NCBI RefSeq assembly: GCF_964204645.1
Contig: NC_134025.1
Span: 4,402,001-4,466,000, forward strand
DNA: 64,000 bases
DNA from: Tubulanus polymorphus
Taxonomy: Eukaryota > Animalia > Nemertea
Reading direction: 5' to 3'
In this document: one piece after another, positions 1-64,000 of the stretch
Position numbering within the stretch: position 1 is the first letter of the stretch
How the letters are laid out: each line of letters opens with the position of its first letter
Notes under the pieces: model-generated
Told to the model about the DNA's origin: nothing
What the model saw: only the letters and a program-made list of their open reading frames with translations
Database searches by the model: none
Program-made: the position numbers and the translations under genes

Positions 1-2
1 TC

Positions 3-2351
3 AATCACGACGAGCGACGACGGCAGACGTTCAGTTTGTGAATGAACGCAATCACTGCTCCGCACAACTTTTTTATGAGCGCAACCGACAACGCGATCGA
101 TATCGATGATGCTACCAGTTCGCCCATCCTGTTCGCGGCTGCATATCGAATCGTTCGTATTATTAGAATTGATACGTACGCCCAGCAGCGGTGATGTCGA
201 AGTTGTTAACTGATCCGCCTGCTGCTGAATACTCCCAGAACACTCCCCTGTCCTTTCGTTTTCTGCTTTGCACCCATTCAATAGTTCATCGCTGTTACAA
301 CTCGTATTTCTGTCCGCGAGTCGTTCATTCATCACCGAGCTATCAGTGCACACGGCACTCAATGTGCCACACCTTTGTCGCTCAATTACGTGGTTGCCAT
401 CGTGAATGCCCGAGCTGCTTTCATTCATAAAGCTAGAACCTGAATGAACATTTCCGCATTGATTAGGATAATTTCTATTCAGATAAGAATCGCTATTGCC
501 AACATTAATTTCATCCGCGATGTAGCCTTCTTCAAACTTTGAATTGTCCCATTCACCGATGCCTTCCTCGAGCAAACACTCATTGTTTTCTTCATTTTGG
601 TCGGGATATTTAGAAGCAATTCTTGTGAATAAATCACCACCGGAGGGTGGTCGTTTCACATACACATTGGCATCTGCACTCAAATCTGACCCTATGTTTG
701 CGCTATAATTATCGTCCTTCTTCGCCAAACATGATAATTGCGTAGAATCCTCGCCTTCTGAAATGATTTTGCCTTCGCAATCTGAATCCCCGCATCTTCG
801 AGCATCGCGCGTCGACTGTAAAACAGCAGGTTTTTCATTATCGCTAACGTTCGCAAATCGTTTCGAACTAATCATCAACTTTTCATCTTTCATTCCTCGC
901 GACGATTGACTCGTTGCAAGTTGTTGGTCGCCAACCGGATGCTGGCACTGCTGCAACTTGCTCCGTGTCGCGCCATTATGAATGAATGAATAGTAGTCCG
1001 AAGATTCATTGAGCACTTTATAGTCACGTGACAATCCACAACCCATGCCGCTCGCTGCTGCACGATTTACTCCTGAATCAATTATAATATTTTGCTCGTC
1101 GTTACCCGGGCGAGCTGCAATATCAGTTGCTTCGAACAAATATCCGACGTTGTTGCCCGTGACAACAGAATCGCCGAGAGCTTCCTTCTCCGATAATTCT
1201 CGAATTTCTCGGCGAGCATGTTTTCGTATGAAATCTGGATCGGCGTAGTTCGAGTCGGTTTTTAAGGTTGCATGCGGCGAGCGCGATTCAGGTTCTGCGC
1301 AGTACACCGTTTGGTCGGTGCGCTGAATATGAGCGCCGCTCGCCGTCGAGGAACGCGGAAAAATTTGATAGCTTATACTACGAACACAGTCAGTCGACCG
1401 TAGTTCATCATCCTTCTTACAGGAGATAACATTGTTGCCAGCTTTGTTACAACCACTCCTTGCATCAAGTTCACACGAAGGTGGTTGTCTAGTACCATTA
1501 TTGCTAATGCAAGCTGTTGGCTCAACGACGCCAGTACTGGTAACTAGCGAACATATATCAGTAGGCATATTATTAGCACCCATCTCTGCTCGCGTTATTT
1601 TTACCCCTCGTTCTAGTTCATCAGTTTCAGGCTTCCCCGGCGAGCTAGTTCTTACACCGCGTTCATTCAAACTATCGCATTCATTCATGCCACGGTTTTT
1701 ATCAATGAACTCGGGTTTAATCCGCATGCTGGCAGCCGATTGGTTAAAATCAATAATGTCACTGCATCTCTTAGCAGCCAAGGGATTGGCACTTTCTGCA
1801 TGTGTAATGAGATTACTTCTGTCGTTATTGCTCGTAGCATGACTTTCCTGACAATGAACGCCGCTCCCTTTCGCCGTCGCCATAGAGCCATCATCGGTTT
1901 TTACGGAGTAAACTGCAGCATCAAGTGGTCTATCTGCACCGACGACATCATTCAACGATGCTGAATCATTAGCAGTCGACGGCACCGCGTTCCCAGGGTC
2001 GTCTAATCCGTGCTTAGGCAACGTCGAACTTAACGCTTTCGCCTTCGTTGATTTCTTTGAACTCTTTTTGCCCTCTCGTTTAATAGAAAGGTTTTCGGGT
2101 GAAGCAGAATTTGAATCCGCCGTTTGATCGACTTCAGCGTCGTTGTCATGTTGTAAAGAAGAAGACGCGCTGAGTTTAGTTTTATTCGGCGAGGATTTTT
2201 CATCGCGAATGCTACTTTTCTCACAAACCACCTGCTTTTGATCGGACGTCACATTTTCTAAAGAATAGCGTTTCTTCCCTGATAACGATCGATGATGAAA
2301 AGTTCCCTTCAGTTTCTTTTTGAATGATCGTGATTTCTCATTCCCCTCCAT
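3..2351 (-). CDS. Large first coding exon of an unidentified gene; low-complexity S/N/D/K-rich protein, about 780 aa within the window, open at the left edge
   Basis: Acceptor ttttttcag|GC then ATG at 2351 (MEGNEKSRSFKKKLKGTFHHRSLSGKKRYSLENV...). I translated the frame without a stop for about 400 codons. Its absence from the ORF track fits a frame with no stop before the window edge. No recognisable domain. Confidence 0.75.
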   Translation of the reverse strand, partial: MEGNEKSRSFKKKLKGTFHHRSLSGKKRYSLENVTSDQKQVVCEKSSIRDEKSSPNKTKLSASSSLQHDNDAEVDQTADSNSASPENLSIKREGKKSSKKSTKAKALSSTLPKHGLDDPGNAVPSTANDSASLNDVVGADRPLDAAVYSVKTDDGSMATAKGSGVHCQESHATSNNDRSNLITHAESANPLAAKRCSDIIDFNQSAASMRIKPEFIDKNRGMNECDSLNERGVRTSSPGKPETDELERGVKITRAEMGANNMPTDICSLVTSTGVVEPTACISNNGTRQPPSCELDARSGCNKAGNNVISCKKDDELRSTDCVRSISYQIFPRSSTASGAHIQRTDQTVYCAEPESRSPHATLKTDSNYADPDFIRKHARREIRELSEKEALGDSVVTGNNVGYLFEATDIAARPGNDEQNIIIDSGVNRAAASGMGCGLSRDYKVLNESSDYYSFIHNGATRSKLQQCQHPVGDQQLATSQSSRGMKDEKLMISSKRFANVSDNEKPAVLQSTRDARRCGDSDCEGKIISEGEDSTQLSCLAKKDDNYSANIGSDLSADANVYVKRPPSGGDLFTRIASKYPDQNEENNECLLEEGIGEWDNSKFEEGYIADEINVGNSDSYLNRNYPNQCGNVHSGSSFMNESSSGIHDGNHVIERQRCGTLSAVCTDSSVMNERLADRNTSCNSDELLNGCKAENERTGECSGSIQQQADQLTTSTSPLLGVRINSNNTNDSICSREQDGRTGSIIDIDRVVGCAHKKVVRSSDCVHSQTERLPSSLVVI

Positions 2352-4620
2352 GCCTGAAAAAACAGAGGAAACATAGTCTCATAATATACAGGAAACCCTG
2401 ATTTCAGACACTAAACACTCCTCACGAGAAATTCTCAAATATTTCAGATACACTTCTGCACATAAGTGGATATTGATTAATAACAAGGCAAGTCAATGGG
2501 GAGTGGCACAACCATATGATCCTTATGAATTGATCGAAAATATTCAGAATGCTAGACATAAATGTCAAACAATCATCAATTCATCATCTCCTATGAATTC
2601 AAAATTTAGTTTAAAACCAAATTAGTGTTAGGCCTAAATCTTTATCCAACACTAAAGGCCAGTTTCATAGTCGAGACTTGATTCCAAAAGTGATCTTAAA
2701 ATCTTAAGATAGGTCTTAAATTAAGTAGTTAGATTGGCTTTAGGCCTAGAGCTAAGTTGGTCTTAAACTGATCTAGGAATAAAACAGTACATTGTATTAT
2801 TGTCTATTCAATGCAACGTCATCCTAAAATCATTTTTTTTTTCAATTATCTTTTGGTTCTACACAAAATGAGGGTTTGTATCCAACATGAATATTTTCAT
2901 TGTCCAAATAAGGATATATTTCTTCTTCCTCTTTTCTATTGTCAATATATCCATCATTGCATACGCTTTTCATGTATGAAACTATGCAGCCATATTGGAA
3001 TTATGTGCATGTAGCCTTGTAATCATGCTGGCAGCGATGATCAAACTCGAAATGATTTCATAACCAAACCAGAAAATGAAATGATAAATGGCTTTATATT
3101 AAGATTACATTACTGGGAATACAGGCTTTTATAACTGCTAACAAAACAAACCTCATGGAAAAAAAGTCAGTTAATTCGTTATTTATGTACCTTGCCTTCA
3201 TAAAATATTTTCCAAAACTCAATGCATTAGTAATGAAACACATTCACCTGACCCCCTCAACCCATCCCAAAGCGGTGTTATTGCGTTGCAATAACATGAC
3301 CTTGTAAAGCTAGCTACCATATTGAATTATTCACAGCATACTGCCAAATATACCAACCTCAATGAATGCAACCTTGGGGGTGTAAATTAATGAATGATAA
3401 AAGGGAGATTGCAATACGTAATTAATCTTTAGACAAAACGAGACAAAATGATTTGGAGTTAGGCAGAATTTTTTCAATGAATCGGGCTGCATAATGAGAT
3501 ACACGATGACAGCTTACGAGTTGAGTCTCCGGGGGTAGTAACTCACAACACTCCCAGTAACCATCTGATGAATGAGTTCGCCAAGATGCTGTTGTCATGA
3601 CAACATTTGGTTCATTTTGAGAAGAAAAATTGCCCGAGTATTAAACATAACATCATACGCATTTAAATTGCATCTATTCGCTAATGTTGATTAAATAATT
3701 TACTTGAAATGGAATGAAAATATGGCTTTCTTAATGCGTCGGCATTCGTAATTGGAGTCGTGTATGTAATGTATGTTTACAATGAACCAATCCCAGTTTC
3801 ATTGATAAATTCAACGAAAACAATAGACAGCACTGCCATCTTTCAGCAGAATTGAACAACTCTAAGGCAATGTAGACTACAAATAATCAAACATAACGAT
3901 AGATGGCTTCACAAATGATTATGATACAATGAAATGTACCATTATATCAAATAGTTGTTAGACATACCTCGATTGTGTCAACTAAACTTAGTGCTATCAG
4001 GAGGTTTGTCCAAAAGTTTTTTACTCTAAGATGATAATTAATCCAAGAAAATAGGACTCTTCTTGTTAAGCTCAGACTTCTAAGAGTTTCCAAAAAACTG
4101 ACGTAAACATGTATGCCTATATTTTGTATAATGCTGCACGTCACAATTATAAATAAGGCATGAATAGATTTTTACAATAAATGGCTCAATGAATTGAATA
4201 AATTGCAATAAAAATCAATAACTTCCTTGTTGAAGTAATTTTTCGGAAAATAAAGGCATCCTGTATCCTGTGACTCAAATACGCGATCACATGAAAGTAT
4301 ACCCTAATACAGTACAGCAATATAAAACATACCAAACCTGTTTCTTCCTATTCAGTATTCAATGACAGAAAATATCAATTTGACACATCTACTGGTACTA
4401 GGCATAAGCCCTTGTAGGATATCACATTTGCGCAATTAGAAAGCATATTCAATGGAAAAACAACTCGGAGAAAAAATTATTTTCAAAAATCAATATAGAA
4501 TTTCTGAAATATATCAATATGTATGGTGGCTGATAAGGGCCATAGCGTAAAATTCCTGGTATGTAAATGAGGGCGCCAGAACGCCAGAACGCCAAAACGA
4601 AAAAAAACGTCCAATTTTCT

Positions 4621-5741
4621 CTGAAAGTTCGTTTTGGCGCGCCAAAACAAAGAAAATTCCGTTTTGGCGCCCCCGCCAAAACGAACTTTCATTTTGGCGC
4701 CCCCGCCAAAACGAACTTTCGTTTTGGCGCCCCCGCCAAAACAACGAAAAACGTCGAAATTTCTCTAAAAGTTCGTTTTGGCGCGCCAAAACAAAGAAAA
4801 TTCCGTTTTGGCGCCCCCGCCAAAACGAACTTTCATTTTGGCGCCCCCGCCAAAACGAACTTTCGTTTTGGCGCCCCCGCCAAAACAACGAAAAACGTCG
4901 AAATTTCTCTAAAAGTTCGTTTTGGCGCGCCAAAACAAAGAAAATTCCGTTTTGGCGCCCCCGCCAAAACGAACTTTCATTTTGGCGCCCCCGCCAAAAC
5001 GAACTTTCGTTTTGGCGCCCCCGCCAAAACAACGAAAAACGTCGAAATTTCTCTAAAAGTTCGTTTTGGCGCGCCAAAACGGAGAATATTCCGTTTTGGC
5101 GCCCCCGCCAAAACGAACTTTCATTTTGGCGCCCCCGCCAAAACGAACTTTCGTTTTGGCGCCCCCGCCAAAACAACGAAAAACGTCGAAATTTCTCTAA
5201 AAGTTCGTTTTGGCGCGCCAAAACGGAGAATATTCCGTTTTGGCGCCCCCGCCAAAACGAACTTTCATTTTGGCGCCCCCGCCAAAACGAACTTTCGTTT
5301 TGGCGCCCCCGCCAAAACAACGAAAAACGTCGAAATTTCTCTAAAAGTTCGTTTTGGCGCGCCAAAACAAAGAAAATTCCGTTTTGGCGCCCCCGCCAAA
5401 ACGAACTTTCATTTTGGCGCCCCCGCCAAAACGAACTTTCGTTTTGGCGCCCCCGCCAAAACAACGAAAAACGTCGAAATTTCTCTAAAAGTTCGTTTTG
5501 GCGCGCCAAAACGGAGAATATTCCGTTTTGGCGCCCACGCCAAAACGAACTTTCATTTTGGCGCCCCCGCCAAAACGAACTTTCGTTTTGGCGCCCCCGC
5601 CAAAACAACGAAAAACGTCGAAATTTCTCTAAAAGTTCGTTTTGGCGCGCCAAAACAAAGAAAATTCCGTTTTGGCGCCCCCGCCAAAACGAACTTTCAT
5701 TTTGGCGCCCCCGCTAAAACGAACTTTCGTTTTGGCGCCCC
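4621..5741 (+). repeat. Left TIR tandem array: about 8 copies of a 144-bp unit made of TTTTGGCG-(CCCC or nothing)-CGCCAAAA palindromes
   Basis: Units start at 4621, 4765, 4909, 5053, 5197, 5341, 5485 and 5629. Confidence 0.97.
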
Positions 5742-5820
5742 GGAAACGTGTCTACTCCAGATGCTGACATACAAATTATGTACATACGCATACGTACTCG
5801 TGCACGACCGCTTAATTATA

Positions 5821-8113
5821 ATGGACACCGTTCGGACTTGTATCCTTTTACGTAATAAAGACCAAGTTGCTCAACGGTCGATTTTGCTGTTGATCTTGTT
5901 GATGATCTTAACAGATTCCTCTAGTTGATGATACTGTTAGGAAGCTTTTTGCAGATGGGTACACAAATGCAGAAATGAGGATTGCCATGTTATCTAACTT
6001 CGGAATAACTATTAGGTACGTATATATAAATTCCATGGCCTACATCAAGATGGTCTAAGAATAGATTTTAATTGTCTGCAGCTACGTATGGGCACTGCCA
6101 TTTTTATTCAATATTACTCCTTATAATGATGTGATATAGTAGTTTAGTTCACAAACCGTCTTGTTTATTTTAAACTTTCAGTGAACGCCACCTCAAACGA
6201 CAATTGAATAGGTTAGGTTTGAAAAGAAACAACAATTACGTTCTCAATGACGTAACCGCTGCAGTCGAGGAAAGTAATCCGAATTTTTGAAGTGATGCTT
6301 ATATCTGATAGAAATTGAAAATGTCTTTTGGGTTTAAGATTATGTTCTCTGCATTATTACAGGTTGAGCTTGCTGGCAGCGGATGTTGCATGGGATATCG
6401 TGCTATGTCACAACGTCTCCGTCAACGCTACGGAATAAGAGCCCCTAGGTAAGATGTATGATCGGGTGGCTACCTACACGGTTAATTCCTGACATGATAA
6501 ATGAGGGCGCTAAAGTACCAAAACGCCATAACTAAAAAAACTTAATTTCTCGAAAAATATTTTTTGGCCAAATTGAAGAATTGTCAGTTTTGTTACTCCT
6601 GACAAAAAGAACTTTCGAATCGGCCAGCATATGTATAAATGTGTATTTGATTGATGTAAGACCTTTAAGATGAGATCTGGATCACTTCACTCATGTGTTA
6701 TATGATTGTTTACTTCTAGGTCTCTAGTTTCCAATATCCTTCAGAATTTAGACTTCGAAGGAGTACAGAATAGGACCCATGGAGTTTTAAGACGACGACG
6801 TTACTTTAACAAGGGTCCCAATTATCTTGTCCATCTCGATGGTTATGACAAGCTCAAGCCTTTTGGTTTCCCGATTCATGGGTGTATAGATGGGTAAACA
6901 TAATATATAATTGATATATCCTAAAAGATATTATTTCCACCTATCAACAGCAGTTGCTATAAGTTCAGAATTTGGTTTGTCGAACATGTTCATAAACACA
7001 GTCTATATTTAAAAGATTTTCCCGACGAATCCTTTGGTTAAGAGTTGGAAATACTAATAATGACCCAGAGGTGGTTGCGTGGTACTTTTTAGATTTCGTT
7101 CAGGACATTGAAGGTAGATAGAATTGTCATATATAAATACACAATGTGCCGAAATTATGCCTGGGAAAATTTATCTGTTATCAATCGTCGATTAAGATAA
7201 TACTCTGACCGTCATCTTTATATCATCATTCAGCAGTTCCTCGCTGCATCCGTATGGACGCTGGAACCGAAAATGGCAGAATTGCAGCGATTCAGAAGGC
7301 CTTTAGAGCAGAATATGACGACGAAACGTGCGTTCTTGTGGGTAGATCTACGAGTAATCAGGTTCGTGGTGTCATTAATATGGGTAGATTTGGACAATCC
7401 CCATTTCTGCGCTAGAACCAACTTAAGATACTTCAAAACTCACCAATTATTTTATTTTTCTTTGTTTTAAGCGCATTGAACGATGGTGGCGAAGTCTTCG
7501 AAACGAAGTTGTTCAGTTTTGGATGAACGTATTTAAAGATATGGAGGAAAATGGAAGTCTATCTACCGCGGACGTTGTGCACATGTAGGTTAAATACCCG
7601 CCTTTAAAGCGCGTTGCGATTTTTTGTGATCCACGTAGTAATTTCCCTTTCTCCAATATTTTTCAGTCAAACCTTAAGATACTGTTTTTTTGATTTGATA
7701 AATGCCGATCTTCAGGATTTCGTGCAGGAGTGGAATACACATGCCATCAGGCCTCAACGAAATGTGGATGTTCCACCCGGAAAACCTGATCTATTATACT
7801 TCTCGCCGGAATATTACGGTACGAAATACGCTGTATAAAAATGAGCATAGGTTTCTAAGTTTACGATGTTTTTATCACTTCTTGATAATACGAAATAATA
7901 TTTTCAGGCACGATAGACTACAAATTTCCAGTGGACGCTGGACTACTTCCGCAAATTCGAGAGGAATTTTGTAGTAAGCCGAATGAATCGAGAGGCTGTG
8001 ATCCGGACTTTTCAGCGATGTGTGATCTTATAACGAGGCAGGGACAACAATCAAGACCGACATCAACCCCAGAAGCCGCTGCTTTGTATGACTGGCTATT
8101 AACTCAATTCTGA
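5821..8113 (+). CDS. DDE transposase (integrase core), about 384 aa, 10 predicted exons
   Basis: Exons 5821-5829 (tentative), 5915-6015, 6182-6269, 6363-6448, 6720-6893, 7016-7113, 7234-7361, 7472-7584, 7667-7818, 7908-8113, all phase-compatible. Motifs: HTH-like GITISERHLKRQL, GYRAMSQRLR, GPNYLVHLDGYDKLKPFGFPIHGCIDGFSRRILWL (D1), RMDAGTEN (D2), STSNQRIERWW (E), WNTHAIR. One donor (6270) reads GAAAGT instead of GT. Confidence 0.9.
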
Positions 8114-8835
8114 GAGCATACATGTTAGAATCATTTTTATACGTATCTGTCCTGCACGGTTTATGTGTTGTCTGTTCATGATGTATTTCGAAGATTCAAA
8201 TATATCTATGATACACGTTACGCGTTGAAAAGAATATGATTGTAATTTTTCATGGATTCATGCGACTGTTTGGGCTTAGTAATACATCATACTAACACTA
8301 CCCATGTTTTAATTCGCTATCCAACCCCATCTTAAGTAGGTGTCTCAGAAATAGAATACGCGTGCCATCAATTTACATGGAGAATTATCTGCGAAAGCGT
8401 ACTCCAGTATCCGCTATTCTCAAAACGCTTCAGAATAAATTTGCGTATGGTTCAAAAAGATGTATTTTTGATTAAATTTATTTTGAGAAAGTTCTATGAA
8501 GCGGTTGTTTAAAAAGTGGTCTTATGGACAAGTCACATATCTTTCATCCTCGCATGCCAGGGGTCTGGTATCGCACCCCGAACTCGTTTCCACCACCCCC
8601 TGGCCTCACGACGCGTGATTTCATTACTGGTTGAAATACCTCCTTGTACGTTGATTGGTCCATTTAACGGGAAAATCAACAGAAGCCTATAATATCGTTT
8701 GCTTAAAGCGCTGTGATTGGTACGACCGGATTCTGGTCGGCTAGTAACGACTCCAACGACTCGCGAGGTCAAGGGGTTCGGGGAACACGGCTTTAGCTTA
8801 GTGAATTCGATTCCCACGACAGGTGAAGATGCATA

Positions 8836-9009
8836 CATTGGAACCTCGTTACAACGAACCTCTGGGGACCAGAAAATATTGTTCATTTTAACAGATATTT
8901 CGTCATATCCAGTGTGAAATTAATCAAATTGTCTAATGTGGGACACAATCTTGTATTTGTTATGTCCGATGAATCGTTGTATCCCAGTTAGTTATAACGA
9001 GTTCCACTG
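8836..9009. mobile_element. Tc1/mariner-pogo-type MITE nested in the transposon spacer
   Basis: TA-CATTGGAACCTCGTTACAAC ... GTTATAACGAGTTCCACTG-TA; a related inverted copy lies at 19717-19875. Confidence 0.75.
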
Positions 9010-9717
9010 TATCTCTATATGAATGTGCAATTTTGACAGTATATAATTTAATCGTGTTCGAATACGTGCCAATGACACTTTCGTACTACGATATCATTTG
9101 CAGCTCGAGTGAAAGTGAGACACCATGAAAGAACGAAAACGCAATGAAGTGAAGATATTTGAATATTTTAATCGAAGTATCAAAGTTTCTCTTAAAAGCC
9201 TTAAAACATTATCTACGTTTTAATACCGTGTTGATACAATATATCAATATGTACTTAAAGATGATTGTCTTACAATTTCGAGACAAAACATAACTTGACA
9301 GCAGAGAAGTGGCACCCCCAAATCGCCCTGTTTTCAATACAAACAAAAAACGTATTTGGTCATGATTGATTCCCTAATTTGAAACGACAAATATAAGGAG
9401 CAAGTTTAACAGCTCTCGGTAAGGTTTGACTCGAGAGTCAAGTCGGTTTTTTTCAATATTTCCAATGCTTTAACTCTAGAGTCAAACTTAACCGAGAACT
9501 GTAGAACCTGGTCAAAATGCACTGCATGAATAATTACTTCTATCATCAAAAGATCGTCACTAAGTAATTCTATGATAAAAGAAACGACATCAGGGCTGGC
9601 AATATTAAAAATAAACACACCACTTTTGGCCTAAACAAAAGAACTTAAACACGTTTTGATCCAACTTTGAAAATATGAAACTTACGTGGATTACGTCATT
9701 TCGTTTCTAGAATAATT

Positions 9718-12320
9718 TTATACGACGTCCATAACCCAAACATTGCTCTGGAGAATATTATCGAATTCTTGTTTCAGTTCGACGTATTCGTCATATGTTT
9801 CTGGTAACTCCAATATCTGGGCACATGTTCGAGCAACTGGAGCTCGTTGGAGACCGTCTACCTTAGTAAAGGTCACGTCAATCTTTTGGCAGTTACAGAT
9901 GTCAGAACCAGTACAATAGCGGAGGAACTTAGACAACATGCTTTCATCCAATGATCTGACATATCTCTTCAGTAACGTAGCAACATTTGACTGAGGAGCT
10001 GACAAAACGTTTGGAAAAGAAAGTAATTCTACCACTTTGCGACAGGAGGGTTTAAGATCCGTACAAAGATCGAGGTACTGTTTATATGATATTGTTACAT
10101 ATTTCTGTATCATAGGTTTTATACAATCAACTATAAATCTCGGCTTTTGCACCAATTCCTGGTGACTAATTTCCCGAATCAACATGGAGAAGTTCTCCTT
10201 CGTAGGAAGTTTCCGACATTCATATCCCCCCAGTATGTCTATTATCTCTTCGACGTCATTTGCTTCATCATCGAAATTAGCCAATGCGCGTCGAAATACC
10301 AGCTCCTCAGACGGAGAAACATATTTCAGGAATGATTCGACCAAGTCTACGCTATCATCCTGCTGGAAGAACAATTCGGAAACAAATGGCTGCGCGAGGA
10401 ATATTGGGAAATATGATGTTTCCTGAAATCCTTTACTGATGATGCGTCCTACAGCCTCCCATTTCTCTGTGCCATAATCATGGCGTATGAGAGGGATCAT
10501 CTGACTACTACCCGTCATACATTGCTTTCTAAATTCTGACCAAAATTCAGTAAGACACTCTCGAAAGACACCGTGTCCTTCTCCGGCTTCAACATTTCCA
10601 TTAGGGAGTATCATTCGAGCATTTATTATTTTCCCCATCACCGATGCATCACAAAAAGCGTTTATCATATCTTCGACCATGGCTGTTCTGCGAACCAGAA
10701 GGTTGTATTCTTCCCGTTCAATGCGATTAATCTCTTCTTGTGATAACTCGCCACTAGTCTGTACTCTGAATTGAATTGTAGGCGTATCAGGCTGTATCAA
10801 TTCGAAATCATTAAAGTTGATATCTGCTATACCATCACGGGAATGTGTATCATTTGCACCCGTATGTATGCCAACAGCACCGGTAGGCACATAACCAGAC
10901 TGAATCCCGGCCGCAAATGGAGTTGAAAGTGTATGGGCAGATTGGGTATGCGTAGTTAAAACGATAGGTTGAATATCACTACTAGCCGAAATTGTAGATG
11001 AGGCTGCTGGCGTAAACGACAATGCCGGTTGCATCAACGAAAACATAGGTAAAGTTGACTCAGAAATCGGTGGCTGGTGGGTATTAGCAAGAAAGGATGA
11101 CATGGATGGCAAGGATGTTTCATCATCACTATCGTCAACTAAAACAGTTGTGTGAAGATAGAGCCTAATAGGGTTTGTTTTATGTGCTGCGATGTAGGCC
11201 TCTAGACCAAAAACATTACCACACTCAAGATAATCACATAACCGATTACCATTGAAATTTGCTAAGTAATAGCTCACATCATTGATTTTTAGGTTCATCG
11301 CATTCGATTTGCCGTCTGGAAAAAATAGGTTTAAGAACTCCATGGTTAAGGCCGACAAGTTCATTTCTTTTTTCAGGTCCAAAGTGTGTGTCCCCCCACC
11401 CTTGCTTGCAGTAACTAGTACAAAGGTCCCGCTTTTGATGGCGTGTTTCCAACCTAGTTTTATTCGTCGTGTATCTTTCTCTGCATTTTTTGTCGTCATT
11501 GATTTCTTGGTGCCGGCCTTCCGTTTTTGAAATTGCGTTCTCAACCTGCACAAAACACTAGATGATCCTGAAAATGAAATAATAAAGGAAAGTGTTATAT
11601 ATTTCAAGTAAACAATTTACAAATTTGTAAAAAGATCCATTGATCGCAGACCCGTCGTAAGTCGAATCGCAAGGATAGAACAAGTTCTATTTCAGCGATG
11701 AGTTATGCGTCAAATGACCTTTGGACTCGGCGATGATTGAATCGTTGTCGATCTGACTGTGACAAACGAATCGCCAATCGGCGGTCACGTGTTTACTACC
11801 GCTGTTTTTACGACGAGATGGTCGTCGTAAGTCGACCTCAGCTTAGCTTAATCACGAGAAATAGGCACAAGCCTTCATAACCTCTCTAAAAGTATAACCC
11901 TCTGATAGCACAATCTCATGGACAGAATTGAATTAGCGTAACGGTCAGTGACAACGGTCATGAAAGTTGGAATTAAGCACGTGATTTATCTTAAAACTCA
12001 AATTATTACCTGCACTAGACACATTTTCATCTTCTTTAGGCTGAGAATTTACTATCCTACACCTATTCCTTAGCCGGACTCTATCCCCGATAGCTGTAAC
12101 TCCTGCTGCTTCAAAATCATTATCTGTCATGGTCGTGACGTCACTAACACCTATCTGGATGAGAAATTAAAATATGATACATTTTCAGAAGTTATGGCCC
12201 TATAGCATTACCAATCGGGGCAAGTCTGTGTATACATAAAGTATTGAAACACGGTACCTTATTTTCGAGAAACTTTGCAATGTATTGGCCTAATCCCAAT
12301 TCTAGGAGTATGTTGTCCAT
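9718..12320 (-). CDS. SAM-domain plus HECT-domain E3 ubiquitin ligase-like protein, 685 aa, carried by the transposon
   Basis: Exons 12320-12258, 12154-12010 and 11567-9718 (2058 nt, in frame, GT-AG). SAM-like N-terminus MDNILLELGLGQYIAKFLENKIGVSDVTTMTDNDFEAAGVTAIGDRVRL. HECT motifs EAGEGHGVFRECLTEFW, KFLRYCTGSD and catalytic Cys in PVARTCAQILELPETY near the C-terminus. Confidence 0.9.
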
Positions 12321-12644
12321 CTGTAAAGAAGACATTTACGAATTAACGCCATTGAATGATTATAATTCATTAGTTTTCACTAATGCAGACCGAGCAAAAT
12401 AATCGTCGCTTACAATGATTAGGCAGTACGAGAGAAACGGCTCACGTCGAAAACTTAGAATACTACCAGTACGTGTTATATTGCCTGCGCATACCAGAGA
12501 ACGACATCGGTTTTTTTAATATGTTTTCAGCGGCCGAAAATCAATCGATTTTTAAAATATATTGGCATATTAAAGAACAAAGTTTATGAATAGGCCTATG
12601 TGAGCTAAGCAATGCGAGGCAATGTATAGGATTTAAATGATACC

Positions 12645-12882
12645 AGGGGCTGATCCAGCATTTTTTAAGGAGTGGGGGTCGAGGGGGTACGGTGGTGCTC
12701 TGCTGGTCATCCCGAGAAATCTTAAAAACTTAGTCCCATTTTCATGAATTGTAAGCGTTTTTAGGCGCTACTTGATCATCTCATACATTTAAGATGTAGG
12801 CCTAACATGTCTACTTTGAAAAGTAGTTTTCCAAGTGGGAGGGGTTCTCGAGGACCCAAAGAAAACCCCTGCATTTAACCCT
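12645..12882. mobile_element. Degenerate CAGGGG...CCCTG non-autonomous element within the transposon
   Basis: Ends CAGGGGCTGATCCAGC ... GCATTTAACCCTG with G-rich internal tracts resemble common invertebrate hAT-like MITEs; diverged. Confidence 0.4.
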
Positions 12883-13020
12883 GAATAGGCTACATACCTG
12901 TTCGTTAGTCCGTTAATGTATACACCACCACCATCGACAACGATATGTATTATCACGTATACCTAGATCCGACTCGTAACAACAAAATCGAAGGGAGACG
13001 AATCGGATTTTCAAAGAAAG

Positions 13021-14310
13021 TTCGACGTTTTTCGCTGTTTGGCGGGGGGCGCCAAAACGAAAGTTCGTTTTGGCGGGGGCGCCAAAATGAAAGTTCGTTT
13101 TGGCGGGGGCGCCAAAACGGAATATTCTCCGTTTTGGCGCGCCAAAACGAACTTTTAGAGAAATTTCGACGTTTTTCGTTGTTTTGGCGGGGGCGCCAAA
13201 ACGAAAGTTCGTTTTGGCGGGGGCGCCAAAATGAAAGTTCGTTTTGGCGGGGGCGCCAAAACGGAATATTCTCCGTTTTGGCGCGCCAAAACGAACTTTT
13301 AGAGAAATTTCGACGTTTTTCGTTGTTTTGGCGGGGGCGCCAAAACGAAAGTTCGTTTTGGCGGGGGCGCCAAAATGAAAGTTCGTTTTGGCGGGGGCGC
13401 CAAAACGGAATATTCTCCGTTTTGGCGCGCCAAAACGAACTTTTAGAGAAATTTCGACGTTTTTCGTTGTTTTGGCGGGGGCGCCAAAACGAAAGTTCGT
13501 TTTGGCGGGGGCGCCAAAATGAAAGTTCGTTTTGGCGGGGGCGCCAAAACGGAATATTCTCCGTTTTGGCGCGCCAAAACGAACTTTTAGAGAAATTTCG
13601 ACGTTTTTCGTTGTTTTGGCGGGGGCGCCAAAACGAAAGTTCGTTTTGGCGGGGGCGCCAAAATGAAAGTTCGTTTTGGCGGGGGCGCCAAAACGGAATT
13701 TTCTTTGTTTTGGCGCGCCAAAACGAACTTTTAGAGAAATTTCGACGTTTTTCGTTGTTTTGGCGGGGGCGCCAAAACGAAAGTTCGTTTTGGCGGGGGC
13801 GCCAAAATGAAAGTTCGTTTTGGCGGGGGCGCCAAAACGGAATATTCTCCGTTTTGGCGCGCCAAAACGAACTTTTAGAGAAATTTCGACGTTTTTCGTT
13901 GTTTTGGCGGGGGCGCCAAAACGAAAGTTCGTTTTGGCGGGGGCGCCAAAATGAAAGTTCGTTTTGGCGGGGGCGCCAAAACGGAATTTTCTTCGTTTTG
14001 GCGCGCCAAAACGAACTTTTAGAGAAATTTCGACGTTTTTCGTTGTTTTGGCGGGGGCGCCAAAACGAAAGTTCGTTTTGGCGGGGGCGCCAAAATGAAA
14101 GTTCGTTTTGGCGGGGGCGCCAAAACGGAATATTCTCCGTTTTGGCGCGCCAAAACGAACTTTTAGAGAAATTTCGACGTTTTTCGTTGTTTTGGCGGGG
14201 GCGCCAAAACGAAAGTTCGTTTTGGCGGGGGCGCCAAAATGAAAGTTCGTTTTGGCGGGGGCGCCAAAACGGAATTTTCTTTGTTTTGGCGCGCCAAAAC
14301 GAACTTTCAG
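13021..14310 (-). repeat. Right TIR tandem array: about 9 copies of the same 144-bp unit, inverted
   Basis: Reverse complement of the left-array unit; nine repeats visible in the sequence and in the 12913..14364 ORF translation. Confidence 0.97.
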
Positions 14311-14674
14311 AGAAAATTGGACGTTTTTTTTCGTTTTGGCGTTCTGGCGTTCTGGCGCCCTCATTTACATACCAGGAATTTTACGCTATGGCCCTTATCA
14401 GCCACCATAAATATGTCATATGTCATGTAGTTTCATGCAAACATAACAAACCTAAGCCTAATTAATAGGCCTAAGCGATGCCAGAACAGAATGGAGCAAC
14501 TTTGATCATTTTAGCGTGCCAGCGGATGGATGGAGTGATCTGAGAAAAAGCTTAGCGAGGATTTGTAGTGTTTGTGTCGATCAGCAGCAGATCAGGCGAG
14601 AAGACTTGTCATCAATGTCACATTCTTCTTGTTCTCCTTCTTTTAGTGGGTTGTGAAATAAAAATCATTCATAC

Positions 14675-14800
14675 CTGCTTTGGAACTGATTTCAATCCTA
14701 TATGCCCTTCCTTCAAACTTTCACCTCCATAAACGGTTCGTATACCCTTTTGTTGAAGTGAAATGCACGTAAATCAAACACTGCACTAAAATATTCTTGA
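14675..14800 (-). other. Putative non-coding first exon of the left-hand gene, head-to-head with NOP58
   Basis: Strong donor CAG|GTATGA at 14675/14674, about 630 bp from the NOP58 ATG. The coding exon at 2353 starts with an acceptor and needs an upstream exon. The 5' boundary is approximate. Confidence 0.45.
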
Positions 14801-15265
14801 ACCAGGAAGTAAAATACTGGCTTTAGGTCATATAGACGTGTGAAACTATACGCGGTGGTCGCTAATATCCGGATTCGGCATCACACTGCATAAACACATA
14901 AATATGTAAACTGATGAAGTTCAAAAATGATTTCATACCATCGAAATTGATAAACATCACTGTTATTTTACACGCATCTGTACTTTAATTTTTGCGGGAT
15001 TAATGGTTTTAACTAACATTGATTTTCGTTTGTAATGTTCTCAACAATCGGCCCTCAGGTTTTACGAATGTAACAACAATTTTTCAATACACTTTTCCAA
15101 TAATCAACCATCATTTCACTTATGTTCCATATTTTTCATTTAGAAAATTAAAATTTCGTTTTCAAAATAATTCTGGAATTGTTTTTATTGGGAAAATGAT
15201 ATGTTTTACTAAGAATATTCATTTAGTTAACTTTTAAATCGACGCAACATTCTGAATCCAAGGCC

Positions 15266-15271
15266 CACGTG
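15266..15271 (+). promoter_or_regulatory. E-box CACGTG about 40 bp upstream of the NOP58 start codon (candidate Myc/Max site)
   Basis: Exact CACGTG; ribosome-biogenesis genes are established Myc targets. Confidence 0.4.
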
Positions 15272-15307
15272 TTGTTTCCAAACTAGAGTTTATAAATCAG
15301 AATTGAA

Positions 15308-18300
15308 ATGTTGGTTTTATTTGAAACTGCGGCCGGTTATGCCGTATTTAAGGTAAATCGTTATCGTTTAATATCTGAAGTAGCAATTACAATATGCGTT
15401 ATCATTAATAGTCCATTCTTTTTCACTAAATATGTGTTGTAGCCTGACTATTCTCTCAATTCTCAAATTCAATTCAAATTAATTTCGTGTATCGTATGGT
15501 TAAACAGTTTGTTTTCATATGATTTCAGCTACTCGATGAAAAAAAATTACAAGAAACAGAGAACTTGTATTTAGATTTTGAATCTCCAGAGAAAGCTAAT
15601 AAAGTGTAAGTTGCTGAAGGTAGATCGATTGACTTATATTGCGGCCTTTTTTTGTGATATGCTCTTTAGTCTTTGTAGATTGAATTAACTATGTCTTTGT
15701 CTTTGTGAAGTGTTATAGTTTACCATTTAAAGTAATTAGCATATATATGAGCTAACAGTCTTATGCTATTTTCATTTTAGAGTCAAATTAAAGCATTTCT
15801 CAAAATTCAATGATACCACAGAAGCACTTGCAGGTATTTCAATTTAATCCTTAATCAGTGAAATGAAATGGATGATATCTGTAATTAATCGATCACAAAC
15901 ATATCTTTTCAGCTGTCACTGCTGCAGTTGAAGGTAAAATGGGAAAATGCTTAAAAAAATTACTGAAAAAGGTTGTAGCCCAAGAAGCGCAAGAGAAACT
16001 TCTAGTATCGGATTCTAAATTAGGTGGTTTAATAAAGGTAGGTTAATTCTCAAGAATAGCCAATTAAGTGACTGGAAGACTGATATTAATCTCGGTATTT
16101 AGACTTAACAAGTAAAAACCCACAGTTGATATCAAAGCGTTTATTGTCTGACAGTTTCGGAGTTTTGAATAAGAAATGCCTTATTTCTAACCAACAATAC
16201 CTCGGTGATTTTGTAGGAAAAGCTAGACATGCAGTGTGTTAGCAATTCTGCTGTCCATGAATTGATGAGAGGTATAAGGTCACAAGTTAACAGCCTAATT
16301 ACTGGTCTAGGAGAAAAAGAATTATCTGCAATGTCTCTAGGTCTTGCCCACAGGTAGGCTTACTTCACGTATGATAAATGGTGCGAATTAGCCTCATCAT
16401 TATAATTTTCCATGTACAGTAGTTCAATTTGAATGATAGAGGTCTGCAGCTCTAGGAGGTGCTAAGTAAACAGTAATTAATGCAAGATATTTGTTTCAGT
16501 CTTTCGCGTTATAAATTAAAGTTCAGCCCTGACAAAGTGGATACTATGATCGTGCAAGCTATTTGTAAGTGTGTCTTCAAATGTAGTTACAATATTCTTA
16601 AGTAACCACTGAATTTCAATTGTTTTATCAATGAATTCCATCTTATTTCTACTCGATCTTCAGCATTACTCGACGATTTGGACAAAGAATTAAACAATTA
16701 CGCCATGAGAGCCCGTGAATGGTATGGTTGGCACTTTCCAGAAATGGGAAAGATAGTTTCAGATAATTTAGCTTTCGCTAAATGTGTTAAAAAGATGGGT
16801 AAGTAGTAAAGTAAATATTTTGAGGTATTATATAAAACAATTGATACTAATGTTGGTGTCGAATGTTTTGAATACCACTGGAGACGATAACAATTTAGTA
16901 TTTGTTGTTTTTAGGAAGTCGAATAAACTGTGCAGAGACTGATTTTTCATCAATTTTACCCGAGGAGGTCGAAAGTGAAGTCAAAGAAGCTGCGGAAATA
17001 TCAATGGGAACTGAAGTATCAGAGGAAGATATCGAAAATATCACTTACTTATGTGATCAGGTGAATTGTCACGGCTTTAAATGTTATCTGTATTTATAAT
17101 ATATCATTGTGAGTTTTACGGTATATGTTTATTGATTCAATCTCTGTTAACAGGTAATTGAAATCACAGATTATAGAGCTCAGTTATACGATTATCTAAA
17201 AAATCGAATGGTTGCAATTGCTCCGAATCTTACTGTACTCGTCGGTGAACTTGTCGGTGCTAGACTCATTTCACATGCAGGTAATACTCGTACTCTATTT
17301 ATTTCGCATTTCATATTCGATGTTTATCAAATTTTTAAAACCAATGATTTGATAACTATCTTTGCTTCAGGCTCTTTAATGAACTTGGCTAAACATCCAG
17401 CATCCACAGTTCAGATTCTCGGCGCCGAGAAAGCTTTATTCCGTGCGTTGAAAACGAAGCACGATACTCCCAAATATGGTTTGATCTACCACGCTTCAAT
17501 GGTTGGCACAACTAGTGCCAAGAATAAGGGAAAAGTAAGTAATTTTCGACTGGTAGTCATTATATGTCTTTGACTTATTGGCATCGTGTGCATTTAGCTT
17601 ATGTTTGCCCATTGTTTTGTTTGAAGATGTCACGTATGTTGGCCGCCAAATCTTCACTAGCTATTCGAGTAGATGCTTTAGGAGAAGATGTCGGAACTGA
17701 CCTCGGTATGGAACATAGAGCAAAGTTAGAAGCGAGAATGCGTATGCTAGAAGAAGGCGGGGTAAGTTAATGATATAAAGTTGAAGCTAGTAAAAGGCAA
17801 TACGCTAGAAGATTAATTTGGTTCCCTTTGATGTAAAGGAAATCTGAAATTATCAAACAACTATTTCAATTCGTTTACATATATATTTGTTCATAGGCCA
17901 AAAAGATCAGCGGTACCGGTAAACAAAAGGCAAAATGGGAAAAATATGTAGGTAAGGGCAATGTTGAGACTTATAATGCGGGCGCTGACTCAACTTTACC
18001 CAGTATACCGAAAAAACGTAAACTTGATGAGGAAGAAGATACTAAACATGTGCCAAACGGTGATTCTCCAGCAAAGAAAAAAATCAAAACTGAATCTGAA
18101 GAAGCCACTGAAGGTATGTAAAATGAATAAAAGAAAAAAAAACGACAAAATTCAAATGGAGACTGAATAATGATGATAATTTTTCAGCACCATCTTCGGA
18201 AAAGAAGAAAAAGAAAAAGAAGATTAAAACTGAGGCTGATACTACCTTGGATAGTACTATGGAAGGTATGTTTAGTAATTTCCGTCAAATAGTATGGTTT

Positions 18301-18602
18301 CCTATGTAGCGGTACTTCGAGACATTGAATTTCTTAATCCCTTTTATGACAATGATTGGCACTTCTATTCACAGCTGATACATCTGTTTCTGAGTCAAAG
18401 CCGAAGAAAAAAAAGAAGAAAGAAAAGGATGCTGACTCGACATTAGATACGACGCAGGAAGATGGTAAGTGTAGAAATGAGCTGAAGATATTTTGCTCTC
18501 GACCCTGCATTCCCCAAAAACTGAGCAATATTCTAACGATCTTCCACTTCAGCTACTCCGAGCAGTGAGAAGAAAAAGAAAAAGAAGAAAGATAAGAAAT
18601 AA
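15308..18602 (+). CDS. NOP58: Nucleolar protein 58 (box C/D snoRNP core), 15 exons
   Basis: Starts [15 protein letters not shown]|LLDEKKLQ. Conserved [93 protein letters not shown], and a lysine-rich tail ending at TAA 18600-18602. Approximate exons 15308-15352, 15529-15605, 15781-15832, 15913-16037, 16217-16353, 16500-16564, 16663-16798, 16915-17060, 17154-17280, 17371-17533, 17627-17761, 17897-18113, 18188-18265, 18374-18463, 18553-18602. Confidence 0.96.
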
Positions 18603-19716
18603 AGATGGAATCAAATTAGTGAATGATAATGAGTGTGATAGCATCAGTAAATGCTTCCAGAGTCATGAAAGATAATGAATGCATATATGTATGGAGTGAT
18701 GTAACAGATTGGCATTTATTAAATACTGTATATACATGTACCTTAAACCCAGTGAAATTGTCTTGTGGGTATCTAGGTAATATTATTTAGTGAAGAGGTG
18801 ATGGATGATTCTTGAAAAGCTTAACCTGATGCCCTGAAAGCAAAGATTGAAGTACATTAATGATTTTAATGATGTCTTATTTTCATATTTTAGTATAATT
18901 GATTATGATCAGTTCTTAAATCTTCATGCAATCCTACATAGTATAAAATCAGTGAGCACGTGTAATATTATTAGCACTCGATATGCCATTTATAGTTTTA
19001 GTAACTAATATTGAAGTTATTTTAAGAGAGATGTGTTAATTGACGTGAAACTGATTTTAGAAGAGCTTGCGATCATGCAACAATTCGTAACCAGGGTTGC
19101 TCGATGCGATGATTACTACTACATGAAATATTTTGTTACATTATACTTTGTGCTAATTGATATCATGATTTAATTGTAAATACCATTAAATTCTATTCCG
19201 TAATGAAAGAATTTATCATTTCTCAAATAAACACAACATAAATGAATGTTTTAGTATGCTCGAGGTCAATTCTTCACATCAGTCGTACAGGTCAGATATA
19301 GGGGAATTGCTGACAATTCGAAGGATGCAATGCTGTAACCCTGCCGTGCACATTAGTTGGTGCAGAGTGAAGGCTGCTGAAGTCCATATCCATTGATTTC
19401 TCTTACCCTAGGAACAGGTCGGAAATTGCAGATAAAAGAGCGGCTTAACTTCGTGTTTTTGTTTTAAACGGGCGCTTAATCTACTAAATTATGATACTAC
19501 ATGTATGAATCCATCCTAAATTTTAAATGATATTTCCGCCATATCTCTAGGTAATATTCTATTTTAGCATAATTAATTTATATAAGCTTTACCGGAATAA
19601 GAGGTGTGTCGGGCTGGTCATAGGCCTACGCTAGTATTCATCCAAGGTCAATCTGTGGTGTAAATACAAGATGATTCTTTTTCATTTAATGTTCCATTCC
19701 GTTCATCAACTTAGTA

Positions 19717-19875
19717 CATAGTGGAACCTCTTTACAACGATTCATCAGATATAACAAATATAGAATTTTGTCCCAAGTAAGACAATTTGATTTATTTCAT
19801 ACTGGATATAACAAACTTTTGCTTAATGAACATATTTTCTGGTGCCATAAAGTTCGCTGTAACAAGGTTCCACTG
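19717..19875. mobile_element. pogo/Tc1-type MITE, second copy
   Basis: AGTGGAACCTCTTTACAAC ... GTAACAAGGTTCCACTG-TA; the interior is the reverse complement of 8836-9009. Confidence 0.7.
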
Positions 19876-20520
19876 TATACTTTAGCAAAAGGATAAGAGA
19901 ATTTAGAAAAAAAAACTTCATTGAACTCATAAAATACATAATTACCATGTTAGAAAATGGTTGCATGGTAGTGCATTTTTATTTACATAATTTACATTTA
20001 CAACGTAACTATAAATTCAATTACTCAGCAATGGATCACTAACAGAGATATTGCCATCACACACAGCCATAAACATTTGTTCCGAATATTCTGACATTTC
20101 AGATATGTCAAATACCGATACTGAAATATTTTCAGAGAGCCATGTCACTCGGGGCCCTTAGCTCTATACATGTATATTTAGTTGTCCAGCAGCAGTAAGT
20201 CTTTGTATCATTCACAGAAAACAGTTCATTTTCTTTAGCTACCATCAGTATCCATTTGCTTTTTATAGTTATCTTCATCTCCTTTGATGGCATCACGGAC
20301 CCTCTGTCGGCTTTTCATGATTTGCACTCTATTTGAAATAACTTGATTTCGCGCCAGGATAAAACCATATAAGCCGCATCCAAATATTAATGACCTGAAA
20401 AATGTATTTTTACATCTTTTTACAATAATATTAATAATTTTTTTAACAGTTTCACCGAGAGAAACATCCCAAAAAATCGATTTCAGATAATAAAAATAGA
20501 TATTAGACTACTATCTATTA

Positions 20521-20741
20521 GGCTAAACAAAAATGATACCTTGTTTCTCCGCAGCGGCTGGGTCATTTTTGTAAAATATGATAAAATTTATAAACAGTTC
20601 ATTTCTATAGCGGCCGGGTCTTTTATGGTGAAATTGATCACGATTTTAAAAAAGAGTAATGTATAGGGTAGATAGGCGGCCGGCCGGGTCAACATTTAAG
20701 CTCAGCAGAGCGGAGAAACAAGGTATCAATTTTTTTTTGCC
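20521..20741. mobile_element. PIF/Harbinger-type MITE
   Basis: TTA TSD; TIR GGC...TGATACCTTGTTTCTCCGC / GCGGAGAAACAAGGTATCA...GCC; internal GCGGCCGGGTC repeats. Confidence 0.7.
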
Positions 20742-21787
20742 TTAATTGTATTTTTTAGCAGAATGAATCCATTACTAGTATATGCCATATGTAGTCAGTA
20801 ACCTGGTGGCTGATCGGATATTTCACAAACCACATGGTATAAGCCCATCCGATTATAAAAAGCTTACAACCAACGATTAGGTAACTAACAACTGCCTTTG
20901 CCTTTGCCTTTCTTTGGCACTCTGCTCTGGCTGGCAAAATGGCATGGCATACACACCATCATTTTGAATATAAAATCATCTACGTTACTACTCCTCACAT
21001 ATTTCTAAAAGCATCCATACAAAATATCCAAATGGTACCTACCAACAAGCGCCTATTTTGAAAGTTTTGCTCAGACGCATAATCGCTTTTCGAGAGATAC
21101 GATATAATTAAATTCAATAAACTTTATTACTCATTTCAGAGACAGACATAAGACATACGATTAAAGTCATACGATTACATTTTATCGTGGTATAGGACGA
21201 ACAAATACAAATACAAAAGTTTATTACTCTCTTAATTGCTTGACCGTCCTCTGGCGCCACCTCGAAGCATTTCGATATTCAAATGTTCAATCGTGGCATG
21301 ATAACTACAAAAATATTAACTTATTCATAAAAAGCATTTTATTCAACTACAAGTATTTTTCTTTAAAATATTGATGAATACCTAATGAACTATTTCGATT
21401 GTCACTATAGTCAACTAATCCAGTTGAGCATCGTGACTGGCCTCGACTCTGGTCGAGCACCCGTCCACACCCGTAAGGAAATCTTTCCGGCACCTCACTT
21501 TATTGAAGTCATACCTTTATAAACGTCTCCTGGCTCGAACCTAGGCCTATCCCAATTGATATATGTACCGGTTTTAAGTTTTTTTAGGCAGGTGATATTT
21601 TTGCCTATGCGGCCCTATGAAAAGGTGCCACAAGCGCTACACCTAAAGGTTTGCAAATCAGTTGCACAACTCATCTATATAACATGCATAAAATACGAGA
21701 ACGAACGCTGTTGATAGTGACATCCTGTTTTATCTCGTCACCGTGATTACAGCTAGGGAACATCACTCTTGAAATCTTCGAAAAGCC

Positions 21788-22663
21788 ATGGACATCAATA
21801 GAAACCCGCAACCACCGTTACCAGCATCGCATCTACGATTGTTACTGAGAAGCGGTATTTTTGCTCGCTCCATAAACATTATTTTCAAATCTGTTTCACT
21901 TTACCTGTGATAGGCGTTTGTCTCAATATTGTTTAGTATTTTCGTCTTTCGTAGAATGTCTGACAGCCGGCAAGCTATACACCTTTTTATCCTCATTGCA
22001 CTATCGGATATCATCTATCTTACTAATACATTCTTAGACGGTCCATTTCGTCACCTAATCTTTAGAGCGATCTACGTAGATATGTTATCTCATCGATACG
22101 AGCTGTTTCCAATCTGGAACTGGCTCCGAATTGCTTCCTACAAGTCTTCGGTAACAATTCGAAATTAGCTGATAGTTCTCACAGCAGTTATTAGATGTCT
22201 TTACATTCTGTTTCCGTTGTGGTCACGACGCTATATTGATAGGAAACGGGTTCATATTTCTACAGCCATAATCATAATGATATCAGCGGCTCTTTACGTC
22301 AATCGTTATTACGCATAGGCTCGAGAAAATGTCGAGGTGGTACCACTCCAATTTTCCAGAAAAACTATTCAATGGTCATTGGATATTAACAAAGATGAAG
22401 ACGCTTCCGCAAAACAAGCAAAAGCGACGCAATTAGTTTTAATCACGACATCTGTTTATTTAGTATGTGAATTACCGACCATCATCTCGATAGTATATAA
22501 CTATTTGCGCGCAGGTTGGGACCATGTGCTGCTCAAGTCTATATTTGCTTTTACCGATAACCTAACACCGATCGACTCGGCCATTAATTGCTTAATTTAT
22601 CTGATCGCTAGTAGCTCCTTTCGGTCAACGGTCAAAATATTATGCAGGAAATATGTTACCTAA
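21788..22663 (+). pseudogene. Intronless class A GPCR pseudogene (FMRFamide/peptide-receptor-like)
   Basis: TM1 VIGVCLNI with a frameshift near 21930; TM2 LIALSD; TM3 RN*LIVLTAVIRCLYILFP (TAG at 22166); second TAG at 22316; ECL2/TM5 apparently deleted; TM6 YLVCELP; TM7 DSAINCLIYLIASSSFR. The 5' end is approximate. Confidence 0.8.
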
Positions 22664-22987
22664 TTCGCAACATTTCTATCACTCGGCTTAGTGCGTATAT
22701 CTTGAAATGGTTGATTTTCATGGAACGCAGGCGCATGTAATATTCTTTTACGCAATATCAACGAACAAAGGGAGTCTGAGATCCTGGTGAGACAGTTTCA
22801 CACATATTTTCACAAGTTTCACATCATGTCATTTACTGGATGTTTCTATACCATTATCTCATCGAAGTGCTCTCCGTGCTCAGCTCGCAAAGGTAACGAT
22901 TTGGAGATGCTGCGCTGACACTGCGACGAGGGGCGTAGGCATTCATACAGGCAAAATCTTGCATAATATATGAATTAATTTTTTGAC

Positions 22988-23200
22988 GCCGTAAAACCGT
23001 CACAATAATATTTTTGATACCCGGTACTTAACTAGGTACCAATAGTACGCGTTATTGGGGTTCTGTGTGAGTCGATGTGCACTACGCTATCAATATTGGC
23101 GTTTCATACAATTAAGTGAATTTTGGCGTTTATTTTGTAATTATTTCATAACTCCTATTTTTATTTTTGATGAATTTCAATAATTATTCTTGAGGAGCAC
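22988..23200. repeat. Dispersed repeat; second copy at about 50069-50290
   Basis: Shared GGGTTCTGTGT(G/T)AGTCGATGTGC(A/C)CTAC...CAATATTGGCGTTTCA and flanking blocks. Confidence 0.7.
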
Positions 23201-26200
23201 TGATCAGTGAATATTGAATCAGTGCCATGTCGCTATTGACTGCGTTTCTAATTCCGCAATACAGAAAGAGAGAATAATCGGAGTCACGTATTTAGTTTCA
23301 AAGACCGTTAAATGTTTTCTTTTACCCATTGTTTAGGGTTTTCACGCATGTGACATCTTCATAAATTCAAAATTGATGTTTCGTTAAATAATCTTAGATT
23401 GAGCCTTGTATTGACATCCTTCTTACAACAGGTTAGAACCTACAAGCAGCACTCGGATGTATATCTTCAATACGCAGGGATGCTTGAGCAAAACCTTAAA
23501 AGAAATTCCTTGCATTTCCTCAGCTTTAGAAACTGCATTGCATCTCATGACAAAACGTGGTCATTTGAATTCAGTAATGTCAAAATGGAGAAAACTCCAC
23601 ATAAAAAAAAGTAAAGTCTTTATGTAAAATGTTAATGTTTTATTCAACATTAGCCAATAAAATGCCTACATATTGCACATGCTTTAGCTGTATGTTTACA
23701 GGTTGGAGTGAAAAAATAAAACGTACAATGTTGCAGGTTTTAGAAGGTTGTGAATGTTCACAGGTTTTGTGACAATTCTTAGTAATAGATGGCAGAATTT
23801 AGTGCTGATTAACTTTTATGAAAATTAAATAGAAATATTTTGACAGGTTTGACCGTAAACGTTTTATTTTATACATTAAAACAATAAGGTCTATTAAACC
23901 ATAATTCAACATTCGAATAGATTATCAACTCTGCCATCAAACTTTCTATGAAAGGCATTGTGAAAATGATATTAAATTACGTACTTTGCAAACCCAGAGC
24001 CTTACATGATACATTTCCATCATTCTCGAGAATAATTGTCCGTGTTAAATTACGTAATTCTTTTACCGCATGAAAATGAAGACAAAGTGCACTATTTCAT
24101 ATCAATAAATATCTATAATAATGATAGAAAAAGCATGTGCTCTGGTTGTGTGCTATGATGAGACTCTCATCAATTTATCAACGTTTGTGCTTGCCTCAAA
24201 TATATTAAACTCTACCGTCATAACTGAGTACTACAGAATGATATTTATATCAACATGTACAATATATTTTGATCTATAGCGAACAACAAGTTTATCTTCC
24301 CTCTACTGTAGCTGTAGTTATTTACACACAAACTGGGGGGAATTTAAGAATCCGAATTGTAAATACGAAGACCCGCTATGTTCCTTTCACTAGTGATATA
24401 CGTCAGAATGAATTAATATTTCCAAAAAAAGAAAATTTCTTTCAAGGCCCATTTCACTAAGCATTTATCTAGAACATAGGTGATCTTCATGTAACATATT
24501 GTATCTGTGTAGATTGGATGTACGCACTCATACACTTTTTGATTAGCAATAAAAAAGGGTTTTGATATTTAAGCTAAAGGTACAGAGCATTTGTATTTGG
24601 GAGGGTTGTAGAAGGTAAATAACTTTGGAAGAAACACATTTCAGTTTTTGTTTTATTATTATTATTATTATTATTTACGATTCTACACACACTTACTGTC
24701 GGCACACACTGGTTTTATTTTTTTACGTATTCATGATTAATTCATATATATATTCATCATATGTACAATGCTTTCCAGAATAAAATCTTAAAAATATACA
24801 AGAAAATTACAAAATCCGACAAGAAAATAATAATATACATGTACATAGTTCAGTACAATTACAACAACGCGAGGCCAACTCTCATTATCAATAAGGGTCA
24901 GGTCGATTAACCTTGAAAACCAACAAAACCGTTCAATATTGGATAATGCAGGAGGCCTCATCGCTTGTACAAGATTTTTCAAACATTTTACAGTTACGTT
25001 TTGTCTCACATATTAATGTACAAGGAACGAATGAGAACCATTATATCGACGGTTCTTATATATCATTGCCAGTGCTATGTACTCCAGTGTGGTTTAGCAT
25101 TTTTTAGATACTACATTACATCGATAGCTATCAATAAGAATGCACAGCGCAATGTAGGCGGCATAAAATCTAGCCAGTCTGCCAACCAAAACTAATCTTA
25201 TATCGAGAACACTCTGAAGAGTCTCAGATCATGACAGACGGCTAAGATATACAATCAATTTCCTTTTGAAGTCATTATTACGATTCAATTTGAAACTAGT
25301 ATTTAGAATAATAAATAAGTAATAGATATTCCCCAGGAAGGAAAATAATTCAGCAGCAAAAATTCAATACACAATTCCAATCACATCAACAAATCGTGCA
25401 ATTATCAAAACCTAAGCAGAAATCAGATTCAATTCGGAATTTTAAGCTTAGCTCTTATGCACAATCAACTAGAGGATGAGCGGAAATTCGAACAAGTTTG
25501 GTGTTATCATGAAGCGATCAAAACCATCGAATTAATCGAAAGGGTGAATAAACTACAGCTAATAACCAATCACAAACGATGACATTTTGTCGTCATAAAA
25601 TAAAGAAAAAAAAATCAAACGTAAACCACACTGGAAGAATCAGATGATTGGCAAGAAGTCGGTTTCAGATATCTACATATTTATACATCTATATGAAGGC
25701 AAGCGAAGACACGCTTATATAAATGTACACGCATGTAAAAATCTATAGAATTTTCCCCCAGTTCACTGCACATACATGTGAACAACATATGCGCAATATA
25801 TTTTTGTTTTGAGTCGCACGCAGTTCAATAATGTCAATTATTATCAATCCCCTTGAATACAAGAAGAAACAAATGCATTTTACTACGTATAACAGGAACC
25901 ATTTCTTCGATGTCTGGCCATCGGACAGCCAGATATCAATCAATATATTGAGCACTGATTACATATAATGGATTCGGTGTAAATCAGTGCGTCCCCTATA
26001 GACATTCTCAGTATTCCAGAAAGTCTAAAATTCAGTTCGTTTTATCTCATATTGCATCTAAATTAAAGCATCGAAGCGATGAACACATTAAGTGTATATT
26101 TATAAAGCAAAATACTCATGCACGAATCTTTCCAAAACGAGGATAAACTTTTCCTTTCTCGAGCGAGTAAGATTTATAGTCGAGTGTCATTTCTGCAATT

Positions 26201-26559
26201 GTACATTAACAGTTGTACAATAATCCGATAATAAGCCAATTTTACAGTTCACTTCTTCTTAAGTCATTAGCCGATAACTACGATCGTAGCGTATGCAATC
26301 AATACGCATGCATATATCGTATAAATCCGTTTTCTGTTAACAGGTGATTGTCTCCACATTATGGCAGACTATGAGCTGTCAATAAACTGCAAATCAGATT
26401 AATTTACTATCCAGGAAGATGAGGCGCGATTATTCCATCATGCGAGTTACGATTATGGTGAAAAATAATCCATCTGCTAGAGTATTTTAGTAGAAATCAC
26501 TGCGCAGTTGTTCTAATTAAATAAATCTTGGTTGGCACTGACGGTGGGGTGTTTATCCA

Positions 26560-29500
26560 TCATCGACATGCAAGGATGTTAATAGGAGGAATTACACGAG
26601 TATCGGTCTGCAAGGAAACAAAATAACTACGATGAAATGAATGGAACTACCGAATTAGTCATTTTTAGCTGTGCAACCATGCGCTACAATACAGAACAAA
26701 GTAACCAAATTCTAAGCATTTGTCGATTAATCCTTAAGGGAGGATCTTCAATCAATGCCTTCTCCTTGCACCGGAAATTATTTTGTGGAATTCCTTCATT
26801 TGTCGCTGGATGTGATACACACCTGGTATTTTCTGCGTTCAATGAAGTCTGACAGACGTGTTGTCGTTATCTGGACAGCATCTGCGCGATTGTTTGCAGA
26901 TTCATTCATGGTTTTAATCCATTGACTTTCAAGACATGACTGAGCAGATGGCCGTTGACTGCAATGAAATCAGATACCAGTAACATATAAAATCCAAGGC
27001 CTCAGAGTTAGATCATACGATCGTTTTACGACTTACTGGAGATCTTCGATGAGCAACGACGCGATCAAATCTCTCGCTTCTTGCGATATTCCGTCGAAAT
27101 ATTCATCAGGGAAACAATAATCCCGTCGCAAAATGTTCGAACACGTCTCTTCAACGCTTTCATCGAGGAACGGCGACACACCACTCAACAAAACATATAT
27201 CACCACACCAATACTCCTATATAAACATACGCAATTTTCCATTAGAATTTGGTATAAGAATCTTTTGAATTCAACAAAGATATCTAAAAATAGCTTTGAA
27301 TATTCTTTGAACTTGAAAGGGGTTGATAACTTACCATATGTCCGTCTTCAGATTCACAGGTGAGCCGCTAACTAACTCAGGGGCTGCGAATTCTGGATTT
27401 CCGATCAGTGGATGCACGTAATAATTTGTGTAAATATGACGAGCATCACCAAAATCAATCAGTTTTAACTGAGGTGTCATACTGCAGATTTCTACCATTA
27501 GATTCTCAGGCTTTAAATAAAAAGGCAATCGCAACATAAACCACCAGAGATATCGACTCATTTAGGCCAAGATGTTAGATAGAACTTCAAACCAGAACAT
27601 TGAGTATTACCTTGATATCAAGATGTGCAATACGGCAGTTATGCAGATATAAAACTACATTGAACAGCTGTCGAATAAAATTGGCCGCGATGATTTCATC
27701 AAACGATGGTTTACAGACTAAATAGTCAAATAATCTTCCACTTGGTAGCCTGAAAAAAATATATGACCGTATCAAAACTGGGTCCAGTAAGCAGGCCGCC
27801 TTTTCAGCTGCTGACATATCGTACAGAAAACTTACAAATTCATAACGATGATGTAAGAAGATATGTTTTCATATACATCGATAGCGCTGTGTAAGTTTGG
27901 ATGTTCCAGACTCTGCAATGTGTTGAATTCAGTCTCGGCGGCATCTTTTTGCGTCAGTTTTTTGCTGATGTATTTAACTGCGACCGCATGATTCTTATCA
28001 TCCTTACATCTTTTAACGATTGAAAATCGACCCCTGAATAGTAATGAATACATTTAGAATATACCGATGATAGGAGGATACATTTAGATTTTTCAATGCA
28101 GAACTGTGATATGTACCTAGCTATTTCACCAACATCACTGTAATCCTGACTAAATGTAGTTTTCCAGTTGACTTTCTCTGAATCCGACGTATCGTGTGGA
28201 CTTGTCACTGCTGATTCACCGTCGATGCGTATCGGTTCCGTAGGTGGACTGGGTTCGCTGATACCGATGCGATTATTTGCGCTAACGCGGAACTGATACG
28301 ATGAACCGGGTTGTAGATCCTGTACGATCGTATACGTGGTCGGCACATACGCGCAAACCGCTTGCCAAATATCAACACCTCGTTCCATATATTCAACTGT
28401 ATAACCTTGTATCGGTGTATTACCGTTGTGTGCGGGTGATTGCCACTCGAGTTGTACGTTCGTTCCAGTTGTCAGTTTAACCGTTGGTTTACTAGGCGCA
28501 TCTGGTTTACCAGTTACGGTCAATCGAGCGGATGAAGAGACAGATCCCAGTTTGTTGTTAGCCACACATGTGTACTGACCACTCTGACTGACTGTCACTT
28601 GATTCAGCTTGATAAAATAAACAAAAGATATGAAATCAGAATCATTATCAATTCTACTATTTCTCAAAAATTACTTCACACAGATACGACTACAACAGCT
28701 GTTTGAGAGCAGTTTCTATTCTTTTTAAGAGCTTAACTTCTCCCAAAAATATCAAAATCATTTTCAATCAAACTACTAACTATTTTCAGTGTCAAATTAC
28801 TCTCATTTTTTGAGAAAACTATTACAATTACAGAAATCAGGTAGTCTGGTCTGCTTCATAGTATACAATATATTTATTGATTATTATGCTGTATATCTTT
28901 ATACCTGCAACGTGACTGTGCCATCATCTGCATAGTACATTTCTGCCAGATCACTAGGAGTGACAAACTGATTGTCTGGTCCTTTCCATGCAACGTTTGG
29001 ACGAGGCCGTCCACAAACTTTACACGTAAAAACAGCAGTTTCACCGGTTTGAACAGTTATTGGACACAGCTCTTCTTCGTATGATGGACTAACATCTGGC
29101 ACTAAATGCTAGAAAAGATTTTCATGAAATTATTCCCCTAAATGTCTATGTAGTAACTATGTTTTCATTTGCAACAAAATATCTATTCAAACAAACCTTA
29201 GAATACTTGGATGACTTAGATCGGTGGTATCTATCGAGGCTGCCACCTTTGCCATAATCTTTCTGTTTCTCCTTATCCTTCTCATTCTTAAAACTTGGCT
29301 TACGGAATTTTAACGCGGCCCATGAAGACTTTCTATAAGCATCCAAGCATTAGTCATATGAATTAATGAATAAATTTAAGGCCATACTAGCACTTCTTTA
29401 TGATATTAAATACGGACCTGTTTTCTGCATCTTTGGGCAGTAACAAATGACTAGGTATCCATCCCTCAGCAGCTGGACTATTATCATTAGCTGCTCGATG

Positions 29501-32500
29501 GACTAGATAACGTTTCTGATTGAGTGAAATTACTTGAACTGTTTCGCCTTTACTGACAGATATCTCATCTTCCTTGATAGCTGTATAATCGGCAAGTACT
29601 TTCAATGTGGAGTTCACCTGTCAAAATCAATGAAATCAATTCTTACTCCTACTACAAATTACTGAATTCATGCATTCATACAACAGACCTCGAAATGAGA
29701 TTTCATACTATGAAATTTCATCAAACTGTCTAACAATTGTCATCTTACTCATTCAAACAATCACAACTTAATGACTTATCAACTACAGATAGATGTATCA
29801 ATCATTTCTAAAGATTACATGAACAAATTTTGACTAACCAATGATGTATCGGCATCAGACTGTTGTGATTCTGTAAAATCTGGTAGTTTATCCTGGCTGG
29901 AATTATCCGCCAATGCATGAGAATTCGCTACAACTTCGGCATTTCGAATGTGAGTATCACTCTTAGTTTTGTGAACACGTTGAAGCGTATTTTTAAATCC
30001 TTCGAATATATTTCGACGTTTACTATGTTTCTCCAGCGTGCTGCTTTGTTGTTTCTCGACCGGAGAGTTCGGATTTGATGAGTCCGTTTTTGGACTTTCG
30101 ATCATCTGTAGAGGGTTCGGCACTGATTTACACCGTGAATGCTTGTTTGAATCTTTTAGACGTTCTTGGAGTTTCTGGGCACTGGGGCCTGGGGGAGGAA
30201 TTCCCAGGCCTGAAGCTTGCCCATCGGCCCTGAGCGTGGAGTTCATCCCTAAACTGCCGAACTCCATTGATGATCTGAAACAAAAAGACAAATATAAGAT
30301 ACCGCCTTGAGACGTAGGATAAATGTATACATTTGAAAGAAAGCGGTATTGTACACAAACGTCCGTTTGTTATGTGGGGCTTCATTCTCATATCTTTGAG
30401 ATGAGAATATACACAAAATTACACGTAACACTCCAATTAGTACTGGTGATTACATCTGAAGTAGTCTCTTTATAGTCAGAAACAATTAGTAATGATGGTA
30501 ATAAACAACATCGGGTATTAAACAAGGGTCGTTGGGTATCCATTGAACAATAACAGCTTTCATAACGAATGTATACATTTACATATTCAAAGGATCAATC
30601 CATCTACAGCCAAAACATGCCATTTAGTGGGGACATGGGCCGTTCGAGTTAAAAAATTGTATCTCATGCATTTGATTGAGTTGCATCCTAAAAAATCTAT
30701 ATGATAACTTGTGATGCGAATTCTATTCTAAACATGCAATTCAAGTGTTTCTGGCATGTGATCCTTGCTTTTAGTACCAATATTTTAGTATTCTTAGTAA
30801 ACACAAATGCACTAATGTGAATATTTCGTGTCCAGATAGAAGATAAATTTTCAAAATTCTGTGCATATTTCAGCCAGACTGAGATATTCGAACATCAAGT
30901 CAATCTCAATTGTTTTACGCTTGGCAGATTAACTTAGGAATAAATGTATGAAATCATTGAAACATTAAACAGTGAAAGCAGTAAAGATGAGGTATACACA
31001 ATCAACAGGGCTGCCCATAATTCAGTATAAATCAATTCCCATTCTTATAGATGTACATAGATCTGTTCTCATTACTGAAAGTATATGAGTTCAGATCAAT
31101 TTTTGAGCATTCTAAAATGGGCAGCCTGAATAACGCTTCAAAAACCACAATAACGGGTCTTGAAACGTTTTTTTGATGAAAATTTCGACAGAAGGTAAAA
31201 TTCTCTCCAAGCGGACAGAGGAAAACAGGGATGTCATAGATTGCAAGTATGACTGTTCGAAATTGCCGAGATAGCAAGATTTTCGAAGAAAATGCTAGAA
31301 TTCAGTCAGGTGCCAGAAAAATATAGAGTTTTTCACAGCAAAATCGGACTGCTTACATGTATGGAATACCGCGATTCTTAGATCGTACGGCTTTCAAAAA
31401 TGACTACAACAAAGAATAACTAAATCAGGCAAAACAGATACATAAAAGGTGAAGTGCAAATAAATAAAACTCAGACTGATGCAAAAAACATCTGTATTCG
31501 TTTTTACGATTGATTTGATAAATCCAAATTTTGATTTGCTTGAAATTACGAAGAATACAGATATGGCCCGGCGTGAAAATAAAATAGGGTTGTGGAAATT
31601 CTACTCAGTGATGTCTATCAGTCTAACAGTACTAAACTCGCGCTACTAATCGATAGATTCATGCCAAGAATAAAAAGACACATAGTTCGTTTTTTACACA
31701 GAGACTACAGCGAGAGAACAACACCGAGAACGTTATGAGTAAAGTTAAGACTTACAGGAGTGCGTTACTTACGCCTCTTTCTGTTGCATGAAAACCAAGG
31801 GGTTAGTCAGTGCTGAAATACATACATCAAAAACAACAATTCATTAACAATTGCAAGCATCATGAAAGTATCTTTTGTACAGACATATAAATATGATTGA
31901 AATCGAATGTCATCGGATTGAGCTCTGTTACTGAAAACTCACCCCGCACTAAACCTGCTTGCATATCGAGTATATTTCGGATTTCAGAAATCCATTGTTC
32001 TCTCACTTCTTTACTTGAAGCTTCTATGTAATATTTCATGTCAGACCCGGGAGATTTGTCGATTATGATAAACTGAAGCGGTTCATTTTCTACATTGTCT
32101 TGGAGGCTCATTTGGTTAGCCTGCACAAAAGAACCATGCATACATCTTATTCATCATAGAATGAATTTATTTCAAAAAGGAAAACATTCCAGAAACGATT
32201 CATTACCTTTACGCTCTTTTTGTAGATATAGCGACAATTTGATATATTGCCTTTCTTTCGTTCAATCATTTCACTTAATATAATGATTTGTTGAAATAGA
32301 AATACACGACGTTCTTTGAATTTCTGCTGACCGGCTACAGCGCTACGTTCAGCTACGTTAAGCGTTTCCTACAAATAACCAAAAATATGAATGAAACCAT
32401 TGATACAAACTTCTACATTTAATCATATAATCCAAACTGTGTATAAAGACATGATTATTTTTCATTCAAGAACTACTTACTTGTAATTTGAGATGACCCA

Positions 32501-35500
32501 ATGCTGTAATTTTACCCTGAAATGAGAGCGAAATCAAACAGTTTCATTCATAGTAGCTGTTATTATAATTAAGGACCACACCCAATAATTTACTCGATCC
32601 ATAATACGTATATGTGACCCATATAACAGTGAAGTTTTGATGTTTTTGTGCTAATTGAATTGATATCTTACATCAAAACCTTGTAAGCGACCAACATTCA
32701 TCATATCATTGGCTTCTTTTGGCACGACTTTCATCACATTGACGGCAGCTTTCCAGTCGGTTGTATCGACACCAGAGCGTTCTGTATATTTTAAGATATC
32801 CTAAAAAGCAAGTTTACACACACCATTGAGTTCATCAGTATAAAGCTTATCAATACTTTCTAAAGTAGTTTGATCTGATTGAAAGTGATAAATTCGAATC
32901 ATGTTAAGCAGCAGTACCTTGAGCAGTAGTTGATATTTCATAATTCTCTGTACAGGTTTAATCAGCAGGTCAGGCAAGGTCAAACGATGACCTAGTTTGA
33001 GGCGTAAATCCTCAAAGAATGTATCCATATATTCAGCTACTATATATTCTGATTTCGGTTTATTTTCACAATATTTTACATACATATGGAGCCGTTGTTT
33101 CTGCAATATAAAGACATTTGTTACTTCATGATTAACAGTATCCACCTATGATATGATGACACATTAACATATAATTACACTTACATATCTTAGAAATACT
33201 CGGGCAAGTGAATCTGGATCATCGAGGCATTTCTCAAATTCATTTAATAAAGTGCTAGAAATAAGAAATACAAGAATCTCATTAATTTCTATCCTATACA
33301 AGTTTAAAGTACATTGATAATACGATTATAACACTCACTCTCTATGCCATTCATATATTTGTTGTGTGTTGCCAAATACTATGCGATCTTTGCCCTTCAT
33401 GTCTTCTGGAAGGGTCATCTTCTCCATGGCCTGCATATAACCTTCAACAACGAGTCCCAAGTCTTTAACATAGTCTCGTTCTGTGTCTATGAGCTCTTGT
33501 ATAACATACCTACAAATTCAATATCAGTTCAGATCATATATCTAATAATTTTTGATCATTTGCGTTTAGCTTTATTCGATCGATAATATTTTGTACGTAC
33601 ATTCGTTTTTGGAGACACTTAGTTTTGAAATCTTCATTATCTGCAGTATTTTCGCTCTGGGATAACGAGGCATCATCCTGGTTGTCCTGTGACGTGTCCT
33701 GGCTATCTGTATGTATCATGCCTTTGACCTGGTTCTCCAGTTCCTGCGCTATATCGACAGAACTGCCACTCGCAGCTTCTGATGTTTTCAATGAAAGACT
33801 CGAGGACTGTAAATAAATGAAAGTGCCATTCATCATAAAGCAGAAAATACGACCATAAATATGATATTTATGTTTTTGATATCAGGAATTTGATGATGAA
33901 AACATAAATAATACACCTCCACAAAAAGTTGTCAATGATTTATCATTTGATTAAACTGTTAATCAATCGTTCCATGATTTGTAGACTAATCAAAATGCCT
34001 TATTAAAATACTGTTTATTTCTTAACATTTAATCATAGACTCTCTTCGTTTTAGAGTCTGTGGCTTAATATATAGCATCCTGAGTCACATCAATCCTTTC
34101 TTCATAAGAGATCTCATTATGTGTACATAAGGAATTCAATAAAGTATCACAGACAGTGTATCAATGTGTGCTCAATATGTTTAATCAGCAATATGAGTTT
34201 ATGGTTAATGATGAGAGCTTATAGAACTCGACGATCGATCGATAAATAAGCAGCTCTCAATTACTAAGTGACAGCAATATTTATTACATTGATTTCTAGA
34301 TTTCTGATTTCCGAATAACTTCAAAGGGCAGATCAAAGAGTTTTACAGGACATTTTTCTATGTACCAAGATGTATTATTCCCTCAATTCCATTGCATATG
34401 CATAACAATATGCATAACAAAATCTTGCTAGATAAATGTGAAATATTCATCAAGCACCTCTTGAGAACCTTGTAGTGATTTTTTTTTACAATTAGGAAAT
34501 TGACCCCTGATCTCAAAATGCCTAGATAAATCTATAAAATTTCCTCTTATCACAAACCTGGGTTTCAAGTGCTTTTAACTTGTCTTCCCTAAATTGATTC
34601 ATGCCCTTCCTTAAGTCCTGCATTAATTTCCTAAATGCTGCCATTTCCAATCCCAAAAGTTGTGAACAACTTGTCCACCTCAATTCATATATCATGTAAA
34701 TATAACAAAGTTTTAGTTCCTTTTTGTGATAAAGTAGTATATTTTACTCATACCCACTTGTTCATATTTAGTAATTGGTATTTTCGAGTCATGCACAAAT
34801 ATTTCAGGAAGTATTTCTGCTATTCATTGGTGTTGCTCGATGTCTAATTCAGTTTTACCTTTTTCACAAGATATAGAGATTTCAAAAAAATATCCCTGAC
34901 TTTTCCTTGATTTTTAGGTTAAGTGGTCACCCTGTAACTTTCAAAACATTTCCTAAAACATTTCATACCCGAGTCAGAAAAACCCACGTTTTAGCCGGGG
35001 AACTGGCGGTCGGAGTTGATACTTACTACTTTAGAATGTACATCTTCTTGGGATTCTTGCGGTGATGAAGCAAAGTGATGCGTTTGTATTTTTTCCATAG
35101 GAGGCGGAATTTCCACGTCTTGCGCTTCTTCTGCATCTTCGGCATTCGTGTCGGAGCGTTCAAGTAAAGCTCCATCAGACGCGGTTTTAATCGCGTCACC
35201 CGCCGGCGATTCCGCTCGTTCCTACAAATATACATCGGTCAAAAATGAATTTTACAACCAAACAAATTGTTTAATTTTCTTTTCTCCGCCACCAGAATTT
35301 TGCGACAATTGTCTAAATTCCTGAAAAGCGATTGTATCCATCATTGACATTAAAATATTGTTTTCAATGTAAATGATTAATGAACAGTATCAAAAATATA
35401 CAAATTCTAAAATGTTTAATTCGAATTTAACTCGATTTTCAATGAATTAATTGCTGTAATGTACAGCGAATAATTTGGACTACATGTTGTTGGTAAGTGT

Positions 35501-38500
35501 TGTCACTGAGAGCATGCTTAAACTGTGGCAGTTGAATTCATGAAGTTTCACGAGGAAGGACTAGATATTATGAATCTATTAGGAAGAATCACTACATTTA
35601 CACCTCAAAGGAAGACTAACATGCAACAGGACATGACGTATAGTAGTATAACCTAAAAACATCGCGCCAAATTTGGAGCAACAGATATCGTCAATCTTCC
35701 TACCCGGTTCTGACTAACTTTCTCTGTCTGATATGATTTCTTGCGCTTGTGGCAAAAACACAGCACCTTCAGAAAGTTGAAATTGTCGAGATTAAATATA
35801 GTTGCCATGGTAACGAGTGGTTGTAATGTCTGATCGTTCGTTGGCCCGATGTCTGTCAGATCAATGAAGATCAGCTAAATCATCAACTTCATTAAATCCG
35901 TGTACAGGACATTTTATTGAGTGTATTTTTTAACGATAGCATTTCAACGTGACACACGCGCGCACACTATATATCACAGTATTCCATCGCTAAATGATGT
36001 TGAAGCAGAATTTCAGCCGTACATAAAAATACCGTTTTTACTTTCCGAGCGATAAAGTCTGTGTAAGGTGTAGAGTGACGTTGTTAACTAGTGAATATCT
36101 AGGTCAAGTACTGTCACTCGATCACTCGCCCGTGCCTAGCTGTTATTCCGCTAAATCAATTCAACCAACCAATTCATGAGCACCAACAATAGTGCAAAAA
36201 TACTGCATGGCTGTTCATCGCTACTGCTAGTGCACCAGACATGACTAAATTGGGAGATTAAATAAATACTCATTCATTCACTGGTGAACTTTATTGACAT
36301 ACTTTTGTCAAATACTTCAGACCCATAATGTTACTGTAATAAAAGTCTTTTCATCGATGGCTTCTTTTTCCTCTAATAAGCAAAATGAGTAAATAGTAGT
36401 AAAAAAGAATTATGATAGGCTTATTTCGGGTAAAAGGCTTCATTTATTGACACACTTTGTCTAATACTTCTGACAAATAATGTTAACGTAATAAAAACTG
36501 CGGATAAAAAATCTTTTTATCAATGAATTACTTCTACTTCGACCAATAAGCAAAATGAGTAAATGATAGTAAAACGACTTTTATTGGCTTCTTTCGAATG
36601 AAGGCTTTCATTTGATCGTCAAATATGTATTTCAGTCAGTTTATTCATGTGAAAACATATCACAGCGACCCAATGGAGATATAAGTAATTCAGACTAGAC
36701 ACCCATTACTCGAGCCTGTTAGCGAAATCATGTGCTACTTGACCATTGCTGATTGAGCAATTTCACCGTGACACAGGCAATTTGCGCCAACATGCTGGTC
36801 GTATAATTACTAGAATAATGATGATAAGTTTTGACGTGCGCTTAGCAATCTATTATATCAAAGAACGAAGGATAGAGGTAACTAAGTGTGCTGAGACAGG
36901 CCTGATTATATACGGCTTCGTTCAGAGCAGTTTCCAGTCCAATAGTTAGGTCTACCAGATACACATACTGTGGAAATTAATCGGATGATTCGAGGTTAAT
37001 TCGACGAGTCCAAATTTAATTCTAGAACAGTATGAAATACCCTCAAATCAAAAGACACGTTCGTTTTCAATTACCAAAACACATAAGAATACGACGATTG
37101 AAAATGAAATTCAATCAGTGATAGACTACGTATAATCATTAGTTATTTATACTGCCTTTTGGTTGAATTGAAGGTCTTTCATATAGGTATTAGCAGACAC
37201 CACTGGCATTTTGAATATAGATTTTAATGGGCCACACCCTATATATAATAGTTGCACTATACAGAATGAGGAGTGCGCTCTTCAGCTAAAATCATAACTA
37301 CCTCATACATATGATCCCCAACCCGCAATTCACATATGTAACATTACTGTTCTTATCATCACCTGACGGCGTTAACCACGCCAAAATTAGAAATTCTTTT
37401 TTTTTCGCGCATCATCATCATCGAGAGGCGGAGGTTTTTTTCGGAAGTTCATATGAATCATCGATGGAAAGTAACGATATTGAATAGAAACTCGACGTGA
37501 TGTTTGTCGACACAAACTATCGACAAAGACGACTACGACACACCTGTAGTAAACACGTACTCAACGCAGCGATCAATGAGAACAGCTCTCAATAATATAT
37601 AGGGAATCGCTAATCAGCCAGCTATAATCATATTGACTGCATTTACGTAACGACACGCAGTAACTAGTGCATCACTAGTTCATGGCCGATGACCTGTTGC
37701 TCTAGTCTCGACAGCTAAGACAAATTCAATCTGAAATTGTGTTCAGAATGACCGGTCCCGGACAAACTAATGACCGCCAACATCTGAAAAGATCTATCAG
37801 CAATAAGTTAAATACTTATTCAGGAACATTTAATTTGAAATATGAAAGAAAATGTTCAAATCAATCAGTAATCGATGCTAAGACATTCAGTAACGTCTGC
37901 GCGCATCGAACAAATCAAATCAGTATTTCTCAGGACAAAATAGTAACGAACTACTGAAAATCAGAAACAGCTAGCAGTAAGAGCTGCAGGCCAATGAATA
38001 GATGTATAAAACAAGGCTCAACCTAATCACCGCCTCATACATAACTTGTATGAGAAATATTCATATGATTAAATCAGGGCTCGAATTATCACCAAGGACG
38101 GTCGATAGCGATCGCGACCGAATGACGTCTGGGGACGATAGATTCCTCCTCTATATGAGCGAAAGATCGTGCCGATGGAATGTAATTGACAATTCTCTCG
38201 AGTAGATACCCGAAGAGATGGATATTCCCATCGAGGCACATTATACACGCTGATATTCAATGGTCGCTAATCATACATGATACTGCTATTACAGATTAAG
38301 ATTCTATGCCTAATGTACCGTATGTACATATGTAGATGTACTAAGACGATTGCAAATATCATTCTCGCATTATATGTACCTTTTTATGAATTTCTAACGA
38401 AATTATTTCTTACTCTTCGTTTAATCACTTCGCGATCAATATTCACTCAATTCCTAGAATTCTGATTCCTGACCTTCGAACAATGTCCTAATCGCCGATT

Positions 38501-39617
38501 TGAACGTTGATACATGACTAGAATTGCTCATGAACATAAACCGTTTACAAAGACCTGTACCTATATACAAATGCCTAATATCCTAGGTAATGAATGCGAA
38601 AAGAGCAGCCTGAAGAATATCGCCTTTCGGTGGCTACATCCTTTTCCTGCCGCCATTTATTTCGGCAATTGATCGCAACCGCGCGAAATGAAGCATGAAA
38701 ACGAAAGAGACGATAATCAGCCGAGCATAGGGACGTACATGATCAATAAAATACATCAGTGAATGAACACACACAAGACACCGGTTATAACTCTATCAAC
38801 AGCGTCATTATAAACCGCTGTTAAAACGTCGTTTCTGGCAGCGGTCACGGCAGTAGTCGCACAGCAGTCGTTTATTATATCTCTTCGATAGACAATGAAC
38901 GATCTCACGCAATTATTAAAATCCTCACACGCTGCCGTCGTCGTCGTAGTCGGTCCATTATGTTAATCCGTCATTTCGTTTGAAACGCGACGGCTTACCG
39001 CTGGCCGACTGCAGAGCGATACGTGCGCCGTGCAACTACGCGATATCGACTCTACACAATCAGTGCAGTTGTAATCGTGCAATTATTACGCGAGAGCAGC
39101 AGCAGCAGCAGCAGCAGCAGCATGTCTGTTCAGTCTGCAGACAGAGGCAGCTACCCATCCCCGAACTTCAATCACATACTATACATATATAGATACGAAT
39201 CAGTTATAATCAACAACTTGATGCCTGGTGACGCCCTATGTATCTGTCAAATCCATGAGAGCAAACTTCCAAAAGGGCTGATTAAAGGCTTTCATTTCCG
39301 GAAACATACCATGATAATTGTGATATATATCTGATCTCCTTTGTTGTTTTCAGTAATTACACATCAATTCCGTATCATTTATGAGAAATTCATATTTCCA
39401 AGATCTAGTGATACTTCCACAATCCAGGCCAACAGACTCTATATCAATTTGAAGTAGTTTTCCATCTCAAAAAAATCCAGAGACAAAATCATAGTGTAAA
39501 ATTGAAGGATGAAAGAAATTCTAAAGCCAAAAGCATTTGTCGAAGGCAGGTCTTAATCATTTTTTATCAGAAGAAAACAGTATAGAAACTGATCTTTTTC
39601 AGTAGCATTGAATTACA

Positions 39618-39700
<83 letters not shown>

Positions 39701-42700
39701 GTATGAGCGCAGTGACTTGTGTGTAATAAGTGCTGCCCTCAGTGTGTGTGTCAACTATCAGCAATCAGCGACACATCTTAGACATACAATTAACATCAAA
39801 CTGTAGCTGGTGCCATCTACATCATACAACAAGAGTTGTACGAGCCATATTTTAAAATGTTGTTTCATCAAGAAATATAAATGGCAAGGAGAGAAATACT
39901 TCTTTGCAGAGAAACATGCCACGTAGCGATATATTTTTGAAATACGGCTTTATGGTCAGAGAGGATTTCAGGTTTTCACACATTTATCTGGTTACATGCA
40001 CATAAACTCTGAGTTAGTCAACAACAATAACCAACCAACTAACATGACTCAAAGTGCAGTAAAAAACAATATAATAATGTATAATGGATGCCCGCCACAG
40101 GAGAGTAGACACAATTTACCAATACGTACTAATTTACCAGTTATACCGACGAAAACAACAATAAAGGGGTACACTACCTTCCCTACCTCCTCAGCAAGGT
40201 CTTCAGCTTGAGCAAGGGGTGGAGACTCAGACTTACGATCAGAGTCTTCATTGTTCGCAGGATGTTGCTGAAAAATCCAAACATGAAATTCATTTGAAAA
40301 GCTGGCAACGTTAAAAGACAAAGAAGGTACCGATACCAGAATTCGTAGGAGAAAGTTATCATCGAATTAGAAAACCATTAGGGAAATGTGGTGGAATTAG
40401 ATACTTCATTCCGATCTAAAATGAAGTGTTATATTTTGTTTTAGAGAGATACAATCTAGTCTTATTTTATCTCATACAACTGCAATGAACTGACCTGAAA
40501 ATAAAGTTTAACTCCTTAACATTGCAGGAAATCACTGCATGGTTTTATTGGAAGCACCTAGTGACACATCGGTTTTTTTTCAGAGAACACTTACCTTCTA
40601 AGAAAGTTATGAAATATCGAATAGAATTCCTTCCATAACTTATGAACAGGCATGTTGCCTATACTAGAATGGTGGTAGCTACATCTACACCTTATTGAAT
40701 AACTATAAAAGCCAATTGTTGGGATAACTCAAATATAAAGAATTATCACGAAATTAGCTAGAACAAAGCCAAAAACTATGATCTTACAAATTTGAAATTC
40801 TATCAAATCAGGGAGGTGCTTGGCCCTCATAGTTAGATATACATTGCAACTCTAGTCTGGCAGTAAAAAGAACATACCGTATTTTGAAGTGGTTTTTTGT
40901 CACATGTATTGACCATACCAGGATAGTCATCAGCAGCACTACTGCTGATACAGGAACAAAGCTTGAAAAACTTCCTCTTGGTCTTCAGTTTGCTCATCAC
41001 CTATGCCACCTGAAGTGAACGCATATATAATCACACTTCTACGAGTATGGCTACCGGGTAAACTTTCAAAACGTACTACAATGCTTTCGGCCGTTGTTAC
41101 TATAGCGCTATCTAACCATTTATCTCTATACGTGACGCATCAAACGCGAATTTGATGACTTCAGACGGGTAAAAACCCTGATGATGTATGCACAGATAAT
41201 TTTTATTCTATCAAGATGTGTCAACTAATAGCTTAATAAAAGACGTCAATACCCAGATATCAAAAATGGTCTAACTTGGTCTAATGGAAAAACTGCAGAA
41301 TCTAAATCATAAAGGTTTTATTATTGTGCGCTTTTGATACATGAAATCACTATTGTATCAGTTCTCAAAGTACAAGAAACCTGATTCATAAACGAGCCTT
41401 AATTCACAGTGTCGCAGATTGTCTACACAGTGAATATTGGACATTTTCGTCGCTATTCAGATTCATAATAAGAATGTAGCAAATCAATGGATGAAATTTT
41501 CTATTACTGCAAATATCTGAATCCTGTCTCATTCTGTAATAGATCAAACAGGAAATTGATGAAACCAGAGGATTTACGAATGAGATTTCGAAAAAAAAAA
41601 CGGAGAGATCTTCATGGAATATAACGCGCTACGGTTGATCTGACAAAGAAAAATGACATCATGATTACATCAGATGTACTGTTTGAGGAACAGGACCTTA
41701 CATGACCTGTAACCATGGTAACTAGGAAGCAGGCGGGTTTATCCGGTGATCGCACACCAACATTAGTAATGTAAAGCAAAGCAATGTTATGATTATAAGC
41801 TTCAAAATACGGACTTGACAACAAATCCATTCGACAAGGAATCCATTCGGATCCTTGTATGCATAATATACAGTATCTGAACAGCATATGGAAATCCATA
41901 CTAGAAGATACACGTATAAAGTCTCAGGACAGCAATGGAATTTGAGAATATTCAATGTTCTAAGCGCGTTAAGATGTTGAAATGAATTGAAGTTGCACAA
42001 TCTTATTATAGATCTTTTAAGAGTGTAGAGAGCCAAAATGAAAAAAACACTACTCTATAATTGCACTTAGTCCTGGGTAAAAGAGAGAGAGGATGTTCAG
42101 CCAAAATCAACGACGGATGTTTGAAAAGACAATTACTAAAATCAATGCAAAGTATAAACTCATTTGAATAAAAGCCATCACAATTCACGAAACTAAAAAC
42201 ATCTTTTTTTTCATTATCGCGTAAAAAAAAATATGAAATGAACAGCTGAATAATTAATAGAGTAGTGGCGACAAAAATCAGAATGCTGATGCCGCGATAT
42301 GGAGCCCCGGGGAAAACAATGCGCAATAACGAGAAAAAATTTCACTTCATGACACACGATATATATCATACTAATAATGGCAGTGTGAATACTTCACAAT
42401 GTACCGACCAAAAAACATAATTGCATATACAGCCACTAGTTAATTCGAGCTGTAGTAATTGACAGCATATAAGTGATGATGTATACCTTACAGTAACATA
42501 TATATGTCCTAAACAAAACTAATACAATAAGTACCGGTACATGACACTAGATGAGACACTCTGAGTCCGTGTTGTGATGATAATTTAGAAAATCCTGCAA
42601 TGATAATGGAAAAAAAAGTCTGAAATGTTTCCTTGAGCTAATTGTTTATTCGACATTTTGACTATATCCTAATAGAGTATTCCTGGGGCCGGTTGCATAG

Positions 42701-45700
42701 TCATGGCTTAGACTTAAGACCAGTCTAAGACCAACTTAGTTCTATAGACAATCTAACAACTTAAGACCAGTCTTAAGTTTTAGGACCACTTTTGGACTTA
42801 AGTCACGACTGTGCAACTGGCCCCTGAAGATGACTATACGAATATAGTCGAAACGTCAAATAAACAATTAGTTCAAGGTAACATTAGCTAGATTTTCTAT
42901 CTTACCAATACAATCTTTTCCAGATCATTCTACTATGATGTCATTTAATGACAAAATGAATAGTGACATGGTGACCAGGTAACTCAGTTGTGTCGAACTG
43001 ATAAACCTTACAAAAAATGAAATGCCAAACATTTATCAACATATCGCATATCTATATACACACCCGATAAAATAAACGTATGTTTTAGCAAAGAGTCACT
43101 AGGTATGTATGTATACCGGTCTAATCATCTCAATAATGTTTCAGCTCAGTAAACAAAATATGATGTCAAAATTAATCATAATTGTTTGAATAGCGTTTCT
43201 TTCTAGACCAGAAATATATGTTAACCCCGTTGATACAGCTTAAAGAGATCAAACGTTCACTGATCAAACAATAGTCTTTACAGTCATCTTAGGATTGCCT
43301 TCCAAACACAACAACGACTTTTAGCTTTCAGACGTTAAACCTGTTTCATAATCAACTTCCTAAATGGTAATCTCTTGTGTTCTTTCAATACGTGTGAACA
43401 TTGCATATAAGAGTGTTCTTCTAAAACATATTTCATGATACATTACAATACATGTATATCGTATAGTGTAGCGAGTCCGAACTCACGCTTTCAGCTCCAT
43501 TTCTACGGAAATATTATCTCAAAATTATGTTACCGTTTACACAAATAGCAACGGCGATGGTAGATACGAATCATGTTGCATTCAAAGAGAATAGCGTGCG
43601 CTGATAAACTCAAAAAAAGATCTTTCCTTTTAAACTCGTGGTAATTTATTCCCCATTGTTTCTTCTTTACATGTATATCCATATAAACTAATTCATACCT
43701 CTGACTTGATTAAAATACTAATTAAATTCAAAACGTCAAAATATAATTTGACTTCAGGAAAAAGTGTTTCATGAAATGCGATTCTCTTTTAGACAGATGA
43801 AACATCGTGATGTGAATTAGCATTTCATTGTAAATTTCCCAGTGGTCGCAATAGCTGATGGAACTCGGTTTATTCATCGATTACTACCTAAATACATACA
43901 AGTATCTTTCAAAGTATATAACGTAGATATCCATATACGTTGTATTCATTTGAAATAGCATCAGATGTACCCAAAGCATAAATTAATGTCCCAATCACAA
44001 CAGCTGTTGAGATGTGTCACATATTCCAGAGAATACATCCAATGCGATACACACAAACACATCTCATTATGTGAATGAACCCTTGACAAAGATAATAATG
44101 TGTTCCGCCACTGTACGAGGGGAAAACTGAAACGGCCAATTAATCAAACGGGAATCATCTACCTGAGCACATCCTGTAGAAACATTCATCAGGGGTGAAT
44201 CCACAAAATTCCCAATATCCACAATATCGCGGCGTTAAAATTCCATGCTCCCCGAGTCTCGAGCCTGGCAATATCGACTGCACAGCTGACCTTCCTGATG
44301 ATATGGGTTTATCCTACTACATTTTATAAGGGGAGGTAGCTTAGCAATGATCAATACCCGTGCGTTGCCTGCGCTCTCACTCTCCGTACGCGTTGCCGTC
44401 GTAGTCTCTGTCTCCGGCTCGCTTATCCACACGAAGAGAACGCAATACACACAAACGGCAAATATCACATGTGAACGGTGAAAATTTATGCAGTCTTCAA
44501 GCCAAATTTTCTGTGGCAGTTGATATAGAAAAATTTAACATTATTCTTTTTTAATCTGGAAATTGACCCTGTTATCTATTTGATGCTATAGGTAGATTTC
44601 ATTTGTTCTTTTTTTGTTTGGTGTCCCTTACAAACGCACCACACTTACCAGGAATGAAACCGGGGGTTTGATTAAGAAATTGGAAATCGGAGTACAGATA
44701 GAGTTGTGTGATAGCGCGCGAGTTTACAGAAGTTTTTGTTTAAATCGAAGTACATAATTGGATATTCCAGTTCGTTCCCTGCAGGTGTGGTGGGTTTGTA
44801 AGAGACACCAAATCAAAAATTGAGAAAATCAAACAAAATCTACCCATCAAATAAATAAGGGTTAATGAGAGTTAAAAGAACCGATCGGAGCAGTGGTATA
44901 CATCTCATACCCGTACTGTATCAACTCAACTCATATATAATATCAACTCAATCTTATCCATTACAAGATGCGAAGAGAGAGGAGAGAGGGGTCAACTGAA
45001 ATGCGGATGATAATTAGATGAAACACCGACGGAGCCACACTTGACACTGATATGATCAGATGTGACAGTAAATCAATCGCTACACTTAACTGTGCCAAAT
45101 GGACCTCGTTAATTGCGATTTGATTCGATTAGGACGAGCTTACAAATCACTTAAAGACTTCAGCAAATGAACCGATCGTGTGCGGTGTGCATCGGGGTCT
45201 GTGGACACCATCAGATTGTCACCTAATGCCGCGTTAAGAACTTTATGGTGTGTAGTGAGATGTCTTCCTGGACCATTACAATGTCCATGTCCTCCCAGAT
45301 AAATACTATATCAATATATAGTGAACTACTATTAGTAAACTCTGATGCGGGTAATTGAATTGAGCTCGTCATGTCTCTCCCATCAGCTATGATCACGCGT
45401 CATCGAGAGATCATTTTTAATGAGAGAATCCGATACACTTACATGAAGACAATCAGGTTGGACACATGAAGATTTCTGTTCTCGAGCGTCATTAGTATTT
45501 CGATAAGGGATAAATGTCGCTTGTTCGATACTATTTGACATTTTACATCACCATCGATCAAAACAAGTCACTGATCGCTCGGTCTCGCGCGCTCAATGGG
45601 TCGAGTAATCAATAAAACAAATTGATGAAATAATTATTCATACCAATCATGCTCAATTACCGGATCTAACACCTGGGAAGAGTTTTTACATTGTTAATCT

Positions 45701-48700
45701 GTCTTCCTCGAGAGTAGTTCGACAACTGAATTTTTCCATGAAAAGATACTTTCGTCAATGATATAAATCTATCGGCTTTGAAGTAGATCGACTCCGAATA
45801 TGCCTTAGAAGTAGATACTAAAAAGGCACACCCTTTAAATAAATGCTACGTTATATCATCACAGAATACCGGTCGACAAAAAAAATGAAGATCAATCATG
45901 AAATTTTTATGAGATCCGATGCATGGTATGTTTTACAATTTATCCACAGGGTACCTACAATAGTTATATCGAGGATACAAGATCATCAGCGGGAGAATAC
46001 TCTACAATACTGCGGCATGTAGCCTGAATCTATGCCAAGGTCAGGGGTCCGACTAAAAGGTGCTGCCACCTCTAACAGTTGACATGAATGGAATGATGGC
46101 GCATTTATATCCAAACTTTTGTTACGTCACATTATTACGCTCAATTCTATAATGAAAACTTCACTCACTGATGATAAATCAAACTGCCGCCTGAATTACC
46201 TCGATCGAACAGTTGTCAAATAGCGCTCTCCATTGAGTTGTGACAGGAATTAAAATATAACCTGCCCTGCTTTAAACACTGCATTCGAAGAACAAGAATA
46301 TCACCTATACATACGCAGCACAACGGGTGGGCTGGTCGTAAACATGCTCGTAAACATGCTTTCTCGGAAGGTGGGGATTAAGAGAATATAAACTTAGAGA
46401 CCAGATGCAGATGACAGGTGACGACTACCAACGATGTACCACTGTTTCATTTCGAAATATCTATTAGAAATTATAATCATAGACAACCGTCTGCCTGATC
46501 TACAGTAAAAATAGGGGGGCCATAGTACCAATATTGATGTTCAATAATATGCCATACTTGTAGAAGTGAATTATATATAAATGCACATCAGATGCATGCG
46601 CTTACCTTCTCAAAACTTACCTCTGCAATGAATATCAGCGTTTTCTGCCTGGGCTTACCTTCTGCAGTCTCATAAACATTTAACATAAACCGTTGTATCA
46701 CTACCTCCACACAATTCATGTAAACATATATATATATTTTCAGACATATTTCGCTCTACTAGATTAGACATTAGTAGCTTTCTGCAATCACCATCTTGAC
46801 GGAAAGATTAAATCTCAAAATGTGAAATCAAATATGTATTTCCATACAAAGATAACACAATATTTTGATCATCAAGTATCTTCATACAATCATTTTCGTT
46901 CTTCACCACATTTCCATTATAGTTTCTGATGTTTTAATAGATATTTTGGAGTGTTGACTTACCTTGGAGATCTTGAAAGTACTGAAGACACTTCCAGTGG
47001 GCTTGGACTTGCTCTTGCTTGGCATTTCGACAGATTTATCCACCGACTTTTCGATCTTACTTTGACTTAACTTTCTCACTGGGAACCATTTCCTACAATT
47101 TTTGATAAAACATATATGAACTGAACAATCGTAACACTTCCCATGTGTAGAATTAAGTCAAGTTTTAAGATACGCAGATAATAATGCAGATCAATCAATG
47201 TTTACCTGAAACTGTGTCTTCGTTTATTACTTGGTGATGATGATGATGAAGCAGTGTTGTTACCGAGGGTGTATGTGGATGTGTTGGGACTATGATCCCC
47301 TCCCGGGTCTGAAAAATAAAATAAAATACATTTAATACAAGTGTCGAACATAGAGGTCTTGTGGGCTGTGTACAGTCTGCCTTATTATATAGAATCCTAT
47401 AAACATCTCTTGCATAATTTATAGGAAAAGGAAAGGTTTTCTACTTGGAAATGCTGTAAAATGCATCTAACCCACCTATGAATTTTCATATGCAATGCCT
47501 CGATTAGATATACACCTTAAAAAATGCCTTTTCAATGATTAAAAATGCCTTTAAATGTGTCACATGACCTTCAACAGTAGGCTTTAGATCCACCCCTGCC
47601 TGTTATTATACCGGTGCCACCCTCTCAGAGTGACATTTCTGAGCTTCTACCATTGTTTGAAGTTAGCCGCGTTTCATCAAGATTTTCAACAAATCCTATA
47701 ACATGATATACCTGCAGTCTCTACATAATCTTGAGACAAGCAAATCTCAGATTAATGAGTTGGCAGGTAGCAGAGATACTGAATGGAACATACAGATCCT
47801 TGTACCAGAGACTAAAAAGCCAAGAGTCAATCTCTAGTTCAGTTTTCAAGAGTTCATCTACCTGAGCAAGGTGGACTAGGATTTGAAATAATCACTATTA
47901 TTCATGTATTCTCTTCAACATTCGATGAAACTCAGAAGACTAGACAACATTTCTGAAGGATCGAGAATTATCAGCTCATAATCGGAATCACTGACAATTA
48001 CATACTTTCATCGTCATCATCATCATACATATACTTAACAACTAAACCTGTATTTTCATCTGAAATATCGTAATCCCAGCAACTAGAACATAACAGACAT
48101 TTCAACAAAGTCATGTTAAAACCAGCTTATGATAGAAATATTACTATACATATACAGCAAATCTGTATGATATCTCTCTATAGTTCAATGTCAAGAGCCG
48201 ATATCAAAAGTTGATAAAGTTATTGAAAGAAAGAATGGCATTTTCATCTCTCCTCATCAAATATAGAGCGATACCAAATATAACCCTAGCACTTTTCATT
48301 TTGGCAGATATGTTTCAACGATTTACTTGCTGTTATTGTATATCTATCTGTATCAATGGATACAAATGGTTCAATCATATATTGACCAACTGATATACTG
48401 GCACTGAGATAAAACCAACATTGACATTGATCCAAAAATAGTTCAATACTTTAACGGCGTCAATAACTGATTGGAATGCATTCAAATTCCAAAGGTGAAC
48501 GTATATACCAACCGCACTGGACTGGTTTCTGATGATTCAAAATCAAAACGGTAACAAAATTGCCTACAAATAATGCTTCAAAATTGACCTAAATTGAAAA
48601 AGGAGTTTGTAGTTTTTATCATTTTTGTCAACCGGTGATAATAAAAGTACGTTCATCTTGAGCCCGGACTGCAGAGACGAGGTGAATATGAATAAATGAT

Positions 48701-50836
48701 TTTGCAGACTGTTTGAGCTCAAATACAAAATCACATAAACACAACAAAAACACCTAAACATATTAAAAAGACAAGATTACTAGAAGTTTCTCTCCTCTGA
48801 ACAATGTTATTACTTTTAGTCGGCTTAATGTCTCGTCTTCAAAAAAAAATTCTGACAGCCATATCAGATTTTCAACCAAAATCAATAATCGATGGCTGAC
48901 TGCATACATCTTCTTCCCCGGTTTTAACAAGAATCATAAGAAAAAAATGCGCCGGGACAGCGCTGCAGTTTGACTGGATCGCTTCGAATCGCCGTATCAA
49001 AGGACAATATATATGTCAACGTTTATTGGAAAGCTAATTAACCCACGACCTCTAATCAGTATTACTAATCTGACAAGCCACTACACGCACATACTTGCCT
49101 GTGAGCCCAATGAGCAAAATGGCAGCCAACTCGATCTTACCAACGCAGGCAGGAAGCTTCAAGCAAGACAGCAAGGAAACCCTTATCCAATTAAGTGACA
49201 ATGCAGGGTTGTCATGGAAACTGATGTCAGCGCCGAGCTGCGGTATGTGTACGTATGTGAGTATTCAGCCGACGTACGTACGTTAGATAGACATCACAGC
49301 TACTGGTGAAACCAGTCAGCCAGCGAAAACCAACCACAACAACATGATCAGCTATGGTTTTAGTGTGTGTAGCTGAAATCGTTTGGTCGGCATTCTAATG
49401 AAGCTGATTAGCAAATAACTCCATCATGTTATTATCGTAAAGAGCTTTACAGAAACAACCCCGACTTCCCCCTCGTTCTCCCTCGCAGCGGAAAATTATC
49501 ACAGGTCATCGGATCAATGAGCAACCGGAAGACAAGCGATTATAGCAGCTATTTATCACTTGAGAAAACTGGTTGATTTTTAAACTTTTCAGATGACTGA
49601 ATTCCCTCGGTCCCAGCTCCACTGCTTTTTTTGTCTTGTTTTTTTTGGGTTAATATTCAACTGTCAGGAATGATCAGAAACTTGGATCCGTCTGGCTTCA
49701 TCATGAATCGCCATTTGATAAAATGAGCAGGAATTAACTTACTGGGAGAACTTAAATCAATACTACATCCATTTTTAATCTTTCAAAAATGATTAATGCT
49801 ATCTCTAAAATCCATAAGTCTAACGAGCATTAAAGCAATTTCAGTCAATTGCAATAATGTCTTCGACACAAGACGCTTCGTCGATGAGTGTCGTAAATCC
49901 GAGAGCCATCTATCAGTTGCAGATAGAACTATTTCGAGCAATTCGTTCCATTGCCTGCTGGTAGATGGCAGGTGATTCTGTTTTACAGTACAGGAGTACA
50001 AGAATGCGAAGTACGGGATTCACTGGGACTCAATGAACCAGTAAAATGTAGGGTAGATTTTGTTTGATGCTGTAAAAACCGTATCAATATTATTTTTATA
50101 CATCGATAACTACTATACGTTATACGACGGGTTCTGTGTTAGTCGATGTGCCCTACATCAGCAATATTGGCGTTTCAAAACACCAATTAAAACTGTGAAA
50201 AAATTGACATTTATTATGTGATTAATCAAATTTCATGACTCTCATTTTCATGACATTTTGATGATGAATTATAATGGCTATTCTGGAGAGTGGATGTACA
50301 CTACGCTGATATTGGGGTTAGACTGCTAGCCAGTAAATTCAATTCAATTGTCGAAATATTCAAATTCGATCTACCTTTAAAGATATAATAATACTTCTAA
50401 TATATATCATATTACTCATGCTATGTTGGCTCTATTATGTTATTCATTATAAGAATATCAAGCAATAATATATATGTTAATAAGGCACCAATAAACTTAC
50501 AATTCTTCTTGTTTCATTTAGGAATTGAATGAGTGAATAATAATTGTGGGATGACACAGGAGGGACTAGTGTCAAATACTTACCATCATTTTCGATACTT
50601 GTCCGTGATCCCGACTGGGAAACACGTAGATTTGGCACATGTTTCAGAGCAGCCATTGGCACAAGTCCTTCACTGGGGCCGCCTCCCTCAACTGAGAACG
50701 TGCGAACTAAACACCATTCACTCGGCTGATTATTTGTATTTTCGATTATTTCGACTTGTTGTCCGCGCTGTAATGATATCTCGTTCGGAGTCTGCGCTGT
50801 ATAATCCTCCGCTGCTATCGTTATTTCATACGACGC
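26560..50836 (-). CDS. TRIO: Trio/Kalirin RhoGEF-kinase, 3' half (SH3, DH2, PH2, SH3, Ig, FN3, Ser/Thr kinase); 5' exons lie beyond the window
   Basis: Exons 50836-50584, 47308-47206, 47092-46963, 40267-40187 (or 40178), 35221-35027, 33806-33601, 33509-33339, 33254-33185, 33100-32918, 32800-32672, 32516-32481, 32368-32207, 32120-31943, 31812-31773, 30274-29839, 29617-29418, 29332-29197, 29108-28905, 28607-28117, 28033-27836, 27749-27611, 27510-27335, 27216-27037, 26958-26823, 26607-26560. Motifs [80 protein letters not shown]. Confidence 0.93.
36288..36612. repeat. Diverged two-copy tandem duplication (about 155-170 bp units)
   Basis: TTTATTGACA...AATACTTC...ATAATGTTA...AATAAGCAAAATGAGTAAAT occurs twice in tandem. 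Confidence 0.75.
39618..39700. repeat. (CAT)n microsatellite, about 27 copies
   Basis: Perfect trinucleotide run. Confidence 0.98.
42624..42885. repeat. Inverted-repeat element (Penelope-like end) interrupted at its centre by the MITE
   Basis: 42624-42680 is an imperfect reverse complement of 42827-42885; the right arm holds CTGAAGA-stem-GAAACGTC. Confidence 0.6.
42686..42823. mobile_element. Harbinger-like MITE (138 bp) with CTG TSD
   Basis: CTG-GGGCCGGTTGCATAGTC ... GACTGTGCAACTGGCCC-CTG; a degenerate, truncated inverted copy lies at about 2657-2775. Confidence 0.8.
44567..44861. mobile_element. piggyBac-like foldback MITE
   Basis: TTGA-CCCT ... AGGG-TTAA ends; about 100-bp imperfect TIRs (TTGGTGTCCCTTACAAAC / GTTTGTAAGAGACACCAA). 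Confidence 0.65.
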
Positions 50837-51810
50837 CTGCAAAAAGAAACCAAATCGGTTCAAACAATTACATTTAGTTTAAACTGTATGAATGGAGACA
50901 TAGCAAAATTCTTCATTTATTCTATCAAATGAAGAATCAACTTTAGAAATAAAAATCTTCAAATTCAGCGCATCGGACCGATAGAAATTAATCAGTTTAC
51001 AGTCTAGTAGTAGTTATTGTATTGTGGTTTACTGGGGCTAAACCTTTTATATATACACATTAAAATACACAGGAGGCTTTCAGATAGGTCTCAGCTCAAC
51101 CACGCCGACCTATGTAATGACTGCTCAGGGAATTCTATAATGTAATGAAACCTCCATTAAATAACACCACGAGATGACAATTAACAATCGCTAGGATAGA
51201 GCATCTGTAACACAATTCTCTATTTATCTGTACATATCAGTCATTTATAAATTCGACCTTTTTGAAACCTGTGACATTTTCACTCATGCGTCATTGCCGT
51301 TTCATTTATATCTTGTTTTGTGAGTTGTTGAAGGCAGTCGATGATGTTAATCAAGCCTGAATTGTGCAACGCAATTCAACAATTGATCGAATCCTTGACA
51401 TAATAAGAAAAAATATCCGAGAGAAATGAAATGGAATCGTCGGGAAAATAATCGAATCAGGTGTCCGACTTGAAAATTGTTGGTCAGCGGGAACGCTTAT
51501 TCTTTGATCGTGACAATTATGTTATCGCAACTTTTCCGAATCACTTCAGTTTCCATGGCTACAGGAAGCAAGTCTATATTATTCTCTCTATCACAACGAA
51601 TTAAATAGTATATCATATAATACACATTCACCAGTTGAAAGAGCTTCACTTCAATTGATGTTTATACGCGCAAATCGACAATCAAAACGTGTGCTTTGAA
51701 TTAATGATCATCATCTCATTAATACAGTAAACCTCATCTTATCGGACATGGCTTTAGACTTTAGACTAACTCAAACAAAAACTCACACTATCAGTGCTGA
51801 GTTATTAATA

Positions 51811-52070
51811 CCCTAAAGCGCTGGAGATCTGAATTTTTTTTAGAAATTCCATCCAAGTAAATTGAATAATGGGCATACTGTTATAGTGCGTCTACACCTC
51901 GACGCGGTGTATTCATAGTAAATAACATTCAAACTGTTTGACAGATGCTGTCATCTTTCATTAGAGATAAAAAGTAATCGGCTATTATATCAATACACCG
52001 CGATGCGGTGTACTAGCTAAGTCCATCACCGATTTATACACCGCACTATGATGTAAACACACTGAAAGGG
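51811..52070. mobile_element. Degenerate piggyBac-like MITE
   Basis: CCCT...AGGG-TTAA ends; internal TACACC...GGTGTA palindromic repeats. Confidence 0.45.
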
Positions 52071-55000
52071 TTAAATCATTTTTCTGACTTCCTTACGTAT
52101 TTTCCTATCCTTAGGTTTGAGTTCGGTGAGGTTTACTGTAGTATAGGTACAGTCAGGCACCAGAAAACAATAGTGAGAAGACAGAAAGTTGATAACGCGC
52201 AACTAGAAAAATGCATCAGTTTGATACAGTTCTAATTCTGGCAGACATCGGTAGAATTTATACACTATGTACCCGAATTTCTCTGAATAAATCACCATGA
52301 TCGAAGTCAATTCTCCGACTGAGACAGTTACCGGTATATTTGCATTACAGACCGTGTCAGTAGGTGGTTTACCGGAATCTCATTAAAAGGTAAGCACAAC
52401 AAATACGTAGCCTATTATCTCGTGATAGCCTTAAAACAAAGCGCAATTGTTCCTTTCGGATAACCATGGAAAGTGTACTGGAGTAGAGAAACCTGTCAGC
52501 AAACCAGAAACTGAAGCTTATCTTCCGTGTAAGACCTAGAGGTGGAAAGCATGGATCATGTTTTACAACTAGAGGATACATCTATCTTTTTACAGAATGT
52601 GTGGACTGGCCGAGCCGAGACAAAAAACACCCATTTAAGCCTATCACATTTGAATGTATAAATGACAGCACAGAGCAGCAACGATCCGCGAGCCTCCGAA
52701 CTGATGACAACCAATTAATCGACGAAGCACTTTTATTTGGATCATCAGTCGTCGAAATGCTCTTGAATAATTTGCCATTATCCGATAACGGTTCCGCGTC
52801 TGGAAAAGTGCTACAAAAAGTTATTGCTGCATGTCTAAACGCTAATTACATCACGGTTGATTAATAATTGATCTCTGAATCGTGGAGTGCATGGTAAATA
52901 CGACATTAGTATATAGACCACATCGATAGCCACCTCGTACCCCTTATTGAACTCGGTCTAACAAAGTAATCTATCGAAAACATTCGTCGCAAAAATCTGA
53001 GAACCCGGGGACGTTGAGAGGAGATATACGAATATCTCTTTGACATCATCATCAGCTGTATACAAGCCGATATAACTGATTAGTATTAATCTGATATTCG
53101 AGGCAGGTTTATTAAACAATGAATGACGTAGAAACGCACCGGCTTAGTTTCTAAGAATTCGCCATCCATCAGAGCGGCCGTTTTTCATCGCCGGGCTGCA
53201 CTAATATGAAATGCTTAGTAAACACCGTGGAGCAAATGAACAGTCTGTTACTACACCGTATTATGATTCCTTACAGCGAATTGCTGGGTACTATTTTTAG
53301 CGTTAGAATCCAAAATAAACCAACAAACATCGGATTGAGCGATTGAGATTATCAAGCCAGCGATGAATATTTCCGGAATTACGATATAAAAAGAAATGAA
53401 GCCGAGAATTGCAGCGGTCCAGGACTGTAGAATAGAAGGGGTCCAAAACTTCCTAGGCCTAGTTGTATATACCTTACAGTATACAAAGAGCGATCGCCAA
53501 AGGTGCGAAGCCTATCAGGGGGGTTGGGGGCCTCCACAAGAAAATTTGAGAAAGTTGATCATCTAGAATGATTCTAAAAACAAAATCACCACGCAATAAT
53601 GTTATCTCGGCAAAATTCAAGCGGCCACAGGCCCCTGGGGCCCTCTAATTCCGTCCCTGAATTATCCTAACAGAGAAAAACAAGAGAACTAGAGAAAATT
53701 ATTCAGTGTAAATGAATCATGAAAAGAATTGGTGGGCAGGTTGTGGCGTACAGTTACTCTCCTAGACAAGATATCATTATTAGGAAATTGCGTGAAAGCC
53801 GCATTAACTATCACTGGTCAACCGGTACAGTATCCAGCACTACCTGATGCGGCAATATGTTTGCACACGCTAATGGTGATGTGACATAGATTAATAGCGC
53901 GGTTAGCGATATGACTAGTGAACTGTCAACTAAAATCATGAAATTTACGACATCTCGTGACCGTCACGCTCATATGCCCGATGTTTCCCATTAACGCTCT
54001 CTATGCGATGAGCGAGAGTCAGTCGCCCCGAGATCCACACAGAAATTCTATGATTACAGCTGGCAAATCTAACGAGCTATGTCATCATCATCATCAATTC
54101 TATCATTGAAGGGACTTCGGTTTCTGCTCACTTCTTGAAACTGCTGTACAAATGGTAGCTAAATGCACTTTACAACGCATAACACCTCACCGCATTATCG
54201 AGTTAATTACTCTTCAGTCCATCACACATGCTGAATTCAGTTTTGATTCTAAATCCTTTACATTAGTCTTTATAAGCTTTATTCAGATTAGAGACACAAA
54301 CCTGAGGGCATCATGAGACTCGGGCATGGTACCAAAACCAGGCAATAAAGACCAAGAGTTGTTAAGGCAATTGACATTTTCAAAACAAGAATAGTTTCCA
54401 AGTCTCAACTGGCTTCAAGAACATTCAAAAAGAAATAGTATATCAGTTGATGTATCAGTTTTTGGAAAACTTTGCTTCTTGAAAAAGAGATCAACCATAC
54501 ACCAGAATGTGGTCTAATCTGTCTTATAACAAGGCAATAAGATATTTCAATGATATCAACGAGAGAAATTCTATTTCAAGCATTCTAGAAGAGAACACTT
54601 CAGATATCTTATAATATACGCACGTCTTAACCTTCAGTTAGTAACTGAAGCTGAAAATCTTTGTTACCCACAACAACCAGGTTGCTGGTGCGAGCTTATT
54701 ACCTGCTGATTATTACATTCATCCATACACAGTGCCAAAAACGAGATGAAAAATCGACGGATTTGATAAATCCTGGTATTTGGCAACGCGATGTGAAGTC
54801 AGGTTGTTGTATATATTGGCACGATCGTCTTACTGACCGACTGACGGCGTACGAAGCCAATTTGAAATTACAGTTGAGACGCGAAACCTTACGATCGGTG
54901 AATTCCGTGTGATACGTCCGTCTGCCATGAATCTTAACTACCGACACATCAGCTAACAGATTCACCCGCCATCCCGTCCTTCTCGTGCCGACTGACGCAC

Positions 55001-55891
55001 GGGATGAATGACACGGTGCTAGTTGAATATGATACGGAATAAAAACCCTTTATCTGAATATCAGACACCGTTAATAAAGTCCAAAGGTCTTACGAGTATC
55101 TCGTATAACCAACTGGAAAATGAATAGGATCATCTCATCCTCTCATCTGCAATAACTCTTTATAATGATGATGGAGGTGTTTTCTACCCGCGAATATATC
55201 AAAATATGAGAAAGCAATTCAACCAAAGTTCGGCGTGAAATTGGAATTTAGAACTCAAGACAGAGATGGTCACCTTTGCCTTTTTAAAGACGAGGTGGAT
55301 ATTGAGACTAAATTCGACTATTCTGAACCATAGTGAAATTTGAAACAGCCTCAAACAATGATCATTTGACATTTGATGCCGATAATCACGTCTTAAAATT
55401 GCAATCATCGGCAACATCCACAGTTATCAAAGCAAACAGAGAAAATATCTAATAATGAGCACGATTCGGCCACTAACTGTCGGCTATGAGGTAATCAATA
55501 TTCGATCTTCAGACTAATCAAACAGATGACTTCACAGGCATAGAAACTGAGAGAAGACGAAAAAGAAACTGCTGACCGATAAGACAAAAATAATCCAGCA
55601 GAGTTTTTTCAATATCAAATTTACAAGTCCCGTGTCATGTAAAAACCGATGAGACAGGTAACATACTTCTGCTAATTCCTGTTCACGCGTATCAAGATCA
55701 GATTGAAAAAATGTGATTTATAGACACACCGTATCTACAAGTATTACCAGGAATCGGGGAAAATACCTGGAAAGTTTCAATATCTCAGGCACGACCTATA
55801 CTATAGGTCTCCTCGCTATACTCACTGAAACAACGCGATAAACGATGATAAAACGCAGTTTATCTAGTCCTAACCCTGCAATGAATCTTAC

Positions 55892-56035
55892 CTCCCTGTC
55901 TGACACTTCGCAATCGAATACCTCCTCCTCGTCATCATCAACAACAACAGTCTCGATATTTTCATCATCACCTCGATCTGTATGGCCGTCTATATGTTCA
56001 TCATCGACGGGTATATTCCAATGCACTTGCCCCAT
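55892..56035 (-). CDS. Candidate alternative first coding exon of a short Trio isoform (48 aa, acidic)
   Basis: Kozak-like gccATGG; MGQVHWNIPVDDEHIDGHTDRGDDENIETVVVDDDEEEVFDCEVSDRE; strong phase-0 donor GAG|GTAAGA compatible with the phase-0 SH3 exon at 50836. Confidence 0.55.
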
Positions 56036-59000
56036 GGCTTAGCACAAGGCTTATGGGAATATAGGTATGTATATATAACATAAGCTACAGGGTTTATATA
56101 CGCAGCTATCTTCAAGAGAAACACAGCTCAAACCGCAGCAGAAACAGCCAGCTATATGTTATGTATAGTTCCTCATTTTGTTTCTTCTACTAGTTGTTGC
56201 GTACAATGTGCGCTATAAACAGATCTCTATAGGTAGAAGAACATAGTTATACTGCTGCTGATACTGGTGAAGAGATAACCGTTGAGTAATGGGTTAATGA
56301 AATGAACAACATTCGCTGTATGATGAATTTCAGCTATGTAGAATAATCATCGGCGGAGTCGACACCAAAAACCAATCATCAAATGACTCGTTAATTTCAA
56401 TTCACGTCAACCCACACAATATTTATTGTAACCTCAGGATGTTCCATGTATTAATCGGTATTTTTAACCTGTAAGGATTTCACGACGTAAATAGAAAAAT
56501 CAACTCGTCGAATATATCAGTAAAAGCATTTGTGTTTTCATCAAAGCAGTTGATGTTTAATCTAGCAAGAAAATGCTTTCCAATTTGGTGACAAAAGAAT
56601 GAAATCCATCCCGACATTTCTTCAAAAATCTGTCCATGATGGGATAATGAATTCCACGAGAACTTCAGTATTTCTTAGACAGCGAGTCTCTCGTTTAAAT
56701 TCGAGACCTAAGATGCCCGTTGGACATGATATCGCATATCCTCTGTCTATATGACTTGCTAATGAGCTTTTATTGTGACTTCCATCAACATTGTCAATAA
56801 GCAGCGATTAGCAACTTTCTTAAACTGCCGTCAAATGATATCGATTTGGATTTCAGATCATCGAGGCAGTCCACGCACCTTCAGAAATATCAACTGGCAT
56901 GACATCTCGTGAATTATTTCTGAGCATTCCGTTATTTGTTTGTCCACCGCTTCACATAGCCTGGCAACCGTCTTAGCAATTTAGCCGCGAAAAGAGTGAA
57001 GCATTATTAGATTAACAGTGGATTGAAGAGAGAGGGCGAGAGGCAGGAGTACCGCGTATTTACACGCATCATTTAGGCGAACGATATTTTTTAAAGCATA
57101 GGCAGATTAATTACGACACTATTGCAGCCACTATGGGGCAAACGATAGACGACACCACCGGTTAACATTAACTTAATTAGTGGCCTTAGAAAGCTAACAT
57201 GATTGTATCCCATCAGCATAACCTAGTAGCTCTTCTCTCAATCATGCGCGGTGTTACTCGAGGCGGCAATCTGGAAACATGCTGCCACCCAGCACAGCGC
57301 GACCGGCCGTCGTATACCCGCAGGACTGTTTATATCTGTATAGATATGCGATATTGTTTGATGATTGGCAACAATCACTAGGGAGTCACTTATTACGCCG
57401 ACTGATGGCGGGAATTGATAGTTTGTTGACGTGGAAGGATGGACAACTGGTATTGAAGTCTCGGCGCTCGCCTTGTGGCGGGTTTGTCTTCACCGAACAG
57501 CAACATCCAGACATTCGCATTCACACGCAATTCTCAAGTGTCACAATAGACGTGATTAATGAGCATGAATTACGTTTGTTATTACATTAACTGAATTTTC
57601 CTAATATATTTGCATCGCGGCAATTTTGCAGTTCGTACGACACCGATGTTCAACTCCGATATATTCAATGATGAATTGAGAAGCCTGACAAAAAATAAAC
57701 GATCTAAACGAATTCGACGATGAGAACTCGTTCGCCAGTTCACCCAAGATTCTAACATTAGTGACAAACATCGAAATACGAGTAATAGGCAAAACACTTC
57801 TTCGATAATGTTTGCCTGGAAAGAAAGTACTGCAGGGCATACCCACAACCCTCACTCTACAGACGTTAGAAATCTATAAAATCGAGGTTTACAGTTCAAT
57901 CGAATCATCTCTTATCAATGCTGCTTACATTGACTAAGACAAGTGTGTGGGAGATGACACATATGGTGGAGTATATCGATAGCATAACTATTACATTACA
58001 TTACATTACTAACAAGTTATTCTTCATTTCTATGTCCTATTCTCATGTGTTCATTATATGTGTCATCACGAATACAGAGGGTTGATTATACAGCATATCC
58101 TATCGACTTCGTTTCGACATATACGGATCCGTATCTGTATCCAAGAGAGGTGCGGAAAACAAACATGTCTCAGTTGTACCAACGTTAGACCGAGCATCTA
58201 AAACTATTCATTAGCTAATGAATGATTTCAAACCCGAACCCATTTCGTGGCCATAAAACGGATTGAACACCAGACTCGTAAACAGAGCATTCATTCAAAT
58301 ATTGAAATTTAAAAAAACAATTTCACTTATGACGGACTTAGATTCTATTGGCAATTGGTTAGGCTGTCTAGCTCGGGGTTCTCAGCGCAATGGATTGGTT
58401 ATCAGGGTTTATGAGCTAGGATCAGCCTATTGTAATTAATTATCTTTATGCTTGACTGAAAAGAGGGGATTTTCTACATTAACTGCAAACATTTCGAAAT
58501 ACAGGAAAAGTAAATCTAGTGATCAAATATGTTACGATGCCAAATAGCTGTAATCACGTGAATGCCCGAATCACCAGAAAATAGATCACAGGTATTGGTG
58601 GTCTAAGCTTCATCCCCTGTATCTGTCAGATAAAATGCATTGGAAATATGGATCTCGATGGATTCCTATCAAAATCGTCGGAAATGAACGCATTGCTTTT
58701 CAATTTCCAGCAAATCATCGCGGTAATATCACCTGGTTAACCGTTTAGATGTGACTATCTGTTTACCGCAGTAATAACATGCTGTTTGTCATAAAACTGA
58801 ATTATCCCGTCATTCAATACAAGAAAACATAGAAACGCCTATCTATTTCTACTACAATTTTTCGTGACTTCACAGGAAGGAAGCCCTCCGCGAGTGAGGA
58901 ATGAGGCTGGCACCCGTGATGTTTAATCAATTCGATAATGTTATACATTAAATACATGGGTACAAAAAAATCAGGCAGCGGCGGGATAACGCGCTAGTAC

Positions 59001-59982
59001 GGCGCGTACAGTCTCGCAGATATTTCTAGGTTTTCAGTTCCGAACGTGTAGAAATTTCATATAACCTCACATTCTTCTTAAAAAAGAAAGTTGGTTATCG
59101 CGATAATATAAACTAAGTCGTATATATATATATATATATATATTCATAAAGTTTTTACATCCTCGCTCACATTTTGTGTATACATCGAAAACGGCTGCGG
59201 TTTACGATTTCCTCGACGTATAAAATCGTGCGCAATATTATTCCTAAAGCCCCAGACAACAAGTGCACGCTGTAAATGGGGCTGATTTAATTCCGCCCGA
59301 TGAAGACAAATGCAATAGATTCCGGTGTCTTAAGCCGTTAAACAGCTATGCCGAAGGAGAATTACGTCTAATTCAAATTCAATCAATCTTAAGCATCTCC
59401 TTCAGAATTCGAAATCGATGAACATTTTACCATCGATTCGAATAGACCCTTCACTGATTTCGTACACACAACTATTTCCTAAAGAACGAACCCGATTAAA
59501 AATGCTCTCATTCCGCGACGTCGTTTCGGGAATTTTTACCTGATAAAAAAACGCGAATACTTACGAAGATCTTTCACGTAATCCAAAATGTCAACATTTA
59601 GAACAGTTCGCTCAATAGTAAGTGTCAAAAGATACTTTCCACGCTTTTGACCGAACCAATTAATCCGACAAAAAACACACCGAGCGTTATAAGTACGTTT
59701 CCACGAGACACACGTACGCGCCAGTAAAATAGAACTGCGTTGACAACACTGAGCGCGAGAAGAGTGAGTGAGAGAGAGAAGGGTGTAGGCTGCACACTAG
59801 ACTGCAGCAACTATTAAAGTGAATGAGAGCGCAGTACAACAATACAACAACACTCGTACGACAACCGAGTCAGTCTGTGGCAAGTGATTACGGCACAAAC
59901 GCAGTTTTGCACTTTCCGAACAAAGTTATTCGATGAATTTACGTCACAGATAACTATGATAACAAGGAGTAGATAGAATGTA

Positions 59983-60064
59983 CGGAAGCCAGTTGATGAC
60001 ATATGAGATAATTTTTTCATGATTTTGACTGTAATTTCAATATTATGTCATCAACTGGCTTCCG
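59983..60064. mobile_element. Tiny TA-flanked hairpin/MITE (82 bp)
   Basis: TA-CGGAAGCCAGTTGATGACATA ... TATGTCATCAACTGGCTTCCG-TA; perfect 21-bp TIR. Confidence 0.65.
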
Positions 60065-63000
60065 TAGAAACGTGTCGAGGGAACATTCATGTCATTAGAA
60101 AAAGGAAACTTTTAGAGGTGAAATATCCTTTTCATTGTAACAGACCCTGACCAGTTCCACAGGCGCCTTGCATAATTACATCATTATTGATTGTTGTAAT
60201 ACAGTCTACAAATAGTGATGGCGATTGCAGTAACAAATAATTGGTAAATCTAATCTATTTCAACTAAAAAAACTAGTTTTCTCTAAACAGATCACCTTTA
60301 CTGAATGCACCAAAATATATACGAATATACATTTATAGAGAACCACCCAGAATGTTGGAGGATGCAACGCGCTTCAAAGGCTGCTAGATTTCAAGCGGGG
60401 AGGCTACATTTATGCATCGATTCACGAAAAGTCATAAGGTTTTGTTGTATGGTTTCGCTTGTTTCGTCAGTAAAAGATCAATCAACAGTAACATGCACTG
60501 GGTATCAATAAATTCAACCTTCGTGAATTAAAAACTTTCATTATATACACATAGATGGTTCACGCCACAATATTTTTGTACAAAAAATACGACTTGGATC
60601 CATTTAATCACTAAGTGTGAATACTGACGCTGTGAAGTTTGAATGTTTCGACACGTTTACTGATGTGTATCCTAGCACACATCGTTACAACCCAAACACA
60701 ATATGGATTTAAGGAGAAATGTTTCACCTCTAAACGGTTACTTTCACCGCTGAAAATGGCTACCTAGCAGCATCGACTGAGTACTCCTGTTTAAATGTCA
60801 AGATATGATAATTTCGCGGTAGAAGGAGAATGAGGGCAGTCTATTCTATTGAAGGCCAGCGAACAACTGTAGTCTTCATTGTTTCATCGTACAGACCGCG
60901 GCTTATATGAACGCTGAGTTATGAATAAAAACTTTTTCGCCAGACCTAACGTTTTTTCTATTATGCCTCCTCGGTATAACATCTAAGGAATAATACAACA
61001 CCATGCATTAATTAAGATACACCTAGCAAGAAATGACCTTTTTCAGAAGTTGTTTCGCTACGGACTCGGAATTTCGATTAAAAATTTGTGATCCTCGTAG
61101 GCTCCGAAAGTAAGACCAGGAAAGGCACAGAATTAACCGGGGGTGTCAACTACGAGCTAAATATCTAAGACATAAGAAACAGTTGGCCGACATTTTCGCT
61201 ACAAAATCATTATTTCAGCCCACAGTTACATGGAACAACCTTTCTACAGAATGTTGATGTAGGTGGGATTTGTAGATCTTTGAAACTATTGAATTTACTT
61301 CCTCTTCATTATCGGACAATCCTACAAAGCGATTTCATTATCAATATTCTATACGATCTCCTCATATAGGGGGTACTGGTACATTCATCATATAATCAGG
61401 CGAATAAATATTCAACAATGATTAATGATGGTAAAATTATGATAAAACCATAAAAAATACCATAAAACTACAACGAGGGATGATAGATAGAGTATCATTA
61501 TCATTACGGATATATCCATCCATAGAATTTCTAAAAATACTCGCTTGAAATACATATGTTTTTCTATGGGAAAAATATATGCGGAACTTGCCTCAAGCAA
61601 TGAGCTCATTCCATCCCACGTAGTTACAGTTTTCAATTTCATACCAAATTTCATCGCGATATAATTTCGTACTTATTGTTTTTCCAATTATTCGTCCAAT
61701 CGAGAAAAAAAGATGAAAGGTAATGAAAAATTCTCGACCTGCCAGTGCGCCCTCGGGAGTACAATCATTCGTCGCAATTTCAGCATCTACCTCGAGATCG
61801 CGTAACTCGGGGCCTTGAGAATTTGAAGTATCGCGTAACTATATCGTAATATTCTCGGAGATATTGTACGATAGGGTTAAAAAAGCGCAGGTGCTCGGCT
61901 TGAGCCGAGTAAATTGATCAATTTACAACGATGCTTTCATCTATTGATCAGTTATCGATGCACATATGGATAAGCCGTCTAGTCTACCGCGCTATTGTCA
62001 GGCATTTTCGTTAAATTGATTTTCGTCGAACGCAAAAAATAGCCGATAACCAGTTGATCCCGCTAGATAACACGGCCGATGATTGATCATAATTTCGATG
62101 ATAAGTTCGTTTTTACAACAACAAAGTGATGAAATCTAACGACGCTGATGTTTTGCCAATTCCCGCTATATATAAAGAATTCTGTGTCATTTTCCTAAAA
62201 TTGTCCTCATAAAACCTAATTTGTTTTCTCCACATAGAAAAACCATTGGCGATCGATCCAAATTTAGAAAATATTGGCAAAAACCATAGGAAAGGGAACA
62301 GTACTTGACGGAAATATTCTCTTATTTCACTTTTTCCAGTTTTCATATAAACTCCTTTATTTGAATTTATGAGTCACAAAACAGGAAGGTCTAACTTAAC
62401 TTCCCGGTATGTTTATTACATTATTTTCAGGTGAATATGTTTAGTGTATGAGTTTAGTATAGCGGATGAAATGAGCTCCTGTAGTTCCCACTTCTGCGAG
62501 ATGTGATTTTATTTTAATTGGCGCTTGTAGGAATAGACCTGCGATACCTGCTATAGATTCCACACATAGTTATCCTAGAGTAACTGATATAAAGCAATTA
62601 CTGTATTGGAGTAAACAACATATATTCTCCCTGGTCGTATCAACAAATCATGAAAATGTGAAACTAGCACTGAGAAAAGAATGTGATTAGTGGTCAAGCA
62701 CTCTTGTTCCATGACCAAATGAAGCCTTGAATAAAAACCATGGCCTATTCATTTCGGATCGCGTGGTAAGATCACTCTTTGGACCTACCCGTAGCGCTAG
62801 AACCTGTTGCCGCAAATTCACTCTTTAATATCTTCAAGGACAGTTTGAACAGGTCGTAAGCGTTGGAACCAATCACTATAAATACCTGGCAGCGTGGTCG
62901 GTATATAATACGCCTATCTCCCGGCGGAAATGAACGAGTCAAGAATCAGTTTTATCAGTCGAGAGGCGAGTGCCATTCCGAGAATACCACGTTGATCACG

Positions 63001-64000
63001 TTATCAATGTCAGGGTATTCCCCAAACACGCGGCTAATAAATCATACAATATGTAATACCAGCAGCGACGCTATCTCACCATTCCATTCACAAAATGCAC
63101 TGCTTTAACCTCGGTTTAAGCCGAGGAAAATCTCCATCCATATTTTCACCATATTAAATGTTAGGCTTTTTTCAAAAATTACTTGAAGCATGGATCTGTC
63201 GCCAAGAATTCCACCAAAAAAAAATCATATCGAAAAACAGACAAGTCCTCATTCCTTAGTTCCTCTCTCCTGCAGTCATCATAATTTTCAACAGAATAAT
63301 TTTTCAAAATATTTCTGTCTTAATATTCGATCTAATGATTTGCGAAATGTTAGTTTTCTTCGTTTCTCGGATCATCTAAATTCAATTCAACACAATTTTC
63401 AGACTTTTAAATTTTTTCTGCAATCAGGATTTTATATGGAAATTGTTTTTCATTTTTTTGCGTGTTCCCACCCATTCTAAAAACGCTGCAATGGAAGTTT
63501 TTTACTTTCTTTCCCTTCATCTTTCAATTTTTTTCTTGAAAAAAATCGTTCGGACAAGCTTACCCCGAACAACCAACTCCCAAAACAAAGGGTAGTATTA
63601 TCAGCCTAATGAAGTTCATACAGTATCCTAACAGTGTGAAGACTGTGATTTGAATTGTAAACCTATCGAGGTTTTTACTTATTCATTAAAGATTAATTAG
63701 ACACATCAGGCGTAACTAGATCCGCTAGCATGGATTGCAACGGAATCCCGGTGAACAAGCTAGAAAAACAGCGGAATCCAAATCGAGTCGCTAGGCAACA
63801 AGACAAACGTCACGCGACCCCGCGCGTAAGAAAAATTAAATACTAATTGTATCCAAAATGAATCGGACATACGAGTACTGACGTTCTCAGTCAGTTCCTG
63901 AATAGAATGACGGGAAAAAATATAATTTTTACATAAACCTGAGTAGATTCAGTCAGGGTAAGGAGGACACGTATCGTACAAGGCCGATCAAGACATAATT

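Follow-up and report, generated by a model that had tools for sequence, protein, structure and literature searches.

Why a cut-and-paste transposon should carry, beside its transposase, a gene that resembles an E3 ubiquitin ligase is the question raised by a locus of the nemertean Tubulanus polymorphus. The window analysed is a 64,000-nt stretch of contig NC_134025.1. We consider in turn what the element is, what the second gene encodes, whether that gene belongs to the element, and what its product may act on.

An intact IS3EU/GingerRoot element

The element at 4522-14409 is an intact, multi-copy, 9.9-kb cut-and-paste DNA transposon of the IS3EU/GingerRoot type (Table 1). AATATG flanks it on both sides as a 6-bp TSD, and TATGGTGGCTGATAAGG opens it at both termini. 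The two TIRs are identical over their first 271 nt and differ by 15 mismatches over the first 1,220 nt, which bears out the boundaries and identical ends given in the first-pass annotation. The bulk of these ~1.2-kb TIRs consists of a 144-nt unit, repeated 8.0 times on the left and 9.2 times on the right. ORFs of 388-518 aa across the TIRs arise from this unit and were discarded as repeat artefacts. The degenerate TIR copy at 6484..6616 had a score of 117, compared with a maximum of 43 among 200 shuffles.

Table 1. Features of the element and its immediate flanks (window coordinates)
Feature	Position	Strand	Remarks
Left TSD, AATATG	4516..4521	.	end comparison
Left TIR: TATGG tip, then 8.0 x 144-nt subterminal array	4522..5741	+	
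IS3EU DDE transposase, 10 exons, 393 aa	5778..8113	+	matches NCBI model P0125 letter for letter
Transposase intron 3, non-canonical GA-AG	6270..6362	+	
Degenerate TIR copy (tip-proximal part and first array unit)	6484..6616	+	within transposase intron 4
High-copy nested repeat between convergent 3' ends	8430..9000 (limits approximate)	.	read depth
Accessory ligase-like gene, 3 exons, 685 aa, no internal stop	12320-9718	-	convergent to transposase
SAM domain, exons 1 (12258-12320) and 2 (12010-12154)	12010..12320	-	
Ubiquitin-like (beta-grasp) domain, residues ~100-212, conserved	11140..11478	-	preceded by basic patch
Low-complexity Ser/Thr-rich linker, predicted disordered	10717..11139	-	pLDDT of homologue model
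HECT domain, C terminus ...WVMDVV	9718..10716	-	Cys651 at 9823-9825
Right TIR: 9.2 x 144-nt array, then CCATA tip	13001..14409	-	
Right TSD, AATATG	14410..14415	.	end comparison

IS3EU/GingerRoot elements are defined by TA..TA termini, a 6-bp TSD, the lack of an HHCC motif and a first catalytic Asp lying 100-300 residues into the transposase (PMC10045372, PMC6839031). The termini here are of the TAYGG...CCRTA form of TA..TA, and the transposase has no HHCC motif and its first Asp within 100-300 residues of the N terminus. Compared by eye, its HxDGYDKLKP, GCIDGFSR, RxDxGTEN and STxNQRIERWW motifs match the Repbase rows IS3EU-1_DR, -1_CGi and -1_HM (PMC10045372 supplement). Ends, TSD and motifs thus agree with the IS3EU assignment made earlier. 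The D-D-E triad reported for this protein is indeed complete (D144, 6838-6840; D203, 7257-7259; E240, 7478-7480), and the Pfam match is to rva_4 (PF24764; E 1e-38). Its splicing had to be corrected, intron 3 being GA-AG and not GT-AG. Seven of the nine introns were recovered as read joints in run X4, none of the sequencing runs listed being on record as RNA. An alternative NCBI isoform exists for the sister copies, whose start would be at 5761 here.

The element had been described as holding only two convergent spliced genes; the convergent pair stands, but a high-copy repeat is nested between them. Read depth over this repeat reaches ~1,800 compared with ~50, and a second copy (81%) lies at 19733-19878; a 128-aa ORF at 8533-8919 had no match in a Pfam search. 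At the insertion site a 54-nt GT-AG host intron is possible, and a search there for a continuous host reading frame found none.

A SAM-UBL-HECT protein

The convergent gene had been read as an uninterrupted 685-aa protein consisting of SAM, linker and HECT with its catalytic Cys. The frame, Cys651 and the HECT domain hold, but the 'linker' contains a conserved folded ubiquitin-like domain (UBL), and the architecture is therefore SAM-UBL-disordered-HECT. The NCBI model of the gene, P0001, begins at residue 244, and no spliced joint of this gene is among the joints listed (15 of 63).

The SAM domain in this protein gives a weak Pfam match (E 0.055, below the cut-off and covering half of the domain), and the profile match begins at residue 28. 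In the model of a homologue, P0142, residues 1-62 form a five-helix SAM fold (tankyrase SAM, Z 8.3; BICC1 SAM, Z 8.1), and the stretch matching the linker has pLDDT < 50. The ubiquitin-like domain bears a strongly conserved surface motif, IELGW...QVR..GGG.R. Polycomb ULD/RAWUL (5fr6) is among its top structural rows (Z 8.3-9.4) and ranks first for the isolated domain (Z 8.3, rmsd 2.6, 80 aligned), tied with USP11, ATG5, Ddi2 and other ubiquitin-like folds. For this domain Foldseek returned nothing at E <= 0.001, Pfam nothing below E 0.18, and ESM Atlas unnamed eukaryotic clusters only. The HECT exon matches PF00632 (E 8e-9), and the P0142 model has a bilobal HECT fold with UBR5 as best structural match (VIA Z 22.6) and HUWE1 at a Foldseek E of 5e-12.

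Catalytic residues and selection

Canonical HECTs carry Phe at C-terminal position -4. Met occupies this position here and in 119 of the 143 non-gap relatives, Phe being found in 10, and the residue two before the Cys is Arg here and His in 127/151 relatives. Both features would suit an accessory scaffold or adaptor acting, for example, in tethering or target-site choice, with a HECT domain that is catalytically weak or dead. So would the low identity to most solved HECTs (9-17%, with 22% to one isolated C-lobe) and the report, in the class IV survey, that the divergent host G2E3 HECT is non-functional (PMC3673628). Against this, the Cys is kept in 147/154 relatives, as are the R-x-P-x-x-(H/R)-T-C-x-x-x-L motif around it and the acidic character of position -3; Cys651 lies 34 residues from the C terminus, compared with ~35 in HECTs generally. 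The HECT domain is moreover under purifying selection in the one informative pair of relatives, L004/L005 (dN/dS 0.19, 0.10-0.32; N-terminal part 0.27; transposase 0.15), at odds with the dN/dS of about 1 that the first-pass annotation had set as grounds for rejection. Five other within-family comparisons gave 0.43-1.49 for HECT (four) and 0.81-0.87 for the transposase, with intervals that reach or pass 1. On balance we consider a scaffold role improbable and predict that the ligase is active.

A dedicated accessory gene

Raw DNA reads of another individual (X5) covered the transposase at a mean depth of 47 and the ligase exon at 54, which sets a lower bound of about 5 on the copy number per haploid genome. 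The transposase has 10 loci on 7 chromosome-scale contigs in the NCBI listing, and near-identical sister copies of the element exist.

The linkage of similar HECT genes with this transposase across animals, suggested as a check in the first-pass annotation, was examined in metagenome loci from other animals. A convergent transposase lies beside the ligase relative in 11/25 loci, from 7/12 element families; of the remaining 14 loci, 10 are too short and 4 (L010, L015, L018 and L025, out of 15 with enough downstream DNA) are without one. TAYGG-type tips or inverted arrays bracket the gene pair in L001, L004/L005 and L016, and in L021 a left tip precedes it. The ligase family comprises 335 clusters at 50% identity (E < 1e-30), and none of 60 pattern matches in viral contigs is related. 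A HECT tree of 19 rows, without host HECTs, was largely unresolved, with 9/16 branches open.

These data bear on whether the HECT gene is a recent host-gene capture, or a passive passenger in one copy. That GingerRoot elements of Selaginella pick up host gene fragments (PMC6839031) and that P0001 is a single-member cluster are in its favour. It is contradicted by the equal read depth over both genes, the recurrence of the convergent pair, a SAM intron position common to 4/4 loci checked, and nearest relatives that are ~40-46% identical and often dispersed, near-identical multi-copy genes (13 members in Astyanax, 5 in Tribolium). One-off capture is thus largely refuted and very improbable. Co-amplification, the recurring pair, purifying selection in the informative pair and the conserved Cys together support the earlier proposal, and we are confident that the ligase gene is a dedicated accessory gene of the element.

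What the ligase may act on

The transposase would bind the 144-nt subterminal units and mediate cut-and-paste movement through cuts staggered by 6 bp. Nuclear entry of the ligase may rest on its basic patch. In the nucleus SAM would oligomerise it, target choice would most likely fall to the ubiquitin-like domain, and the HECT Cys would hand on ubiquitin from a host E2. Ubiquitination of a host chromatin or silencing protein could then keep the element expressed and mobile. We put this forward tentatively, as a reading with somewhat less than an even chance, the identity of the target being the weakest step of the explanation.

ClpX acts on MuA, and by analogy the substrate might instead be the element's own transposase, which the ligase could tag in a stable post-integration complex for p97/proteasome stripping and gap repair, or whose level it could limit. 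The fixed, co-amplified gene pair and the strongly conserved surface motif of the ubiquitin-like domain would fit such a role. Complex prediction without alignments, pairing transposase residues 20-393 with the basic/ubiquitin-like part of the ligase (150 aa), gave 0.33 compared with a mark of 0.34 (runs 0.38, 0.32 and 0.33; three controls 0.00), a result given no weight either way on binding. Across families, however, divergence of the ligase is uncorrelated with that of the transposase (Mantel rho -0.10, 419/720 permutations; 6-7 families, near saturation), and L004 and L012 share 61% in the transposase and 28% in HECT. This lack of correlation argues for a host target, as do the top ubiquitin-like rows, which include Polycomb ULD/RAWUL, PRC1 also using SAM polymers. 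In fungal IS3EU, moreover, different enzymes fill the accessory slot (PMC12730594). A transposase substrate is accordingly a possibility that we hold with some doubt, and we lean slightly towards a target in host chromatin or silencing. Anti-silencing and control of transposase turnover had both been put forward as candidate functions in the first-pass annotation.

Taken further, an animal IS3EU ligase built of Polycomb-like modules (SAM and RAWUL-like) might enter PRC1 or similar SAM polymers and ubiquitinate host silencers, as ubiquitin-based anti-silencing by selfish DNA. On that view the hundreds of orphan 'HECT domain-containing' genes of fish, insects, molluscs, echinoderms and hemichordates would represent copies of it, with G2E3-like host genes as possible descendants. 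This larger scheme we consider unlikely as it stands. A HECT E3 carried as a fixed second gene would in itself explain a large orphan family (335 clusters) now annotated as uncharacterised host genes; to our knowledge, few animal transposon proteins acting on host defences are known. The ligase question is directly testable, since both frames and both termini of this copy are preserved and sister copies are nearly identical to it.

Comparison with known systems

Ubiquitin and SUMO enzymes are found on other transposons, with Ulp1, OTU and F-box proteins in Zisupton, Ginger1, Mutator and Helitron. Those are likewise fixed ubiquitin-system accessories, but proteases or adaptors, whereas the present protein is a candidate complete thioester-forming E3. 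The literature searched describes neither a complete HECT E3 that serves a cut-and-paste superfamily as its fixed second gene nor HECT cargo in IS3EU, Repbase entries lying outside that search. A HECT gene is mentioned neither in PMC10045372 (main text and supplement) nor in PMC6839031 (main text), and the Repbase label 'IS3EU-1_CGi_2p' indicates that a second protein is annotated in that entry.

The element shares termini, TSD and transposase features with IS3EU/GingerRoot (Repbase; Kojima & Bao 2023, PMC10045372; Cerbin et al. 2019, PMC6839031), but its ~1.2-kb TIRs with 144-nt arrays differ from the 100-150 bp of the Selaginella type (PMC6839031). Class IV HECTs (UBR5/EDD, G2E3 and GL-Metazoa) are likewise highly divergent animal HECTs, from which this protein differs in its SAM-UBL N terminus, retained Cys and location on a transposon; the word stem 'transpos' is absent from the accessible text of that survey (Grau-Bove et al. 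2013, PMC3673628). In G2E3 the N terminus bears PHD/RING-like zinc fingers and the HECT is reported to be non-functional, in contrast to SAM and UBL, no zinc fingers and a conserved Cys here. There is a parallel in layout with fungal TET+ IS3EU (Kojima 2025, PMC12730594), which also have TAYGG..CCRTA termini, a 6-bp TSD and an enzyme-coding accessory gene that runs against the transposase; their accessory genes encode an alpha-kinase (the one in opposite orientation) and a TET/JBP dioxygenase, and the animal element carries SAM-UBL-HECT instead.

Ends, transposase and copy number

The element is a real, young, multi-copy member of the already known IS3EU superfamily and carries a conserved SAM-UBL-HECT accessory gene (UBL, ubiquitin-like domain). 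It is flanked by copies of AATATG and both ends begin TATGGTGGCTGATAAGG; as the first-pass annotation had proposed, its target-site duplication (TSD), terminal inverted repeat (TIR) tips and termini fit IS3EU as defined in two papers, with TA..TA termini and mostly 6-bp TSDs (PMC10045372) and TAYGG..CCRTA ends (PMC12730594). The ~1,220-nt TIRs, mostly a 144-nt unit in 8.0 and 9.2 copies, do not differ over the first 271 nt and have 15 mismatches in 1,220. Published hosts of IS3EU include zebrafish, beetle and acorn worm (PMC11934779).

The annotated DDE transposase does have a full triad (D144, D203, E240) and matches Pfam rva_4 (E 1e-38). It is identical to NCBI model P0125, differs from P0005 by one residue, and by eye its core matches the IS3EU-1_DR, -1_CGi and -1_HM Repbase rows in the PMC10045372 supplement. 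No further transposase of IS3EU kind was found elsewhere in the window, and database entries, under the name Tubulanus polymorphus (a ribbon worm), place this one at 10 loci spread over 7 chromosome-scale contigs, with several of the loci truncated. X5 is a set of raw DNA reads from a different individual; over the roughly 12% of it that was read, mean depth was 47 over transposase bins and 54 over ligase exon-3 bins; since single-copy depth has a calculated upper limit of 10.8 (1,934 Mb of reads over 178.5 Mb of contigs), there are at least about 5 element copies.

Features in and around the element (window positions)
Feature	Position	Strand	Description
Transposon	4522-14409		IS3EU-type
Terminal arrays	4590-5741; 13015-14341		64 palindromic TTTTGGCG..CGCCAAAA sites
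Transposase	5778-8113	+	10 exons, 393 aa
Transposase intron 3	6270-6362	+	GA..AG borders
TIR copy within transposase intron 4	6484-6616	+	degenerate copy of the element's TIR
High-copy repeat	~8430-9000; 19733-19878		first copy nested in the stretch that separates the two convergent genes; reads reach a depth of ~1,800 vs ~50
Second gene (ligase)	12320-9718	-	3 exons, both introns GT-AG, 685 aa
Segment in ligase intron 2	11640-11850		moderately repeated (raised depth, loose ends in reads)
NOP58-like host gene	15309-18250	+	by eye, ORF translations
GPCR-like host exon	22319-22663	+	by eye, ORF translations
Trio/kalirin-like host gene	27954-50878	-	by eye, ORF translations

For run X4, of a kind not on record, the 15 joint rows listed out of 63 include joints at seven of the nine transposase introns, one of them intron 3, which is skipped there. 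The donor of intron 3 (AG|GAAAGT) has the AG-upstream, A-downstream context described for animal GA-AG introns (PMC7072748). A long contig from data set X1, with three other letters over 6050-8081 and none at the donor, carries GA too, and the GA donor therefore appears to be the state of the family. A GT lies four bases 3' of it and would shift the frame, so the weak GA donor might hold down transposase production. The TIR copy in intron 4 (score 117 vs a shuffle maximum of 43) could serve as an autoregulatory binding site or be left over from a nested non-autonomous copy.

The terminal arrays hold 85 matches to TTTSSCGC, the E2F consensus, vs 4 in the 49.6-kb right flank, and both genes begin just inside them; the likeness may be chance, because array units of other families are unrelated. 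With the element removed (4508-4521 / 14410-14451), the site could be a minus-strand GT-AG intron of 54 nt, in a gene diverging from the NOP58-like one at ~15309; no continuous host reading frame was found around it.

A third domain in the ligase

The second gene encodes the uninterrupted spliced protein that had been annotated, with its catalytic Cys651 34 residues from the C-terminal end and a Pfam HECT match (E 8e-9). For its splicing the support is indirect: an X4 contig breaks off at the acceptor of exon 3, and 205 nt fall elsewhere (exons 1 and 2 total 208 nt). The AlphaFold model of the full-length homologue P0142 (mean pLDDT 80) opens with a SAM domain of five helices (Z 8.3 against tankyrase SAM); a beta-grasp domain comes next, then a linker modelled as disordered, and last a HECT domain whose best match is UBR5 (Z 22.6, rmsd 4.4, 314 aligned). 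The window ligase's own middle domain has a confident predicted fold (pLDDT 87) and nearly all its structural neighbours are ubiquitin-like, Polycomb ULD ranking first in a tie with USP11, ATG5 and Ddi2 (Z 8.1-8.3); Foldseek returned nothing for it at E <= 0.001. The 'linker' annotated between SAM and HECT thus contains a third domain.

A full HMMER search with the HECT part returned 2,144 clusters at E <= 0.001, of which 335 reach E <= 1e-30. The window protein, five close relatives and 148 of the HMMER hits were aligned; of these 154 rows, 147 keep the catalytic Cys, and position -2 from it is His in 127 and Arg, as in the window, in 17. HECT ligases usually have Phe at -4 from the C terminus; here Met replaces it, and the rows typically end -MD(I/V)(V/I). 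Ligase activity is predicted from the fold and Cys conservation. Thirty entries were looked up, 10 being transposases or first hits; the named relatives, often dispersed near-identical copies, belong to sea cucumber, acorn worms, fishes, frog, beetles, abalone and clam.

Linkage and selection

The proposed tie between HECT gene and transposase family recurs in metagenomes: 11 of 25 loci encoding HECT relatives have a downstream convergent transposase, while 10 have <1.7 kb downstream and four have 3.3-4.9 kb without one. BLASTN links group the loci into 12 families, seven with the pair, three too short and two without (L010/L011, with a TATGG tip after the HECT gene, and L025, 22% identical). 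The pair lies between inverted arrays or TAYGG tips in L001, L004/L005 and L016, the left tip of L021 closely resembles that of the window element, and a phase-0 intron in the SAM domain is at the identical place in all four loci checked. L010 (284-1571), with no transposase between HECT gene and tip, is a possible ligase-only non-autonomous derivative. In a coral-type family (L012, 5262-5991; L016; L020; L021), a transposase 5' piece and the HECT start seem to have inverted duplicates on the opposite side of the element, which suggests that its TIRs were rearranged and incorporated coding DNA.

Values were obtained for 12 of 13 dN/dS comparisons, all among relatives outside the window's own family. 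L004 vs L005 is well below 1 (HECT 0.19, N-terminal part 0.27, linker 0.21, transposase 0.15) and L001 vs L002 gives 0.13 for HECT with dS saturated (transposase dS undefined), but six others, of partly decayed copies, range over 0.43-1.49 with intervals that reach or pass 1. Across families, ligase divergence does not correlate with transposase divergence (rho -0.10, 419/720 permutations, six families; rho -0.19, 3,254/5,040, seven families), which suggests swapping between lineages.

Candidate target and known systems

The steps of transposition would be those expected from such ends and from known DDE chemistry. The ligase's candidate target would be a host chromatin or silencing factor, slightly favoured over the transposase itself by the uncorrelated divergences, the other enzymes in the accessory slot of fungal IS3EU and the likeness to PRC1 parts; alternatively, the ligase would remove or turn over the transposase, by analogy with ClpX, which reportedly acts so on MuA.

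Term searches for HECT found none in the main texts of PMC10045372, PMC12730594, PMC6839031, PMC11934779 and PMC5844308, nor in the supplementary material of PMC10045372 and PMC12730594. Full-text literature searches yielded no paper on a transposon-encoded HECT domain or IS3EU ubiquitin ligase, although Repbase Reports or the Kojima 2019 review may already note the domain; among the matches listed for HECT with DNA-transposon transposase, none was on the subject by title. Two HECT surveys (PMC3673628, PMC2837046) nowhere mention transposons; the former describes a divergent 'GL-Metazoa' family, which may be these transposon-borne genes. In fungal IS3EU, the accessory slot holds alpha-kinase and TET/JBP (PMC12730594), whereas here it holds SAM-UBL-HECT. 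The predicted SAM and RAWUL-like fold of this protein resemble parts of PRC1.
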